Positions 1 through 64,000 of a stretch of 64,000 nucleotides of DNA are shown one piece after another. The notes below the pieces were generated by a model. That model saw only the letters and a list, made by a program, of their open reading frames with translations. It was not told the origin of the DNA and did no database searches. Source of the stretch: an uncultured virus (IMG/VR IMGVR_UViG_3300024518_004509) (taxonomy: Duplodnaviria > Heunggongvirae > Uroviricota > Caudoviricetes). Within the stretch, counting starts at the first letter, position 1. The number at the start of each line of letters is the position of its first letter. The stretch lies in IMG/VR virus record IMGVR_UViG_3300024518_004509. The stretch is one strand, 5' to 3'. A program made the translations under genes and the position numbers.

Positions 1-1343
1 GTATCCGTAGGTGGTTGTACCATAAGCGCTCCGTCTTTTCCCTGTATTATTGCACTGCCAATAGGATAGGTACCACCTGCACTTACAATTCCAAGTACAC
101 GAGCTACTCTTCCATAAGCATTTTTACCCATTCTGTCCCTCATTTGCTTGCCGGTCACAGCAGAACCATCTTGATTGTAAAGTCCAACTGTAGGATTTTT
201 CAATAATCCTTCTTTTGTCATTCGCTGTTCTATCTCTGAATTGAGAGCATCTCGGGTTACCAGACTTTGAACTTTAGGTGTTCCAGCATGATTCTTGATC
301 CATTCCTGCTGCTCATAAAAAGTAGTAGGGAAATCCTCACCTGTTCGCTGTTCTATATAACGGATACGTTTCTTGGATTCTGGTGTAGCAATACTTTTTT
401 CGAATTCTTCCGTAGTATTGAGCCCAAGAAGTTTATTGACCCAGTCCTTGCCTCTGGCCATTGATGCACCACTATACTCAAATTCTCCTGATATATTAGG
501 CAATTGGAAATTATGAAATGTTCCACCAAGAGTTTTTCCTGTACGAGTACCACCCTCACGAACTGTATTGTATTTCATGTACGCTTTTTCCTGAACCACT
601 CTTTTTATCATATCTTCATAATACCCCTGAAAACCTTTCTCAGCTTCAGATGGACTGCCTGTGAAAGAAGCCAGATAATTCTCTTTTATGGAACGTATGA
701 TGTTAGGGTTGGATTTCAGCTTATGTGAGATACTGTTTAAGATTGTATCAGCATCTACAAACCTTTGTCCTTCCTCATCATATTTTGCATTGATCTCATC
801 GGCAGCATCAGAGATATGCTGAGTAGGGTCAACCACGTTTGATGGTGAATATCCGGAGAACCTTGAAAACCCTCCCTCAGCAGTTGGTCTGGTTACATGT
901 TTGGATATACTCTTTACAAAACTGTCATATCCTGATTGTTGTATTTTACTCTGTTGAAGTAATTTCCTGTACTCATCTTGTTGTTTCAATGCAGATTCGT
1001 AGGCAATCTTCTGTGCTCCAAGTTCCCCATAATTCATACTTCGTTTTATATTCCGTGTAATCCTGTCAAGTGGAGCCTGTATCAGAGAATAGTCATCACC
1101 TGCAGCTTCTACAAGGTCATCGATCTTTTGTTCCTGCTCAGATATAAGCTGTCTGTTACGAGCCATATCCCCGGGCAGAGCTTTGGATTTCAACCAAGCA
1201 TCCTCTGCCTCGTCCACACTTGAACGAGCTTTGTCGTAACGAGCCTGACGGCGTTGCAGAGTCTGGTCAATAAATTGCAATGGTAGAGCCACGAACTCAC
1301 TCATTGGTTTAGCTGCTATAGGTGTTTCAAATAAATTTGCCAT
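1..1343 (-). CDS. Virion cargo/ejected core protein, partial (runs off the left window edge)
   Basis: ATG at 1343 (MANLFETPIAAKPMSEFVALPLQFIDQ...). The frame is open in the stretches translated at both ends. It is absent from the ORF track, consistent with having no stop inside the window. Position after cargo protein 1 matches the crAss-like cargo/vRNAP block. Confidence 0.65.
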   Translation of the reverse strand, partial: MANLFETPIAAKPMSEFVALPLQFIDQTLQRRQARYDKARSSVDEAEDAWLKSKALPGDMARNRQLISEQEQKIDDLVEAAGDDYSLIQAPLDRITRNIKRSMNYGELGAQKIAYESALKQQDEYRKLLQQSKIQQSGYDSFVKSISKHVTRPTAEGGFSRFSGYSPSNVVDPTQHISDAADEINAKYDEEGQRFVDADTILNSISHKLKSNPNIIRSIKENYLASFTGSPSEAEKGFQGYYEDMIKRVVQEKAYMKYNTVREGGTRTGKTLGGTFHNFQLPNISGEFEYSGASMARGKDWVNKLLGLNTTEEFEKSIATPESKKRIRYIEQRTGEDFPTTFYEQQEWIKNHAGTPKVQSLVTRDALNSEIEQRMTKEGLLKNPTVGLYNQDGSAVTGKQMRDRMGKNAYGRVARVLGIVSAGGTYPIGSAIIQGKDGALMVQPPTD

Positions 1344-1353
1344 TACGTTCTTT

Positions 1354-4300
1354 TTATAAATTTAACCAATTCACTTCATCCTTGTCATCTCCTATTCTAA
1401 TATCTGTATTTACATCAGGTTGAGCAAGTTCTTTCGTAAAAACATTTTCCTTGAATGGATTTACAGTTGTGCTTTTCTCTGCAGGTAATTCTGCAGGTAG
1501 TTCAGGTTTGATGAATTGTATGCCATCTTTCCCGAATTTGAAATTACCGGTCTGCATATACCCAAGCATCATATTCTGATTCTTCTCGGCATTACGGTCT
1601 TTCTTATTTCGTGAAGCTATATTAGCTACATCTGCAATACCCTGACCCAAGAATGCCTTGGTTGCAGCTTTGGATTTCATATCCATAACATCTGCCTTTG
1701 CATGAACCTGTGTATTGAATTCATCAGCTCTGTTGAGAATACTGATATTTTCTGAAGCTATTGCATCAGCACGTCCTGCTTCTGCAGTATTGACTTCACC
1801 TCTTCGTTTGATCTTGTCTGCCCATGCTTTTTCTACATTGGAACGGAAATTACTCATCATTCCACCAGAAAGGTTTCTGGCATTCCCCACTGCTGTTTCA
1901 AAAGCATCATCAATTGCATTGATATGTGACTGAGACAGATTTTGGTATTGCTTGGTCTGAGGTGTGACAAATCTTCGTTGAACCTTGTCAGCAGGTTGCA
2001 AACCTTTTACAATATTGTAGATAGCAGGAGCATATCCTGCCAAAGTCTCAAATGCATTACCAACTGCTGTATCCCCAATCTTTTTCTTTTCTTTTCCAGA
2101 ACCTTGCTCATCACCATCCTGTCCTACGATATCCATATCTTTAGTAGGTGGAGTGTAATCAGTAACAGTTCCTTTAACAGACCTAACTTCTGTCTCTTCT
2201 CCATCATCAACAGGAGGAGTAGGATCAGCCCCTTTTTCTTCAGGAGTTTTTATATTATCAGCTTCGTCTTTACGTAAACTATCTATTTCTGTATTAAGAG
2301 CTTCATCAGGTTCTCCTCTTTCCATTTGTGCTACAACATTTGCAGCCTGTGCCCAGGTAAGTGTACCATTTTTAAGATCTCTCAGTGCATTAGCATCTTT
2401 TTCTAATGCTTTAAATATCTTAGGGAATTTAGCTACATTCTGTTCAAATTTCGCTTGACGACCTTTAGCTGCTTGAACTTCTCCACCAGCTTTATGCACA
2501 TCTTTTAAAGATTCTGCTTTATTTGCAATTCTTGCTTTATTTGCAGATTCCATATCAGCAATAGCTTTTTGCCTCACAGTTTTCTTACTGTCTGATAATC
2601 CTTCTAAAGCTTGCATCATTGAAGTTTCTCTATGTAATGCATCTTTTACTGCTCCGTCAGCCTGGTCTAATTTTTTAGTCTGGTTTATTACACCTTGCTG
2701 AAGTTTCATAGCAACTCTAAACTTATCTTTGTATAATGGATCATCCATAAATCCTTCTAACCGTGCTACCTCATCAAAATGCATTTTAGAAACATCCTGA
2801 GCTTTTTCTATAGCTATTTCTGCTTCTACTAATTTATCCCCATATTCTGCTATTTTTGCTTCAATCTTACCTATTTCAATAGGATCAGCTTTACCTGCCT
2901 TTACAGCTTTTAATTCTTGTTGAGCTGCTTTAAGGTCAGCTCCTAATTGAGCATGATTCTTTCGTGCATCTCCGTAAGTAGTAATCGCATCTTCAACACC
3001 TTTAACTTTTTTATCCCAATTAGTTTTAATGAGCTTATCAATATCTGCACGCTCCATAGTTTGAAGTTGCTTAAAGGATTTACCTGTAAGGTCTTCAACC
3101 TGTTTACGCATAGCATTTACTTCATCAATTGAGTTCCCAGTTACCATTTTACGAATTCTATCCGGAACACTTTTAATAAATGTTTGTGCTTGTTTTGCTT
3201 TTTCAACCCACGCAGAATTTTCTTTAGTAAGTTTAGCTCCTGAATCTGCTAAATCATCAGAAACAGTAGCAACACTCTTTAACATATCATCTAAAGATTC
3301 ACTTCCTGCATATTTATAATCATCACTTAATGATTTTACAACATTATTACCTATTTTCTTAGCGAGAGCAGGAGCATCTTTTGAGAGAACTTTCCATGCT
3401 TTAGACCATGTTTTACTTTTAGCTAATGCTGCTACTCCTTTAGCTGTAAGTTTTCCACCTTTCCAAAGTAGTTTACCTCCACCAATAGCAGCTTTTATAA
3501 CAGCTTTTGGATTTGCTACAAGTGTAGCTACATCTACAGCTAACCCAAATTTCATTTCTGTGGTATGAATTTTATCTGGATTATTATACACAAAATTAGC
3601 GTATTGAACACCTTTATCTGTGATGGTTCCCTGACGTTTCATTTCCTGAAGAATTGTATCAATCTCTTCAGGTTCTAATCCTGCCATCATATTTCCTGTG
3701 GCCGCCGGCATACCTGCATTAATACTTTGTCCAGTAAGTACTTTATTACGAAGAGCATCTACTCCTTCTATATGAGAAGCTGCAGCTCTCCACCATGAAG
3801 TTTCACCACGCATAACATCAAAGATAGCTTCAGCTTCTTTTTCAAGTGCATACCCTTCTTCAGTCTCTTCAAACCCTACTTCATCAGTATTAACATCATC
3901 TCCAAATAAATTCAGTAAACGAGGACCTATATTAAAATAATCTTTAGGTAAAGCTGCTCCTGCAGGTAAATTCATTTGTTTAGGTATTTTGGCTAATTTT
4001 CCTTTAGCAGTTCCTCTATGCCAGAACCCTTTTATATCTTTTATATCTTTTACACGCGCATCATCTGTTTTAAGAGCTTTTTGTTGTTCTTCAACTGTCA
4101 AGTCTTTAAAATCAGGTACTCCTCCTGTAGTAGTAGTTTTATCTTTATTTTTTTCAATATTCTCTATTATAAGATCTCCATCTAAATTAACATTATGAGA
4201 TTGTTGTACCCTTTTTACATCTCTTAATTCCTTAGTAAGAGTTTCTTCATAATCTTTTGCATCTGCATAACGATTACCAGCTCCATTTCTAAATTTATCA

Positions 4301-5463
4301 GGTTCTAGTAACTGCTCCCAATCTTTCCCTACTTTTCTAAGATAAAGCTCCTTCATCTTACCCATATAAATATCTACTCCTTGACCTATGGTATCCATTA
4401 CTTTTCTATCCCCGTCTTTAAGAGCTTCTTCTTTTGTCTTCTTATCACCTTCGGTGACATTACCCCAATTAAAAATATTATTAGTCCAATCACCTGCACC
4501 TTTAGTTCCAAAATTACTTTCTATAGCTCCTTGTATAAGTGCAAGTTCTATTGGGAAATCATTACGATTAGCAGCCTCCAACAATTGTTTTCCCGTAATT
4601 CTAGCTTTCTTCCCTTTGACGGTTTTCTTTTTAATGTAAGCATCTACAGCTTCAGGAGTCCATTTGGAATTATCATATATAGGATTTTTATTTACTTTCA
4701 CTCCTTTAGTTCCTTTTTCATATTTCCCTGCTTTAACAGTTTTACCTCCTAATGCAAATTCTTTTTGCCCTGTATCAGTAGGTAATTTCATACGCATTGA
4801 TTCAATTGCAGACCATCTGCGATTTTTCAAAAGCATGTTTACCTTACCACGTTTATTACCCGGAATAATAACATCACCTTCCTGAGCCAGATAATCTTCT
4901 CCACCTTGCTCATGGGATTTACCACCCTTGAAATCGGCTACCTTTTTATAAGCTCTACCTGTCTTGCGAAGAACTACCTCATCTCGTTCCACTTCAACTT
5001 TCTTATCTCCACCAATTATATTCATACCATGTTTTGCAGGCATAGGTTGTTGTTGAGCAAAAGTATTCTCAGGTCTGATGGTCTTCATCTGAAGCCCTAA
5101 TTGAAACTCCTCCTCCTGTTGTGCCTGTTCTTCTGCTGATGGCATACCATTTTTACCTAATATAGAAGCACCACCTGCAAGAAATCCTCCTGCTAATCCT
5201 CCCCATACACCACCTACTTCCATACCTGTTGTAAAGCCTGAAGCAATATTACCAACAGTATCAATACGACCACTCACATTACCACGTTCATCCATATCAT
5301 CAGCACTATTGATATTATCCATAATACCTACAGTTGTAGCTCCAACTTTCATAGCAGAATCTACAGTACCTCCTATTTTGTCTTTACTAAAAGCGCCCTG
5401 TTCTCCATCGAAGAATTTACCAAACCCACTTTTATCTGCGAAAGCTTTTTTATCTTTAGCCAT
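1354..5463 (-). CDS. Large virion cargo protein with internal glucosaminidase/lysozyme-like domain
   Basis: 1369 aa. N-terminal Gly-rich hydrophobic segment and VEVERDEV...GKSHEQGG motif typical of crAss-like cargo protein 1. Residues ~265-410 (LALIQGAIESNFGT...NNIFNWGN...YADAKDY) resemble a glucosaminidase-type muramidase. Confidence 0.7.
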   Translation of the reverse strand: MAKDKKAFADKSGFGKFFDGEQGAFSKDKIGGTVDSAMKVGATTVGIMDNINSADDMDERGNVSGRIDTVGNIASGFTTGMEVGGVWGGLAGGFLAGGASILGKNGMPSAEEQAQQEEEFQLGLQMKTIRPENTFAQQQPMPAKHGMNIIGGDKKVEVERDEVVLRKTGRAYKKVADFKGGKSHEQGGEDYLAQEGDVIIPGNKRGKVNMLLKNRRWSAIESMRMKLPTDTGQKEFALGGKTVKAGKYEKGTKGVKVNKNPIYDNSKWTPEAVDAYIKKKTVKGKKARITGKQLLEAANRNDFPIELALIQGAIESNFGTKGAGDWTNNIFNWGNVTEGDKKTKEEALKDGDRKVMDTIGQGVDIYMGKMKELYLRKVGKDWEQLLEPDKFRNGAGNRYADAKDYEETLTKELRDVKRVQQSHNVNLDGDLIIENIEKNKDKTTTTGGVPDFKDLTVEEQQKALKTDDARVKDIKDIKGFWHRGTAKGKLAKIPKQMNLPAGAALPKDYFNIGPRLLNLFGDDVNTDEVGFEETEEGYALEKEAEAIFDVMRGETSWWRAAASHIEGVDALRNKVLTGQSINAGMPAATGNMMAGLEPEEIDTILQEMKRQGTITDKGVQYANFVYNNPDKIHTTEMKFGLAVDVATLVANPKAVIKAAIGGGKLLWKGGKLTAKGVAALAKSKTWSKAWKVLSKDAPALAKKIGNNVVKSLSDDYKYAGSESLDDMLKSVATVSDDLADSGAKLTKENSAWVEKAKQAQTFIKSVPDRIRKMVTGNSIDEVNAMRKQVEDLTGKSFKQLQTMERADIDKLIKTNWDKKVKGVEDAITTYGDARKNHAQLGADLKAAQQELKAVKAGKADPIEIGKIEAKIAEYGDKLVEAEIAIEKAQDVSKMHFDEVARLEGFMDDPLYKDKFRVAMKLQQGVINQTKKLDQADGAVKDALHRETSMMQALEGLSDSKKTVRQKAIADMESANKARIANKAESLKDVHKAGGEVQAAKGRQAKFEQNVAKFPKIFKALEKDANALRDLKNGTLTWAQAANVVAQMERGEPDEALNTEIDSLRKDEADNIKTPEEKGADPTPPVDDGEETEVRSVKGTVTDYTPPTKDMDIVGQDGDEQGSGKEKKKIGDTAVGNAFETLAGYAPAIYNIVKGLQPADKVQRRFVTPQTKQYQNLSQSHINAIDDAFETAVGNARNLSGGMMSNFRSNVEKAWADKIKRRGEVNTAEAGRADAIASENISILNRADEFNTQVHAKADVMDMKSKAATKAFLGQGIADVANIASRNKKDRNAEKNQNMMLGYMQTGNFKFGKDGIQFIKPELPAELPAEKSTTVNPFKENVFTKELAQPDVNTDIRIGDDKDEVNWLNL

Positions 5464-5465
5464 AA

Positions 5466-8400
5466 CTACCTAATGTTTTCAGATACTTCAGTAAGAACGT
5501 CAAATAAGAATATCGGTCCTTGTGTATTATCTGTGATTAATTTTATTTCTATATATGTGCCTCTCATCTTGGGAAGCCACTTTGTAAGAGTAGCGTCTCC
5601 TATTTTCTGAGCATGATTTCCTACAGCAAATATATCAATTTGTGGGTCAATTACCACATCTCTTGACATAGTTAATCTGAAAGAATCTTTTACCTTGGCT
5701 GCCAGAACCTCCATAATACCAGGAATCTGGAATGCATTTGTCTTTGGATTTATATTCAAAAGCCCTGTATTGCGCTCTTTGTTCCAAGCCTTCATTTGAT
5801 TGAATGTATAGAATGGAATATTAAGTCCTGCCTCAGTGATTCGCTCACTGAGTATCTCAAGGTTCTTGAATTGCTTGGAAACTTCTTTACCTGCATTAGC
5901 TACTATTGTAATAAATGCAGGGTGCAGTTCTCCGTAATACATACCTGTTATACCTACACTGTGTTTATAGATGCCGTTCTTTGCAGTATCCACAGCATGT
6001 TCCAGATAATTTGAATACATATGTGGCCCGTGTGAGAACATCCAACGAGGATAATAAGTATGTCGTGATACAAATACTTTTCGCTCAAGGTTGTAGCTCC
6101 ATATCTTTTCAGAACCTACCTTGATGAAAACCCTCTCACGTAAAGGTTCTGAACCAACACGAATATCGTCATTTTCCAATGCTTGTACTTCTAACCTATC
6201 CGTGTCGTCCAGATCTCCAGAGAAATACTGAAGCCCTTGATTTAGCATAAAAAACTTGCCTTGATAACGGTCTACAAAAACTCGTCCGTATATTGTATTG
6301 ATTGCATGGAGCCAATGGGCCGTCCCCCCATACCCTCCATCGACAGTAACCATAGGTGTCGCAGGACGGTTAAAGGCACCTCCCGTACCGAGTACAATTT
6401 CTCCGACGTTCGTGGCTTGTGTTGCCAAGGTATTGAAGTAGAGTTTCCATTGAACTTGATTTGTTGAAGCGTATAGCTCGTGAAATACGTAGACATCTGT
6501 GAGCTCACCGAATTCTTGTGGTACATCATAAAAGTTATTTGGAAGGAAGAGCTGATAAGCATCAGTTTTTTCTCCTTGTACAGCAGTAGCCGAATAGACT
6601 ATTCTGTTTACAAGAGAAGCTTTCTGTTCAATATCTTCCTTTGGTGTTACAGCAAAAGGTTTAAATGTAGGTTGTGCTGAATATTGATTATTGTATTGAG
6701 AAGCATATCCAGGTCTTATCCAGTTCTCTCCGTACATGGACATTATTCCAAAAGGTGTTTCTCCACTGAGCAATCTCTTGTATGCAGGATAAAATGGTGT
6801 AGAACCATTTGCAGAATCCACATTCCCCACTGAAAAAGAAGTAGGTTGAATGTAATGTCTGTATGCATAATTATTACTTGATTCCAACCAGAAATAAACT
6901 ATAGAAGCACAATTGGCAGGTCTTAGATGCCCCTGAAATTTGAAAGGACTTTCCGAATTGTCATCTGTTCCGTAAGGCCAGAATCCTTCATCATTGAGCG
7001 TAAGACCATATTTATTTATAAAAGTATCTCCATTGAAGAATTCTACCTCATCACCTGACATTGTTTTCCAATCCTGATACGTTGTATACATACTGACCAT
7101 CTGGTCCAGTGCCCCATATTGTTTGGGATCTACTCGCGTGAGTGCATGTACTACCATATCCACTCGTGTAGTGTTTGGTAATAATTCTGTGAATCCATCA
7201 TATTTATCTCCAGTGTTGCCTATCATACCTTTATGGTGTGTGAGGGCATGCCTGTAATTTGGAAGGGTTATATCTCCCAGAGTATGCATCCATACAAACC
7301 CATCTGAAGAGCACATCTGCAATTCATCTGCTACACGTTGTATAGTTGTATTTTCTTTTCCACCATTGGTATGTGATGCCCTTGGAACACCAAAAGGATA
7401 TACAGGAGGCTTTACACCATCCAGTGCTGTTTCTGCTCTCGAACCTATATCAAAAGAACTCTCACCTGTTATATTCTTGAATATACCTGCAGTTCTTGCC
7501 CAATCATCATTACGGTCATCCCATATTTTTTTGGTATTAGAACCTGCATCAGTCTTTACAAATGAAGTAGGTGCTGTATAAGGATTTGCCTTATAACCTG
7601 CAAACTGTTTTATATGTGTTGCCTGATCTGCATTGTACAGACCGTGGATGATATCCGGAGCTACAAAAGTGAAATCATCTACATCATTATTTGGAATATC
7701 AGGATAACAACTGTTTGTATGTCCTCTTTCTGCTATACCCGTAGAATCTCCTCCCTCATGTTCACTTGCTATACTCCAGTCCATGAATCCATCACCAAGC
7801 ATTGTACAACGGGTTCTCACACTGTTAAGGTGTATTATATTTCCATTGGGACGTACAAGTCCCTGAGCAAGTTGAGTCTCATTGCCAACTCTGTTCACTC
7901 TTCCTATTATAAATCCTGCAATAAGATCACTGTACTCTGTTTCAGATGCATCCAGCACTATATTGGAAAACTTAACTCCAAGAACCCTGAAATACATATT
8001 ACCTGTTTCCACATTCCCCGATAAAAGTGGTTGGGTGTCTGCATCAGGAAATTTGTGTAATCTGAGACCTGTGTTGGCTGCGATGGATGGATACCTGTCA
8101 TCAGGATATTTTTCTTCTGAGATATAAGTTCCCAGAGTTCCACCATCATCTGCAGCTCCCGGAGTGTTCGCAGGAGTTGCACTTGCATGCCCTGCAGGAA
8201 TATGTACAGTAGGTCCGTATACACCCGATGTGAACACAGGTGTCAGTGTAAATGCATAAACCTCATTTCGTCTGTAACCTTTATACAAAGTACATGTCAA
8301 AGGATTTTTATACCCATCATCCAAAGGCTCCTGAGAAGTCTCCACCAATTCCTGTACTCCAAGTTCTACAGTGGAATCATCAAGGCCACTTCCCTGAAAT

Positions 8401-9443
8401 GCAAGTTGTTCTTTGTACGCTATGGTCTTGACCACAAATTCGGATACCATACCATCTGCAACCCTGTGCCAGTCAATGTTCGGTTGGGTAGATTCCTTTG
8501 GTGCACCCAGTATAAGTGTCCCGTCTTTCTGTGCCAGAAATTCCCCTGACACATAAGATACTCCTGATATGATGAATTCATCGATGGAAAGCGTTCCGTA
8601 GTCATCGGAGGCTCCCCTGTAGGTATATTGAATTGTAGACTGGTTATTGATATTGATCCTGTTCGATACTGTCAGAACCGGTATATTGGCAAGCCCCGTA
8701 TAAGTGAGTATTCCTATTTCTATGTACTTGAATGAAGTATCTATATTGGTGATACTCAAAAGAAGCGCCTTGGTAGTTGCTGTCTGTGGAGCTGCACCTA
8801 CAATGGAACCACGTTCAGATTGTAAAGAAGACGGCACTACAGGAATCACATTGGATACAATGCCGAATGCAGTGGATGCGCCCGACTCAGTGACCAATCT
8901 CGCACCTAATTGGTAAGAACCTGAAAGCAATGTCCCACCTGAAGATTCTCCTGTGTAATTCACTTTTGGAAGGTCATATTCCAAGAACAGTGAAGTTACC
9001 TTGTCAAAATCAGTGTCACCTGTAGGCAGGTCAGGTCCGTCTGCTATTGTTCCAAGGTTGATACGTCGTGCACCTGATGAAGTGGAAAAGTAAATGATAC
9101 GCTCACCTGCCCAGTTCTTCTTACCTTCCACTTGTGTAGGTTCTACAATACCCAGTATCTCATTGACCCGTGCAGGAACCTCAACCACCCAATTGTCATC
9201 TTTATCCAGAGAGCCTATGACACTTTTCGAATTTATCTGACCCAGCAATATGGTCTGGTCACCTATGGCACAGTTTCCCCATATAATAAAATTAGAAGGA
9301 ACACCCACCATATGTGTCATCCCTTCTTCTGATCGTTTGCTGTTGCCACTGATTCTGAAGTTCTCTGCGTCACGATAATATTCCGGAGGAGTGTTTACAG
9401 GATCCGTAGCAGTATGTATGCCTTTTGTAAATGTTGTCTTCAT
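5466..9443 (-). CDS. Tail muzzle / stabilization protein (crAss-like)
   Basis: 1325 aa beta-rich protein. Starts FTKGIHT..DP..P.YYRDAENFR, contains GYRRNEVYAF and ends KMRGTYIEIKL. Lies between ring and cargo genes. Confidence 0.7.
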   Translation of the reverse strand: MKTTFTKGIHTATDPVNTPPEYYRDAENFRISGNSKRSEEGMTHMVGVPSNFIIWGNCAIGDQTILLGQINSKSVIGSLDKDDNWVVEVPARVNEILGIVEPTQVEGKKNWAGERIIYFSTSSGARRINLGTIADGPDLPTGDTDFDKVTSLFLEYDLPKVNYTGESSGGTLLSGSYQLGARLVTESGASTAFGIVSNVIPVVPSSLQSERGSIVGAAPQTATTKALLLSITNIDTSFKYIEIGILTYTGLANIPVLTVSNRININNQSTIQYTYRGASDDYGTLSIDEFIISGVSYVSGEFLAQKDGTLILGAPKESTQPNIDWHRVADGMVSEFVVKTIAYKEQLAFQGSGLDDSTVELGVQELVETSQEPLDDGYKNPLTCTLYKGYRRNEVYAFTLTPVFTSGVYGPTVHIPAGHASATPANTPGAADDGGTLGTYISEEKYPDDRYPSIAANTGLRLHKFPDADTQPLLSGNVETGNMYFRVLGVKFSNIVLDASETEYSDLIAGFIIGRVNRVGNETQLAQGLVRPNGNIIHLNSVRTRCTMLGDGFMDWSIASEHEGGDSTGIAERGHTNSCYPDIPNNDVDDFTFVAPDIIHGLYNADQATHIKQFAGYKANPYTAPTSFVKTDAGSNTKKIWDDRNDDWARTAGIFKNITGESSFDIGSRAETALDGVKPPVYPFGVPRASHTNGGKENTTIQRVADELQMCSSDGFVWMHTLGDITLPNYRHALTHHKGMIGNTGDKYDGFTELLPNTTRVDMVVHALTRVDPKQYGALDQMVSMYTTYQDWKTMSGDEVEFFNGDTFINKYGLTLNDEGFWPYGTDDNSESPFKFQGHLRPANCASIVYFWLESSNNYAYRHYIQPTSFSVGNVDSANGSTPFYPAYKRLLSGETPFGIMSMYGENWIRPGYASQYNNQYSAQPTFKPFAVTPKEDIEQKASLVNRIVYSATAVQGEKTDAYQLFLPNNFYDVPQEFGELTDVYVFHELYASTNQVQWKLYFNTLATQATNVGEIVLGTGGAFNRPATPMVTVDGGYGGTAHWLHAINTIYGRVFVDRYQGKFFMLNQGLQYFSGDLDDTDRLEVQALENDDIRVGSEPLRERVFIKVGSEKIWSYNLERKVFVSRHTYYPRWMFSHGPHMYSNYLEHAVDTAKNGIYKHSVGITGMYYGELHPAFITIVANAGKEVSKQFKNLEILSERITEAGLNIPFYTFNQMKAWNKERNTGLLNINPKTNAFQIPGIMEVLAAKVKDSFRLTMSRDVVIDPQIDIFAVGNHAQKIGDATLTKWLPKMRGTYIEIKLITDNTQGPIFLFDVLTEVSENIR

Positions 9444-10084
9444 TATCTGTTTGCGCTATCTCTATAATATTCAGTATGCCTTTCTCTGTCAAGGGTATTT
9501 CCCTTACCTAATTGTGTGTAATTATTCTCGTGTACATCTTTCAGAGGGTTCAACCTTACCCAGTCCTGATACATACGATTCACTTGTTGCAGGTTGAGGG
9601 AAGTAAGTGAAGCTCTTGCAGAACCACATCTCCACTGCCATTCTGCTTCTGCTTGTGCAAATGGTACGTGGGTTATTTCTTTTTGAAGGATAAGGACTTT
9701 TGCCAAGAACCACATGATAGCATCACGCACGGCAACATTGTCAGGAACCAATGGGTATCCTCTTGTATCCACCGGCATAGCCTGATAATAAATATCTACT
9801 TCTGTATCATCAGCCAGATCTATCTCGATGAAATTTCCTGATTCCCTGTAGTATTGATTAGGAGTATCCACATATTTTATATTCTGACAGTCCCGTGGTA
9901 TCTTCGCTATTTTATTGGTGACTGTAACGGTGGCTATCAGTTCAGCATAGATCTTGGCAGCCCCAATATGTTTAAGCGCTTCTGCAATATCTTCCACAAT
10001 ATCCTCAATATCATACTGCCATTCCCTTAACCTGAATGTCCTGATGGTTCTGTCAATGACTACTTCTACTATATCGTAATTCAT
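9443..10084 (-). CDS. Tail ring / tubular protein
   Basis: 213 aa with YQAMPVDTRGYPLVPDN motif, as in crAss-like ring proteins. Syntenic position. Confidence 0.6.
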   Translation of the reverse strand: MNYDIVEVVIDRTIRTFRLREWQYDIEDIVEDIAEALKHIGAAKIYAELIATVTVTNKIAKIPRDCQNIKYVDTPNQYYRESGNFIEIDLADDTEVDIYYQAMPVDTRGYPLVPDNVAVRDAIMWFLAKVLILQKEITHVPFAQAEAEWQWRCGSARASLTSLNLQQVNRMYQDWVRLNPLKDVHENNYTQLGKGNTLDRERHTEYYRDSANR

Positions 10085-10086
10085 AA

Positions 10087-10533
10087 TTAATCTTTTTTAC
10101 TTATGACTTTTGCCTGTTTAACAAACTTTGCATGCCCATGTGGTTGTTGCATCACTGCACCCAAAGCTCTTGACAATGCTCGGGCAGGTTTGAATACCCA
10201 GCCTTTGGCACTGTACTGCGTGTAGTTCTTTCTCCAGTATACTCTTGCATGGTAGAACCCTGAATGAGTATTGAGCTTAATGACCAGTTTCCCGGCTTTT
10301 TTGCTTGCCTGGCGATCTACATATGTACGTTTTTTCTTCTTCCTGATACCCAATACAGACATCCCACTGTGAAGCCGTACATCTTTACCTTCCAATAAAT
10401 ACGACACAAGGACTTCTCCCCATGTGTCAAGAACTTTTTTATGTGTCTTATAGTCTACAGGATTATCAACAGTCTTCTTGTACTGCTGATATATATACAT
10501 CAGACTATGCTGGTTTTTGTTGTGCTTTGGCAT
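10087..10533 (-). CDS. Basic IHF-like protein of the crAss-like structural module
   Basis: 148 aa, Lys-rich, L..GKDVRL..GM..LGIRK and LNTHSGFY...YW motifs. Syntenic with crAss IHF-like genes. Confidence 0.55.
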   Translation of the reverse strand: MPKHNKNQHSLMYIYQQYKKTVDNPVDYKTHKKVLDTWGEVLVSYLLEGKDVRLHSGMSVLGIRKKKKRTYVDRQASKKAGKLVIKLNTHSGFYHARVYWRKNYTQYSAKGWVFKPARALSRALGAVMQQPHGHAKFVKQAKVISKKD

Positions 10534-11221
10534 TACCCATTTGTTGTAACGCTTGTATCAATTGATTATCCTTTTTCTGCTTATTCTTAGCTGCCTGAAT
10601 AGTCTTAGCAGCAATACTGCCCCATCCAAGATCACCGGCTATAGCCAATTGATAAATTGTCTTGGCATCTTTCATGCTAAGAGGATATTCCCAGTTAAAC
10701 GGGTCCAGGTACTTATACCTACCCATAAATATTTCAACCTTGTAAGGTTCATCGAATATTGCACGCACACGTATCTTGCTCAGCATCTCTGAATCAGCAT
10801 TGATGATGTAAATAGCATTCTCATGCCAGAACCATTTCGGTGCTATGGCTGTGTATTTACGATAAAGAGCTGTACGAATCTGTGAATAAGTAATGCGAGT
10901 GTAACTTTCTGTTCCGTCAGTAGGCCCAACTGTCATGACACCTCCTCCGTTGAGGTAAGCTATCACGTCAGGAAGTACCAGCTTGAGAACCTTCTTTTCT
11001 CCGACCTGACCAAATTCTGCCTTGGTAGAATCGATTGGTGTGACATCAATACTTTGGATCATCTGTATAACATTGACCTTGGCATCCATCTTCTGAGCTG
11101 CCAAAGATGCCCGAGCTTCATCGAGCATAAACAATAAATGATGGTCTGTAAAGTTTGTTATTTGCTTGTCTGCTTCAGCCAAGTTTGTCCGTAAGTTATC
11201 AATTAGTTCCTTAGCTTTCAT
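10505..11221 (-). CDS. Tail ring protein
   Basis: Start reassigned to MKAKEL (11221) because the ORF-track extension crosses a terminator. Motifs IRVRAIFDEP and EYPL, plus synteny. Confidence 0.55.
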   Translation of the reverse strand: MKAKELIDNLRTNLAEADKQITNFTDHHLLFMLDEARASLAAQKMDAKVNVIQMIQSIDVTPIDSTKAEFGQVGEKKVLKLVLPDVIAYLNGGGVMTVGPTDGTESYTRITYSQIRTALYRKYTAIAPKWFWHENAIYIINADSEMLSKIRVRAIFDEPYKVEIFMGRYKYLDPFNWEYPLSMKDAKTIYQLAIAGDLGWGSIAAKTIQAAKNKQKKDNQLIQALQQMGNAKAQQKPA

Positions 11222-11234
11222 GACGTAAAGATAT

Positions 11235-11264
11235 AAAAAAAGCCCGACAATTATATCGGGCTTT
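11235..11264 (-). terminator. Intrinsic terminator after auxiliary capsid gene
   Basis: Minus strand reads AAAGCCCGA-tataattg-TCGGGCTTT followed by a U-tract. Confidence 0.7.
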
Positions 11265-11288
11265 AAATTTTTATGGAAAAAAGTGATT

Positions 11289-12230
11289 TTAACCAGCGGC
11301 AACAGTAGTTGGAACAACCAGTGCAACAGCTAAATCAACCAAGATTAAAGCCAATGTATCGCTTTCCCCACCCAAGACTACGCCAATAGGATTTTGACGC
11401 ACACCTTGCATGTCTCCTTCTACTGCTATATTCCCTTGGATAACCAGCGTATCATAAGTTTCTCCTGCAACGACCTGAGAAGGATACTTTTTAGTATCAT
11501 TCCACATACGTCTGTCAGAGAATCCATGACGACCCATTGCTTGCTCTTCAATCCATGCCATCTTAGCAGGATCTCCTTGACCTACAGAACCAGCGACAGT
11601 TTGGGCAACTGCATATACACCTTTACCGGCTTCATCAGGTTTCCCTACTTCGAAGAATACTGTTTCAGGTCTGTCAATTCCATTATAATCACTTGCAGAG
11701 GTAATGGTCAATGACTCAAATGTAACAACATTCGTAGCAGTTGTAATAGCTACAAACACATTCCCGTCAACAACTTGCTTGTTAAATTCAGCTGCTATTG
11801 CTGCTGCCCACGTAGTTGTGGTTGCAGTATTTACAGCATCAGCTTCCAAAGCGATTACAGTTTGCTTGATTTGATTAGGTATAATACTTAAGTTATCGTG
11901 ATAGGATACTTTGAAAATACACGTTTTACCCACAGTAGGAACTGTAGTTACAGTTAAAGTTTTCTTTTGCTTTACAGCAGCCTTGTAAGGATTTAGAATA
12001 GCAGAAGTAATTCCAGCTTTTGGAATAGGACCTACTATCAGTGGTCTTGCAATGGTTCCTGTTCCTCTTGCAAACCCTAAATTAGTGGTTGTAGACAATA
12101 CACCCAGCTTAGTGTCCCAGTCAAATACAATCAATTGTCGGTCTGTCAAAGCAGCCGGATCGATGTCATTTGTGGTATTCACGTTGGCAGTGTCTATCCC
12201 CAATAATACTTTTGATACATAATTTCTCAT
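11289..12230 (-). CDS. Auxiliary capsid (decoration) protein
   Basis: 313 aa, Thr/Ala/Val-rich, GQGDP...E...G..G and YDTLVI motifs. Own terminator. Position matches the crAss auxiliary capsid gene. Confidence 0.55.
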   Translation of the reverse strand: MRNYVSKVLLGIDTANVNTTNDIDPAALTDRQLIVFDWDTKLGVLSTTTNLGFARGTGTIARPLIVGPIPKAGITSAILNPYKAAVKQKKTLTVTTVPTVGKTCIFKVSYHDNLSIIPNQIKQTVIALEADAVNTATTTTWAAAIAAEFNKQVVDGNVFVAITTATNVVTFESLTITSASDYNGIDRPETVFFEVGKPDEAGKGVYAVAQTVAGSVGQGDPAKMAWIEEQAMGRHGFSDRRMWNDTKKYPSQVVAGETYDTLVIQGNIAVEGDMQGVRQNPIGVVLGGESDTLALILVDLAVALVVPTTVAAG

Positions 12231-12257
12231 GATACGTAATTTTAATTAATAATTTAT

Positions 12258-12878
12258 TTAGGTTTTAGAAACAACAGCCTGACTCTGCAGTCGTCTGCTT
12301 TCTAAGGTTTCTAGTATGCTGGTCACTGTAGCATCTTGCAATTCCTTCATATAAATGAAGTCGATGGATGATATTTCAGTGATTTCTACAGGTTTCTTGA
12401 GATATTCATAAATTATCTTAGAACATGTAAAATTATTAACTTCAAACTTTATCTTGCTGTCAGTTAATCTGTAAACAGGTTCTTCCGGAAAAGACCTTCT
12501 CATTACATTATCTTCACGAGAAGTATTCTTTATATTGTCCAGATTACGAGTTTTCATCCAACCTGTTTCCTCATCATCACCTGCACCTATTGTCACAAAG
12601 ACCTTCATGTCCTTGATCTTTAAAAGTTCCGGCATTGCTACTGCATTTTCTGTAAGGGCTACCTCACCAGTGATTACATGTAACTTAGCCAAGTAATTTT
12701 TTATAACTTCTGAATCCAGAGCCGGAGAGTACTTACCTATGTCAAAGTTAAGAATCAAATTCTTATACGCATCGTTCGCATAGAGAAGAACTTCCTCTGG
12801 CCTTATATCTTCGTATGCGTTGGTATCAAGCCTGTTTAACTTGGCTTTTACAAAGGTAATGAACTCAGCACCAGTCAT
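12258..12878 (-). CDS. Ring/adaptor protein 1
   Basis: 206 aa, MT..EF...PEEV...N.A start and YLKKP motif. Synteny. Confidence 0.55.
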   Translation of the reverse strand: MTGAEFITFVKAKLNRLDTNAYEDIRPEEVLLYANDAYKNLILNFDIGKYSPALDSEVIKNYLAKLHVITGEVALTENAVAMPELLKIKDMKVFVTIGAGDDEETGWMKTRNLDNIKNTSREDNVMRRSFPEEPVYRLTDSKIKFEVNNFTCSKIIYEYLKKPVEITEISSIDFIYMKELQDATVTSILETLESRRLQSQAVVSKT

Positions 12879-12887
12879 AATTTATTT

Positions 12888-13778
12888 TTATTTTGCAGGT
12901 TCTTTTTTCTTTTCTTCTTTTTTCTCAGGGGTCATTGCCTTTTTAATTAGGTCCATATCACCTGATAATTTTGCTTTCAGTACAGCCTGCAGAGTTATGT
13001 CTTTTCCAATGGCTTTGGCAGCACTGTCTTTATCAAACCCTACATTGATCTCTCCATGTTTGATAGCACCGTCTTTCATTGTAAGAACTCCTTTGTCCAG
13101 GCATTTGGTCACCATTGATTTATATATCAAATCAGCATCATCTACCATAGCCAAGAACTTTTTAGGGTCCTCTTCAATTTTCTCGCCTATCTTATCTTCA
13201 ATACTGTTAGGAGAAGAAGCATCTGTGATAATCCCATATACATTAAGGATATTCATTTTTGTTTCCAGATCCAACTTATCTGCCAACACATAGGCTTTAC
13301 TCAATGAACGTCTTTCAGTTACTCTTTCTTTAGCTTCCTGCTCTTCAGAATACAATACAAATTCTACTCTGGAATCATCTTTTATTTTATGTAAACCATT
13401 AGCTACAATAGTCTGAGCAACTGCAAACATATATCTTAAAAGATCATCGGGACTCTGTAAGTCCAATTCAATTCGTTCTGAACCGATTTTGATGTTGTAG
13501 GCAATCCAGAAAGCTGAGGTTTGTTTCAGTGTTCCTTCTGCCAGATCCATAATACCTTCCATCGGTACTCGGGTTCCCTTTATATTGACAGGGCTCCCTT
13601 TTACTATGTCAACTCTGTCTTCAGTCAGACCGGTCACAGGTCTTCCATTTTTATCCACACCTGGACCTAGAGTTGTGTATGCCTCTGCATACTTTTTCAT
13701 TTTAATTAGAGGGTCAGCATAAATTTGCTTTAAAAAAATCTTCTGCGTACGATCTATTTCTTTTAATGATCTAATCAT
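12888..13778 (-). CDS. Conserved crAss-like structural protein downstream of MCP (gene 75-like / portal-vertex auxiliary)
   Basis: 296 aa, immediately after MCP. GRPVTGL, LDLQSPDD and IEEDPKKFL motifs. Confidence 0.55.
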   Translation of the reverse strand: MIRSLKEIDRTQKIFLKQIYADPLIKMKKYAEAYTTLGPGVDKNGRPVTGLTEDRVDIVKGSPVNIKGTRVPMEGIMDLAEGTLKQTSAFWIAYNIKIGSERIELDLQSPDDLLRYMFAVAQTIVANGLHKIKDDSRVEFVLYSEEQEAKERVTERRSLSKAYVLADKLDLETKMNILNVYGIITDASSPNSIEDKIGEKIEEDPKKFLAMVDDADLIYKSMVTKCLDKGVLTMKDGAIKHGEINVGFDKDSAAKAIGKDITLQAVLKAKLSGDMDLIKKAMTPEKKEEKKKEPAK

Positions 13779-13817
13779 GATATATGTCTTTTGTTGTTGT
13801 GATTCTTAATGATTTTT

Positions 13818-13880
13818 ACTTTTCTGTTGTTCAAAGGGTGGGGTTGAAGCCACCCTTTTTAACAACAAAAGATAAAAGTA
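13818..13880. terminator. Long hairpin / terminator downstream of MCP
   Basis: Core AAAGGGTGG(13833-41)/CCACCCTTT(13850-58), extended by TGTTGTT/AACAACA and TACTTTT/AAAAGTA. Confidence 0.6.
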
Positions 13881-13908
13881 CTTTGTGTACTTTTAGATAA
13901 TTATAAAA

Positions 13909-15357
13909 TTAATTCAATCTCATAATCATTTCTCCACAACTGGTTGGATCCTGAAGTTGGATACCTACCTCAGCAAGCATATGTACTTCATAACCATCCA
14001 AACCTGTTGAACGCATAGTGCTGATTGAAGCAGCTACTTCCCCGAAAGGAGTGGTAGAACCACAAACATGCCACATGGCGTTTTCAGAATTTTTCTTCGC
14101 AACCTTTCTGATGTTCGCTTTACCTTTAACAGTACCGAAGTTCAATATTGTAAATCTGTAAGATTCGATTGGCTTCTTGGTTACCGGGTGTAAAGTTCTG
14201 TTACGAACCTTATCATCATAAGGAGAAAATTCTTTAACAGTCAAAGATACACCATTCAAGAATTCAACTTTCTTGAAGTGTCCTGTTAAAGTTAAGTTGT
14301 CGCCAGTTCCGGTGATAAATGTACCAGAATTGGTTATAGTGATACCAAGTTCATTTTGTCGTGCTATAACAGCTCTGTTAAATTCCCTGATACCCATCTT
14401 ACCTGTAAGTGCAATGAAATTATAATCTCCACCCCAACGAGAAGCATTGTAGGATAAGTCCAGTAAGAACTCATCAATTGCATCATAAGTAAGTTTTGCG
14501 TAGTAATACTTATTGGCAGGAGAAATTTGTTGACGGATTCCTGCTCCGTGATATACCGGTCTTTGGTTTTTACCTTGCAATCTAACAATACCTTGAGGGT
14601 CCTTGTTATAGATAGTGTAGATAAATGATCGGTCAATCTCTTTGTACCATTGTGCAAGAGCAGTCCACTCAGCCAATTTAGTCCAAAGTTTAGTTGATTT
14701 ACCATCCTCAGAGAATAGTTCAATCACCATAACGTCTGTCGCAGCACTTCTTGATACAGCATAATGCTTTCTCAAGGTAGTCAATTGATTTTTCAATGTC
14801 ATTGGTGCAACGAAATCAGTTCCTCCACCTTTGTCAGAGAACTCTTCAACAGTAGAGAAATCCTTAGAGAATCTCGCACCTGCCAACAGTTGACTTGCAT
14901 TGATGAATTTTGTAGGATCCGGATCAGTAAGAACTGCTGTGTAAATATAATCAATACCATTATATGATACGTCAGATACTCTACATTGAGTTCCATCATC
15001 AGAAACTAAGTTATCAGAAACCTGGAATATACCTTCTTCCATTTTCCACTTGAAAGGCAGTCCACTGGTACCAGCATTACCTGATTGGAGTGGTCCGGTT
15101 ACAACGATAGCTCGTTCAGTTTGTCCGTGCAGATCCCAAGTGTATTCTCGGTTGCTGACGAACCTTGTGTTCCCAATACCTCCTGTCAACATGGACAGTA
15201 CAGTTTCATTTTGGGTACCAAATGCATAAGCCAATACAGCATCCATTCTTTCTGGCTCAGTCAAATAAGCTGCAGATAAATGGTCTGATTCCGTCATGCC
15301 AGATGGTAAAGCACGTAATTTGTGCAATTGTAAAGGTGATACATCTGTTTGAAACAT
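13909..15357 (-). CDS. Major capsid protein (crAss-like HK97 fold)
   Basis: 482 aa in the portal-scaffold-MCP order. Motifs NQLTTLRK, GAGIRQQI, TGKMGIREF, HPVTKKPIESYRFTILNFG and C-terminal GIQLQDPTSCGE. Confidence 0.88.
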   Translation of the reverse strand: MFQTDVSPLQLHKLRALPSGMTESDHLSAAYLTEPERMDAVLAYAFGTQNETVLSMLTGGIGNTRFVSNREYTWDLHGQTERAIVVTGPLQSGNAGTSGLPFKWKMEEGIFQVSDNLVSDDGTQCRVSDVSYNGIDYIYTAVLTDPDPTKFINASQLLAGARFSKDFSTVEEFSDKGGGTDFVAPMTLKNQLTTLRKHYAVSRSAATDVMVIELFSEDGKSTKLWTKLAEWTALAQWYKEIDRSFIYTIYNKDPQGIVRLQGKNQRPVYHGAGIRQQISPANKYYYAKLTYDAIDEFLLDLSYNASRWGGDYNFIALTGKMGIREFNRAVIARQNELGITITNSGTFITGTGDNLTLTGHFKKVEFLNGVSLTVKEFSPYDDKVRNRTLHPVTKKPIESYRFTILNFGTVKGKANIRKVAKKNSENAMWHVCGSTTPFGEVAASISTMRSTGLDGYEVHMLAEVGIQLQDPTSCGEMIMRLN

Positions 15358-15369
15358 AATCTTTAATTT

Positions 15370-16479
15370 TTAGTCTTCTATTTCTATTTTCTGTGGTCCG
15401 AATATTCCTGGGATAATTAACTTACCCTTGGTTTTGTTGTCAGTATCAGTAGTAACAGTTGCACTGCTATTCTTGTTTTTGACATTCTTGTCGGAAAATC
15501 GCACCAGCTTCTTTTTCCTTTGTTTTGTGAGTTTGGTCGCTTCTTCTTTGGCAAGATCTGCTTTCGTGTAATTCACGAAATCAAGGAAAGCAATTGTCAT
15601 TCGCCTGTCCTTGTCTGCCATGTTATCCTGCATCTGTGTCTTACCGGTTCTTGGCTGAACCTTGAAAAGATAATCCTTGAATGCAGTCTTTCTTTTATCA
15701 GTAAGCTCAAAACCTGCTATCTCTTTCATATCATCAATGGACTTCTTGATGTCGTCCACTTCTTTCAATGCAGCTTTTTCAGCATCTTTGGTAGCCTGTT
15801 CTTTGGCTTTTGCAGTATTTGCTATCCGTGTCTTCTGAGCTTTTGCCAGTGTATTCTTGGCAATTTCAGCTTTCTTTTCCAGCTTATCTGCAGCCTTGAT
15901 ATCCTCAATTTCCTCTTCAATATCCTCTTCTGTCATTTCCTGAGACTTGTACAAAGCCCTGAGTGTTGCTTCCTGAGCAGCTTCCTCACTAATATCGTAT
16001 TCATCCCACATCGTTTCTGCTTGTGTGGGTGTAAAAGAACTTGGATCCTCTCCGTTGATCACATGAGAATAAAACTCCTGCACTACTTCAGGGATAGCTG
16101 CTATTTCCTTCTTTAACTTGGATTGTACAGTAGCAGCCACGGCATCTGCCAATCCTGTTGTTGTTCCCTCAAACTCCTGATCTTCTTCAGCTTCTAGGAC
16201 GTCTTCTTCAAGAAGCATCGTATAGGCTTTAGAGATGTCATCTTCGGTAAACTCGTATTCCGGTTCCCCATCTCCCTTATCCTGATCATCTCCTGCATCT
16301 TCTCCCTTTTTTTCTTTCTCTGGCTCTTCAGGCTTTTCCTTAACGTCTTTAACTTCCTCACCTTTTGGGTCATCTACAGTTTCTCCTTTTTTTGGGTCCT
16401 CTTTTTTGTCATCTTTGGGTGCGTCAGTCACTTTACCGGTTACTGCCATATCACCCCAGAACGTCTTAAATTCACTCAT
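15370..16479 (-). CDS. Acidic scaffold-like protein upstream of MCP
   Basis: 369 aa, very Asp/Glu-rich and coiled-coil. Conserved position between portal and MCP. Confidence 0.65.
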   Translation of the reverse strand: MSEFKTFWGDMAVTGKVTDAPKDDKKEDPKKGETVDDPKGEEVKDVKEKPEEPEKEKKGEDAGDDQDKGDGEPEYEFTEDDISKAYTMLLEEDVLEAEEDQEFEGTTTGLADAVAATVQSKLKKEIAAIPEVVQEFYSHVINGEDPSSFTPTQAETMWDEYDISEEAAQEATLRALYKSQEMTEEDIEEEIEDIKAADKLEKKAEIAKNTLAKAQKTRIANTAKAKEQATKDAEKAALKEVDDIKKSIDDMKEIAGFELTDKRKTAFKDYLFKVQPRTGKTQMQDNMADKDRRMTIAFLDFVNYTKADLAKEEATKLTKQRKKKLVRFSDKNVKNKNSSATVTTDTDNKTKGKLIIPGIFGPQKIEIED

Positions 16480-16501
16480 GGTTACACTTTTGTTGTTGCT
16501 G

Positions 16502-16545
16502 TAAAGGTAATATAAAATTACGTATCATAACAAATTTTGTTATGA
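16502..16545 (-). promoter_or_regulatory. Bacteroidota-type promoter for the scaffold-MCP operon with overlapping palindrome
   Basis: Minus strand TTTG(16534-31)-N21-TACCTTTA(16509-02). Perfect palindrome TCATAACAAA-T-TTTGTTATGA at 16525-16545. Confidence 0.6.
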
Positions 16546-16582
16546 GTTTTTATGGTAATTTTTTTAAACCTCTATAAATCAT

Positions 16583-16843
16583 TTATTTAACCTCTTTCTT
16601 TTTAGCAGGAAGCTTCACTCCCAAGATGTTGATACGAGCTATAACATCTGTAGGTTTTAGCCTACCCTCACTGATTTGCCATGAATCCGGCTTTTCCAGT
16701 GCTCTTATATCCACACTTATCGTAATTTCTTTTTTCTCTCCTAATGTCAGGTCTGCAACACCGGGAAAATCGGACGAGTTCAGCGTAATGTGTCCGTAAC
16801 TCTTCGGCTCTTTAATTGCTTTTACTTTCGGTTTTAGTTCCAT
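16583..16843 (-). CDS. Hypothetical protein
   Basis: 86 aa ORF overlapping the portal stop, in operon orientation. Confidence 0.55.
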   Translation of the reverse strand: MELKPKVKAIKEPKSYGHITLNSSDFPGVADLTLGEKKEITISVDIRALEKPDSWQISEGRLKPTDVIARINILGVKLPAKKKEVK

Positions 16844-19268
16844 TGTTTTTAGCTTTGATTTCTTTATCCTTTAATTTAAGTTCCTGCTGTTTCTCAGAAG
16901 CTCGTGTTTTCTCCTTGTCTTTTTCAAAGTCGAGTTTATCCTCTTCAATAGTGGCATCTGCAACTATCTTGGCAATGCCTGTACCATCATCCTGCTCAGC
17001 ACTGGTCACTCCAAGTTCCAGTTTCTTAAGTAGAATATCCTTTCCTATCTCAGCATCAGATATTTGAATATCCTTGGCTCTGTCAAGTTCTTTCTCCTTG
17101 GCAGCAGCTTCGATCTTTTTCTGATTATCATCAGACGTGGCTTTTTGAGAAGCCTGTGCATTTTCCTGTGCTTTGCGTTCGCCTTCATCCAAGGCAGCTT
17201 TCGCGTAAGACATAGATGGTGAGTCAATGGTATTCGCAATATCCAGAAGAGAAGCCTTGCCTTGCTGTACTGCCATTATAAGCAGTTCTTCCATTTTGTC
17301 AAGTTTCTTACGGTCATCAAAAGAGTTGGTTACAAAACAGCCCATGTGAGAACCGTTGAGCTTATCACCGTCAATCTTCAGAGTTGCTACATCCAGCCCG
17401 TCAAGGAATTCATATTCTCCTCCATCTATATATGCTATCTTGGCAAGTTCCAGAAGTTCGTTCAGAACTGCTTCCTTGACCATATCGTGGAAATAGAACC
17501 ACGGTTTTGTGACATTGGTAGAACGTGAGATGGCAGTCTGTGCACCTGTTGCAGTCTCAGAAGGTTTGATACCACCCATACGTTGTGGTGATACACCCAT
17601 GATGTCCTCTACCAGTATCTCCAGTTTCTTTATTACTTCCATATACTGACTCACCACTTGTGAGAGTGCCATGTCAATTGACTGGAACTGGTTGAACTGT
17701 GCCACTGATGTAGGATCTCCTTTACGTCCTTCTTCCCTTGAGTTGATCCAGGCTACACCCAGATTCTCAAAATAGTACATCCATTGGTCTACATCCCATC
17801 CCATAGACTGTGGAAGTTGTGCAAGGTCCATGATGAACTTCTTGCCTTTTGCTTTTGCCAATTCCTGTTCAAGACGCCACCATACTATAATATAGGTGTA
17901 CTGATGTGACTTGACAAGGTCTACCATAGAGGTAGCCACTGAATTGATATTGTTGTAGACATACCCTATGTACGGAAGATTTTTTGTCTGGTTGTTCTTT
18001 GGACGTACATTGACAAAGATGTCACTGCCTATCATGGTTCCTTCCCATATCTCATCTTCCCACTCCCATGAAAGTTGTGCCCCTAATTCCCTAAGTTCAT
18101 CAGTCATCTTGAAAGTGTCATCCACTTCTATTTCTTCCCATTTCCCTGAACGTGGGTCCTTGTATCTCAGCATCCCTACCTTATGGAAAGAACGCCATGC
18201 ACACTGCATGATATATACATGCGAGGCAGCACCCTGATCGGCAAAGTGCCTGCGCTGTCCACCATCATATGAATAGGCAAAAGACTGATGCATACCATTC
18301 TGGAAATAAGAATGACCTGCCTGTCCATTGGATATTTTCTTTACCTGCATATCAGTAAGCACATCTCCAAATTGTGAGATGGCCTCACCAATGGGTAACC
18401 AGTATTCTTCTTTTGCCCAGTTCCCCTGATGTATAAATGTAGTATTTGCCCCCTTGTCATAATCGAACTGCAAAGGATTTACGGTTCGTGTGGAAGGATG
18501 CCCTTTTGTGATTCCTGTATAATATATCTCTTCTGCAGATACCAGTGCATGAAACCAACCAAGGTTGAACTTCAATGCCAGTTGGTCCTGATGCTTGAGC
18601 ATCTTTAATATCTTGGTATTGACACGTTCTGTAGGATCTACATAAGTGGAATTGAAACGCTCCATCTCCAGCTTGATGTCAGGCATGTTCTGACGTTGCT
18701 GCATAAGTTGTTGCATCTGCGCCTGCGCCTGTTGTAATTGTGTCTGGTCCTGAATAGTGCCTATGGCTTTGCGAAGTTCTGCTATCTGTGCTTCCAAGTC
18801 AGTTATCTGCTTATCCAACTGAAGCTCCATACGAATATGGGCTTTCATCAGATCCTTAAGCATTTCCTTCTTCTTCTGTTTCTTTGCAGATACGGCTTCT
18901 CCTGAGATGGCATACACAAAGAAATCCAGCGAAGAGTTCATCTCTTCACCTCGAAGAGTTTCCAACCTTGACCGGATTATATTGTAGTTCTGCATCTTGG
19001 TAGGAGTTCCCCCATACTTCTGCATATTGATACCCATTGGGTTAAGTACGTAATCAAAGTCCTGCTCCCTGAACTTTGAGTTTACAAGATCATAATTGAT
19101 TTCCTTGTTTTCCCGAGAACTTCTTCCCATATCATCAGTGACCGTTGACATGGATTTTATGGAGAGTACTGTATCGCGTCCCCATTTAGGTGTTTTAGAA
19201 GTACTGTTGAGATGCTGTGGTGGCATCGCGTTGGGAGAGGTAGTGTAGGCTAAGGTTTCTGTTTGCAT
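16812..19268 (-). CDS. Portal protein
   Basis: Start reassigned to MQTETL (19268), just after the TerL stop. About 818 aa with NYNII...L.GEE, EIWEGT.IG and FNQFQSID motifs of crAss-like portals. Confidence 0.88.
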   Translation of the reverse strand: MQTETLAYTTSPNAMPPQHLNSTSKTPKWGRDTVLSIKSMSTVTDDMGRSSRENKEINYDLVNSKFREQDFDYVLNPMGINMQKYGGTPTKMQNYNIIRSRLETLRGEEMNSSLDFFVYAISGEAVSAKKQKKKEMLKDLMKAHIRMELQLDKQITDLEAQIAELRKAIGTIQDQTQLQQAQAQMQQLMQQRQNMPDIKLEMERFNSTYVDPTERVNTKILKMLKHQDQLALKFNLGWFHALVSAEEIYYTGITKGHPSTRTVNPLQFDYDKGANTTFIHQGNWAKEEYWLPIGEAISQFGDVLTDMQVKKISNGQAGHSYFQNGMHQSFAYSYDGGQRRHFADQGAASHVYIMQCAWRSFHKVGMLRYKDPRSGKWEEIEVDDTFKMTDELRELGAQLSWEWEDEIWEGTMIGSDIFVNVRPKNNQTKNLPYIGYVYNNINSVATSMVDLVKSHQYTYIIVWWRLEQELAKAKGKKFIMDLAQLPQSMGWDVDQWMYYFENLGVAWINSREEGRKGDPTSVAQFNQFQSIDMALSQVVSQYMEVIKKLEILVEDIMGVSPQRMGGIKPSETATGAQTAISRSTNVTKPWFYFHDMVKEAVLNELLELAKIAYIDGGEYEFLDGLDVATLKIDGDKLNGSHMGCFVTNSFDDRKKLDKMEELLIMAVQQGKASLLDIANTIDSPSMSYAKAALDEGERKAQENAQASQKATSDDNQKKIEAAAKEKELDRAKDIQISDAEIGKDILLKKLELGVTSAEQDDGTGIAKIVADATIEEDKLDFEKDKEKTRASEKQQELKLKDKEIKAKNNGTKTESKSN

Positions 19269-19272
19269 GATT

Positions 19273-21597
19273 TTATCTTCTATTATGTGACATATTCCCT
19301 GCGAATAATTTTCTATTGAAGAAGTCCGGAGGTGTATTGTCATCCTCCCGATCTTTCTGTTCTGCTTCTTTACGCTTCTCTTCAATTATAATGTTCCTCA
19401 TTTGTATGAGCTGGATAACTGCAAGCATAAGTGCGATCACCCTGTCGAAGTTGCCATCCACATTATAAGAGATCAACTCTTTGAGCAAAGGTATAGATTT
19501 TATTGTATGTAATTGCAATTTTCCATCGCCAATTGGTGTTAAGAGCCATTCGCGTAGGTAAATCTCTGCTTCATTCTTTACCGTTGTACTCATATGTTGC
19601 CCGTAAATTCTTGTCTTTGCAGTCTTGGAAGTCTCATTGGCTTTCAACACTCCGGGTGTAAATGCCAACAATCCGATAGAGTACATTTTCTTGAAATGAT
19701 CCTTTATCATTTGCTTCTCATTCTCATACAAACACTGCGCATCTCCGTAATACAACAACAATCTTCGAGCCTGTTCATAGAACGTAGTGGCGAGTTGAGG
19801 TCTTCCGGTGTATTCGGCAACAATTCTGTCGTACCCACCATTGAGCGCTGTACCTCGCCTGACAACTATTATTGAGCCTAAAGATACGGAATTTGGTGCA
19901 ATATCAAAATCGTATGGATCCAGACCTCCACAATACCACCCGTATTCTGCATCTTTATCAGGTGGTTCCCATATGACAACAGCACCGTGATTGTTGTCAG
20001 TAGCCTTTACAGGATAGTCCGTCGGGAACTTATCATCATCCAGTTTAAAGCTTACTTCCCCTTGGTCATCAATATGCATCCAACCTGAGATTCCCTTGAT
20101 AGCCGGATCACTTTGCATGGAAAGCATGTTGTCCATATGTTCTTTTAAGTCTGCACCAGGCAAAATGGAATTGTGCGTTAACAAGAATACTTCAGAGTGT
20201 ACCAGTGGTCGTTGTACGATCTCATCTTCATAAGCCTGTTTCTTCTTGACATTTCTCTTAAGACGTTCACGAGTCTTGTGCAGATACCTGACAGCAGCTC
20301 TCCAATTGGTATTACCCAGTTCATCTTTGAACTGATTAAGTGTCATCCATGCAGGAACAAAGAATCCTATTTTCGTCATATATCCTTCGAACTCATCATC
20401 AAATTCCAGACAGTCGAATGCACCCGGAGAATAGAACACCTGTTTTACAGCTTCCGTTGCACCACCTGTCATGTCCCCACCTGTTCCAGTCATCCAGATA
20501 ACACCTTGTTTAACGGTTCCATCTGCCGCTGCTTCTTTCATTTGCCCAAGAACTTCGATAAGGTTCACCATGAATCCTACCTCATCAATCACTGACCAGT
20601 TGGGACGTGTACCGTTGGCCGCCACATGATTGTCCTTGAAACTCCTGTGTTGTATAAGTGAGGCAGAACCTTTACGGCTCCATTGTCCACCTATCTTGAT
20701 GTCATATCCTGCAGTGATGGTCTTACCGGATTCCCAAGAACCTGAATACCTTTTATGGAATGGTGAAGGATAATCCTGATCTCCTATCTTTCTCCTGCCG
20801 GGCAAATTGTTGAGCCCTAACTTCATTTTAGAGATAAGGTCATTGGAATACTTGGTGTCAATAGCGCCTACAAGTGTCTCGGATGTCATCTGCTCATCAT
20901 TTTGCTTGAGTTCCAGATACTCATCATAATCCGTAGCCCCATCGAACAGAAAATTATGTGCCAGACAAGAAGAAGCCCAATAGGATTTCCCACCTCCCCT
21001 TGCTTCCATGTCAGCCATATTGAATGACATGTTGAAGTATTCAGCCTTACCAAGATCCTTTTTGAAATACATCCTCAGATAATCCCTGGCAGGCATGAAT
21101 TTCTTGAACTCTCCTTTGGAATTTATAATGGCACCCTTGATGAGTTCAGGACTGTTGTACTCCATCATGGTATCCTCAAAATCCTGTGGGTCCTTAATGG
21201 GATCGATGTCCTTTAATATAGTATGACAGGTAAACTCATCGTCATCCTCAAAACCGGAAAAGCCCCGTGCTTCTTCATGAAGTTGGGCTTTTATCCATTC
21301 CAGATCCCGAAGGAAAGGTATACCTGTTCTCTTTAATTTCGACTTGCTTCCTTTTGGTGTGAGTTTTATTTTCCAGAAGTTCACAAACCAGTACAGAGGT
21401 CCAGATACCCATTTATGATCTCCTTCATGCTCTACCCAATACCCATCAATACATCTTCGTTTCTGCTCTTTCCAGTAACGCATATACTTGACCCCTAAAG
21501 GATTTAGTATAGGTGGATTGATAGCATCCTTTACTTTCTCTACAGGTATTCGATTCTTGTAGAGAATCCACATGTCATCATGTATGGGTAGCGCCAT
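19273..21597 (-). CDS. terL: Terminase large subunit
   Basis: Walker A EARGGGKS, Walker B VIDEVG, RNase H-like GGLDPYD and GNFDRVIA. Adjacent to portal. Confidence 0.93.
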   Translation of the reverse strand: MALPIHDDMWILYKNRIPVEKVKDAINPPILNPLGVKYMRYWKEQKRRCIDGYWVEHEGDHKWVSGPLYWFVNFWKIKLTPKGSKSKLKRTGIPFLRDLEWIKAQLHEEARGFSGFEDDDEFTCHTILKDIDPIKDPQDFEDTMMEYNSPELIKGAIINSKGEFKKFMPARDYLRMYFKKDLGKAEYFNMSFNMADMEARGGGKSYWASSCLAHNFLFDGATDYDEYLELKQNDEQMTSETLVGAIDTKYSNDLISKMKLGLNNLPGRRKIGDQDYPSPFHKRYSGSWESGKTITAGYDIKIGGQWSRKGSASLIQHRSFKDNHVAANGTRPNWSVIDEVGFMVNLIEVLGQMKEAAADGTVKQGVIWMTGTGGDMTGGATEAVKQVFYSPGAFDCLEFDDEFEGYMTKIGFFVPAWMTLNQFKDELGNTNWRAAVRYLHKTRERLKRNVKKKQAYEDEIVQRPLVHSEVFLLTHNSILPGADLKEHMDNMLSMQSDPAIKGISGWMHIDDQGEVSFKLDDDKFPTDYPVKATDNNHGAVVIWEPPDKDAEYGWYCGGLDPYDFDIAPNSVSLGSIIVVRRGTALNGGYDRIVAEYTGRPQLATTFYEQARRLLLYYGDAQCLYENEKQMIKDHFKKMYSIGLLAFTPGVLKANETSKTAKTRIYGQHMSTTVKNEAEIYLREWLLTPIGDGKLQLHTIKSIPLLKELISYNVDGNFDRVIALMLAVIQLIQMRNIIIEEKRKEAEQKDREDDNTPPDFFNRKLFAGNMSHNRR

Positions 21598-21599
21598 AT

Positions 21600-22232
21600 T
21601 TAAAATGATTTATTTCCATCACTCAGGGATTCCTTTTGTCCACCTTTGGTAGAGCCTGCTGTTTCAGAGGCTTTCAGAGAATCCATCGCCGAGAGTATAA
21701 TTCCGTTTATCTTTTCCGTGGCAGCGAACATCCTGTCCAACTGGTCTGCCGAACCTTTTTTGAGCACATTCTTATTTCCTACCTGTTCATAATAATCTAC
21801 ACTGTACTCTGTATCGGTTATAAAGGTAGTCCTTTCATCAAGTTTCTTTTCCAGCCTGCGCAAAGAAATACCCAGAGGTGTATCAATGCTTTTCTCAAAC
21901 TGTATAATAGTATCACGAAGATCCATTCCCGGAGGCATCAATAGAACCTTACACTTTTCAGGTGCTTCCAACAGGTTCACCATAAAATGCTCATCATCAA
22001 AAAGCTGCTCCCCTGATACTTCCCATTTGTCCAGTTCCGGTTGAGAGTAGATGGCACTCTTCCTGTCATAACACAGAGCAAGAAGCCACATGAATCTTGA
22101 AGACTTCTCAAGGTTCTCCTTTTTATTGATACGGTATATTTCCCCAAAGATACTATGTACCTTATAAGAAGGGTATTCCAACCAGTAATTTACCTTCAGG
22201 TCAAAATTGTCTATTGGATGAAGTTGTATCAT
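21600..22232 (-). CDS. Putative terminase small subunit
   Basis: 210 aa directly upstream of TerL, helical, ending in the basic/Gly tail KGGQKES. Positional inference. Confidence 0.5.
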   Translation of the reverse strand: MIQLHPIDNFDLKVNYWLEYPSYKVHSIFGEIYRINKKENLEKSSRFMWLLALCYDRKSAIYSQPELDKWEVSGEQLFDDEHFMVNLLEAPEKCKVLLMPPGMDLRDTIIQFEKSIDTPLGISLRRLEKKLDERTTFITDTEYSVDYYEQVGNKNVLKKGSADQLDRMFAATEKINGIILSAMDSLKASETAGSTKGGQKESLSDGNKSF

Positions 22233-22368
22233 AATTTTTTATATAATTTATTTCCACGAGTAAAATACTCTTCCTGAATATCATATTCACATCCACACTC
22301 TCCCTGTTCCAAGAACCTTATGAATATTGCTACACGCTTTTTATTGATGTAATAATATTCAGCATTCA

Positions 22369-22776
22369 TTATCTGGAAGCAAGCTTATTTTGCAGGATGC
22401 TCCCCATATGCTGCCACACCTTATCCAGTGCTTTTTCCTTTGCTATCTTATTGCCTATCTTCGGGTCGTAATTGTCAGGGTCTACCACACCTGCAGTTCC
22501 CACTACTTCAAATCCGTCCACCAGTGTAAGATGGCATACAGTTATTTTCTTCCCTTGTTTGATATACGCTTCATGCATTATGGCATTTTCCACTTCTTGT
22601 TGCGTTACCGTGTTTCCTTTAATTGTGATTGGTTTCATTCTTCTGTTGTTTTTTGTAACCATTATCGGCCAGGTGTATTGCTCAGACGTATCTGGACCCT
22701 TTGGATATTTGGTCAATAATTCATTAATCTTTTTTGCGGCTCTTCTGTGACGTTCAGAGAACATGTTACTTTTCAT
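22369..22776 (-). CDS. N4 Gp49/Sf6 gp66 family protein (candidate nucleotide-signal sponge)
   Basis: ITVCHLTLVDGFEVVGTAGVVDPDNYDPKIG..IA.EKALDKVW matches the family signature. True start may be downstream (e.g. 22638). Confidence 0.75.
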   Translation of the reverse strand: MKSNMFSERHRRAAKKINELLTKYPKGPDTSEQYTWPIMVTKNNRRMKPITIKGNTVTQQEVENAIMHEAYIKQGKKITVCHLTLVDGFEVVGTAGVVDPDNYDPKIGNKIAKEKALDKVWQHMGSILQNKLASR

Positions 22777-22881
22777 TCTAAAAACATATTTAATAGTTCA
22801 TAATCCGGTTCTATATTATTAGGGTCATAATCCAACAACCCTTCAGGTTCTTCATGTAATGTATATCTCAACTCAGCCCAG

Positions 22882-23661
22882 TTACTTGGCTGGGCCATCC
22901 ACATTTTCTTCGATCCTATTCTGATCAACGAGTACGTCATAAAACATTTCTAATAGTATTCCATAGGAAGTGTTGAACAGCATAGGTCTGTCCCATTTCC
23001 CTTTTTTGTTTCTGTAAATATCGCGATATTTTGGCAATATAGGATAATGCCGTGAAATTTTTTCTGTAAGTACTGTAATGCGCTTCTTGTCTGCAATGGG
23101 TGCATCAGTGGAATCAAACAACTTCGCAAACTCCTTTACAAGTGTTTCCAGAGACGCTACCTTGGTATCGTATTCTGCCTTGAGTGCATCAATGGCAGCC
23201 TTACGTTCTTTCAAGAACTCAATGGTGTATTTGTCAGTTACTTTCTTGATCTTTGCTTTTTGCTTTTCCCAGAGTACCTTGGCTTTCTCGGAATCCTTTT
23301 CCACAATATCTATAAGTCCTATATCAGTAAGATACTTTTTCAGATCTTCCTGTATATGTGGATATACGGGTGTCCCGTAATTTGCCCAGAAGTACATCGG
23401 GGAATTCCTGCAATTGTGCAGTTCCTTATCCCAGAACTCATTGTCTGAAAATTCCTGTGCATACCGGGCTACATTCATTCGCTGTCCTTCGAGATCCACT
23501 ATCATAAGTGGTGATTTCTTGTCATCATCTCCGTAGAGCTGTGGCTTGGTACCTCCTTTGGAAGAGTCCCAGTATACCAGATGATGCTGTTCATAAATCT
23601 TTGTCAGGTTCCCCGGATCCAATCCTTGAGGAAGACTTTTAATGTCGTAGACTAATTTCAT
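22882..23661 (-). CDS. Hypothetical protein
   Basis: 259 aa ORF in operon. Contains ELHNCRNSPMYFWANY, reminiscent of terminase N-terminal segments. Confidence 0.6.
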   Translation of the reverse strand: MKLVYDIKSLPQGLDPGNLTKIYEQHHLVYWDSSKGGTKPQLYGDDDKKSPLMIVDLEGQRMNVARYAQEFSDNEFWDKELHNCRNSPMYFWANYGTPVYPHIQEDLKKYLTDIGLIDIVEKDSEKAKVLWEKQKAKIKKVTDKYTIEFLKERKAAIDALKAEYDTKVASLETLVKEFAKLFDSTDAPIADKKRITVLTEKISRHYPILPKYRDIYRNKKGKWDRPMLFNTSYGILLEMFYDVLVDQNRIEENVDGPAK

Positions 23662-23667
23662 TTGCTG

Positions 23668-23934
23668 TTATTTAAATTCATAAGGTTCTTCAACCTGTTG
23701 TGTTATTTTCTTTTCCCTGCTGTTGACTACCTTGAACCGTTCCCATGCCAGATGCATTCTCATGGCAGGAGAGATGAAAGTGCCTACCTTTCTCAAATAC
23801 ACACTCACATCTTTCTTACCCTTAAGAGCCTGACGTGCTACATTTAACTGTGAAGCCACTATAGCATCCACAGATCTTACAGGAAGACCAAGTCTGTCAG
23901 CCACCTGTCGTATTATCCTGCCCTTGTTATCCAT
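23668..23934 (-). CDS. HU/IHF-like DNA-binding protein
   Basis: IIRQVADRLGL...VDAIV...SVYLRKVGTF pattern. Confidence 0.65.
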   Translation of the reverse strand: MDNKGRIIRQVADRLGLPVRSVDAIVASQLNVARQALKGKKDVSVYLRKVGTFISPAMRMHLAWERFKVVNSREKKITQQVEEPYEFK

Positions 23935-24307
23935 CTATCATAAATTGAAATGTCAGACTTCTGTTGGGCACAAGCGAAGGATTGATGGAATACTTTCCAT
24001 CGGTCTTCGCCAGAATATTCTTTTTGGTAAGGGCATTGAATGTATTGTTGAGGTGGGCTGCAGAAATACCCAGCTTTGTCACCACGTCTTTACGTGTCTC
24101 GGTAGAGAACAGTAAAATGGAAGCATAAGGTTCTGTCACTCCATTGGCTACATATTCAGAATACTTGGACACCAACTTGGAAGTGACCTCCAGTTGTTTT
24201 TCTGTGAGTCGTTCATTCGCTAAATAAATTCGAAGGTAATTGGATATGACCTGAGAAGGTGTACCCTTGATCTTGATGACAATATTGTCTTCTTTTATAG
24301 GTATCAT
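23927..24307 (-). CDS. RepL-like winged-helix protein
   Basis: Start moved to MIPIKE because the upstream extension is the promoter. KLGISAAHLNN.F.AL.KKNIL...YSINP HTH-wing. Confidence 0.6.
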   Translation of the reverse strand: MIPIKEDNIVIKIKGTPSQVISNYLRIYLANERLTEKQLEVTSKLVSKYSEYVANGVTEPYASILLFSTETRKDVVTKLGISAAHLNNTFNALTKKNILAKTDGKYSINPSLVPNRSLTFQFMIDG

Positions 24308-24326
24308 AATGCTTTTGTTGTTGTTA

Positions 24327-24357
24327 CAAATATATAACAAAAATTGTTACATAACAA
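24327..24357 (-). promoter_or_regulatory. Bacteroidota-type promoter
   Basis: Minus strand TTG-N20-TATATTTG (24334-24327), about 20 nt upstream of ATG 24307. Confidence 0.65.
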
Positions 24358-24368
24358 CACAAAAATTA

Positions 24369-24635
24369 TTATAATTTTTCTATAAATGCATCTATTTGAT
24401 TATCAATATCTTGCACATCAAGTACATCCTGTCGGACTAAATACTCCCGACCTTTCTTGGTGAGCTTATAGAAATTCTCCATCATTGGTTCCACATACCC
24501 ACCGGCACGAAGACGCATCAGCATATTGGTATACTGTTTACCAATAGGCATATAATGCACATGTGTTGTCTGGTAGAACCCTGACATGGCTATGGCCAGA
24601 AGCACTTCTTTCTTTGTAGCCTGAATTTTCTCCAT
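24369..24635 (-). CDS. Small winged-helix-like protein
   Basis: LMRLRAGGYVE...YKLTKKGREYL wing motif. Confidence 0.5.
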   Translation of the reverse strand: MEKIQATKKEVLLAIAMSGFYQTTHVHYMPIGKQYTNMLMRLRAGGYVEPMMENFYKLTKKGREYLVRQDVLDVQDIDNQIDAFIEKL

Positions 24636-24662
24636 ACAAAAAGAGCGCCGAAGCGCCCTGTA

Positions 24663-24983
24663 TTATTTCTCGATTACAATGTGTGTGACCTGTCCTTTGG
24701 AATCCTTGACTCCTACAACATCCCACGTTTCATCTACAAGCAATTGTTTTCCTGCTTCAGCTACAAGTTCGAATTTTGCATTGGCATCAGCGCCCTGTGG
24801 ATGACCTTGTGGACATGCCTTTGCAAATACAGCATCCTCGATCTGTTTTGCCACATCCTTATCCAGTTTGGCATTTACTGCCTTTAACTTTTGCGCTTTA
24901 CTAGGCTGTTTTTTCTTCACGACTCCGGGTGTGGAGGCGCTGGGTTTTTTCGACTTAGCTTTTTTAGGTTTTTCATTTGACAT
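24663..24983 (-). CDS. Hypothetical basic protein
   Basis: 106 aa, Lys-rich N-terminus, A-rich start context. Confidence 0.55.
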   Translation of the reverse strand: MSNEKPKKAKSKKPSASTPGVVKKKQPSKAQKLKAVNAKLDKDVAKQIEDAVFAKACPQGHPQGADANAKFELVAEAGKQLLVDETWDVVGVKDSKGQVTHIVIEK

Positions 24984-24999
24984 AATATTTTAATTTAGT

Positions 25000-25914
25000 T
25001 TAAACTTCTGGTAAAGATATATAATTTTGTTGATACATCCGTCTAAATTCCACAGCTCTTGATTTGGACACCCCTAATTTATACACCATTTCATCCAATG
25101 ACATATTAATATGATCGAGGGCCAGGAACTCCTTATATTTATCAGCAGACTTCTCAGATTTAAAAGGTGCATAGGAATTATGCTCTTCAATAACCCTCTT
25201 TGTCCTTTCTCCCATATATTTTCGAATAGTCTTGGCAGGTGTGATGTTCCCGTTGCGTACCACCATCTTTGTATTCTCTATACGAGGTGCAGTTATCTTG
25301 ACAAAAACCTCCACATCAATCAAATGCTCAGCAGCAATATGAATAGCAGATTCCATACGTTCCTTAACAGCTTCACCTCTGCAGATAGCCTTGATACGCA
25401 TCTTCTGAACAGGTGAGAACTTGCTATCCCTGTGAAACATCACTATATCCTGGTTATCCGGATACTTATAAAAAGACTTCTGCTCTGCTACCAAGAATAC
25501 CACAATAGGTTCCACCTCTTCAAATCTCAATACCGGTACAGCAATCTCTTTGGAAGATACCTGCGACTCTCTCATCTCAATTACAGAGAACTGCAGGATA
25601 ATACATTCTGTTATCTTTTTAATCATCAACTTATCAGGGTGAGGATTCAAGTACAATATTCTCTGGATAAGTTCTTTCAGGTAAGGATCCGTGATAGTCT
25701 TTATTCTGGAAGCATAGAACTTGTTGAACTTCGGTACATGAAAAGGGTTGGCAAAATACAGCACATTCTCATCTTCCATATCATTAAAGTACACCTTTGT
25801 AATGAGCCCGAAACCCTCAAGAACCTCCTTATCCCTGAACTCTACATCTTCAATACATAATTTTAATCTTACTTTTCCTGTTGTGTTCTTCCTGATTTTA
25901 AATATACTTTTCAT
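25000..25914 (-). CDS. Hypothetical protein with C-terminal HTH
   Basis: 304 aa, ending MSLDEMVYKLGVSKSRAVEFRR. Confidence 0.55.
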   Translation of the reverse strand: MKSIFKIRKNTTGKVRLKLCIEDVEFRDKEVLEGFGLITKVYFNDMEDENVLYFANPFHVPKFNKFYASRIKTITDPYLKELIQRILYLNPHPDKLMIKKITECIILQFSVIEMRESQVSSKEIAVPVLRFEEVEPIVVFLVAEQKSFYKYPDNQDIVMFHRDSKFSPVQKMRIKAICRGEAVKERMESAIHIAAEHLIDVEVFVKITAPRIENTKMVVRNGNITPAKTIRKYMGERTKRVIEEHNSYAPFKSEKSADKYKEFLALDHINMSLDEMVYKLGVSKSRAVEFRRMYQQNYISLPEV

Positions 25915-25985
25915 CTGATTTTAGTAGGGGTACCGAAAGTGTCCCATTAGTAGCCTATTACTATTAGGGCACTAACAGGACACTT

Positions 25986-26195
25986 TTAGTACTGTTGTTT
26001 AAAAGGGTGTCTTACCTGCTCAAAATCTTTCTCGGTCAACTCACCAACATTCAGGTAATATTGCAGGTACGATTCTATAGCTTCCTTAGATACTTTTAAA
26101 GGAGAACACCAAGGACAGTAGGCTCCTGTAGGATAACTGTCATACAACAGATTCCTCTTCAAGTTCCTATTCTTTATGGTTCTCCATGTTTTCAT
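25986..26195 (-). CDS. Hypothetical protein (CxxC)
   Basis: Start MKTWRT at 26195, just after the TACCTTTG box. Contains CPWC. Confidence 0.45.
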   Translation of the reverse strand: MKTWRTIKNRNLKRNLLYDSYPTGAYCPWCSPLKVSKEAIESYLQYYLNVGELTEKDFEQVRHPFKQQY

Positions 26196-26199
26196 ACAG

Positions 26200-26207
26200 C
26201 AAAGGTA
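26200..26207 (-). promoter_or_regulatory. -7 promoter box at the start of the leftward arm
   Basis: Minus strand TACCTTTG = TAnnTTTG. No well-spaced -33 box seen. Confidence 0.5.
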
Positions 26208-26350
26208 CGAAAAATTTTCAGAAAAAATACTATAGGGCAAAATAAAATTTTTATGCGGCTATTTGTGGGGGTGATATAGTAACACCACCCCCGTATCGAG
26301 TTTCGGTCCCGTTGGGCCACACTGTTTTATTCACATAAAAACTTAAAGAA

Positions 26351-26797
26351 ATGACACAAACAGAGATTAAAAACCGTTTGGCAACGGCTGCACAGGCCAA
26401 AGCCTTTAACAAAGATTTAGTAATTGCTAATGGAGCGAACCCAGCGTTGTGGGTTTTAGACACCGATGGTGCTCTATGGTTTAAGGCAACAGTCACCAGA
26501 ACATCTGAAGATAAAGGTGCTTATCTTAAGCCTTCGCATACTGCTCATGGTAACTTGTACACAACTGCTGATATGACAGATTTTGACTTCGTTCAAAACA
26601 TCTTCTCTCAACGTCCCGGTGAGAGTGAATCAGTAAATGTGATAGTTAAAGTTGCAAAGCAATCACCACTTGACGTGGATGAATCATTGGTTGAAGCACG
26701 CTATGCTGATAATCCAAAGGCTATCGCCAATTGGAAACAAGCTCGCGAACGCGAAGGTTCCGTTCGATTGGTAGCTATCGCTATCGAAGAAATATAG
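26351..26797 (+). CDS. First gene of the rightward (early) arm, hypothetical
   Basis: 148 aa with A-rich start context and its own terminator. Confidence 0.75.
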   Translation: MTQTEIKNRLATAAQAKAFNKDLVIANGANPALWVLDTDGALWFKATVTRTSEDKGAYLKPSHTAHGNLYTTADMTDFDFVQNIFSQRPGESESVNVIVKVAKQSPLDVDESLVEARYADNPKAIANWKQAREREGSVRLVAIAIEEI

Positions 26798-26816
26798 GCT
26801 GTTGCCTATATTTTTT
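26791..26816 (+). terminator. Intrinsic terminator
   Basis: AATATAGGC-tgtt-GCCTATATT followed by T-tract. Confidence 0.7.
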
Positions 26817-26825
26817 AAAGCTCTA

Positions 26826-27550
26826 CTAACTCACACGCCTCACAGTTCTTTCTCAAGGACTGTTTAGTGTCACTAACGACACTCTAAGTGGCTGTGAGTG
26901 TGGGTTTTAGAACCTTCCCCCAATAAAAGACAATTTAACTGTTTATTGCACTCATACACCAATAAATCAGTATTCATAGCATAAAATACTTAAACTATCT
27001 TCAATCAAAACTAAAACCTCGGGTAACGCAATAGCTAAGCATGAGTTCCCTGTTACTGTAATCCAAACAATGAGGTGGTAACATTAACAATGTCATGGTC
27101 TATCCAGTTGTAGAGAACCTGGACTAGATAGTTTAAGTTATAATATAGACTCTTGCTAAAAGGCCCGTAATCTTGCATAAAATAGCTCCGTAATGGTTGC
27201 AATGATAGCAGGTGGGTGCTGCCTTGCAAGAGTCTTGCCCTATTCTGAGGAGAGTCCTTGGAAATTAATGTTTGTGAGTGTCAATTAAACTCTCTTTGTG
27301 CAATGAAGTCCTTTAGCCTGCCACAGCTATGTTAGCGACTTCCACAAATATACTAATATAAGAAGCTCTACTTAAGGGTAACCTGACTTGATTGATATCT
27401 TGAACCAAGCAGCGTTAAAATTGAGCATACACATCTTAATATGGAATAGCCAAGGGTAGGATATTAGACCTGCGGCGCTGATGGTTGTATTGGTAGTACA
27501 ATCACGGTAATAAACGACACTAATGCCACTGACACTTGATCAAGTCAGTG
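26826..27550 (+). ncRNA. Tandem structured RNA domains (unknown function)
   Basis: ORF-free, with consecutive closing stems, e.g. 26988-27000/27126-27138 (13 bp), 27147-56/27226-35 and 27383-92/27539-48. Confidence 0.55.
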
Positions 27551-27563
27551 GTATAATACTTTA

Positions 27564-27624
27564 AGTCATCCAGAAGACTATAACAATTACACTGAAGAGG
27601 CTGGACGAAACAATATGTCTGTAA
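27564..27624 (+). ncRNA. Type I hammerhead ribozyme with loop-loop pseudoknot
   Basis: TTACA-CTGAAGA-G-GCTGGA-C-GAAA-C-AATAT-GTC-TGTAA. Full core, stem I TTACA/TGTAA, stem III ACA/TGT. Loop II CTGGA pairs with TCCAG in the upstream AGTC-ATCCAGAA-GACT hairpin. Confidence 0.82.
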
Positions 27625-27647
27625 AAATCATTTAAAAACTTAAAACA

Positions 27648-28016
27648 ATGGCAATGACTAAAAATGAAAAACAACTGAAACATGCACATCCTGTGCAAGT
27701 AGTGACTACATTCAAATCAACTGATGTGATAGTAGGTGGAACTGTATTCTTGACAGCTGAAGATTGTAGAGGTATTCTACGTCTCACTGATACTGAAATC
27801 TATCCTGATGTTGATGATATTATCATAGACAAAGAACTACCTGGTGACATCAAAGCAACACCTGAAGGACTGGAGCTTATAACTACGCAAGAACTTGGAT
27901 ATTTATACCAATGTTCTGATATTCTGGAAACTATCGCCAAAGGTATCTTACATACTTCAGGTAAAGCAACCAATGGTAAAGACTTACTTGCTAAACTCAC
28001 TCATATCCCTGAATAA
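27648..28016 (+). CDS. Hypothetical early protein
   Basis: 122 aa, starting 28 nt after the hammerhead cleavage site. Confidence 0.7.
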   Translation: MAMTKNEKQLKHAHPVQVVTTFKSTDVIVGGTVFLTAEDCRGILRLTDTEIYPDVDDIIIDKELPGDIKATPEGLELITTQELGYLYQCSDILETIAKGILHTSGKATNGKDLLAKLTHIPE

Positions 28017-28243
28017 TGATGAGTATAGAAATGTTGAAGAAGTTCAAATCACTCACCATAGCAGCCGATAAAGGTTATTATGGTGAGTATATTGAACAAC
28101 TACTATCAACTAGTTATAGAACAACTAGTCAGAAGATAGAGGAAGTTGAGAAGTTTGCTGATTCAAGGTTCGCCAGTGGTAAGAAATTTGGTAGAACTAT
28201 GGCAATAGAACAAATAGAACGTGAACTTGAAAGAATAAAGTAA
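28016..28243 (+). CDS. Hypothetical protein
   Basis: 75 aa, coupled through TAATG. Confidence 0.6.
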   Translation: MMSIEMLKKFKSLTIAADKGYYGEYIEQLLSTSYRTTSQKIEEVEKFADSRFASGKKFGRTMAIEQIERELERIK

Positions 28244-28244
28244 T

Positions 28245-28700
28245 CATTAAATATACGCGCTGGCACAAATACACAAAACCAGATGGATCAATCGGCACAC
28301 ACCTCGGACATTAAGTTACTGGGGAATAATGGGAGTTGTCGGGTATGTTATTTAACTCTTTTATCTAAGCAGAGGGCTTAACAGCCTAACGGTTTACTGT
28401 CTGTATTAGTCAGGCGTAGAAGAGTTTATAGCTATTATGAGGCGAGTTCGTCGTGCGATGCTAATATAAATGCGTTGCAAAAAAGAACCAGAATGGTAAG
28501 TGTCTAAGCAGGAGAGATCTTCAATACAGACTGAAATTAGTGCGATGTACGTGACGAGTACAATGGCCTATTACCCATAATAGCTTATTTATTACTAACA
28601 AATTATCAGTATTAACAATTTAAATCTTTTAATTATGTAGTGTACACTGAAGACATACAGGGGTGAGTGACAACAGCCACCCCTTCTGTATCTACATTAA
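28245..28700 (+). ncRNA. Second block of tandem structured RNA domains
   Basis: ORF-free. Closing stems 28354-64/28416-26, 28430-39/28576-85 and 28635-40/28692-97. Confidence 0.5.
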
Positions 28701-28728
28701 CATTTAAAATCCTTAAAAATCAAATAAA

Positions 28729-29073
28729 ATGAAACAATTTATTATTTTACTGCTTATAGCAGTTATGATGTCCTGTACATCACGCTCTGGTCAGAGATTA
28801 AAACATTTGGAAGCTGTTAAGGCTCAATTAGAACTTGAACAACCTAATTATTATGTGGTTGACAGTGTTACTGCCATCATGTATGAGTATACTCGGGATT
28901 CAACCGATATTAAATATACTCTGGTGGTTGATGATGTGGTAATGACTAAAGCATTTACCTATCATAGAGTATTTGAGATGATTGCTACATATCAGGAAGA
29001 CCATGTAAAAGAACTGACAGAACATCTGATGTTCACATACAATGACCAATACCTGATACCATTTAAATTCTAA
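28729..29073 (+). CDS. Putative lipoprotein
   Basis: MKQFIILLLIAVMMS-C lipobox-like signal. Confidence 0.6.
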   Translation: MKQFIILLLIAVMMSCTSRSGQRLKHLEAVKAQLELEQPNYYVVDSVTAIMYEYTRDSTDIKYTLVVDDVVMTKAFTYHRVFEMIATYQEDHVKELTEHLMFTYNDQYLIPFKF

Positions 29074-29079
29074 TTAGCT

Positions 29080-29286
29080 ATGATGAAAGAGTATTTATTT
29101 GTGATGGACTTTCATCGTCACACACTTAAACGTGTGGAACAGCATGAATCTCTAATTCCAGGTGGTTTCGGGGAAACCCAGAAAATCACTTATGTAGGAG
29201 GATCTGTCAGAGGCTTGGTTTACCGGGTTATCGCATTATCTTGGTCTGATGCTGTTGTATTATTTTACAACCATTTACAAGATTAA
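29080..29286 (+). CDS. Hypothetical protein
   Basis: 68 aa ORF in operon orientation. Confidence 0.5.
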   Translation: MMKEYLFVMDFHRHTLKRVEQHESLIPGGFGETQKITYVGGSVRGLVYRVIALSWSDAVVLFYNHLQD

Positions 29287-29464
29287 TAGGATACGACATC
29301 CTTGGTCTACGGACCTAAAGAGGATACGGTTACGGCCTGTGTGGGCGCCGCAGTAAATACACATACAGAGCAGGCTCTTTTCTTAAGGATAGTATAACAC
29401 TGTACCTTTGAGCATGCAAAAGGGCTGCTCTTTTTTCTTTAACTCTAAAAACTTTAACAAACAA

Positions 29465-29821
29465 ATGAAATCTGTAATAAACTTCGATATTGACTGGCGT
29501 GAGTGGGCATTTCCACTGGCAGGCAGTATCAAACGTGAAAAGAATAGTATAAGTGTCACAGAATATGAGATATTTATAGTATTATTGTTCATTCAAATGG
29601 AATGGACACTGACCTTTGACAAAAATGTAACTCGAGGTTCTTCAACCTTGGCTCTATCCTTAATTGGTGTGATTTGTATAATGGCTTCATTGGTAGTATT
29701 ACTTGCCGATGTACCTGAAGATACTGCGATCATGGCTATTGTAATATTTAAATTGCTTGGCTTTTCACTGTTCATAGCAGGTGTAATTCTATTCAGAAAA
29801 CTCTTAATGAAAAAACTATGA
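29465..29821 (+). CDS. Membrane protein
   Basis: Start MKSVIN after an A-rich leader. Two to three hydrophobic helices. Confidence 0.6.
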   Translation: MKSVINFDIDWREWAFPLAGSIKREKNSISVTEYEIFIVLLFIQMEWTLTFDKNVTRGSSTLALSLIGVICIMASLVVLLADVPEDTAIMAIVIFKLLGFSLFIAGVILFRKLLMKKL

Positions 29822-30033
29822 AAGTCAAACGTCCGAGGATCCAAGTCAGAAGAATACTCTTTTCAACCAACAAACAAAGAGCTCAAACAAAATTAATAAT
29901 CTTAAGGACTATACCTGTAAAGGCTTAGTCCTTAACTAAAGGAGAACCCTTTGCCATGACTCATACCAATGCCATTGATAGTATGACAAGCAGGTTTAAA
30001 GTTCTCCTTTTTCATTTAAAATCATTAAAAATC

Positions 30034-30255
30034 ATGACAAATTTTAAAATTACAGGCAGAAGATTCAAACGTGCTGAATCTTTTCCAAAACATGTCAAAG
30101 ATATAGATATAAAATGGTTAGTGCATTTGATATTGCATGTACCATATCCGGAAGTGATCGAAGACAAATTCACTTCAAAAGATTACATTGGAATATTAAT
30201 GCCTGAAGGCAATATACTTCATATGCATAAAGATGGACTTAAACTCTGTGGGTGA
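30034..30255 (+). CDS. Hypothetical protein
   Basis: Start MTNFK after TTTAAAATCATTAAAAATC. Confidence 0.55.
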   Translation: MTNFKITGRRFKRAESFPKHVKDIDIKWLVHLILHVPYPEVIEDKFTSKDYIGILMPEGNILHMHKDGLKLCG

Positions 30256-31028
30256 TGGAAAAATTTAAAAAAGGGGACTATATTGTAGTATTACCTACAA
30301 TACCAGATAATACAACATATTTAAAAGTTAATCATGTGCATCATCAAGATGACGATGGTTCATTTATTAAAGCATATTTACCACATAAAGGTACAGTGTG
30401 GCATAGTAATATATACTTTAAAAAGAAAGAATGGTGGAGATATGCCTCTTTAAAGGAAATACAACATTTCAAAGTTGTTAATAAACCCTATAATATTAAT
30501 GATATTGCTGTAAAATCTGAATCATTTGGTAAAAAGGGTGATTACATATATGAAGGACACCGAAGAGAAGATACAGTGTATTTCAAACAATTTCAATATG
30601 TTTCTGGTACAGGTCAGATGATCTATAAAGGATTGGGTGAAATAGGTACACCTATGTGGTTACCACATATACCTGCATTTAAATTACGTACAGAATATAG
30701 TATTAAAATTGATAGTAATGGAGCTAAAGAGTTCACACGTTTGGCTACTCAACGTGAAATTGAGACTTATGCTCAAGAACTTGATAAATGGTGTCAACAG
30801 CATCCTGACATATCAATAGCAGAGAAATATTTTGAACCACGAAGATGGACTAATGCAAAAGAGAAAGGTTCTGATTTTGATATTGATAAGGATTATGTAG
30901 ACAGTGCAATGGTTCTTGGTGTAGATTCAAAGGGTAATATTCAAGAGCAACCATTTACACCTGATGAATGTTTTGAAAAGAAAAGAATACGGGATATACC
31001 TCTTATCCCTGTTAAAAAGAGGATATAA
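30252..31028 (+). CDS. Hypothetical protein
   Basis: 258 aa. Internal duplicated KKGDYI...R.A...EI units. Confidence 0.65.
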   Translation: MMEKFKKGDYIVVLPTIPDNTTYLKVNHVHHQDDDGSFIKAYLPHKGTVWHSNIYFKKKEWWRYASLKEIQHFKVVNKPYNINDIAVKSESFGKKGDYIYEGHRREDTVYFKQFQYVSGTGQMIYKGLGEIGTPMWLPHIPAFKLRTEYSIKIDSNGAKEFTRLATQREIETYAQELDKWCQQHPDISIAEKYFEPRRWTNAKEKGSDFDIDKDYVDSAMVLGVDSKGNIQEQPFTPDECFEKKRIRDIPLIPVKKRI

Positions 31029-31065
31029 ACAAAAAATAATTTAAAAATCATTAAAAACCATTATC

Positions 31066-31503
31066 ATGGCAACAACAAAAAGTACATTGAAAATTGTAAA
31101 CAGAATTGCAGCATTTTTAAAGTTAGGAGACGCTGGAAAATTAGAAGCGTTCTTCAGAAGAATTATTAAAACTCTAACAAGAGAAAATACTGCTCATAAA
31201 AAGAACATTGAGGTCATTAAATTTAATTTAAAGACTTCAGTTGATGAGTTGAATGACAAATTAGCTGATGCAAAAGAAGCATTGGATGAAACTTACAATA
31301 ATGTAGACATCACAAAAATTACCAACAATGCAGATCAAACTGCATATATGGAGGTATATTTGACAGCTGTATCCAAAGCTAAAGATGTCATCAAGAACAT
31401 TGAAGAGAATCTTGAGAAAAAACAGGAAGAAGTTGGAGAAGAAATCAAACTTATTGAACAGTCCATTGCTCGCAACAATGATACTCTAGAAAGTTTAAAG
31501 TAA
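31066..31503 (+). CDS. Coiled-coil hypothetical protein
   Basis: 145 aa heptad-rich ORF. Confidence 0.7.
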   Translation: MATTKSTLKIVNRIAAFLKLGDAGKLEAFFRRIIKTLTRENTAHKKNIEVIKFNLKTSVDELNDKLADAKEALDETYNNVDITKITNNADQTAYMEVYLTAVSKAKDVIKNIEENLEKKQEEVGEEIKLIEQSIARNNDTLESLK

Positions 31504-31857
31504 GAGTATACTTCACACATTTGTATTATGGGGATAATATCTATGTAAGTATAGATTAACATCACTCTTACTGCCCTGTAGGTATCTAACTAAGCACAGA
31601 AGGTTAAAGATTAGCTGAGTTCCAGCTTCTTACAACTGAAGTTACTGGTTCATATCTGCAGGGTTCTTATTGATAAGTGCTGAAGCCAGTATGTAATAAA
31701 ACCGGATGCGTGGGAAAAAACTACCTCTGATTAATTTCAAGTAGAGGTGATAATTACCGATAAATCAGAAAGCCGGATGCACTTATCTTTTATAAGCAGG
31801 TATAACAAAGTTAATTTAATAATCGTAGTTGATCTTTTGGTAAACTGTTATGCCTGT
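31499..31857 (+). ncRNA. Third block of tandem structured RNA domains
   Basis: Four consecutive closing stems: 31499-507/31564-72, 31574-85/31652-63, 31672-80/31779-87 and 31797-807/31846-56. Confidence 0.55.
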
Positions 31858-31878
31858 TTTAATTCTAAAACTTTAAAA

Positions 31879-32103
31879 ATGAAACAAAGAAATTTAGCTA
31901 AATATGAAGCAGAGAAAGAACTCAGAAAGCATAAATTTTTCTTTAGTTATTTAAATCCTGTAAGTTCTCGATTCAAACTTGAATTGTGGAAAAAAGCAAA
32001 AACATATAATTCATTTACATTATACACTAAAATAGTTAATAATCATCTTATGAGAAGAGTTATTAAAACAATTAACGGAGATTATTTCTATCTCACTAAT
32101 TAA
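31879..32103 (+). CDS. Hypothetical protein
   Basis: Start MKQRN after an A-rich leader. Confidence 0.5.
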   Translation: MKQRNLAKYEAEKELRKHKFFFSYLNPVSSRFKLELWKKAKTYNSFTLYTKIVNNHLMRRVIKTINGDYFYLTN

Positions 32104-32119
32104 AATCTTTAAAAATCTA

Positions 32120-32692
32120 ATGAAAACAATATATATTTCAAGGAGCAATGATGTTCCTGCAAAACTAACAACTGAACTTACTGGTCGTTTACTGGATTGG
32201 TTTCCAGGATATGATATTAAAATGTGGAAACGTGGTTCTACATATACAGACAGTGCACTTATTTCTTCTGATTATGTTATCTTTTTATTAGGTAATTCTT
32301 CAGCTATTATTGGTAAAGGTGCTTATAAAGAGTATCAAACAGCCATGAAATATGGTAAAACTGTACTGATAGGATACAAACGTCAACATGATAATACTCT
32401 TCAATTATATTCCATTAATGGTTGCAAAGAACTCTATGAAGGTAAATGGGAAGGAAAAGCTGATTGGATGAATTACGCACGTTTAGGATTTGGAGAAATA
32501 GTCACAGATAAAATGCGACGTAGATGTGGAGAACCTCATCATGTAGCTGATCCTGTAGCTGAATACAGCCCATTACATGTGAATCGTGTAGAGGTTCTTG
32601 TTAGAACTGCTGTAGTGGTAAAACAAATAGGGCGTGAGAACAGAGAAATGACTCATTTGAGTCTTAATCGTATACCTGTAAAATTAAGATAA
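32120..32692 (+). CDS. TIR-like / nucleoside-deoxyribosyltransferase-like fold protein
   Basis: KTIYIS...SSDYVIFLL...GKGAYKEYQTAMKYGKTVL pattern with the conserved Glu. Confidence 0.5.
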   Translation: MKTIYISRSNDVPAKLTTELTGRLLDWFPGYDIKMWKRGSTYTDSALISSDYVIFLLGNSSAIIGKGAYKEYQTAMKYGKTVLIGYKRQHDNTLQLYSINGCKELYEGKWEGKADWMNYARLGFGEIVTDKMRRRCGEPHHVADPVAEYSPLHVNRVEVLVRTAVVVKQIGRENREMTHLSLNRIPVKLR

Positions 32693-32693
32693 T

Positions 32694-33068
32694 ATGAAAT
32701 CTTTTACAACAATAGAACAACGTGTATGTAGAGTTACAGGCAAAAAATATGATACTAATACTTTACTTATTGACAAACGTTTACGCGAAAAGTATGAGAT
32801 GTATACAATTACAGGATGGGGATTTTCTCCTGAAGTAGTTGAAAAATTTGAAGAAGGTTATGTTGCACTCGTAGAAGTTGATGAAACTAAAAGTTCTAAA
32901 GATGATAAAGGGCAAATAACACCTCAAGGAGCTTATCGTTTAGGTAGAGTAGCTTATATCAAAAAGAAAGTATTATTAGAGTTAGTTCCAACTCTTAAAA
33001 TAGAATATATGGGGTTTTGTGGGTCAGATTTTTTAAAATATCTGGCTTCAATACCTATAGAAAAATAA
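32694..33068 (+). CDS. Hypothetical protein
   Basis: 124 aa ORF, closely coupled. Confidence 0.65.
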   Translation: MKSFTTIEQRVCRVTGKKYDTNTLLIDKRLREKYEMYTITGWGFSPEVVEKFEEGYVALVEVDETKSSKDDKGQITPQGAYRLGRVAYIKKKVLLELVPTLKIEYMGFCGSDFLKYLASIPIEK

Positions 33069-33098
33069 TTAAAAATAATTTAATATCTTTACAACATC

Positions 33099-33428
33099 AT
33101 GCGAAGATTCGTACACCTCTGTATCTTATTGATCGGAATGATCAGTTTGACAGGATTCAGTACTACTACTGACCTGGAGGAAAATCCGTTCATGATTTCT
33201 ATCGACGTAGATGTCGGTGATGTCATTTTAGTAGACAATGCAATATTTATATTGCACACCAAAACGCAAACACTCGAAGTTCCTTATCTCTTGATCGAAT
33301 TTGATCAGGAGCCCTGTTATAAACAGGTGATATATAATCAACCTAATTTAGACAGACTGGAACATCTTCCTACAGCAAACCTTTTAGAACCTGTACAGTA
33401 CAGACCAAGGGAAGGCGTTAGGATATAG
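33099..33428 (+). CDS. Secreted/membrane-anchored hypothetical protein
   Basis: N-terminal signal-like segment. Preceded by TATCTTTA (33084-91) and followed by a terminator. Confidence 0.55.
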   Translation: MRRFVHLCILLIGMISLTGFSTTTDLEENPFMISIDVDVGDVILVDNAIFILHTKTQTLEVPYLLIEFDQEPCYKQVIYNQPNLDRLEHLPTANLLEPVQYRPREGVRI

Positions 33429-33461
33429 TCGAAGGACTATAAACTGCAAATTAATGTTCTT

Positions 33462-33494
33462 AAAACCCTGCTTTCTTGTAACGGCAGGGTTTTT
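33462..33494 (+). terminator. Intrinsic terminator
   Basis: AAAACCCTGC...GCAGGGTTTTT. Confidence 0.7.
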
Positions 33495-33517
33495 AATTGT
33501 AAAAAACCTTAAAAATC

Positions 33518-33673
33518 ATGAAAACACTTTTAACAATATTTGTAATAGGTATCATCATATGCGCTGTAGCTGCTATATTTCAAGCATTTACAGGTGTAGA
33601 AAATGCCATCTGGATTTGGATTGGAATTTTCATATTCTTATATTTAACTCGCAATATGTCAATTTTAAAATAA
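33518..33673 (+). CDS. Small two-helix membrane protein (not in ORF track)
   Basis: MKTLLTIFVIGIIICAVAAIFQAFTGVENAIWIWIGIFIFLYLTRNMSILK. A-rich start and TAATG coupling. Confidence 0.55.
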   Translation: MKTLLTIFVIGIIICAVAAIFQAFTGVENAIWIWIGIFIFLYLTRNMSILK

Positions 33674-34047
33674 TGAAAAAAATAATTATATTATTACTTC
33701 TTTTTAATAGTTGTATGATAAATGATGATTGGATCGTACATAAATTAGAATTGAATACTACTACCGGTATATTATTGGTAGATGGAAAGAACTCACTTGA
33801 TGTTACTTATAAAATAGCACAAAATAATGTAGGAATATGGTTTTACACTAAATTCAATGTAGATAATTTTAACTGGAATTTTAATCATTTCAATGAAGAT
33901 CAAATATATTATACTGCTACTGTTAGTGATTATGAAATTTATATCCCACATGATTTTAATAAATACCCACTTGATACTGTAATAGGCTCTACTTATACAA
34001 TTGATAGTCATTATCATTTTATAGTAGATCTATTACCTGCAAATTAA
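33673..34047 (+). CDS. Putative lipoprotein
   Basis: Start MKKIIILLLLFNS-C. Confidence 0.55.
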   Translation: MKKIIILLLLFNSCMINDDWIVHKLELNTTTGILLVDGKNSLDVTYKIAQNNVGIWFYTKFNVDNFNWNFNHFNEDQIYYTATVSDYEIYIPHDFNKYPLDTVIGSTYTIDSHYHFIVDLLPAN

Positions 34048-34071
34048 TATGAAATTAAAAAATCATAAAGC

Positions 34072-34419
34072 ATGACTCAAAAAATAATTAACAAAACACC
34101 ACATGCTGTGTATATCCTCAAGGAAGATAATTCTGTCTTGAGGGTATTCCCTAAAAGTAATGGTATGATACGTGTTCCGGAAACCAATGAAGATATTGGT
34201 ACAATCGATGGAATACCTATCAGTTGTACTACATGGGGTGAAACTACAGATGTTCCTTCACCAAAACAGGGGACATTCTATATAGTATCACAGCTCGTAC
34301 GAAATGCATTGCCTGACAGACCTGACCTGTTAGTTCCAAAACAAGTAGTCAGGGATAATGACGGAAACATCATTGGATGTAAACGTCTTGATATCGGATC
34401 GAATAAATTTAATTTTTAA
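34072..34419 (+). CDS. Conserved phage hypothetical protein
   Basis: INKTPH...YIVSQLV...RPDLLVP...VRD..GNIIGC pattern, recognisable as a widespread phage family of unknown function. Confidence 0.65.
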   Translation: MTQKIINKTPHAVYILKEDNSVLRVFPKSNGMIRVPETNEDIGTIDGIPISCTTWGETTDVPSPKQGTFYIVSQLVRNALPDRPDLLVPKQVVRDNDGNIIGCKRLDIGSNKFNF

Positions 34420-34438
34420 TACTTTAAAATCACTAAAA

Positions 34439-35002
34439 ATGGCAAAGAAAGTCACCAAAACACCAGTTAAACCAGCTAAACCAGCTAATGTTGGAAAACA
34501 ACCTATTGTACCAAAATATGTTACTCGTGCTAAACTGGAAGAACAACACAAAGCACTTGAAGTTAAATTCGCTGACTGTGAAGCTTACAGCAAGAAAGTT
34601 GCAGGACAATTCAAAAAAGAAAAAGTAGCTCATGGTAATACTAAAGCTACTGCAGAATCTTATGGAAAAGAAATCAAATCCTTTGAAAATATCACAGCAT
34701 CCAATGAACAGGATATCAAAACCCTTAAGACAGAACTTTCAAAAGCCAATATAGCACATGGTCTGGAAGTTAAAAAATGTACAGGTATCAATGATGAACT
34801 TATAGGTGTCAAAAGAAATCTTAAATCTTCCCGGGAATCTGTTGCTTTATACAAACAGGATGCTGCTGATGCAAAACAATCTTACAGAACATCATCCACT
34901 TCACATGAAGCTCTTAAGAGTCAAGTAGAATCATTTTCAGAGTTATCTCGTTGGAAAAGATTCTGGATGTCTGAATCAGAAGTAAAAGCATATTTCAATT
35001 AA
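34439..35002 (+). CDS. Coiled-coil hypothetical protein
   Basis: Start MAKKV. Ends in an SRWKRFW-type tail. Confidence 0.65.
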   Translation: MAKKVTKTPVKPAKPANVGKQPIVPKYVTRAKLEEQHKALEVKFADCEAYSKKVAGQFKKEKVAHGNTKATAESYGKEIKSFENITASNEQDIKTLKTELSKANIAHGLEVKKCTGINDELIGVKRNLKSSRESVALYKQDAADAKQSYRTSSTSHEALKSQVESFSELSRWKRFWMSESEVKAYFN

Positions 35003-35045
35003 AATACTGGGTGTATTAGTAAATGTTATGATTTACTTAAACAGT

Positions 35046-35075
35046 AGCCTACTCTACAAGTTAGAGTAGGCTTTT
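35046..35075 (+). terminator. Intrinsic terminator
   Basis: AGCCTACTCT-acaagtt-AGAGTAGGCT-TTT. Confidence 0.65.
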
Positions 35076-35106
35076 ATTAAAAACTTTAAAAAACTTAAAA
35101 ATCACA

Positions 35107-35319
35107 ATGGCACATCGAAGAAAAAGACGTAGAAAAAATACAAATACCACTGAAATCCAATATGAAGGTTCTTCCGTATATGTAAAAGAGCTTAAAATGC
35201 TCATAAAACTCAAAAAAGGACGCACTATACAAGATTGGATAAAGAATTATTGTGGACATGACAGGCAAAAGATCATGTATCTGTACCCTGCTTATAATAT
35301 TCCTTTAAAAACCAAGTAA
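35107..35319 (+). CDS. Hypothetical basic protein
   Basis: 70 aa with A-rich start. Confidence 0.55.
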   Translation: MAHRRKRRRKNTNTTEIQYEGSSVYVKELKMLIKLKKGRTIQDWIKNYCGHDRQKIMYLYPAYNIPLKTK

Positions 35320-35321
35320 AT

Positions 35322-35903
35322 ATGAAATACAATATATTAAAAGATGTGCATACCCCTATGCTCACAGGAAAATCAACTTCTTTTTTCAATATTGATTGTT
35401 TTGATATTGAAGAAATTATTATTCATCCTGAACAATGGTACGAAATGTTTGATAGTCTCAGAACAGTTCCAGCAATGAACCTGGCTCTGATACATCATTA
35501 TATCATAGGATTTATTACACAAAACGCTGTAAAACCTAATGTTAAGGTCAGTACAGAGCAAATAATGGCTTTTTTGTACATATTGCTTATGAGCAGAACT
35601 TTCAGGTTCAATGAATTTGTACGTGAAGCTGCTGTTGCCTTTAATTTTGATACTATGTGTTATTTTATCAATGAAACAACTGATATTGAAGTTCCTGCAT
35701 CCTTTTTGGAAACCACTGCACAACTTATTGGTAACAAGAACTTGTACGAAATAGTTACAGACCGTTACGATTTTAAAGTAGACACTACCAATTCTGCTGA
35801 AGTAGCTCTGGTTTTCTACAAACATATTACAGAGAACATTGTACCCTTTATGCAAAACAATGCAGAAATGGATAAAATACTTAGAAACTTAAACATTAAC
35901 TGA
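35322..35903 (+). CDS. Hypothetical protein
   Basis: 193 aa, coupled ORF. Confidence 0.65.
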   Translation: MKYNILKDVHTPMLTGKSTSFFNIDCFDIEEIIIHPEQWYEMFDSLRTVPAMNLALIHHYIIGFITQNAVKPNVKVSTEQIMAFLYILLMSRTFRFNEFVREAAVAFNFDTMCYFINETTDIEVPASFLETTAQLIGNKNLYEIVTDRYDFKVDTTNSAEVALVFYKHITENIVPFMQNNAEMDKILRNLNIN

Positions 35904-36229
35904 TGGAAGAGCAATTAATAACACTTGAAACAGCTAAATTAGCTAAAGAGAAAGGGTTTATGGAAATGACTCTTACTTATGCAATTTTAGGTGAAGGTAA
36001 TGTAAAATTTCCAACTCAATCACTACTTCAAAAGTGGTTGAGAGAGGTTTATTGGATAGAAGTTTACCCTTTTGCAGAAGGCAGGAGAAAAAATAAAACT
36101 TTAGAATATCAATGTGAAGTTACAGATGATAGAATAAATAGTTCTACAACAATCGATGGTAGGTTTAAAACTTATGAACAAGCATTAGAAAAAGGATTAC
36201 AAGAAGCACTAAAACTTATAAAATCATGA
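35903..36229 (+). CDS. Conserved Bacteroidota-phage hypothetical protein
   Basis: ETAKLAKEKGF...PTQSLLQKWLRE...TYEQALEKGLQEALKLI signature. Confidence 0.7.
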   Translation: MEEQLITLETAKLAKEKGFMEMTLTYAILGEGNVKFPTQSLLQKWLREVYWIEVYPFAEGRRKNKTLEYQCEVTDDRINSSTTIDGRFKTYEQALEKGLQEALKLIKS

Positions 36230-36426
36230 GATCACTTTATGCACACCCAAAAGCTACTGAAATAGAAAAAGCATTGATACTCGAAGAGTTTTACAAAGGT
36301 GGTGAGAACGGAGACAGGGCTATATCAATCAGATTGGACCTGCATTATGAAGTAGTGCGCAGAGTTATCAATGATGAGATAAAACGTCTGGAAGACATTA
36401 TGAGATCCAGAGGACACATGAAATAG
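36226..36426 (+). CDS. Small HTH-like protein
   Basis: DRAISIRLDLHYEVVRRVI. Confidence 0.5.
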   Translation: MRSLYAHPKATEIEKALILEEFYKGGENGDRAISIRLDLHYEVVRRVINDEIKRLEDIMRSRGHMK

Positions 36427-36469
36427 AATACGTAAAATAATTATTAATAATTTTTTAAAAACTTAACAA

Positions 36470-37255
36470 ATGAAAACAATGGATTTATCTTTTCTACAAG
36501 ATGTAGAACTGGAAGCTGTAAAAAAAGTAGCAGCTAAATCAAGAACATCAACACCTAAATTACCTACAGATGCAGATCTTAGAGTATTCAGTAATGGTCG
36601 AGTGTACCCAAGTGCCAAATTTGTAGAAGCACACAATTTGGAATTCAAACCTAAAGAAGTCCTTGACGGAGGTTCTGAACCAACTGTTGTTGTTGGAAAC
36701 GGATTGGAAATATTCTCTTCAAAGGATTGGGGTATGATAAAAGGACAACTTCCTGAAGAATTACTTTTCTGTGCACCGGTTGAAAAAGCATTACCTAAAG
36801 TAGATATGTGGGCTTCCACTAAATATACTGAAGAGAATGAGCCTAAAGCTTCTGTGTTCACTCAAGGGGCAAACACTTTTGCCAAGGACAGACTGGTTCC
36901 AATGATAGCTGATATCTATGGTATTAACTGGAATGAAACTGAATATGTGGATATGACATTTGTAGAAGATCAGGTTATCGCATCTCCTAATGGATTGTAT
37001 CACCTTCCTAAAATTGTATCCACCGGGAAACATAAAGGGAAAGCTGATTACATCAGAAGAGAGAACCTTACAATATGTCCACTTATTGTACATTCTGTAA
37101 AGGCTAAAGCACCTATTGATGCACCTGCTGAAAATGCACCTGAATTGGATAAAAAGGATTCTAATGGAACTACTGATCCTGGTGCTGACTGGGCAAAGGA
37201 TTTAGGGGCAAAGGATAAAGAAACCACAGACAAAAAAGAAGAAGCTAAAGCATAA
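36470..37255 (+). CDS. Hypothetical replication-module protein
   Basis: 261 aa directly upstream of PolA with an acidic flexible tail (possible SSB-like protein). Confidence 0.6.
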   Translation: MKTMDLSFLQDVELEAVKKVAAKSRTSTPKLPTDADLRVFSNGRVYPSAKFVEAHNLEFKPKEVLDGGSEPTVVVGNGLEIFSSKDWGMIKGQLPEELLFCAPVEKALPKVDMWASTKYTEENEPKASVFTQGANTFAKDRLVPMIADIYGINWNETEYVDMTFVEDQVIASPNGLYHLPKIVSTGKHKGKADYIRRENLTICPLIVHSVKAKAPIDAPAENAPELDKKDSNGTTDPGADWAKDLGAKDKETTDKKEEAKA

Positions 37256-39504
37256 TGGCTACTCTCAAATTTATAGGTAATACAGAGGACTGCTCCTACA
37301 AGAGCAGTTCTTTTGTTGCTTTTATGGAATGGTTTGACAAACAGAAGATAATCGGTTTTGATACAGAAACTAATGTGGTAGAATCTATACTCGAGAGACA
37401 TCTTAAGGTGATGGCTATTTCAGATGTGAACGGTGACGTTATCTATGTGTTTGACTGGGAATATATGCGTTTGAATGAACAGCAATGGATATTAGAGCAA
37501 TTGCCTAAGAAACTATGCATTATTCAAAATGTATCCTTTGATTATCAGGTTTTAAAGAAACTAGGTTGCATACTTGAAAAGGTATGGGACACTATGCTTG
37601 CCGAGCAGGTTCTTACCAATGGACTTTCTGCAGAGAAAGGATTCCACGGTCTCCAAGCCATTTACCTTCGACGATTTAACATCAATATATCGAAGGAAGA
37701 ACAATTAACCTTTGGACAGGGTCCTTATAATGATAAGCAAATACAGTACGCCGCAATAGACGTCCTTAAACTAGGACTTCTACGAAAAATTCAGATAAAG
37801 GAAGCCAGAGCTGTTGACAAACGCATCAATCAGCGTGGAAACAGAGGACTCATGAAGACCCTTTGGTGGGAAAATGAGTTCGTGAAAGTTGTAGCTGACA
37901 TGGAATATGAAGGTGTTCGTATAGACAAGGATAAATGGTACGCCATTGAAGATGATATACGTCCCATATTTGACACAGAGCTCAAATACCTCAACGATAA
38001 AGTTGTAGAAGATTTCTGGGATACTCTTATAGCCAACAACTGGATATCAGACAAAGATGAGTTCGTAGAACCTATATGGTCATCTTCCAAAAAGAAGAAA
38101 CTCATACTTGATAAGGTGTATGACTTTGAGATAGAGAAAACAGCTAAGACTGAACTTAAGAAATATCTTGAGCAGTACGACCCTGATTTTCCTTCAGGTT
38201 TGAAGCTATCAGGTAAATCATGGGAAGACTCAGACTATCCGACTACACTTCAGGGAAAGTTTTCCATATTGAAGTTATTGGTGTTGGACAGCAAAGATAA
38301 CAAAGAGTATGTACATAAAGCTCTTGATGGGTTCTTACTCACTAATATGAAACAATATTGTATAGAGCAAGGTTGGTTACGGCCAGCTAACACGCTGAGT
38401 CTTAATTGGGCTTCACCTATACAGCGCCTTAAGATATTCCAGGCAATCAATCCTGCTATTGAATCCACTGGCAAGGAAGTTTTAGAAGACTATATCAGTT
38501 CTCACGTCATTATACAACACTACCTTAAGTGGAGTGAAGTAGAGTATCAGTTAAAGAACTTTGGCAGAAGATTTTACGACAACCATGTAGAATTGGATGG
38601 GAAGCACAGAACTCGTTACAACCAAGTGTTGCAAACAGGTCGCCTGTCATCTGTCAGTCCTAATTTACTGAATATACCACGTAAGATAAAAGTATATCGA
38701 ACGGCATTCATCCCGGATCCAGGGTTTGAAATGATCGATGCAGATTATGATGGTCAGGAACTTGTTATTGTTGCAAATATAGCCAATGAGAAATCATGGC
38801 TTGAATACTTGGAAAAAGGGTATGACCTGCACAGTAAGAACTCTGAGCTTATATTTGGTGACGAGTGGAATAAAGCCACTGAAAAAGGATGTGCTTTTTA
38901 TGAGGGAGACGACATAATTGGATATGCATATAAAAAATGTGAATGTGAAGGACATGTAGATATGAGGGATAATTCCAAGGCAGTATCATTTGGTTCTATT
39001 TATGGAATCAGTTATCTGTCACTGGCATTTCAATTAAAGATATCAGAAGGAAGAGCCAAGTTCATATTACAGAGGTTCTTCGAAATTGTTCCTGCTATTG
39101 CAGACATGATGGATCGCTTTGGAGCTTACGCATTGGATACTGGTCATATTATTGAACCAGTCTTCGGACGTATACGTTATTTTGATAAGTGGAAGTTAGC
39201 TGTACCCAAAGAACATGGTTCTATTGAAAGAGCAGCTTTCAACACACCTATTCAATCAGCAGGCTCAGCCATTCTGAAGATAGCATTTGTACTTATGCGC
39301 AGGTGGATCAACCAAAATAACCATCAGCATAATATCAAATTGCTTATGCCATATCATGATGAGACAATAGCTCAATCTTTACCGGCGTTCACTACTCTGG
39401 CCAAAGAGAAAGTAGCACATTATATGATGTTGGCTGCACGCGTTGCAGGATTTGATGTCAAGGCAAGTGCCAAATCAGGAAAGTCATGGGCAGAAGCACA
39501 TTAG
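37255..39504 (+). CDS. polA: DNA polymerase, family A, with 3'-5' exonuclease
   Basis: Exo motifs GFDTET, QNVSFD, YAAID. Pol motifs TGRLSS..PNLLNIP, DADYDGQE, KAVSFGSIYG, NTPIQS and YHDE. Confidence 0.95.
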   Translation: MATLKFIGNTEDCSYKSSSFVAFMEWFDKQKIIGFDTETNVVESILERHLKVMAISDVNGDVIYVFDWEYMRLNEQQWILEQLPKKLCIIQNVSFDYQVLKKLGCILEKVWDTMLAEQVLTNGLSAEKGFHGLQAIYLRRFNINISKEEQLTFGQGPYNDKQIQYAAIDVLKLGLLRKIQIKEARAVDKRINQRGNRGLMKTLWWENEFVKVVADMEYEGVRIDKDKWYAIEDDIRPIFDTELKYLNDKVVEDFWDTLIANNWISDKDEFVEPIWSSSKKKKLILDKVYDFEIEKTAKTELKKYLEQYDPDFPSGLKLSGKSWEDSDYPTTLQGKFSILKLLVLDSKDNKEYVHKALDGFLLTNMKQYCIEQGWLRPANTLSLNWASPIQRLKIFQAINPAIESTGKEVLEDYISSHVIIQHYLKWSEVEYQLKNFGRRFYDNHVELDGKHRTRYNQVLQTGRLSSVSPNLLNIPRKIKVYRTAFIPDPGFEMIDADYDGQELVIVANIANEKSWLEYLEKGYDLHSKNSELIFGDEWNKATEKGCAFYEGDDIIGYAYKKCECEGHVDMRDNSKAVSFGSIYGISYLSLAFQLKISEGRAKFILQRFFEIVPAIADMMDRFGAYALDTGHIIEPVFGRIRYFDKWKLAVPKEHGSIERAAFNTPIQSAGSAILKIAFVLMRRWINQNNHQHNIKLLMPYHDETIAQSLPAFTTLAKEKVAHYMMLAARVAGFDVKASAKSGKSWAEAH

Positions 39505-39688
39505 TTGAAAAGTTAATTGATAAAGGATATGACGGAGCTGATATCCATTACTTTATGGTAAAACATGATTTAGCAGAGCCTTTTATGTTAACTGGTTTTC
39601 CTAAAATTGACGCAGATTATATAGATAGAAAAATGGAAAATCTAGCTAATGCACATGCAGAAATAGATCACACAAAACACAAATAATC

Positions 39689-40201
39689 ATGGGAGTTGAA
39701 ATAATAGGTTACGCAGTAGGTGGTGCCATAGTTGTATATGGTGTTTCCAAACTACTTAAAAAGAAGAAGGAGTCTAAAAATATAGTGTATCCCCATATAC
39801 CTGTCGTATATGAAACAGGGTCACGTAGACAACGAATACTGAAAGCTTTAAAGGCTGAACAGAAACGATCATTTGATACAGTCATTAAGGCTGATGAAAC
39901 AGCTACTATGTGGGCAGAAAGTCGTGCAATCCAAATGGATATTGCAGATAAGATAAGCCATAATGGAGCTGGTAAGATATTTATCATGGGTACTGAAAAA
40001 GGTGCTGATGGAATGGGTGAGATAATAGGATATGCTTTTAGTTCAGGTAAGAACACTGTATATGGTTGGATGAATTCTGATGGCCATAGAAAAGCTATCA
40101 TGAACATCAAATATGATTATGTGGGTATTGCCTGTATTCAGGATGAACACGGACATTGGATTGATGTGGTAATATTTGTTAATGAAAAGACAGTGAAATG
40201 A
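39689..40201 (+). CDS. CAP (SCP-like) domain protein with N-terminal membrane anchor
   Basis: ISH, GEII and WMNSDGHRKAIMN..YDYVGIA motifs. Confidence 0.8.
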   Translation: MGVEIIGYAVGGAIVVYGVSKLLKKKKESKNIVYPHIPVVYETGSRRQRILKALKAEQKRSFDTVIKADETATMWAESRAIQMDIADKISHNGAGKIFIMGTEKGADGMGEIIGYAFSSGKNTVYGWMNSDGHRKAIMNIKYDYVGIACIQDEHGHWIDVVIFVNEKTVK

Positions 40202-40519
40202 AATTCAAAAAAGGGGATGAAGTAAAATTAATAAAGTACAACCAAAAAGGTACTGTTATCAGATGTACAAAAGATATGGTCTGGTGTACAATTGGATTTG
40301 GAAAAACCAAAGTACCATTTGCTCATCCTGATAATGTAGAACTTGTAAATAAACAATAATGAAGTACAATTTAACTATCAATGAAATAATGGCACTTGTA
40401 GATGAAGTTTATGGACCTACAACTCAAGATGATTTTGAAGTATATCTCAAAGCTCATGATTTTAGTAATGATACTGATATTTATATAGCAATTGAACAAT
40501 ATTTAAAACAAAAAATCTA

Positions 40520-40999
40520 ATGATAAACGAAAAAATTAGAAAAGCAATTGAAGAATCTCTGTCATCTCAGATGAGTGGAGTTCTTCTTGAACGTCTCAAA
40601 GACCTTGAATTAAAGGAAACTAGATTAGAAGCTGCAGGAAAAGAAAATGCAACTCTTAAAGAAAATCTTCGACTTATGACCATTAAACGTGATGATTTGA
40701 AGTATATCATAAATGAAAAAGCAGCTATTGCAAAAAGCAGAAAAGCTCTTGACAATGATCAAAAAGTATTTGCCGTTGATAAACAAGTCAGTGAATTGAA
40801 AGTTTTAATGCAGGGAGAAAAAGTTAATCTAATGAACAATTTAGTTGGACTGCTTATGAAAAATCCTAAAGCTGTTACATTTATGAGTACTGATAATGTA
40901 AGAGGTATAACTCATTACAATACTGATGGTAGTCAAAGTTATGAACCTAATCTTGGTTCTGAAACAAGAATACATACTGAAAATAAGAAAGAAAATTAA
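40520..40999 (+). CDS. Coiled-coil hypothetical protein
   Basis: 159 aa ORF. Confidence 0.6.
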   Translation: MINEKIRKAIEESLSSQMSGVLLERLKDLELKETRLEAAGKENATLKENLRLMTIKRDDLKYIINEKAAIAKSRKALDNDQKVFAVDKQVSELKVLMQGEKVNLMNNLVGLLMKNPKAVTFMSTDNVRGITHYNTDGSQSYEPNLGSETRIHTENKKEN

Positions 41000-42336
41000 T
41001 GGAACAGGATATACGACATGATGAACAGCAAAAGGTTGTTCAACTCTATCATCAGCGTGCACCACTTAAATGTACTCTGGTACTCAGTACGGGACTTGGA
41101 AAAAGTAAAATAGCCATTGATATTCTTAAAGAAGAGGATCCGGTAGCAATCATCATCTTGGTAAACTCTACCATTTTGAGAGATTACAACTGGAAAGCTG
41201 AATTTGAGAAGTTTGATGCTATGGACCTTTTTTCAAGAACCCAACTGGTTACGTATCAGGCTGCATATAAGTGGAAAGCATCTGAAGTGGATTTGACAGA
41301 TACTTTTGTAATAGCTGATGAGGTGGATTTCGCAGGAGATACTGATGAATTGGCAAAGTTCTTCTATCAATATCCGTATAACAAGACTTTAGGGCTTACA
41401 GGTTTTATAACCGATGGAAAGAAAGAGTGGTTTAAAACTTATCTTCCAGTGTTAACTGAACTAACGGCCGCTGATGCACAGGATCAGGGAATCCTGAACA
41501 ATCTTCATTTTGTATTTGTCAAATATGATTTATCTGACAATCCCAGTGATGTTGTAATAGAATACAAGCGTGCAGGACAGACAAAGTCCTTTACTCGCAG
41601 TGAGAATAACGCCTATGATTATCAGAACAAACAAGTTCAAAGTGTTCTTATAAAGATGTCAGAACTTCGCAAGGAACTGTTATCCGGTGATATTGATATC
41701 CAGGACTTTATGCGTGAGAACAACTCTTTGGAGTATAAGATGAAGATGGCTTCCATGAAACGTGGAGACCTTTTGCTTAATTCCAAGAGTTCTCAACGTA
41801 TGACAAGGAAACTGCTTAAATATCTTCTGGGAACACAGCCTGACAGTAAGATCATAATCTTTTCGAAGAGGACTCTGCAGTCACAGGCTATCTGTGGAGA
41901 TGACAATATGTACAACGGACTGATACCAAAGAAGAGAGCCAATCAAAATTTCCTTGATTTCAAGAATGGACTCTTAAGGTATTTGGGCGTTTGTGACAAG
42001 GTAAACCGTGGTGTCAATATAGATGAATTGAATATAGCAATTCTGGAAACCTTTTACGGTTCTGACACACAAGCTACTCAACGGTTTGGAAGGATGATGA
42101 GACTGAAACCTGATGAGATGGCTACTATATATGTTCTTTTGCCATATTACATGCGAGAAGAACGTCAACGTAAGAATGAAGATGATGAAAGTTTCAAAAA
42201 ACGCGCGAAGTTTACTGTTCAGGAAACTCAACAAGTTAAATGGGCTACCAATATGCTTCGCAGTACAACCATTAAATCATATGCTGTCTGGGACTACCGG
42301 ATAGTGAAAGAAAATAAAACCAATGACCAAAGATGA
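40999..42336 (+). CDS. Superfamily 2 helicase
   Basis: STGLGKS, IADEVD, LGLTG, NRGVNI and QRFGRMMR motifs. Confidence 0.88.
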   Translation: MEQDIRHDEQQKVVQLYHQRAPLKCTLVLSTGLGKSKIAIDILKEEDPVAIIILVNSTILRDYNWKAEFEKFDAMDLFSRTQLVTYQAAYKWKASEVDLTDTFVIADEVDFAGDTDELAKFFYQYPYNKTLGLTGFITDGKKEWFKTYLPVLTELTAADAQDQGILNNLHFVFVKYDLSDNPSDVVIEYKRAGQTKSFTRSENNAYDYQNKQVQSVLIKMSELRKELLSGDIDIQDFMRENNSLEYKMKMASMKRGDLLLNSKSSQRMTRKLLKYLLGTQPDSKIIIFSKRTLQSQAICGDDNMYNGLIPKKRANQNFLDFKNGLLRYLGVCDKVNRGVNIDELNIAILETFYGSDTQATQRFGRMMRLKPDEMATIYVLLPYYMREERQRKNEDDESFKKRAKFTVQETQQVKWATNMLRSTTIKSYAVWDYRIVKENKTNDQR

Positions 42337-42865
42337 AATATTAAAAAAACTAGAGTCTTTAGGGTTGATAACAGTTATTAACTCTATGTATTTTATTACG
42401 GAAAAGTATAAGGAGCTTTTAAGTAAAGCTGCCACTATACCATTGAAATCCGAGATACCTGTAAACAAACAGCTCTTGGATTATGATGAAATTTTGAACA
42501 CTGATGGAAGTGCCACATCCTGGCCTTCCGACATTGAACACACTACAGGAAGAACTCGTGCAGAAGCATTCATGAATGCTGCGAACATCCCTGAGATGGG
42601 TGGTATTGCTCCCAGAGTATATCGCCTGAGAGGTTTACCAAAAGAATGTTTGACCATTATAGATAACATTATAAACAATAAAGATGTAAGCCCTATATCA
42701 ATGATAAAAGCCATTGAGATATATTACAAGTACACGGAAATGCCTAAATCCTTCAAGAATTTACTCTTGGAAGGAGAAGTCATCAACTTGTACCATGAAT
42801 ATATCAAGGGTACATTGATAAAGAACATCAAACCTAAAGACAATACTTCACAGAAATGGAATTAA
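42323..42865 (+). CDS. Hypothetical protein (possible helicase loader)
   Basis: 180 aa overlapping both helicase genes. Function inferred from position only. Confidence 0.55.
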   Translation: MTKDEILKKLESLGLITVINSMYFITEKYKELLSKAATIPLKSEIPVNKQLLDYDEILNTDGSATSWPSDIEHTTGRTRAEAFMNAANIPEMGGIAPRVYRLRGLPKECLTIIDNIINNKDVSPISMIKAIEIYYKYTEMPKSFKNLLLEGEVINLYHEYIKGTLIKNIKPKDNTSQKWN

Positions 42866-44082
42866 ATGACAAGTACAAGGATGGATTCCTTGCACAGCTT
42901 GAAGCTTCTCAGAGAGGGGAAGTGACTTATATTCCTATTCATCTTGAACGTATTGGCAAATCCTTTAATCTTATGCAATCAAGGTACACGCTTATTTTTG
43001 GAGCTACAGGTGCCGGTAAGACCAGTATTGCAGATGAAACTTTTGTATTGCGCCCATATGATTATCTCAAGAACAATACTGAGAACATCCATTGGGAAGT
43101 TCTGTATTTTTCTCTGGAACGTAAACAAATGTTCAAACATGCTAAATGGATCTCATGGATGCTGTACAGAGACAAAGGAATGCAAGTGGGACCTGATCAA
43201 ATCATGGGATGGGGTGAAGAGGGAGCTTTGAACAGTGCAGGATACCAGATTGTACGTTCTTATGATGAGGAAATGACCAACCTTTTGGACCATATGCAAA
43301 TTTATGATGGTAAAGTATCTGCTGAAGTAGTTCGCAGAGCCATCAACAGAAGAGCACATGACCTAGGAACTTATTACTATACTGATGAAATAGGATTATG
43401 TATAGGAGAAGATGAATCTTATGTCAAGGTATTCAGTGATGAGAACCTTGTAAAGAAAACCAAGACGGGAGACCGTAAATATATATTGTGGGAACATCAA
43501 GGGAAGAAATTCCGATTGTATGAAGATGACTACAAATATTTTATGAAGAACCCTAAAACATTCATATTTATAGTAATTGATGGTATCAACCTTTTAGGAA
43601 GTAAGGATGTCATTGACACTATAAGTGTAGAAGTTGCAGATGCAAGAGATAAATTTGGCTTTTCCCCTGTAATAGTCACACAACAAAATAGATCGTTGGG
43701 TGATATTCAAAGATTGAAATTACATGGAGAAGACCTTTCACCTCAACTTGAGGATATATTCAAATCTTCCCAGATGGGATTTGACGCTGACTTGGTTCTC
43801 GGGTTGTTTGACCCGTTACAATACAAAGCGTACGATTCAGAAGGCAGGTACGACGGATATATTGTCAAACAGGGAGATGATGGCATAACAGGGAGTATGC
43901 AAACACCTTCAGGACATGGACGATTTCGATCGGTACACATACTGAAGAACTCATTTGGGCCTAATGGTGCCAAATACGGTTTGAAGTTCTTAGGAGAATC
44001 AAACTATTTTGAAACCTTGCCGTTCCCTGACGATGAAGCTAAAATGAGTGAAATTTATATGAAAATCAGACAAGGACTTTAA
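42856..44082 (+). CDS. DnaB-like replicative helicase
   Basis: GATGAGKT, YFSLE, IVIDGI, VTQQNR, DADLVLGL and LKNSFG motifs. Confidence 0.85.
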   Translation: MELNDKYKDGFLAQLEASQRGEVTYIPIHLERIGKSFNLMQSRYTLIFGATGAGKTSIADETFVLRPYDYLKNNTENIHWEVLYFSLERKQMFKHAKWISWMLYRDKGMQVGPDQIMGWGEEGALNSAGYQIVRSYDEEMTNLLDHMQIYDGKVSAEVVRRAINRRAHDLGTYYYTDEIGLCIGEDESYVKVFSDENLVKKTKTGDRKYILWEHQGKKFRLYEDDYKYFMKNPKTFIFIVIDGINLLGSKDVIDTISVEVADARDKFGFSPVIVTQQNRSLGDIQRLKLHGEDLSPQLEDIFKSSQMGFDADLVLGLFDPLQYKAYDSEGRYDGYIVKQGDDGITGSMQTPSGHGRFRSVHILKNSFGPNGAKYGLKFLGESNYFETLPFPDDEAKMSEIYMKIRQGL

Positions 44083-44126
44083 CAAAAAAGTCGTATATTT
44101 AATAACTTTTTAAACAACTTAAAATC

Positions 44127-44855
44127 ATGGCAGAACTAATTCTCTATATAGGGGACAGTGGAGTAGGTAAATCCACATCGCTACGAAATTTACCACCAGA
44201 AGACACTATCATATTGACACCTAACGGCAAATCGTTGCCATTTCCCGGTGGAAATAATTATGTCAGAGGAACAAATCTATTTGTAAACAATAACCTGAAA
44301 GATGGCTCTGATACACCTCAGAATGAACTTGAAAAACTAGATGTTCAGGATTTCATCAAGCAGGTTGCTGACAATACCAAAAAGAAATATCTTGTCATAG
44401 AAGATTTTACACATTTCTTCTCTGCGAGAATATTTTCAGATTCTTTTCTGGCACAGAATACAGGTAATGCTGCTTTTCAGCGTTGGAATCAGTTTGGAGC
44501 TGATGTATTTCAAGCCATTTTCGAAAAATCTCAGGATCTCAGAGATGACCTGTACATTATCATCCTGCATCATACTGATGTAAAGGACAATGGTACTATA
44601 GGGTTTAAGTCTCCGGGCAGATTGCTTGACAATACTATTGATGTTCCAAGCTATTTTGTATATGCTTTACATGGAATTGTAGAAGATGGAGAGTCAGGAA
44701 CTCGTTATCTTATCCAAACCAACAAAGACACCATAAGACAAGCTAAAACACCTTATGGATGCTTCAAAGAAATGAAATTACCAAATGACCTGAAACCTAT
44801 TCTTGATAGAATTGATGACTTCCGTAGTGGAAAAGTCAAGGTAGAATGGAAATAA
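44127..44855 (+). CDS. AAA_24 / Sak4-like P-loop ATPase
   Basis: GDSGVGKSTSLRNL, LVIED, AKTPYG and PNDL motifs. Confidence 0.8.
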   Translation: MAELILYIGDSGVGKSTSLRNLPPEDTIILTPNGKSLPFPGGNNYVRGTNLFVNNNLKDGSDTPQNELEKLDVQDFIKQVADNTKKKYLVIEDFTHFFSARIFSDSFLAQNTGNAAFQRWNQFGADVFQAIFEKSQDLRDDLYIIILHHTDVKDNGTIGFKSPGRLLDNTIDVPSYFVYALHGIVEDGESGTRYLIQTNKDTIRQAKTPYGCFKEMKLPNDLKPILDRIDDFRSGKVKVEWK

Positions 44856-44884
44856 TTAATAACCTTTAATACTTAAAATAAAAT

Positions 44885-45697
44885 ATGTCATTAATTAAAG
44901 TGGGTATCCACGAAAATTTAGTTTTATCTTCAAAAACCAAGATAAACGAACACGGAACTTTAGAACTTGTAATAGGTAATGTCGAATCAGAAGATGCTCT
45001 TATGGAAGCTTTCCAGAACAGTACTGTACTCGATACAATGGAATCTTCATTAAGGTTCTATCCACCATCTCTTACAGATTTTGAAAAGAATAAGAAAACA
45101 GCGGCCGATATTGGCAAAGAACTGTTGGTGATGAGGTATCAGTTCATGCAATATGCACTGTTGTATACTACCAAAGAAGTAGTTGATAAGGAATTAGGTG
45201 GTACGGTAATGTTTGAAGGATTAGGTATTCCACCTGCAGATTATCCAAAAGCATTGACTATGCTGAACCAAGAGAAATTTCTACATAAGATTTGTACAAA
45301 TCTTGCCAATAAATTTGTAGCCTTTCTTAAAAAACTGGATGCTTTCAATGGAAAAGTACTCTTCAGACAAAAATTCTTACGTCAGTCAAAAGACAAGAAC
45401 TTTGCTGTTATTCCTAACTCAACATTTGATGTTTGGATAGAGCCTATGACCATTACTGCAGAGCAATCCAAGATAGCTTTCTCTGAATGGGAAATCAAAA
45501 ACAAGAGAAATGATCCAAATCCTGGTAAAGCCGATGACAAGCAATCTACCAAGAAAGATGTCAAGAAAGCAGACAATCTGTTCAATGCTGATTCAGACAC
45601 AACAGAAGAAAAAGAATCTGAAGTTGTAACTGACAAAAATGAAGCTGTAGAAGATAAATCAGAAAAACCTGATTTGTTCAAAGCTGAAAAAGAATAA
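44885..45697 (+). CDS. Putative ssDNA-binding protein
   Basis: Follows the Sak4-like ATPase and has an acidic tail with DLF. Positional inference. Confidence 0.45.
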   Translation: MSLIKVGIHENLVLSSKTKINEHGTLELVIGNVESEDALMEAFQNSTVLDTMESSLRFYPPSLTDFEKNKKTAADIGKELLVMRYQFMQYALLYTTKEVVDKELGGTVMFEGLGIPPADYPKALTMLNQEKFLHKICTNLANKFVAFLKKLDAFNGKVLFRQKFLRQSKDKNFAVIPNSTFDVWIEPMTITAEQSKIAFSEWEIKNKRNDPNPGKADDKQSTKKDVKKADNLFNADSDTTEEKESEVVTDKNEAVEDKSEKPDLFKAEKE

Positions 45698-45706
45698 CAT
45701 ATACTT

Positions 45707-45737
45707 AAAGCGTCAGCTTTAAGTTGACGCTTTTTTT
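45707..45737 (+). terminator. Intrinsic terminator
   Basis: AAAGCGTCAGCTT-T-AAGTTGACGCTTT followed by T-tract. Confidence 0.7.
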
Positions 45738-45741
45738 GACT

Positions 45742-46788
45742 ATGGACGATATTTTACAAAGCTATGTAGACAAAAACGCCCTTAGTAAAAAAGCAATTCT
45801 CAGGTATGTAGACGATTATTCCATTTACAGTAAATATATAGGAGAAGAATTGGAACTGTATACCAAGTATAGCTCACCTTTACGCAAAGGGGATGACGAC
45901 CCTAGCTTCTCTATTTATTACAGTAAATACAGGGAAGATAAGATACTTTTCAAAGACCAGAGTACCGGTAAGTACGGAGATGTATTCGATTTTGTGCAAG
46001 AACTTATGGAGAATGGTGAACTGCCACCAATGAAAACTGTACTGTTGCAGATAAACAGTGATTTTGGACTGGGGCTTACAGATGAAGAGGTAAAGGATTT
46101 CAAACCTAAACTCTTGAAAAAAGCACCCCCCAAGAAAAGTCCTACTAAAATTGAGATCACAGCACATCCCATACCCACTAAAGAGTATGTGGATTACTGG
46201 AATTTCCTTGAAGTAAGCAGTGCTACACTACAAAGGTATTACACTAGAAATGTACGTGTGATTCATTATAAACATGATGATTCCCATATAACAATAGTTC
46301 CCAAAGACCTGACAATAAGTTATGAGATCCTCGGGCACTATAAGACCTACCAACCTTTTGGTGACAGGAAATACAAATTCCGAAATGATTATCTGGACAC
46401 TTATGTTGAAGGGGCAATACAGTTACCATTTAAGAAAGATTTTGCAATCATAACCAAGAGTACCAAGGAATGCATATTCTTTTGGGAACATTTTAAGTGG
46501 GAGTGTATAGCAGGAAAGTCTGAAAATACACCTATCAATCCTTATTTCATGAAGGAAGTTCTACACAAACAATATAAACGTGTATTTATCTGGCTTGATC
46601 CGGATAAAGCCGGGGCAGCAGCTCAAAGTCGATACATTGAACAGTACCCGTGGCTGGAACCGATAGTGTTTCATGACAGTATAAAGGAGAAAGATCCTAC
46701 AGACCTGTTCACACAGGCAAAAAGAAGAGGCCAAAGAGATTTAGCCCTTAAATATTTAGAGAATTTAATAACACATAAACTAAAATAA
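45742..46788 (+). CDS. DNA primase (crAss-type, TOPRIM)
   Basis: SPLR..DDDPSF, FKD...GDVFDFV, ITKS.KE, DPDKAG and KDPTD motifs. Start MDDILQ. Confidence 0.85.
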   Translation: MDDILQSYVDKNALSKKAILRYVDDYSIYSKYIGEELELYTKYSSPLRKGDDDPSFSIYYSKYREDKILFKDQSTGKYGDVFDFVQELMENGELPPMKTVLLQINSDFGLGLTDEEVKDFKPKLLKKAPPKKSPTKIEITAHPIPTKEYVDYWNFLEVSSATLQRYYTRNVRVIHYKHDDSHITIVPKDLTISYEILGHYKTYQPFGDRKYKFRNDYLDTYVEGAIQLPFKKDFAIITKSTKECIFFWEHFKWECIAGKSENTPINPYFMKEVLHKQYKRVFIWLDPDKAGAAAQSRYIEQYPWLEPIVFHDSIKEKDPTDLFTQAKRRGQRDLALKYLENLITHKLK

Positions 46789-46791
46789 ATT

Positions 46792-49314
46792 ATGGCAGAA
46801 CTTAAAGTTGTCGAACAACAACGTCCCGGCATACTTAAGGAAATAGACGAAGGAGCAATTGACCTTGTATTCCAAGCTATCCAAGAAGACATTTATTCTT
46901 ATCCTATAAAAAGCTTTGTAAGAGAAGCGATCAGCAATGGACTTGATGCGATTATCGAAAGAGGTATTCACAAAGACATTCAACACGGACATCCTGTAGA
47001 AAGATTCTACAGACAACAACAAGACGGTAAATTACTGAAAGATTCTGAATATGATGAATCTTATTACAGTGAAAAGCATTTATCATCTGATGATATGGTT
47101 CATGTTGAATACCATGTAGATTCACCAAGAGACAATATTCGTATAAAGGATTTTGGTGTAGGACTTGGTGGAGAACGCTTGAAAGGGTTTTTCAAATTGG
47201 GTTACTCTTCCAAGAGAAACATGAAAAACGTGATAGGAAAATTTGGATCCGGAGCCAAGGCAGGACTTGCAACAGGAGTGGAATATTTCATCATGAATAC
47301 CACTTATAATGGATATAAGACATCCTTTATGATATTCAAGAATGATTATGAAGCAATCACTATCAATACACCTACAGGTAAGGAAGAAGTGTGGAATGTC
47401 AAGATGTCTGATGGAACTTCTCACAAGAAATCTATTTTCTGGGAAAGAACTCATAAGGATAACTCTGTAGAGATTATCCTTGAAGTTAAAAAACACAATA
47501 AAAACGCGTTTATAGACGCAGTAAAAGACCAATTTCAGTATTTTAACGGTAAAGTAAGACTCTCTACACCTGATGGTGTGGAATTTCTTGATGAAAAGCC
47601 GTTATATGAATCTGAAAACCTGCTCATTCCTAAATATTCCACCTATACCACACCACATATTCTAGTGGACGGTATAGCTTATGGGCCTATTTCATGGGAT
47701 GAACTTGAACTTGAGAACCGTAAAGGTAAACTTGCAATTAAAGTACATGCTACTGATGTAGACATTACTCAGTCAAGAGAATCTTTGAAATGGACAGAAA
47801 AGACAAAACTTGTTATCCTGCACGCTATCAAAAGAGCTGAAGATGAAGCACAGGAATACATCACATCCTTATTGGAAGTGAGTAATACTGAGAATCTCTT
47901 TGAGCTTAACAATACCTATGGAAGAATGACAGGAGAGAATGCAATATCATCAGTATTCTCGAAGTTCTTGAGTATGTTCAACATACGTCCTAAATGTAAT
48001 ATTACCAGTGAACATTTTCCAAGAACTGTTAAAGCTACCTTGAATGATTTTCTATATGAATTCTTGTTTTATAATTTTTCTGTAAAAAGAGTGAAAATGA
48101 ATTATAATAAAGACAGGGTCACTACATCTACAAAGACTGTAGAAAGTTTTGAGGATATGCGTGGGTACAAGATAGTATTTGCCAAAGATACTTCTCTGGG
48201 ACCACGTCTGGCTGAACACATCATGGAATATGAATATGGAGTAGGAAGTATACTGTATCTAAGGCAGAGAACTGACAGGCAAAAATATGTACTTGAATTT
48301 CACGGAAAAGATTATAATGTAAAGGATATTGATGCGTATATATTTGATTTATTGGGTAAATATGCTGACTTGAATTTGGATGATTACAATCCGGAATATG
48401 TCATAAAGGAAGATGATGGAGAGTTGGATGGTACTGAAGTAGGTGGTTCCAAGATTTCCCTGGCTAAACAACGTCGGGAAAATAAGGAAGTCCTGTATCA
48501 GTATTATTCAGATGTAGATATTGACAGAACTGATAACTATGATTCTTACAGTTATATATACCGGAAAGCAACTATCAAGATAAAAGATCTTGAAGAACAC
48601 TTTAAAGGTAAAAAAGTTGTCATTACTACCGGCAATTACAAAATGTTGGGTAAACTGGTTGAATGTACAGCTTTTATTTTCAATGAACTTGAAGATGTAC
48701 ACATAATTTACGTGTCTCAGGACAATGTAAAGCATTTTCTACCTTATGGTACCCTTATTACAGATTATTTCAGAACCGTTAATGAACAAACAGGAGAACT
48801 TATGATTGGAGAACACATCCGAGGTTTAAATACTTTAAGACTCTTCAGAGAGTTGGTAGATAAACACCCTAATATTGCCCAAAAAAGCAATATAATCAGT
48901 AACTTTACATCCCTTGATTTTAAACAGATAAAAACTCTTAGCAGGGATGCCATTGATTATGATCCACGAACTATTTTAGAGGAGGATTATGATATGAAAT
49001 CAAAGGTTCTTGATGATATATTTGCATATCTTGAAGGACTCACAGAATTTCAACATGTAGTTAAGACCGGTAACGCTAAAAAGATTGCCACTAAAGCAAA
49101 AGAATTATTTAATTCCGATAAAATTCACAACATCGATTCATATGATGAGGAATTTATAACATCAATAAGAGAGAACCTTGAAAGGTTAGTATCTGTTGAA
49201 CCAATACTTGGCCTTATACCTGAAACTCAAACAATTTCAGGAGAAGCCGTAAACTTAATTGAAGACTTAATAACACTTAAAACACAGAATAATGATAACA
49301 TTCAGAAATCTTGA
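46792..49314 (+). CDS. rIIA: rIIA-like protein (GHKL/HATPase N-terminus)
   Basis: IYSYPIKSFVREAISNGLDA, DFGVGL, SSKR, IGKFGSGAK and SRESL motifs. Followed by an rIIB-like gene. Confidence 0.8.
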   Translation: MAELKVVEQQRPGILKEIDEGAIDLVFQAIQEDIYSYPIKSFVREAISNGLDAIIERGIHKDIQHGHPVERFYRQQQDGKLLKDSEYDESYYSEKHLSSDDMVHVEYHVDSPRDNIRIKDFGVGLGGERLKGFFKLGYSSKRNMKNVIGKFGSGAKAGLATGVEYFIMNTTYNGYKTSFMIFKNDYEAITINTPTGKEEVWNVKMSDGTSHKKSIFWERTHKDNSVEIILEVKKHNKNAFIDAVKDQFQYFNGKVRLSTPDGVEFLDEKPLYESENLLIPKYSTYTTPHILVDGIAYGPISWDELELENRKGKLAIKVHATDVDITQSRESLKWTEKTKLVILHAIKRAEDEAQEYITSLLEVSNTENLFELNNTYGRMTGENAISSVFSKFLSMFNIRPKCNITSEHFPRTVKATLNDFLYEFLFYNFSVKRVKMNYNKDRVTTSTKTVESFEDMRGYKIVFAKDTSLGPRLAEHIMEYEYGVGSILYLRQRTDRQKYVLEFHGKDYNVKDIDAYIFDLLGKYADLNLDDYNPEYVIKEDDGELDGTEVGGSKISLAKQRRENKEVLYQYYSDVDIDRTDNYDSYSYIYRKATIKIKDLEEHFKGKKVVITTGNYKMLGKLVECTAFIFNELEDVHIIYVSQDNVKHFLPYGTLITDYFRTVNEQTGELMIGEHIRGLNTLRLFRELVDKHPNIAQKSNIISNFTSLDFKQIKTLSRDAIDYDPRTILEEDYDMKSKVLDDIFAYLEGLTEFQHVVKTGNAKKIATKAKELFNSDKIHNIDSYDEEFITSIRENLERLVSVEPILGLIPETQTISGEAVNLIEDLITLKTQNNDNIQKS

Positions 49315-50461
49315 ATCTACCATCGTAGGAACTGTCGATGGAAAACCGTTTAACATTGCACGTACTGAAGACAATGAAAAAGCCATACAAACATTTGCTG
49401 ATTCCAATGCAGGAATTGATGAAGTAATGGAATTTGTAAAGAGCACGCATTCTCAGGAAATAGCAGGCTCAAGTAAATATTTGATATTCAATCCTATCTC
49501 GAAAGAATATTACCTACAATTTGATAAATTCAGGTCTAAACAACCTATTCCTTGGCAATTACAGGCATACATTGAAGAATCTTATGACAAGAATTTGGAT
49601 TTCTTACCAGTTCTCAAAGCATGGGCGCGATTGTTAACCAATCCAAGATACACACCTGCTATGGCATCTTATTTTTCTACTTATATTTCCACATGTTATT
49701 TGGATAAAGCAGAAAAAACCAGACTTATGGAAGATGATTCCTTGGAGGAACAAACTGCTACCAATATAGCTACCTATCAGGATATTGCCATCACACAAGA
49801 AGGATTGTTGGCTACTTATAAAGTTGCTGAAATGGTTACTTGGAAATGGGTTATGGAAGCTGACGCTGATGGAGTATTTCACAAAGTTCAAAATCCTTTG
49901 TACAAGGTAATACCTGCAGTACTTGATCCTACAACCGGTACTGTACTGGAAGAAGAAAAAATAATTAAGCCTGCACATCTGGAAGAATTTCTTTTCACAC
50001 CTGCAATATGGAAAAGTGGAGATAAATTCTATTCAGGAAACAAACTAGGATATGTGTATAAAGTTGGTGAAGTTCAATCATTACCTAAAAATGCACGTAG
50101 AAACCTTAACAATTCCAATGGTGGTGGAGGTCTTTATATAGGAGGCTTAAACTATATTGAATTTTATAGAGGTGGAGACCACAATCATGTACTTACATGT
50201 TTTGTAGATCCTGCTGACATTCTTTCTTTTCAATCTGAAGGAAATGCCATTCGTGTAGATGCACTTATGCCTTACAATGTATGGGATGAAGAAGCTACTT
50301 TAAAAGGTATGTACCATTCTTCTGATTACGGTAAGATGTCTGCTGAAAGAGTAGATGAACTTATCAAGGAAGCTGTTGCAAATGACGTTGACATAATCAA
50401 AGAAACACAAAGAATCAACGATGCTCGCAATGCCGGTAGTTTAGAACTTGTTGAAGAGTAA
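49292..50461 (+). CDS. rIIB: rIIB-like protein
   Basis: ITQEGLLATYK, GLYIGGLNY and VDPADI motifs. Confidence 0.75.
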   Translation: MITFRNLESTIVGTVDGKPFNIARTEDNEKAIQTFADSNAGIDEVMEFVKSTHSQEIAGSSKYLIFNPISKEYYLQFDKFRSKQPIPWQLQAYIEESYDKNLDFLPVLKAWARLLTNPRYTPAMASYFSTYISTCYLDKAEKTRLMEDDSLEEQTATNIATYQDIAITQEGLLATYKVAEMVTWKWVMEADADGVFHKVQNPLYKVIPAVLDPTTGTVLEEEKIIKPAHLEEFLFTPAIWKSGDKFYSGNKLGYVYKVGEVQSLPKNARRNLNNSNGGGGLYIGGLNYIEFYRGGDHNHVLTCFVDPADILSFQSEGNAIRVDALMPYNVWDEEATLKGMYHSSDYGKMSAERVDELIKEAVANDVDIIKETQRINDARNAGSLELVEE

Positions 50462-50465
50462 TAAT

Positions 50466-51326
50466 ATGACCAGAGCAAAAACAGCATTGATTGATCTGGA
50501 CAGCATTATTCATATTGTTGCTCCAGTTCAATTTAAAGCAGGCAATCGGGATAACCCAATGATTACTGAAGCACATGTAAAACGCTTTGTTAATTCAGTG
50601 GTTGTAAATTCCGGTTGTCAATTTGCTATCATGTTCTATCAGGACATGAATCATCAAAATTTCAGGAATACAATCTTACCTGAGTACAAGAAACATCGCG
50701 TACCATCAGAAGCAGTATTACTTTGGAAACCTGTTATAATAAAGGTTTTCAAGGATATCAGAGCTCAGGCTTTGAAATACATAGAATCTGATGATGCAAT
50801 ATTTTTGTATTCTGAGATATTCGGGAAGGATTGTGTAATAGTTTCAGGGGATAAGGACATGTTCCAGATCCCTGGAACTCATTACAATCCTTATAAAAGG
50901 AACTTGACTCCTGAACAACGATGGAAAACTGTCACGAGAAGTGAAGCTGAAAAATTCTTTTGGATACAGGTATTATGTGGTGACTCCACAGACATGCCCA
51001 ACAATATGTGTGGAATTGAAGGTGTCGGACCTGCAACAGCTCTTAAGTTGTTGGACCAGGCTGACGTTGAAACTCCATACTCAAAGGTCATTCAGCAAGC
51101 CTATACCAAAAAGTATGGGTCTAAAGAAGGTTTTATCCGAGCCAACAGAACCTATAAAATGGTAAAGTTGCTCTCAAAGTATGGGTCAGAATATATCAAT
51201 GACAATGCAAAACAGGAAATGAAAACTCTTCTATTTGAAGAGGATCATATAACAATTCCTATTGAAGACGATGATATATCCTCCATGTTTGATTTACCGA
51301 ACAGTGAAAATTTATTTAATTCATAA
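50466..51326 (+). CDS. 5'-3' exonuclease / flap endonuclease
   Basis: IDLDS, FR..I.PEYK..R, ESDD, DKDMFQIPG, GDSTD and GVGPATA motifs. Confidence 0.9.
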   Translation: MTRAKTALIDLDSIIHIVAPVQFKAGNRDNPMITEAHVKRFVNSVVVNSGCQFAIMFYQDMNHQNFRNTILPEYKKHRVPSEAVLLWKPVIIKVFKDIRAQALKYIESDDAIFLYSEIFGKDCVIVSGDKDMFQIPGTHYNPYKRNLTPEQRWKTVTRSEAEKFFWIQVLCGDSTDMPNNMCGIEGVGPATALKLLDQADVETPYSKVIQQAYTKKYGSKEGFIRANRTYKMVKLLSKYGSEYINDNAKQEMKTLLFEEDHITIPIEDDDISSMFDLPNSENLFNS

Positions 51327-51331
51327 ACAAC

Positions 51332-51850
51332 ATGAATATGTCCTTATTAATACCAGACGGCGATACACTTGTAACTTATTATGTGTTGCCACTTGTCGGA
51401 CTCAACAGAAAATCTTTCGGTAATTGCTTCAAAGCTTCTTATGTAAATCAAGAAGGCTTAAAAATATACGTAGAACTCAAAAAGAATATGGTAGCTCCAT
51501 CTTACAGAACCAACCCTCACTATATCAGTGAGATGGTAATTGATGGTACACTGTTTGTAATTTTTACAGTTCCATCTGTATTTATAGTAGATGTAGAATT
51601 ATTTATCAGAGGTCAGTACTCAGAAATGCGTAAACAGGCCAAACAGGTAATTTATCATACATCTACTTTACCTTATAATAAAACCATGGGAAGCTTTACC
51701 ATGTCACATCCGGTTCTTCAAGCACTTGATAAGACCAAAACTCTTAGAGGGTTCTTGATAAATGAACTGGGCGTTACAACTTTAGCTGAAAGTGATGAAC
51801 TAATAGATGGACCACATGAATCGTGGTTCATAGAAAACAGAATAAAATAA
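51332..51850 (+). CDS. Hypothetical protein
   Basis: 172 aa, YVLPLVG...F.RGQYS motif. Confidence 0.65.
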   Translation: MNMSLLIPDGDTLVTYYVLPLVGLNRKSFGNCFKASYVNQEGLKIYVELKKNMVAPSYRTNPHYISEMVIDGTLFVIFTVPSVFIVDVELFIRGQYSEMRKQAKQVIYHTSTLPYNKTMGSFTMSHPVLQALDKTKTLRGFLINELGVTTLAESDELIDGPHESWFIENRIK

Positions 51851-51851
51851 C

Positions 51852-52154
51852 ATGAAAGCAACTGAAGGATATGATAGACTTGAAGGTTTATTAAAGAACT
51901 TAAATAATGTAGTAGAAAACTCTAAAATATGGAGATTACGTATAGCTAATAATGAACATCGATATAAAATTTTAATATATTATAAAGATACTCTTGTTAT
52001 AGTGAAAGAAACTATACTTACACCTCACATGACAGAAGAAGTTTTTCAAAATGAAGTAGGGCGACTATACAATTCATTATTTTTAGAACTATGTATGGCT
52101 GGATTATATCATAATAAAGAAGTTATTTTAAACTTACATAACAAAGAAAAATGA
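51852..52154 (+). CDS. Hypothetical protein
   Basis: 100 aa coupled ORF. Confidence 0.55.
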   Translation: MKATEGYDRLEGLLKNLNNVVENSKIWRLRIANNEHRYKILIYYKDTLVIVKETILTPHMTEEVFQNEVGRLYNSLFLELCMAGLYHNKEVILNLHNKEK

Positions 52155-53206
52155 AACAATTTAAACCACAACTCCTGCCTAACGATAAAGCAGGAGAATC
52201 TATAGATTGGGAATCACGCATAGGAAATCCATTGGATTGGATGATATCCCATAAATTTGATGGTGCAAGAGTTGAGCTCTTTCATGATGGAACCGTAAAA
52301 GGAAGAAGCCTGAAAGGATTGCCGTCTTTGCATGTCAATAGAATGGCAGAGGATTTTGCCTTGCTTACTCAACATTCAGGAGTAATTGAGGCAGAGTTCT
52401 ATGCACCTAACATGAACTTTTCTGAATTGATGCATTTCTTCAAGACTGAAGATGTAACATCAGATAAAACCATAGCTAAGTACACTAAATTATGGGAGAA
52501 AACGCAAGGAGATCCGGCAAAGGGCTGGAAATACCCTGGACGGACAGTTGAATGGCTTACCACTTGGCATCCTGAGCTTAAGTTCTACGTATTTGACCAT
52601 GTATTTATGGATGGTGATGACAGAACCAAGCTGGAAAGATATATGGCATTACAGCGCATCTTTAATCGTCAACACGTTCATGGAGATGATGGAATCCTTA
52701 TCCAACAATGGAAGTTCTCTTATATTGATGCTATCTACCAAGCCTATGATCAGGCTATACTTGATGGTGGTGAGGGACTGGTGATGATGCACAAGGACTC
52801 TGCTTATAAAATGGGCAGGTACACTCTTAACGCCGGCCAAGCATTCAAGATCAAGGATTCCAACAAGGATTTTGAAGGTGTTATTGTGGCAATAGAAGAA
52901 GGAACTGAAGCCAGAGCTGGCGCTGAAAGAACTATCAATGAACTGGGACGTAGTAAAACATCTCAACTCAAGGAAGATAGAATTCCATCAGGATTAGCTA
53001 AAGGATTCAGAGTACGTATGGATGATGGCAATGAGCTTATTGTATCTTTAAATGGCTTTAATCATGCTGACAGAAGAGCATTGCTTGGAGGAGGACCTGC
53101 TACAAGTATTGTAGGTAAACGTATCAAATTTACCGGTATGGCACCAACTAAACCTGGTGGTTGTCCAAGACATGCTCATTATACTAAAGGAAATTTAAGA
53201 AATTGA
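52151..53206 (+). CDS. ATP-dependent DNA ligase
   Basis: KFDGAR adenylation motif, EAEF, FYVFD, EGLV and YK.GR. Confidence 0.9.
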   Translation: MKQFKPQLLPNDKAGESIDWESRIGNPLDWMISHKFDGARVELFHDGTVKGRSLKGLPSLHVNRMAEDFALLTQHSGVIEAEFYAPNMNFSELMHFFKTEDVTSDKTIAKYTKLWEKTQGDPAKGWKYPGRTVEWLTTWHPELKFYVFDHVFMDGDDRTKLERYMALQRIFNRQHVHGDDGILIQQWKFSYIDAIYQAYDQAILDGGEGLVMMHKDSAYKMGRYTLNAGQAFKIKDSNKDFEGVIVAIEEGTEARAGAERTINELGRSKTSQLKEDRIPSGLAKGFRVRMDDGNELIVSLNGFNHADRRALLGGGPATSIVGKRIKFTGMAPTKPGGCPRHAHYTKGNLRN

Positions 53207-53565
53207 TTATGGGAGTTTGTACAAATGGGGACATACAAATAATGTTCCAAACTGAAGAAGATGCTGATTTAGTATATAAACAGCTTCAAAAAATAGAAGA
53301 GTTGACTTCTGAACGAATAAAAGAACCTGCACATTTTAATTTACAGGAAATTCATGTAGACGGTGATATGCTTAATTGTAATGTGTATGCTGATAGAACA
53401 CCTAATGGAGAATTTCAAGTAGAGCAAGTAGTTGAACTACTTAGAATTTTGGTGCAAGAAGCTAAAATACAACCACCTCATAGTTTTGAGGCAGAACTCT
53501 TGATACAACATCAAGGGTGGAGTTTAGATGAAGAGAATTTTGGTGAAGATTTAACTGATAGATAA
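53203..53565 (+). CDS. Hypothetical protein
   Basis: About 120 aa. Likely start at ATG 53209. Confidence 0.55.
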   Translation: MIMGVCTNGDIQIMFQTEEDADLVYKQLQKIEELTSERIKEPAHFNLQEIHVDGDMLNCNVYADRTPNGEFQVEQVVELLRILVQEAKIQPPHSFEAELLIQHQGWSLDEENFGEDLTDR

Positions 53566-53756
53566 TGAGTAAATTATTCACATATTATGTAAGCACTGGA
53601 GGTGGATCAGATCCACAAGAAGTGACTGTTGAAGAAGATAATCTGAGTCCACAGGTAATAGACCTTTTTACAGGGAATTTAATTAATGAATTTACTAAAC
53701 TTCCTACTGCATCAAAGAATAAATTTGTTGCTTGGATTAAAAATACTCAATTATGA
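53565..53756 (+). CDS. Hypothetical protein
   Basis: 63 aa, TAATG coupling. Confidence 0.5.
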   Translation: MSKLFTYYVSTGGGSDPQEVTVEEDNLSPQVIDLFTGNLINEFTKLPTASKNKFVAWIKNTQL

Positions 53757-53897
53757 ACAAGAAACTTAATTTTGAAGAGTGGTATGAAGCTAATGAAGAT
53801 AATATAAACATTGAGTTAGCTGAGAATGGTGCTGATAGAGAGTTGGATTTCGATTCTGAAAGAGAATTTGATAAAAGATACCAAAAATATTTAGAAG

Positions 53898-55472
53898 ATG
53901 AGTAAACCAATTATATATTGGATAGACCTGTTCAGTGGCGCCGGTGGTACATCTACCGGCATCCACTTGGCAGAAGCCAATGCAGGAGTGGTAGCTTGTG
54001 TCAATCATGACTCTACAGCTATTGCTTCTCATCTGGAGAACCATCCTGACTGTCTTCATTTCATTGAGGATATCAGAGATTTCGCTGTTGTGGTGAAACT
54101 TAAAAAACTTGTAAAAATCTTACGTGAACGAGATCCGAGCTGTCATATCAATATTTGGGCATCTCTTGAGTGTACTAACTACTCAAAGGCAAAAGGAGGA
54201 CTACCACGGGATGCTGACAGTAGAACTCTTGCATGGGATTTGTTGATGTACCTTGAACACCTTAAACCTGATTACCTGTATATTGAGAATGTTGCAGAGT
54301 TCTTGGCTTGGGGACCACTTGATGAGAACGGACGTCCTATCTCAATGAAGAAAGGATGTGATTATACCAAATGGGTAGAAGCTGTAAAACAATATGGATT
54401 CTCATATGACTACAGGATCCTGAATGCTGCTGATTATGGAGCTGCTCAAATACGTCGAAGATACTTTGGTGTATTTGCTTATGGTAACCTGCCTATTGAT
54501 TTTCCTGAAGGGACTCATTATGATCCGAAAAAATTCAGGAGGAAAGATGGACTGTTTGAGTTTGGTAAAGAACCTTGGAGAGCAGTCAAGGAAGTTCTTG
54601 AATTACACGATCAAGGTAACAGTATTTTTACACGTAAGAAAGATTTAGTAGACAATACACTTGAGCGTATTTATGCCGGTTTACAGAAATTTGCAGGTGA
54701 AACTGCTTTTATGAAGAAATATTACTCTGGCAGACCTAAAGGAAAGGTCACAAGTATTGAACGTCCTGCAGGTACACTTACAACAGCATGCAATCAGGCA
54801 ATTGTACAACCACTGTTTCTCACAGAATATTATGGCAATGGTAGAGCGCAATCTCTTGAGAGGCCCTGTCCAACAGTTGTTACCAAGGATCGATTTGCTC
54901 TTAATTATTTACTGTATGACTACTCTAACTTTACTGCAAGTTTTCTCAACAGACCTGCTGGAACTGTAACTACAAATCCAAAGCACAAACTTATGAGTAC
55001 ATGGCTTATGGATCCAAGTTTCAGAAATGTTGGAACTCCGGTCACAGAACCATCACCAACAGTGCTTGCCTGCAGAAAACATAAATATATTGTGTCTCCC
55101 GAGTGGCTCACTGATACTCAATACGGGCGTGTAGGACAAAGTTTGGATAAACCTTCCTTTACTCTTATTGCACGTATGGATAAAAAACCACCTTACTACA
55201 TTAAGACTGAGGTAGGTATACCTACAGTGGAGTTTTTACCTGATGACTCTCTTATCATGTTCAAGATAAAACATTTCATGCGTGTACACGGTATCACAGA
55301 TATCAAGATGCGTATGCTAAATTTGTTAGAACTGAAAAGGATTCAAGGCTTTCCCGATGATTATAAGATGCGAGGTACTATTACCGAACAGAAAAAACAC
55401 ATTGGAAATGCTGTACAGGTAGATCAAGCTGTTGCACTTATTAATGCAAATTACAATTCCCTCTGTGCTTAA
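53898..55472 (+). CDS. C5-cytosine DNA methyltransferase with repeated internal units
   Basis: DLFSGAGG, catalytic SLECTNYS, ENV, Q.R.R and QGFP...IGNAV motifs. Five S..RP..T.T-type repeats. Confidence 0.9.
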   Translation: MSKPIIYWIDLFSGAGGTSTGIHLAEANAGVVACVNHDSTAIASHLENHPDCLHFIEDIRDFAVVVKLKKLVKILRERDPSCHINIWASLECTNYSKAKGGLPRDADSRTLAWDLLMYLEHLKPDYLYIENVAEFLAWGPLDENGRPISMKKGCDYTKWVEAVKQYGFSYDYRILNAADYGAAQIRRRYFGVFAYGNLPIDFPEGTHYDPKKFRRKDGLFEFGKEPWRAVKEVLELHDQGNSIFTRKKDLVDNTLERIYAGLQKFAGETAFMKKYYSGRPKGKVTSIERPAGTLTTACNQAIVQPLFLTEYYGNGRAQSLERPCPTVVTKDRFALNYLLYDYSNFTASFLNRPAGTVTTNPKHKLMSTWLMDPSFRNVGTPVTEPSPTVLACRKHKYIVSPEWLTDTQYGRVGQSLDKPSFTLIARMDKKPPYYIKTEVGIPTVEFLPDDSLIMFKIKHFMRVHGITDIKMRMLNLLELKRIQGFPDDYKMRGTITEQKKHIGNAVQVDQAVALINANYNSLCA

Positions 55473-55629
55473 GCAGAGGGTTTAAATATAAATAACATGG
55501 AATCAGAACTAAGAATTGAATATATAGGTCCCGATGGACTTGCATATTGGCATGGTAAATTATCAACACTCAAGAAAACTTTTTCTAACCCTATTATTAT
55601 CAGTAAAAAACCTATAACTTTGGAAGAAT

Positions 55630-56433
55630 ATGGATAAAACTACAATTGATTTACATCAATACGATCTTATAATAATTAATTCCAGTGCTGGAAAAGACAG
55701 TCTTTGCTCTATTTTTGAAATCTGTAGTATAGCAGCCAGACAAAATTACAGTAAAAAGAACATTGTTGTATCTCATCAAGACCTTGGAGAAATGGAATGG
55801 AAAGGTACACGGGAATTGGCTATAAAACAAGCTCATCTGTTTGGACTTAGAATTTATATTTCCAAAAGACGAGATAAAAATGGGTATGAAGAAGACCTGT
55901 TGGAATATGTAGAACGAAGAGCAAAATGGCCTTCAAGTGCACAACGCTATTGTACCAGTGACTTTAAAAGAGGACCGGGTGCCAGAGTAGTTACTATGCT
56001 CACAAAATCTATGGGAATTTGTAAGGTTCTTTATGTATTTGGTTTTAGGAAAGAAGAAAGTCCAGCCAGAAGTAAGAAATTAGTTTTAGCTCCTAATAAA
56101 ATGCTCACTACTAAAAGAAGAACTGTAGATGATTATTTACCTATACATACATGGAAAGTTGACCGAGTCTGGAGAGTTATCAAACACAATAGTTTACCTT
56201 ATCATTATGCATATGACTTGAAAATGCCGAGACTATCTTGCGTATTTTGTATTTTCTCACCATTTGATGCACTGGTTGTAGCAGGTAAAGCTAACCCGGA
56301 ATTATTAGACCGGTATATTGAAATTGAACAAAAAATAAATCATACCTTTAAAAATAAATTCGCTATTGTAGAAGTCAGAACAGCTATAGAAAATAATTAT
56401 GAACCTAAAAATATTCCTGATTGGACAATGTAA
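55630..56433 (+). CDS. PAPS-reductase-family (PP-loop) protein
   Basis: SAGKDS, RYCTSDFK, GFRKEESPAR and RLSCVFC motifs. Confidence 0.85.
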   Translation: MDKTTIDLHQYDLIIINSSAGKDSLCSIFEICSIAARQNYSKKNIVVSHQDLGEMEWKGTRELAIKQAHLFGLRIYISKRRDKNGYEEDLLEYVERRAKWPSSAQRYCTSDFKRGPGARVVTMLTKSMGICKVLYVFGFRKEESPARSKKLVLAPNKMLTTKRRTVDDYLPIHTWKVDRVWRVIKHNSLPYHYAYDLKMPRLSCVFCIFSPFDALVVAGKANPELLDRYIEIEQKINHTFKNKFAIVEVRTAIENNYEPKNIPDWTM

Positions 56434-57020
56434 TGAAAAAATTAAATAATCCTACACAAGAAGAATGGTTTGATTTCTGGTGTCAGGAAATGATAGAAGC
56501 CGGTTTCATTGAAAGAGTTGATACTCCTGTAGATTATGGAGTAATTAAACTTTTCGAAAAAATAGTTAAATCTGCTAAAGGAAGAAATTATGTTATACTT
56601 GAATCAATCACCTATAAACCTGACAGGGTTCTATGGTGGACTCAAAAAGGATGGAATAAGATTTGGTCTACAATGGATCAATTTGAAGGTACTTATTTTA
56701 TAGCACATCAAGAACCTACAACAGAAAAATACTTTTCATTAGTAGAGGTTAAAGCTCCACCAGGTTACGGAGGTCGAAATACTTCAGATGCATCTTTTAG
56801 AGTAAAACAAAAATGGGTATGGGAAAAAATGGCACTGTATGTAAATAAAGTATACAACTACCCTATGGGTAAAACTAAAAAAGGAAAGTTTAAAGCAGAA
56901 GGCCCATATCTTTGGATGAGAACCTTTACACCTACAAGGTATTTCTTTACAGACAAAACCTTTACAGCAAAAAGCATTAAAAATTGGAATGCATTACCTA
57001 TTGATAATTGGTTAAACTGA
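56421..57020 (+). CDS. Putative PD-(D/E)XK nuclease
   Basis: N-terminal EEW, then TYKPD...VEVK...F..KQKW pattern. Confidence 0.55.
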   Translation: MDNVMKKLNNPTQEEWFDFWCQEMIEAGFIERVDTPVDYGVIKLFEKIVKSAKGRNYVILESITYKPDRVLWWTQKGWNKIWSTMDQFEGTYFIAHQEPTTEKYFSLVEVKAPPGYGGRNTSDASFRVKQKWVWEKMALYVNKVYNYPMGKTKKGKFKAEGPYLWMRTFTPTRYFFTDKTFTAKSIKNWNALPIDNWLN

Positions 57021-57152
57021 TACAAATTACATAAAATTAAAACATACTTATTATGAAAGAAAATATACCGTATAATTATGCTACAGATTGTAGTATTGAC
57101 TACTCTAACAGAGAAGAATTTTTAAAATATTAAATTGTAAAATTTAAAGAAT

Positions 57153-57368
57153 ATGAACAAATTTGAAACAATAAACATGGTTGACACTTACGAAGTTGAC
57201 GGAACAGAAACTAAAGGACTTAGTTCTGAAAGACCTAAAATAAGAATTACAAATCATTGGAATAGGAAAGAGTTTGTTAATGTTGAAATGAATGGTAAAA
57301 CATATACTGTTTTAGCTGAGCAATTAAAACGAGCTATTGATAACGCACAAAATGCACATTCTTATTAA
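57153..57368 (+). CDS. Array ORF, hypothetical (71 aa)
   Basis: Stop is followed immediately by ACTGTAGAATATG. Confidence 0.7.
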   Translation: MNKFETINMVDTYEVDGTETKGLSSERPKIRITNHWNRKEFVNVEMNGKTYTVLAEQLKRAIDNAQNAHSY

Positions 57369-57378
57369 ACTGTAGAAT

Positions 57379-57675
57379 ATGGAAATTACGACAAAACAGA
57401 GAAAAGCACTTGAAATTTTAGCAAGTAAAAGACAGGTTTCAGCAAGAGATTTTGCATTAAGAATGTGGACTGATAGTAATATGCATAAAAAAGTGTCAAA
57501 TCAAGGAAATGGGGCTACCAGAGGTAAAGCGGGCTGGTTGTGTGGAGGAAGTTATTTATCTAAACTCGAAATATTAGGATTGGCAAAAAGGTCAAGGTGG
57601 GATGAAAACGGCAACCATATTAGCATTTCTACTTTTGAAATTACTGAAAAAGGAAAATTATTAATACAAAATTAG
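57379..57675 (+). CDS. Array ORF, winged-helix-like (98 aa)
   Basis: ITTKQRKALEIL...YLSKLEILGL...FEITEKGK. Confidence 0.65.
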   Translation: MEITTKQRKALEILASKRQVSARDFALRMWTDSNMHKKVSNQGNGATRGKAGWLCGGSYLSKLEILGLAKRSRWDENGNHISISTFEITEKGKLLIQN

Positions 57676-57682
57676 TGTAATT

Positions 57683-57823
57683 ATGATAACAGAACAAGAT
57701 TTAAAAAACGCTTTTAATAGTGGTAGGTCATATTCAGGTATGCCAAATGGATTTAATGATTTTGTACAAGAAAAATGGAAATATGAAAATTTTGAAGATT
57801 ATAAAAAACACCTAAAACTGTAA
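57683..57823 (+). CDS. Array ORF, 46 aa
   Basis: MITEQDLKNAFNSGR...YKKHLKL. Bounded by junction repeats. Confidence 0.65.
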   Translation: MITEQDLKNAFNSGRSYSGMPNGFNDFVQEKWKYENFEDYKKHLKL

Positions 57824-57825
57824 TT

Positions 57826-58128
57826 ATGAGAACGTGGAGTTATTACAATAATGAATTTAAAACAGGAGTGAAAGAAAAAGCATTATTTAAGTCTTTTGAT
57901 TATCAATATACGTTTAAAGGATTAACTCTGTTAGAAATTTCAATAGCGTACAGAAGTAATTTAAGAACCAATAAAGATTATAGGGAATATGATATGGGTA
58001 AAAAAGAGATTAATTACTCATTTGATAATTTATGGCTAACACTTTTTTCTAACAAGTATTATTTCTTGTATGTAAGTTGGTCTTATTTTCATAAAGCAAT
58101 AGAATTTTTTAAACCAAAATATAAATAA
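57826..58128 (+). CDS. Array ORF, 100 aa
   Basis: Bounded by exact junction repeats. Confidence 0.65.
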   Translation: MRTWSYYNNEFKTGVKEKALFKSFDYQYTFKGLTLLEISIAYRSNLRTNKDYREYDMGKKEINYSFDNLWLTLFSNKYYFLYVSWSYFHKAIEFFKPKYK

Positions 58129-58137
58129 ACTGTAATT

Positions 58138-58278
58138 ATGGGAAACGATGTAAATATAATTGACAAAGCTATTCGGAATACTAGAAGAAAATTAAATGCA
58201 AAATGGTTTACCTATGGATTTATAATAGGAGTGATGTTTTGCGTTGCAACTATAATGATAATAACATTAATACTGTAA
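58138..58278 (+). CDS. Array ORF, 46 aa, C-terminal TM helix
   Basis: MGNDVNIIDKAIRNTRRKLNAKWFTYGFIIGVMFCVATIMIITLIL. Confidence 0.65.
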   Translation: MGNDVNIIDKAIRNTRRKLNAKWFTYGFIIGVMFCVATIMIITLIL

Positions 58279-58280
58279 TT

Positions 58281-58442
58281 ATGAAGAAAGGACAAATGTA
58301 TTTTTATTTAGGTAGAATATTTATAGCAAAAAAAATAAGTGGTAATGATGTTTTACCGACTAAATCGTGGGGTGCAGCAATGAGTTGGCATCCGATTAGA
58401 CATTGTAAAATAATAGAAGGAATTATTAACTTTAAACTGTAA
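58281..58442 (+). CDS. Array ORF, 53 aa
   Basis: MKKGQMYFYLGR...IINFKL. Bounded by junction repeats. Confidence 0.6.
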   Translation: MKKGQMYFYLGRIFIAKKISGNDVLPTKSWGAAMSWHPIRHCKIIEGIINFKL

Positions 58443-58444
58443 TT

Positions 58445-58567
58445 ATGGAAACTGCTAATAAGTGGAAAGAACGAGCAAAAAGAGATAGGAAATATAGAAA
58501 ATATTATCAGTTGAGAAATAAGGTAATTCTATTTATGGCTGATATAAAAGATAACTTAAAACTGTAA
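58445..58567 (+). CDS. Array ORF, 40 aa, basic
   Basis: METANKWKERAKRDRKYRKYYQLRNKVILFMADIKDNLKL. Confidence 0.55.
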   Translation: METANKWKERAKRDRKYRKYYQLRNKVILFMADIKDNLKL

Positions 58568-58662
58568 TATTCTTATGTGACTGTAATGTGACTAAGCGAG
58601 TAAAATAGAGAAAATTCACTCACAAAACCTATGTGATAGGGATGTGACTAAATACTGTAATT

Positions 58663-58746
58663 ATGACATATTTCCCAGAAATAGAGCAATTCACGATGTA
58701 TGAAGATTATCATACCACAACAGACGATAAAACAACAATCAAATAA
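58663..58746 (+). CDS. Array ORF, 27 aa
   Basis: MTYFPEIEQFTMYEDYHTTTDDKTTIK. Fills the interval between two exact repeats. Confidence 0.45.
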   Translation: MTYFPEIEQFTMYEDYHTTTDDKTTIK

Positions 58747-58755
58747 ACTGTAATT

Positions 58756-58881
58756 ATGAGAAAATATTTCACCTACTACAAAAAAAGAGTAACGGTAGAA
58801 TTTGCTAAAAAAAGATGTTGGCGACATATTGTATTGAAACACAGTCCTTGTAAGAAAGATTGTGGTGCAAGTATTTGTTAA
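58756..58881 (+). CDS. Array ORF, 41 aa, Cys-rich
   Basis: MRKYFTYYKKRVTVEFAKKRCWRHIVLKHSPCKKDCGASIC. Confidence 0.5.
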   Translation: MRKYFTYYKKRVTVEFAKKRCWRHIVLKHSPCKKDCGASIC

Positions 58882-58884
58882 AAA

Positions 58885-58912
58885 GTCCAGTTAATTAGTT
58901 AAAAAACTGGAC
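58885..58912. repeat. 28-bp palindromic site, copy 1
   Basis: GTCCAGTTAAT-TAGTTA-AAAAACTGGAC. Confidence 0.8.
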
Positions 58913-58941
58913 AAAAGAATAATTTTAAAACTGTAATAATC

Positions 58942-59061
58942 ATGGAAAAATCATTAAGTCCTAAACAGGCGAAAAATAGAAGATATAAAAAAGTTGGTGG
59001 TGGTGGTTGTATGGTTACAATCGTAATAGGAATTATATCAATACTATCATTAATACTGTAA
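58942..59061 (+). CDS. Array ORF, 39 aa, C-terminal TM helix
   Basis: MEKSLSPKQAKNRRYKKVGGGGCMVTIVIGIISILSLIL. Confidence 0.6.
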   Translation: MEKSLSPKQAKNRRYKKVGGGGCMVTIVIGIISILSLIL

Positions 59062-59063
59062 TT

Positions 59064-59246
59064 ATGTGGGAATATAAAACTGAATATAAAGGAGTTCACG
59101 AAGTAAATCTTTCACATATGGAAACGTATTTAAACAAAAAAGGAAAAGAGGGTTGGGAATTGGTGTATATCATATCAAAGAACTTTAGGGATAATGTACA
59201 CGAATTTGCTAACCACACTTTTATTTTTAAAAGACAATCTAAATAA
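59064..59246 (+). CDS. Array ORF, DUF4177-like protein
   Basis: MWEYK...LNKKGKEGWELV...FIFKR signature. Begins exactly at the junction ATG. Confidence 0.75.
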   Translation: MWEYKTEYKGVHEVNLSHMETYLNKKGKEGWELVYIISKNFRDNVHEFANHTFIFKRQSK

Positions 59247-59265
59247 ACTGTAAATACTAAATATT

Positions 59266-59454
59266 ATGAAAGTTAATAAAAATTATTACAATAAAAATTG
59301 GAAAATTTTGCGACTAAAAGTTCCAAATGATCCAATAGGAATAAAAGAATGGTTATGGATGATCTGGGGATTTGATATATTTTTTGGTAGAGTGCCCTTT
59401 TTAAAAGTTATAGTACTATGTAACATTTTAATATGGGTATTTTTATTCTTGTAA
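59266..59454 (+). CDS. Array ORF, 62 aa, C-terminal hydrophobic helix
   Basis: Preceded by ACTGTAA, ends in TTGTAA. Confidence 0.55.
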   Translation: MKVNKNYYNKNWKILRLKVPNDPIGIKEWLWMIWGFDIFFGRVPFLKVIVLCNILIWVFLFL

Positions 59455-59456
59455 AT

Positions 59457-59484
59457 GTCCAGTTAATTCGATAATAAACTGGAC
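59457..59484. repeat. 28-bp palindromic site, copy 2
   Basis: GTCCAGTTAAT-TCGATA-ATAAACTGGAC. Confidence 0.8.
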
Positions 59485-59490
59485 AAAACT

Positions 59491-59572
59491 GAAAAAGCCC
59501 CACCGAAGTAGAGCTTTTGAATCAAGAATAACTTTTTGTTTAACTTAAAACCTTATGAACTATACAAATATA
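59491..59572 (-). ncRNA. Candidate small RNA 1 (promoter to UUCG terminator)
   Basis: TATATTTG at 59572-65. Terminator GCTCTAC-TTCG-GTGGGGC-TTTTT pairs only on the minus strand (G-U pairs). Confidence 0.55.
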
Positions 59573-59616
59573 GTGTATTTTAATTAAATGTTATAACTTT
59601 ACCTAAAATAAAAATC

Positions 59617-59910
59617 ATGGCTACAGAAACCTTAACAATAGAAGAACAGTTCCTCTGGCATCAGGATCCTCTACAAGAATGTGCAGGACAACCTGTTATT
59701 GCTCAGCACAGCTTTGAATCATTAGCTACAGAACTTGTAGAGTATACAGAAATTACTTACACAGCAGATGAATTAGTTGCATTGTTCTTCGAGATCTCTA
59801 AAAAGTATACTGCTTGTGGAGCAAATAACAATGAGAAGTACGCTATTATAAGAAAGAACCCGGAAAAAGGGTGGACTAAAATAGTTGCACAAGTACAGGA
59901 AACACCATAA
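59617..59910 (+). CDS. Hypothetical protein
   Basis: 97 aa. Preceded by TAACTTTA (59594-601) and followed by a hairpin. Confidence 0.65.
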   Translation: MATETLTIEEQFLWHQDPLQECAGQPVIAQHSFESLATELVEYTEITYTADELVALFFEISKKYTACGANNNEKYAIIRKNPEKGWTKIVAQVQETP

Positions 59911-60026
59911 AAAAGAGCCAGCGTTGTTAGAACTGGCTCTTTATAGCGTGACGAATGCTAAGAATGTATCAAAGTATTTTATCCTTTACAAGTACAAATG
60001 TATAATAAAATATTTTCATACACAAA
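59909..60026 (-). ncRNA. Candidate small RNA 2 (promoter to terminator)
   Basis: Minus strand TTTG(60026-23)-N20-TACATTTG(60002-59995). Terminator GAGCCAG/CTGGCTC plus U6 at 59942-59909. Confidence 0.5.
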
Positions 60027-60038
60027 TAAAATTAAAAT

Positions 60039-60078
60039 ATAATAAATTTTGTTATGAAAATAATTTCTTGTATTTTTG
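60039..60078 (+). promoter_or_regulatory. Bacteroidota-type promoter with operator-like palindrome
   Basis: TTTG(60048-51)-N19-TATTTTTG(60071-78). ATAATAAA-T-TTTGTTAT at 60039-55. Confidence 0.65.
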
Positions 60079-60107
60079 TTCTAAATAATAACTTAAAATT
60101 TTAAAAC

Positions 60108-60344
60108 ATGGCGAAACAAGCGCGAAGAAAAGCCCCAGTTAAAAAAGAAACGCCGGTAAAACAAATGCCGCAAAAAGCACCAACACATTATTTAGTACCT
60201 GCTCAAACAGTCACAGCACTGGTAGGTGCTCTAAACGAACTGTTGTTAGGAAAAGAACATACTAAAAAAGTCTTTTTCGACATCATTAATGGAGGATTTC
60301 AACCTTATGATCCTCCGGCAACAGAAGATGCTGCTGAAAAGTAG
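60108..60344 (+). CDS. Hypothetical protein
   Basis: 78 aa monocistronic ORF with promoter and terminator. Confidence 0.7.
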   Translation: MAKQARRKAPVKKETPVKQMPQKAPTHYLVPAQTVTALVGALNELLLGKEHTKKVFFDIINGGFQPYDPPATEDAAEK

Positions 60345-60369
60345 TTGATTTTATTTTATTTATGTGAAT

Positions 60370-60395
60370 AAACCCTGTCAGCAATGGCAGGGTTT
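60370..60395. terminator. Terminator between convergent arms
   Basis: AAACCCTGTCA-gcaa-TGGCAGGGTTT. Confidence 0.7.
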
Positions 60396-60401
60396 CTCAT
60401 T

Positions 60402-61889
60402 TTATGTACATGGTGAATTAGTCCAACAACCCGGTCCAGTTCCTATGATATTCTTATAGACTGTACCTATTTCTCCGTTGGTATCCACATAGATATATTG
60501 AGTAATTGTATAAATTACATTGTTGGTAGAATCCCCGTTAGACCATAACAGTACACCTGTACCACCAGGATAATCATGAGAGACTGTCACATTTGTAAGT
60601 GATATGAAGTATTGTGAGCCGTCCCATTCCCATTTAGCTCTTGAAAGAATATTTATATTTATATCAAATATCTTGATCATTCCTGAATCATAAGCATCAA
60701 ATCCACTTGCTATAAGTGGGTATTCTATACTCTGGTCTGCAGATGATTGTCCTGTTAAGAATTCCATCATGGAAATTACATTAGGTGCATTCTCTGCTCC
60801 ATCCCATACAATCTTTGCTGAGCCACTCGTATAACTTGTGACAAGAGCTGTCATAGTTCCAAAGGTTTCAGGTGTAATGGTTTCAAACTCATCAGTATAA
60901 TGAGCCCAGACATACATTCCTGTAGGCGCTTGTACTGTAGCAGCATCATCCAACCACACACGAGCACCCACATTAAAGGTATCACCATCAGATATGAACA
61001 AAGGTGTAGGAACACCTCCATTACCTGCAAAGAGTCTTGTATCTTCAATCTCATTACATGTATTGACCATACATGGTACGTCATTTATCTGAGGTTGATG
61101 GTAAGCCTGACCAATTGGATATGCCGGATCTGGTGAGACTGGATTGTATTCAGCTTCAGTTATAAGTGTGCTGATAGTAGGAAGAACTCCATAATATGGT
61201 TCTTGAAGAGTCAGACTGTACACCACTTCAGCTCCTTGATCACCGGAAAGTCCATTCATATCTGAAGAGAAATACATCTTATTGTTAGGAAGTGGTATCC
61301 ATATTGAAGCACCCACTGCTCTATAATGTGAAGTAACTGTTTCTCCTGCTGCTATTTGAAGTTCCCATACTTCTATGGAACTGTCAGGATGTGTAAAGGT
61401 AATTGTATACTGGAAAGCATAAGGCATTGCCAAATTCAGTGTGACGCTATGTGCCCAAATGGTATATAATCCTGAATTGGGTCCTATTGCACCTTCATAT
61501 GTCCAGTCATTACCACTTGTAGCAAGAACCTTCTCAAGAGCATGGCCTGCTACTGTAGCTGTCGGGTATCCCCTGAATGCCATCATATCCCCGGGACGCT
61601 TGTGATGAGCATCTTCATTGAAACCGTAGAGCATTTCCCTGATCACAAAATATGTACACCTCAACAGGTCTAAGATGCCATTCTCAGCATCACTTAGACT
61701 GCCTGCAGGAAAAGTATTATGTAAAATCCATGTATGGTATACAGCTTTGTTTACAGAACCTTCCTTCCAGTCTGCTCTGGTACCGTGAAGTGCACAACCC
61801 TTGCCCGGAACCCCTGTATCATTAATAGGGACTCGTTTGCCGTCGTGCAAATCATTCCATACTTGGTTCTCAGCATTAGTATATGCCAT
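60402..61889 (-). CDS. Putative virion/tail-associated protein
   Basis: 495 aa, Thr/Gly/Tyr-rich, beta-like. Last gene of the lysis/tail operon. Confidence 0.5.
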   Translation of the reverse strand: MAYTNAENQVWNDLHDGKRVPINDTGVPGKGCALHGTRADWKEGSVNKAVYHTWILHNTFPAGSLSDAENGILDLLRCTYFVIREMLYGFNEDAHHKRPGDMMAFRGYPTATVAGHALEKVLATSGNDWTYEGAIGPNSGLYTIWAHSVTLNLAMPYAFQYTITFTHPDSSIEVWELQIAAGETVTSHYRAVGASIWIPLPNNKMYFSSDMNGLSGDQGAEVVYSLTLQEPYYGVLPTISTLITEAEYNPVSPDPAYPIGQAYHQPQINDVPCMVNTCNEIEDTRLFAGNGGVPTPLFISDGDTFNVGARVWLDDAATVQAPTGMYVWAHYTDEFETITPETFGTMTALVTSYTSGSAKIVWDGAENAPNVISMMEFLTGQSSADQSIEYPLIASGFDAYDSGMIKIFDININILSRAKWEWDGSQYFISLTNVTVSHDYPGGTGVLLWSNGDSTNNVIYTITQYIYVDTNGEIGTVYKNIIGTGPGCWTNSPCT

Positions 61890-62449
61890 TATTTCTTAGG
61901 TTTTATAAGATTTGATACTCCTGTAACTATGTTGGCAGGTCCGGTAGCTACTTGTATGATCGGTTTTAAAAACTTCCATATAGTAGGCCACAAAAAGATA
62001 AATAGAGCAAGCCACAAATACCAAGGCATTGTTGTAATCTTCTTCTTAAAGTATTCATTTTGCTGCTCTTCAAAAGTCTTTTCAATCTTTTCACTCTCAT
62101 TGACATCTGTCTTCTCAGAGGATGTCTCACCGATCTTAAATTCTTCTATGAGTTCTCGTGTCTTTTGGTCGTAGTAACGCTTGTAGGAATTGTCTCCTGA
62201 GCTCTTGGACGTATTCATAGCTGAAAGCAATGCATCAAATCTTGCATCCATCTCAGCGTTACCAGTCTGTGGTACTGGTGTGACGATCTTATCATCAATT
62301 GCCTTGTTGGTATCCTTGGTTGAAACAGAGTCTTTTACCTTTTCAGATTTATCTACTTCCTTTGTAGCAATAGAAGATTCACTAACCGTTTTAGAACCTA
62401 AACAATTAGTGAATATTACCAATATAATTATATAAAATAAATTTTTCAT
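61889..62449 (-). CDS. Lipoprotein with C-terminal TM helix (u-spanin-like)
   Basis: MKNLFYIIILVIFTN-C lipobox and C-terminal WYLWLALFIFLW. Lies in the lysis cassette. Confidence 0.6.
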   Translation of the reverse strand: MKNLFYIIILVIFTNCLGSKTVSESSIATKEVDKSEKVKDSVSTKDTNKAIDDKIVTPVPQTGNAEMDARFDALLSAMNTSKSSGDNSYKRYYDQKTRELIEEFKIGETSSEKTDVNESEKIEKTFEEQQNEYFKKKITTMPWYLWLALFIFLWPTIWKFLKPIIQVATGPANIVTGVSNLIKPKK

Positions 62450-62835
62450 TGTTCTTTGAGTTGTCTGATTTCATCTTTAATCTGATACATTTGGTCAGCA
62501 TTCAATATTACAATTGAATCTGTTCTTTTTCTCGCTTTAGCTTCTTCCAATCGTAATTCTACTTCCAGTTTATAGAGAGAATCTCTCTTGTTTCTTGATT
62601 TTATCCTATGAGTTTTTTCAACACTATCAAGAATATAAGCTCGCATGTTTTGAGCAGGAGAAGGTTGTTGATCCATGTAAGATTCAGTTTCAATCCTCTT
62701 TTCTGGTGTAGTAAATAACCTACTTTCTTTTTCTACACTAATTCCACCCTGAGTGAAAATCCACCCAATAGCCCCTATCACAGCCATCAAGACAGCATAT
62801 AATATCCAATATTTTTTTAAATTATTCATTACCAT
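62446..62835 (-). CDS. Membrane-anchored lysis-module protein
   Basis: One N-terminal TM helix plus coiled-coil, between lysin and spanin candidates. Confidence 0.55.
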   Translation of the reverse strand: MVMNNLKKYWILYAVLMAVIGAIGWIFTQGGISVEKESRLFTTPEKRIETESYMDQQPSPAQNMRAYILDSVEKTHRIKSRNKRDSLYKLEVELRLEEAKARKRTDSIVILNADQMYQIKDEIRQLKEQ

Positions 62836-63413
62836 TCTTTTAAAAGTGCATAATCAACAGTTCTTGCTCGCGCCCAAGTTGCTTTTATCAAAGCCCTGTA
62901 ATCAGTCATTCTGTTCCAGACCTGACAGGCAAAGCTCCACCCATTGATATTTTGTTTTATAGCTGTACTGAAAGGGTCATAATCCACTCCATGCATATTG
63001 GCCCATATATTCGCATAGTATAGTTTTCCCTGCTCTTCAGCCTTGGAATCCTTGTCACTATCCCTGTAATAGTAAATAGGTTTGTTGGCTCTAAGAGCCT
63101 TCATCCTTCCTTTATGGTAGCCAGGCTTAAAACAATCCAGTACAAATTGATTTGTCTTCCACACTGCAGCTCCACTCAAATTGTATTGATTGAAGTAGAA
63201 CAATACTGTCTTTCCTGCGTTGGTGGTACCGGTACTCCACATGACAAATTTAGATCCATCATACACATAGAACTTATCATCAAATATATTGAAATAATCT
63301 TCCAATGATTGAACCCCTATAACAAGGTATTTACCTCTGTTGGGAATAGTTCCTCCTACTTCTTCAACTCTTTCCAAGAGTTCTTTGTCTGTGAATTGTC
63401 TTACTGCACTCAT
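62829..63413 (-). CDS. Putative endolysin, YkuD/L,D-transpeptidase-like
   Basis: GTTNAG, YYRD.DKD and NMHG...GWSFACQV (His...Ser-x-x-Cys) motifs. Flanked by membrane proteins. Confidence 0.6.
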   Translation of the reverse strand: MSAVRQFTDKELLERVEEVGGTIPNRGKYLVIGVQSLEDYFNIFDDKFYVYDGSKFVMWSTGTTNAGKTVLFYFNQYNLSGAAVWKTNQFVLDCFKPGYHKGRMKALRANKPIYYYRDSDKDSKAEEQGKLYYANIWANMHGVDYDPFSTAIKQNINGWSFACQVWNRMTDYRALIKATWARARTVDYALLKEW

Positions 63414-63679
63414 TAATCAAGTTTATTTTCAATTCTGTCTAATTGGTCCTTTATATACTTGAATTCTTTTTCAAGTTCTATCCTAGGTACAAATACTTCT
63501 ATTTTCTTTTCGAAAGGCATATGAACTGTTTCATCTCCTGCATGTACCTGCAGTACTTCAATATCATCATCAGTCTTTTGTTTCCAAGAAGATAAGTTTA
63601 TAATAATACCTATAAGTAATATTAAATTAATTCCTGAAAACCAATTCTGTTTGATATAATTTTTCGTTGCTTGTGTCAT
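63413..63679 (-). CDS. Small membrane protein (holin-like)
   Basis: One N-terminal TM helix plus coiled-coil QLDRIENKLD. Confidence 0.5.
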   Translation of the reverse strand: MTQATKNYIKQNWFSGINLILLIGIIINLSSWKQKTDDDIEVLQVHAGDETVHMPFEKKIEVFVPRIELEKEFKYIKDQLDRIENKLD

Positions 63680-63691
63680 ATCCCTTATATT

Positions 63692-64000
63692 TTAATGTTT
63701 GTTTTTATGTGAATGATGTGGATTATCTTCAGAATAAAATTCTGACTCTGAACCTGAACCCCCAAATTTATTATTAGCTTTACCCATCCAGTCCTTGCCT
63801 AATTTGGCCATCGCCTGAACATGATTGAGCCAGTATATTCCAAGTATATAAAGCAACGCTATAAAACCCCACATGTCACCACTGATCTTACCCCCATCAA
63901 CAAGCCAGGTTGCAATGATAAGAACCTGCAATTTCCTGCTCATGGTTTTACCTAACAGCAAATCAATAATAGGTTTTGTTACTTTTTTCTCTGTAACATC
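63692..64000 (-). CDS. Holin-like membrane protein, probably truncated at the window edge
   Basis: SRKL...two hydrophobic segments. The frame stays open upstream of 63961 to the window end. Confidence 0.5.
   Translation of the reverse strand, partial: DVTEKKVTKPIIDLLLGKTMSRKLQVLIIATWLVDGGKISGDMWGFIALLYILGIYWLNHVQAMAKLGKDWMGKANNKFGGSGSESEFYSEDNPHHSHKNKH

Follow-up and report, generated by a model that had tools for sequence, protein, structure and literature searches.

The early transcript of phage T7 carries RNase III processing stems, which act in cis as processing signals in its early region. Among crAss-like phages, the intergenic gaps g004-g005 and g005-g006 of phi14:2 are transcribed early, above the level of most genes, and their transcription persists late, as reported in the accessible part of 10.1101/2020.03.07.982082. 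Hammerhead ribozymes punctuate blocks of phage and prophage genes, according to the available text of PMC3088659, and further, unexplained structured RNAs lie near genes linked to bacterial twister and hammerhead ribozymes (the RAGATH motifs), an enrichment principle set out in the accessible portions of PMC5737381 and PMC6765202. Early non-coding tracts and ribozyme punctuation are already known from phages, and what is new in the locus described below is its uncatalogued folds. As for the abundant early non-coding RNAs of crAss-like phages, they have been reported yet remain unexplained. If the modules of this locus are released as separate RNAs, the small-RNA toolkit of phages would be larger and faster-changing than the catalogue of tRNAs, tmRNAs and ribozymes, and the locus gives sharp predicted ends; if they are punctuation only, it would be an ordinary example of early-transcript processing.

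The DNA analysed, called the window here, is a stretch of 64,000 nucleotides that, judged by its proteins, comes from an environmental crAss-like phage: capsid, portal and terminase fall in PHROGs 11589, 6547 and 6681, and among isolates the terminase matches that of Cellulophaga phage phi14:2 best (34%). Late genes point left and small early genes right, away from a junction near 26200-26330. The tract under study is the gap of about 850 bases between early genes 1 and 2, in which the longest plus-strand ORF has at most 31 codons. Its surroundings are as follows.

26189..26319, no strand assigned: conserved non-coding control region at the head-to-head late/early junction, about 70% identical to relatives L004, L033, L095 and L012
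26351..26797, plus strand: gene 1, 148 aa, a divergent clade-specific family (8 positional homologues aligned, 19-26% identity)
26792..26817, plus strand: terminator-like hairpin and U run where gene 1 ends (pair probability 1.0)
27648..28016, plus strand: gene 2, 122 aa, to which the ORF and PHROG/Pfam scans assign no family

The control region, about 500 nt from the tract, is a candidate early promoter or genome-end signal, and nhmmer adds L088, L075 and L139 to its matches. In at least eight relatives it carries a C-rich motif followed by a hairpin, and on the minus strand at 26207 lies a -7 element of Bacteroidota type. Gene 1 has no Pfam or PHROG match. Its predicted model (pLDDT 67) gives weak fold matches, many of them to OB folds, the best at Z 4.3, which is below the usual chance-match level, and none at Z ≥ 5; we take this as a hint, no stronger, that the product is possibly OB-fold-like. 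Protein searches with genes 1 and 2 returned only a near-identical 22-kb contig, a profile search with gene 1 reached five proteins, and an Atlas search with it gave no usable match. The hairpin at 26792-26817, absent from the output of a consensus terminator scan, was overlooked in the sequence-only reading of this DNA, as was a promoter-like site described below. With such a hairpin closing gene 1, the tract cannot be read as a mere continuation of the first message.

How does the tract compare with the systems already described? Like the early RNAs of phi14:2, it belongs to a crAss-like phage, lies in the early arm, reads rightward and occupies a long ORF-free gap with closing stems; for a working class of "phi14:2-like early non-coding tracts", it supplies the long ORF-free early gap. 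It differs in that the two share no sequence relation and that the tract is known from its sequence alone. Moreover, the "long non-coding RNA" of the g005-g006 gap (L217 4031-4500) is a tmRNA by ARAGORN, whereas ARAGORN and Rfam found neither tRNA nor tmRNA in the window; these programs do detect such RNAs in L004/L015 and phi14:2. A three-sequence profile of the g004-g005 family (from phi14:2, L201 and G003) finds no member in the tract. It retrieves its three inputs and two other Cellulophaga phages, and its best hit in the window has an E value of only 5.2 (60370-60415); when each of five conserved g004-g005 blocks is aligned with its best match in the window, 4-10 positions differ, and none of these matches lies in the tract. 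With the T7 stems the tract shares a length of about one helical turn or more and an early polycistronic setting, but the stems of the tract close interiors of 30-145 nt and stand back to back without genes between them. As with the RAGATH motifs, folded RNAs without relatives stand next to a self-cleaving ribozyme in a phage-type gene neighbourhood; unlike them, the tract is matched by no Rfam model, RAGATH families included, the scan to an E value of 10 giving just two chance matches in 26790-27560 (E 1.3 and 6.3).

The sequence-only reading had proposed that the tract is tiled by six abutting stem-closed domains, called D1 to D6 here. Every closing arm that it named is present at its position, and the folds obtained in context are these.

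26826..26908, plus strand: D1, bulged closing stem with two inner hairpins (z -3.8 alone; closing-arm probability 0.44 in context)
26935..26984, plus strand: hairpin with a short A-rich motif, absent from the sequence-only reading (pair probability 0.98)
26988..27138, plus strand: D2, perfect 13-bp stem closing a multibranch interior that folds weakly (probability 0.97)
27147..27235, plus strand: D3, 10-bp perfect closing stem, extended rod (probability 0.98)
27243..27263, plus strand: local hairpin that takes the left arm of D4 (in the MFE fold; probability 0.37)
27296..27348, plus strand: D5, small bulged rod (z -2.0; probability 0.62)
27383..27548, plus strand: D6, closing stem mutually exclusive with hairpin 27523-27554 (in-context probability 0.0)

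The word tiling is overstated. D2 and D3 are firm, D5 and D1 are intermediate (0.62 and 0.44), but D4 and D6 do not form in context. The D4 stem has six Watson-Crick pairs and one G.U pair, with an in-context probability of 0.0. The right arm of D6 pairs instead in the hairpin at 27523-27554 (0.98), a structure 3.6 kcal/mol better than a forced D6, which is favoured only where the RNA ends at or before 27550; inside D6 lies another strong plus-strand hairpin, at 27477-27508. What does hold is that the domains share an architecture while being unrelated in sequence, each repeat pair differing from the others. The hairpin at 26935-26984 is the sole piece of the tract with a positional echo in relatives: 16 of 17 nt are common with the equivalent position in G003 (E 0.45, not significant alone), and its A-rich motif, under a post hoc definition, comes after the first fold downstream of gene 1 in 6 of the 10 regions examined (two too short), where chance gives 0.10 each. 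A reading of 26898-26984 as a tmRNA tag was dropped, ARAGORN finding no tRNA-like domain there.

Stem density exceeds that of shuffled sequence. The tract holds three perfect long-range stems of at least 10 bp (D2 with 13 bp, D3 and D6 with 10 bp each), against 0.21 expected in one run, where none of 100 dinucleotide shuffles reached three, and 0.14 in a second, where 1 of 1000 did; coding controls carry 0.13-0.15 such stems per kb. Among 75 genome tiles of 850 nt, four hold two such stems (local hairpins counted) and none holds three. These statistics are optimistic, because the tract was picked for its stems. Folding energies are less striking: the whole region has a z of -2.5 on the plus strand and -1.5 on the minus strand (20 shuffles each). 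In 120-nt sliding windows starting from 26961 to 27381, z runs from -1.9 to +1.8, so the domain interiors are not unusually stable, and the strong windows start at 26781 (z -6.5) and at 27441 (z -5.6 on the plus strand, -1.5 on the minus strand).

The evidence on strand is weak and mixed. Within the tract, G.U pairs interrupt stems twice on the plus strand and never on the minus strand, and over all ten early regions such interruptions number 23 and 13, against 14 and 16 in shuffles; in the MFE folds of the tract, however, G.U pairs make up 32 of 264 pairs on the minus strand and 23 of 266 on the plus strand. An A-U pair stacked on a U.U mismatch, a feature noticed post hoc, opens the closing stem in 7 of 24 cases (3 of 4 in the window, 4 of 20 in the relatives and phi14:2) against 6.5% in shuffles.

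Searches for the folds elsewhere returned little. No homologue of D1-D6 was found in the non-coding DNA of 76 loci (162 kb), where the best blastn scores lie within the shuffled range, and blastn of 26200-28800 against annotated phages gave no match. Models of D2 and D3, near-single-sequence and of low power, recovered only themselves over 683 kb and 96 kb, and the one sequence found to share these two folds is the 99.9% identical L001, whose single variant at D3 (27217) turns a G.U pair of the centroid into G-C. Covariation within the tract would have to be read from homologues of D1-D6, of which these searches gave none beyond L001. The Rfam scan that had been proposed as a check recovers RAGATH-1 as its sole family and nothing for the folds themselves. 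No publication on these folds was found in a survey covering mainly the open literature, the available text of PMC7886860 and PMC8375218 adds nothing on such RNAs, and a term search of the crAss001 preprint gave no match. The idea of an undescribed phage ncRNA system therefore survives in part: the individual folds match nothing catalogued, but early non-coding tracts of crAss-like phages were already known from phi14:2.

Several known classes were considered for the folds. Resemblances to RNase P, SRP and 6S RNAs, group I introns, twister and hatchet were dropped in the face of no Rfam match. A retron ncRNA is an arm-closed RNA beside an encoded reverse transcriptase; none of the 74 window proteins falls in a reverse transcriptase family (PHROGs), the neighbours of the tract encode 148 and 122 aa, and the genome extends beyond the window. 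MITEs and invertible segments have a common terminal repeat sequence and a target-site duplication, but the repeats at the seven module ends compared differ and no duplication is evident. RNA mimics of the repeat-array kind (antitoxin or CRISPR type) consist of tandem repeated units, and among the 20 largest repeat families listed there is no tandem repeat in the tract.

The relatives give a broader view. Eight that carry gene 1 were gathered through terminase, neighbour-gene and control-region searches; the control-region pattern drew in 10 viral and 108 metagenome stretches, mostly by chance, with DNA examined for 80 of the 108 and true relatives recognized from a protein match or by inspection. 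In all 8 relatives folded, gene 1 is followed by a hairpin that ends in a U-rich tail, weak in L139. Their early non-coding segments, counted without L088 and L005 (no usable sequence), contain 8 long closing stems where 2.4 would be expected. The surplus lies in L015, L017 and L139 (3, 3 and 0 of 100 shuffles as high), while the early segments of L095, L033, L075 and L137 have no perfect 10-bp closing stem. In L139, abutting stem-closed folds stand immediately 5' of the second gene. The relatives retain the layout of gene 1, terminator-like hairpin and stem-closed non-coding tract.

Terminator and hammerhead aside, could most of the stems be pairings that arise by chance in intergenic DNA rich in A and T? 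The failure of D4 and D6 in context, the selection of the region for its stems and a whole-region z of only -2.5 all lean that way. Yet D2 and D3 still stand as firm stems where 0.14 would be expected, an excess of this kind is found in three relatives, and 850 ORF-free bases have been retained in a compact genome; chance is the least credible of the explanations, and highly improbable.

The early region of L004 encodes a tRNA and a permuted tmRNA 1.2-2.5 kb past gene 1, and in G003, whose terminase is 80% identical, a copy of the phi14:2 g004-g005 RNA lies farther along the early arm.

Some smaller observations belong here. On the minus strand of L004, the tmRNA is a permuted two-piece molecule and the tRNA has a long insert in its anticodon arm (1681-1890 and 2872-2979). 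The G003 copy of the g004-g005 family, at L226 5600-6430, has inserts of about 400 nt between conserved blocks. Just past gene 1, L075, L137, L004 and L012 share a small hairpin motif whose loop has three bases; the window lacks it there. At about 2090-2170 of L012, minus strand, a fold carries a twister-like loop motif, which is not called by Rfam.

About 800 nt downstream of the tract, a further module offers what the tract itself does not, a homologue.

28351..28429, plus strand: M1, stem-closed three-way junction outside the tract, common with L033 434-497 (minus strand)

The two copies of M1 are identical at 38 of 42 nt (E 1.5e-8), with an almost invariant core, and 5 of the 14 pairs of the closing stem are changed on both sides; 15 of 500 shuffles score as high, for a comparison of two sequences with a hand-fitted structure. 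M1 follows gene 3 in the window and precedes the second long gene in L033. Its compensatory changes and its shifted position show that stem-closed modules of the early arm can be selected RNA structures, and that they move. No third copy was found by pattern scan or model, and M1 has no Rfam match and is not a hatchet, which leaves it the best-supported unnamed RNA of the window. Adjoining it, at 28430-28585 on the plus strand, is a multibranch fold with a 10-bp perfect closing stem and no homologue.

At its 3' end the tract meets two further features.

27523..27557, plus strand: 11-bp hairpin with a 12-nt palindrome, overlapping a sigma70-type match (probability 0.98; promoter match 11/12)
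27563..27624, plus strand: RAGATH-1 pseudoknot hammerhead (Rfam RF03152, 56.2 bits, E 6e-8)

By its match to the model, 27563-27624 is a RAGATH-1 hammerhead: the match is full-length (model positions 1-77), includes the catalytic core and the 5' pseudoknot hairpin, and lies 0.1 bit below the gathering score of 56.3. The predicted cut falls after 27619, 28 nt upstream of gene 2. For comparison, 16 other viral RAGATH-1 loci were collected by pattern search, three of them from near-identical phages, with the self match and one bacterial match excluded. The ribozyme of the tract matches the full model and stands just before a small gene. It differs from these loci in the length of ORF-free sequence upstream, 780 bases before its core against 4-580 at the other loci. 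There an ORF ends 4-359 nt upstream in 15 of the 16 and 580 nt upstream in one, and an ATG follows within 170 nt in 11 of the 16; none contains a homologue of the tract. An upstream ORF so close at all but one of the loci makes gene punctuation the usual role of RAGATH-1, and the ribozyme at 27563-27624 would most simply be read in the same way. The suggestion that the hammerhead trims the 3' end of the tract holds to the extent that the ribozyme is real and its cut would end the upstream RNA; given its usual setting among small genes, it is no evidence of a dedicated trimmer.

These loci bring in the strongest rival, in which the whole tract is punctuation in cis: terminator, cleavage stems and hammerhead would decide where the early messages end, how stable they are and when they appear, much as RNase III sites do for the early region of T7, and the interiors would do nothing in trans, being either spacers or remnants of cassettes since lost. 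That reading gains from the position of RAGATH-1 between small genes, from single phage genes flanked by hammerheads in the available text of PMC3088659, and from a signal that sits in the closing stems and a few hairpins, the interiors being unconserved. It sits less well with several back-to-back stems lacking an intervening gene, more than punctuation needs, with an M1 interior better conserved than its stem, and with the trans-acting RNAs in the early region of relatives. We regard it as possible, though unlikely.

The sigma70-type match at 27529-27557 is the only strong one on the plus strand and the only plus-strand one among the four in the window, and a start from it would coincide with the 5' end of the hammerhead. 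Middle promoters of phi14:2 look sigma70-like in the accessible part of 10.1101/2020.03.07.982082. A sigma70-type promoter is nevertheless given low weight here, because the conserved leftward element of the clade looks Bacteroidota-type.

This site, with its palindrome, also bears on a reading at the level of DNA, in which the repeats would form hairpins or cruciforms that signal to the virion RNA polymerase or serve injection or replication, or would bound short invertible segments as inverted repeats of 10-13 bp. The three longest stems are perfect and hence strand-neutral, the conserved control region is close by, and Bacteroides inverts promoter segments of less than 200 bp between perfect 10-bp repeats, as described in the available text of PMC8375218. 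The repeat pairs, however, all differ in sequence, and nothing in L001 is inverted relative to the window. The 74 window proteins scanned, most of which have no PHROGs match at all, include no member of an integrase or recombinase family, and M1 and the hairpin at 27477-27508 use plus-strand G.U pairs. Such DNA elements seem to us improbable.

We put equally little weight on the proposal, carried over from the sequence-only reading, that the folds are decoys or sponges for host defence proteins. An arms race would be expected to give an early position, rapid turnover of unrelated modules and no antisense targets, and the tract indeed has no excess of such targets in the window (two 13-mer matches against 3.2 in shuffles). 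It has no repeat array of the kind seen in antitoxin or CRISPR mimics, though, and no Rfam similarity beyond the two chance matches, and no result here points to that function or to a partner for it.

The reading that we favour, with a probability of roughly 45%, is an early ncRNA cassette: its modules would each fold on their own, and cuts at the stems would release stable small RNAs to act in trans on the translation or RNA-binding machinery of the host. Its structural part, a plus-strand non-coding tract of separately closed, unrelated folds, is partly supported, as it fits the stem excess, the layout of the relatives and the early RNAs of phi14:2. The early-region RNAs of L004 and G003, the compensatory changes of M1, the surplus of plus-strand G.U interruptions over the ten early regions and the lack of antisense targets in the window also count for the cassette; the missing homologues of D1-D6, the four relatives with no perfect 10-bp closing stem, the ordinary stability of the interiors, the failure of D4 and D6 in context and the small strand bias of the tract count against it. 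For transcription, processing and function we infer the following course. By analogy with phi14:2, the tract would be transcribed rightward early in infection, most likely by a virion RNA polymerase, either by read-through of the gene 1 terminator or from a start just 3' of it. With about one helical turn of closing stem, each module would fold on its own, and the stems would serve as processing handles for an RNase III-like or RNase E-like nuclease of the host. Cleavage would leave stable small RNAs of 50-165 nt, and the hammerhead would separate the tract from the message of gene 2. Modules would be gained and lost quickly between phages, at a place where relatives carry a tRNA, a tmRNA or a phi14:2-type RNA; such turnover at such a site makes action in trans on the host machinery during takeover their most likely job.

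A bolder version of the cassette is rather doubtful, if a shade less so than decoys or DNA elements. Small trans-acting RNAs would plug into the earliest-expressed DNA of crAss-like phages, each on a one-turn stem, often opening on a U.U mismatch, and would be cut by a common processing rule. The OB-fold-like gene 1 protein might bind them, and they would be swapped under host pressure as anti-defence proteins are, with D6 and its competing hairpin forming a switch ahead of the hammerhead.

Elsewhere in the window, two more ORF-poor early gaps, at 29286-29466 and 31504-31870, are G+C-rich and possibly pseudoknotted; they were searched by blastn only. Farther along, on the plus strand at 57815-59260, a short motif occurs ten times, mostly directly 5' of the start codons of small genes, which suggests a cassette-like gene array.

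Follow-up and report, generated by a model that had tools for sequence, protein, structure and literature searches.

A pseudoknotted type I hammerhead ribozyme predicted to define the mRNA leader of a rightward gene array in a crAss-like phage

The window analyzed here is a 64,000-nt stretch of DNA from an uncultured virus (IMG/VR record IMGVR_UViG_3300024518_004509). Because ORF 13909-15357 (- strand) matches the Pfam family Crass_capsid at 402.7 bits, we regard the window as belonging to a crAss-like phage; a family A DNA polymerase is encoded at 37255-39504 (+). Large genes run leftward from about position 25900 and a long rightward array begins at 27648, so that the ribozyme described below heads the rightward array, past an ORF-poor stretch of about 760 nt. 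The first ORF after the ribozyme (27648-28016, + strand) opens with ATG, encodes 122 amino acids, and matches no Pfam or PHROG family; a search among 5.8 billion proteins recovered only the protein itself. Likewise, none of 10 small neighboring ORFs tested against Pfam and none of 12 tested against PHROG matched a family. The designation of ORF 27648 as an "early gene" in the original prediction for this locus is an argument from gene order.

The ribozyme itself is a complete 62-nt element on the + strand, spanning 27563-27624. It opens with the helix IV hairpin (27564-27579), in which AGUC (27564-67) pairs with GACU (27576-79) around an 8-nt loop, AUCCAGAA, that carries the 5' strand of a pseudoknot (UCCAG, 27569-27573; core CCAG, 27570-73). 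An A-rich linker, AUAACAA (27580-27586), leads from helix IV to stem I and aligns with the family consensus AUAAAAU, from which it departs by one C in place of an A, a C that is also present in the copies at loci L027 and L046. The 5' strand of stem I (UUACA, 27587-27591), which pairs with UGUAA at 27620-24, is followed by the catalytic core C3 U4 G5 A6 A7 G8 A9 (CUGAAGA, 27592-27598; hammerhead consensus CUGANGA). Stem II (27599-27606) is a single G10.1-C11.1 pair, G27599-C27606, closing the loop GCUGGA, and within this loop II lies the 3' strand of the pseudoknot, CUGGA (27601-05), complementary to UCCAG. The core resumes with G12 A13 A14 and A15.1 (GAAA, 27607-27610), invariant in the family alignment, and stem III (27610-27618) consists of ACA (27610-12) and UGU (27616-18), forming A15.1-U16.1, C-G, and A-U pairs around the loop AUA. 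The GUC triplet occupies 27617-19 with C27619 as position 17, and the alignment to the family model places the predicted scissile bond 3' of C27619 (27619/27620). The topology is that of type I, with stem I open (27587-91/27620-24) and stem III a hairpin. When we re-read the sequence from 27400 to 27800, every element named in the original prediction lay on the + strand exactly where it had been placed.

Comparison with Rfam using Infernal bears out the original description of a type I hammerhead with a one-pair stem II and a loop II pseudoknotted to an upstream hairpin, and identifies it as RF03152, the RAGATH-1 or pseudoknot-containing (PK) hammerhead. The match at 27563-27624 (+) covers the model in full (positions 1-77 of 77), and all 15 conserved core positions agree with the consensus. 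Its score of 56.2 bits falls 0.1 short of the Rfam gathering cut-off of 56.3, with E = 4.7e-9 for a 301-nt sequence and E = 1e-6 for the whole window searched on both strands with all 4227 families, and it is the sole Rfam match at E <= 0.1 across the whole window. Because of the 0.1-bit difference, a default Rfam scan of the window at the gathering threshold lists no match; the shortfall itself arises because stem III lacks about 13 positions of the model. Other ribozymes, tRNAs, and known RNA families were sought in the window, and in 25900-27600 in particular, and none was found. Since about 250,000 windows were scanned, an E-value of 1e-6 alone permits a fraction of one false match, and it is therefore the comparative data that carry the case.

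These data come from a degenerate core pattern that retrieved 47 loci in viral contigs. After removal of five loci with no helix IV hairpin (L008, L015, L022, L045, and L048), one truncated where its contig stops (L009), and duplicates, 33 unique full-length copies remained, including the copy in the window. RF03152 matches all 20 of 20 representative copies over its full length at 50.0-85.8 bits; 13 lie above the cut-off and seven below it (50.0-56.1 bits), so the score of 56.2 bits in the window is within the range of the family. Helix covariation was assessed in a MAFFT alignment of the 18 of 33 copies whose stem III is 28 nt or shorter. There, 96.8% of helix cells pair, against 25-43% when partners are slid, and the covariation score of 0.704 (at most 0.136 when slid) was reached by none of 500 shuffles. 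All five pairs of stem I covary with changes on both sides, as do the three outer pairs of helix IV around an invariant inner C-G; the stem II G-C pair is invariant in all 18 aligned copies. Taken together, these comparisons of sequence establish both membership of the family and conservation of its fold, and they mark the element at 27563-27624 as a real copy of an already catalogued and crystallized ribozyme class: a new example of a known thing.

Conservation can be judged at the family level only, as the lineage of the window has no intermediate relatives. The nearest record, G001, is a near-identical contig that carries an identical ribozyme and hence adds no independent evidence. A blastn search of 26800-28800 against the INPHARED phage collection gave no match, and searches for relatives through ORF 27648, ORF 25000-25914, and ORF 30252-31028 returned only G001 or nothing. 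A metagenome scan with an exact 20-mer yielded six loci, none of them of the window type. Three are of the type represented by locus L012 (one a variant), and the remaining three (L104, L107, and L108) were set aside as chance matches in GC-rich coding DNA with no helix IV. Synteny between the window and the L012-type phages amounts to a single weak protein match at 32% identity.

The pseudoknot is the most distinctive part of the element. In the window, CCAG (27570-73) faces CUGG (27601-04), with a possible further pair between U27569 and A27605. Pseudoknot pairs were parsed by script across the family because MAFFT loses the register of these columns, and at least four Watson-Crick pairs are kept in all 33 of 33 unique copies. 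The selection of copies had fixed the outer CC/GG and AG/CU letters, so that an inserted pair provides the only free test: in nine of nine copies whose loop II is longer by one base, the hairpin loop has gained the base complementary to it (U-A seven times, A-U once, C-G once). The pseudoknot originally drawn as UCCAG/CUGGA therefore stands in its four pairs CCAG/CUGG, which are backed by covariation across the family; the fifth, U27569-A27605, can form here but is not conserved, as most relatives have G, A, or C at the position of U27569. The purines that flank the helix, 3' of CCAG and 5' of CUGG, also change jointly. Most copies combine G with A, the window (A27574/G27600) and loci L012, L018, L025, and L052 combine A with G, and L026 combines A with A. 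This swap fits the G:A cis-Watson-Crick pair that caps the pseudoknot helix in the crystal structure (PMC11300833).

Cleavage after C27619 would fall 28 nt before the start codon of ORF 27648, the distance given in the original prediction and confirmed here by the ATG frame of 122 amino acids at 27648. The resulting leader (27620-27647, + strand) would begin with the five nucleotides UGUAA left from the 3' strand of stem I; 16 of its 28 nucleotides are A, it contains no Shine-Dalgarno-like run, and it is unpaired in the minimum free energy (MFE) fold. This spacing recurs in the family. We examined 35 unique PK-type loci with 1500-nt flanks, having dropped six further loci that gave no parse. 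An ATG ORF of at least 40 amino acids starts 21-34 nt after the cut at 17 of the 35 and within 21-51 nt at 21, while six have none within 400 nt. Among 8000 control positions, an ORF start lies within 20-40 nt at 8.6%, for a binomial p of 7e-10 across loci that are phylogenetically non-independent. The 28 nt in the window is mid-range for the 21-34 nt class. Family leaders are also A-rich (51% A vs 35.5% overall), and a Shine-Dalgarno-like run occurs in 0 of 19 PK-type leaders. At the other end of the element, 10 of 35 loci have an upstream ORF that stops 0-15 nt short of helix IV. Those copies must be co-transcribed with the gene in front of them, and many copies are thus intercistronic.

Directly before the ribozyme in the window lies a sigma70-like promoter candidate (27529-27557, + strand) composed of CTGACA, a 17-nt spacer, and TGgTATAAT, which matches the consensus at 11 of 12 positions plus the TG. 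It is the best-scoring intergenic consensus match in the window; matches of at least 10 of 12 are scattered throughout, mostly inside genes, and no shared or conserved promoter motif was seen before other family copies. The start predicted from this promoter, at about 27563/27564, coincides with the first base of the ribozyme; the primary transcript would then probably begin with the ribozyme, and cleavage would remove only the ribozyme itself. Sigma70-like promoters are reported to be used by the host RNA polymerase in the crAss-like phage phi14:2 (10.1101/2020.03.07.982082). Overlapping the -35 element and spacer is an inverted repeat (27526-27551; CCACTGAC, 10 nt, GTCAGTGG) with a perfect 8-bp match and an inner palindrome, and no second copy was found elsewhere in the window. 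As RNA, it would form an 11-bp hairpin of -16.5 kcal/mol that lies 12 nt before the ribozyme, and it could serve either as an operator or as an RNA hairpin.

The stretch directly upstream of the ribozyme, 26800-27562, runs for about 760 nt without convincing ORFs. Folded as the + strand, it reaches an MFE of -203.9 kcal/mol (z = -3.84 against 20 shuffles), and neither an Rfam family nor a promoter was identified within it. At its far end, a terminator-like hairpin on the + strand (26790-26820; AAATATAGG, 6 nt, CCTATATTT, and a T-run behind them) overlaps the stop codon of ORF 26351-26797. Elsewhere in the family, hairpins of -8 kcal/mol or lower occur within 45 nt before helix IV at 44% vs 24% (Mann-Whitney p = 0.018; loci L057-L103). 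Several of these pre-ribozyme hairpins have T-runs (for example L063, L077, L093, and L102), and in L106 the pairing of the hairpin is kept by compensatory changes relative to L105.

We consider it probable that the PK type I hammerhead at 27563-27624 cleaves itself after C27619 and gives the mRNA of ORF 27648 a defined leader. The rightward transcript would fold such that a loop-loop pseudoknot with the helix IV hairpin takes the role of helix II. Self-cleavage 3' of C27619 would then free a piece of about 56 nt with a 2',3'-cyclic phosphate at its 3' end. The mRNA for ORF 27648 and the genes downstream of it would start with a 5'-OH, on an unstructured, A-rich leader of 28 nt that lacks a Shine-Dalgarno sequence. 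The predicted end chemistry (2',3'-cyclic phosphate on C27619, 5'-OH on U27620) follows the established hammerhead mechanism (PMC11300833). The purpose would be a defined short leader and 5' end, whatever the transcription start, and the benefit may lie in the initiation of translation, in stability, or in both, in a host of the Bacteroidota type that does without Shine-Dalgarno pairing. We infer cleavage by this particular copy, use of the promoter at 27529-27557, and such a benefit to the phage.

It is also possible, if less probable, that the active ribozyme sits inside a longer RNA begun upstream, within 26800-27562 or beyond, in which case cleavage would detach an upstream RNA from the mRNA, as the original prediction had it, and act as intercistronic processing. 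The 10 family loci with an ORF end just before helix IV agree with such an arrangement, as do the better-than-shuffled folding of the upstream 763 nt, the 11-bp hairpin 12 nt before the ribozyme together with the modest enrichment of hairpins before family copies, and the long, highly transcribed early intergenic regions reported for phi14:2 (10.1101/2020.03.07.982082). A strong sigma70-like promoter set to start exactly at the ribozyme argues against it, and the terminator-like hairpin suggests that rightward transcription of ORF 26351-26797 may stop before the non-coding stretch, in which no alternative promoter or RNA family was recognized. A start at the promoter and a start farther upstream can, moreover, coexist.

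A second question concerns stem III. With 3 bp and a 3-nt loop, the stem in the window ranks as the shortest of all 33 unique copies that could be compared, and nearest-neighbor energies do not favor it: the hammerhead fold computed without the pseudoknot amounts to -0.3 kcal/mol with stem III and -2.1 kcal/mol without, a cost of +1.8 kcal/mol, and a competing fold in which GGACG pairs with UGUCU reaches -6.3 kcal/mol. The pseudoknot duplex alone contributes -7.2 kcal/mol. Given the weak fold and its competitor, activity must rest on the pseudoknot and on tertiary, coaxial stacking. We therefore weighed whether the copy is decaying or very slow, its cleavage crippled by a 3-bp stem III, and persists as a relic or a mere structured leader. 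The length of the stem, the score below the Rfam cut-off, and the preference of the thermodynamic model for another fold point in that direction, but the core positions and the pseudoknot are all intact, and we judge this reading improbable. A second lineage, the L012 type (three viral and three metagenome contigs), likewise has a 3-bp stem III; its stem I (GUUUA/UAAAC) and its helix IV (CCUC/GAGG) have both changed in a compensatory way, its site is GUA, and it would be cut 21 nt before an ORF. Its variant L106 gains a fourth pair, for a stem of 4 bp. The existence of this lineage argues that short stems III are tolerated. Furthermore, Perreault et al. 2011 (PMC3088659) describe weak stems III as a very frequent trait of natural hammerheads, and the coaxial stacking of helix III on the pseudoknot helix seen in the PK hammerhead crystal structure (PMC11300833) could support a short stem here.

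Dimerization through stem III was considered and rejected on inspection: 27610-27618 is not self-complementary, and two copies would form three plus three pairs around a 3x3 mismatch. Lunse and colleagues are said to have described in 2016 hammerheads of Penelope-like elements in which a palindromic loop closes a stem III of just 1-2 bp and two copies dimerize through one long stem III.

Finally, a chance hammerhead resemblance in AT-rich intergenic DNA is very hard to credit, since the very large number of windows scanned, the score just under a curated cut-off, and an MFE z-score of +0.29 for the ribozyme region are set against an E-value of 1e-6 over a full-length alignment, a match that extends to parts a generic hammerhead can do without (helix IV and its loop, the A-rich linker, and the pseudoknot complement), and a start-codon distance the same as that of other family members.

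The leader-defining hammerhead that we favor can be set beside several known systems. The closest is the crystallized RAGATH-1 or PK hammerhead (PDB 8YDC; PMC11300833), the discovery of which that study credits to Weinberg et al. 2015 in Nat Chem Biol (Breaker laboratory). In that structure, a 6-bp pseudoknot helix made of four Watson-Crick pairs with A:A and G:A caps stands in for helix II, the linker strand sits in the minor groove of helix IV, and the measured cleavage rate is 16 per min (PMC11300833). The copy in the window shares the type I topology, the identical catalytic core, the G10.1-C11.1 pair as stem II, the four-pair pseudoknot between loop II and the helix IV loop with its purine-pair flanks, and the A-rich linker. 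It differs in having a stem III of 3 bp with a triloop rather than the consensus of about 9 bp, an A:G rather than a G:A purine cap, a U-A in place of the A:A of the crystal form, and one C in the linker.

Similarly, Perreault et al. 2011 (PMC3088659) reported, on the strength of disruptive and compensatory mutants, that a hammerhead with a one-pair stem II needs a pseudoknot for fast cleavage, and they also described hammerheads that flank genes in phage DNA. The example in that report resembles the copy in the window in combining a single stem II pair with a pseudoknot. It is, however, a type II hammerhead whose pseudoknot joins loop I to a tail 3' of stem II, whereas the element here is type I and uses a separate 5' hairpin. 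The pistol ribozyme resembles the PK hammerhead in how its helices are connected and in its overall fold (PMC11300833), but it has a different core sequence and a different general acid. Pistol identity was rejected here, as no pistol model was among the three matches found at E up to 10 on 27450-27750. Lastly, RNA viruses of fungi and plants are reported to carry, in their 5' UTRs, type I hammerheads that enable translation initiation (PMC13725137). Like the element in the window, these ribozymes are type I, lie in a viral 5' leader, and are cut shortly before a coding region; they belong to eukaryotic viruses with cap-independent translation, and have neither the PK architecture nor a demonstrated phage link.

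Family loci other than the one in the window also lie mainly in phages of this kind. Crass_capsid is found in 25 of the 40 contig records behind the family loci and in 17 of the 20 records that are at least 90% complete, from which we conclude that the PK hammerhead, as sampled here, is largely an element of crAss-like phages. Our search of the literature returned no publication that links hammerheads to crAss-like phages, and the papers it returned on the PK hammerhead are structural or applied; the supplements of Weinberg 2015 and 2017 may already describe a phage context, and the term "RAGATH" is absent from the main text of Weinberg 2017 (PMC5737381).

Several further features of these contigs deserve mention in their own right. 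Three records each carry two same-strand PK hammerheads about 4.1 kb apart that bracket a block of small ORFs: G006 (loci L012 and L027), G021 (L033 and L044), and G027 (L039 and L030). At L032, a type III hammerhead (positions 29-85, - strand; RF00008, 49.8 bits against a cut-off of 48.5) lies no more than about 100 nt from a PK hammerhead on the same strand. The Crass_capsid matches of G008, G016, G022, G033, G035, and G036 contain one or two in-frame TAG codons, which suggests that these phages translate TAG as an amino acid residue. The capsid match falls into two pieces about 0.9 kb apart in G002 and G038, the pattern that an intron or another kind of insertion would produce.

In summary, the copy in the window adds no new chemistry, as the ribozyme class to which it belongs is known, fast, and structurally solved. 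It does add to the evidence that crAss-like phages are the main home of the class and that its members lie a fixed, short distance ahead of start codons. It also illustrates that the Rfam cut-off just misses real copies with a short stem III, seven of 20 clear members from viral contigs falling below it. Should it prove active, this natural minimal form of 62 nt, with its 3-bp stem III, would define how small a member of the class can be.

We tentatively propose that crAss-like phages use PK hammerheads as a standard device for trimming leaders, leaving a 5'-OH 21-34 nt before the start codon and an A-rich leader that has no Shine-Dalgarno sequence, and that in the window this device has been fused to a promoter. 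If true, each gene so equipped would receive the same kind of short unstructured leader, whatever RNA polymerase or start site produced its transcript, much as a synthetic ribozyme insulator does, and such a leader may aid Shine-Dalgarno-independent initiation or 5'-end-dependent stability in Bacteroidota. In the promoter-fused form, each primary transcript would shed its 5'-triphosphate end together with the ribozyme, and would do so with the most minimal stem III seen in the class. For the role of phage hammerheads more broadly, the spacing rule between cut site and start codon offers a testable handle.
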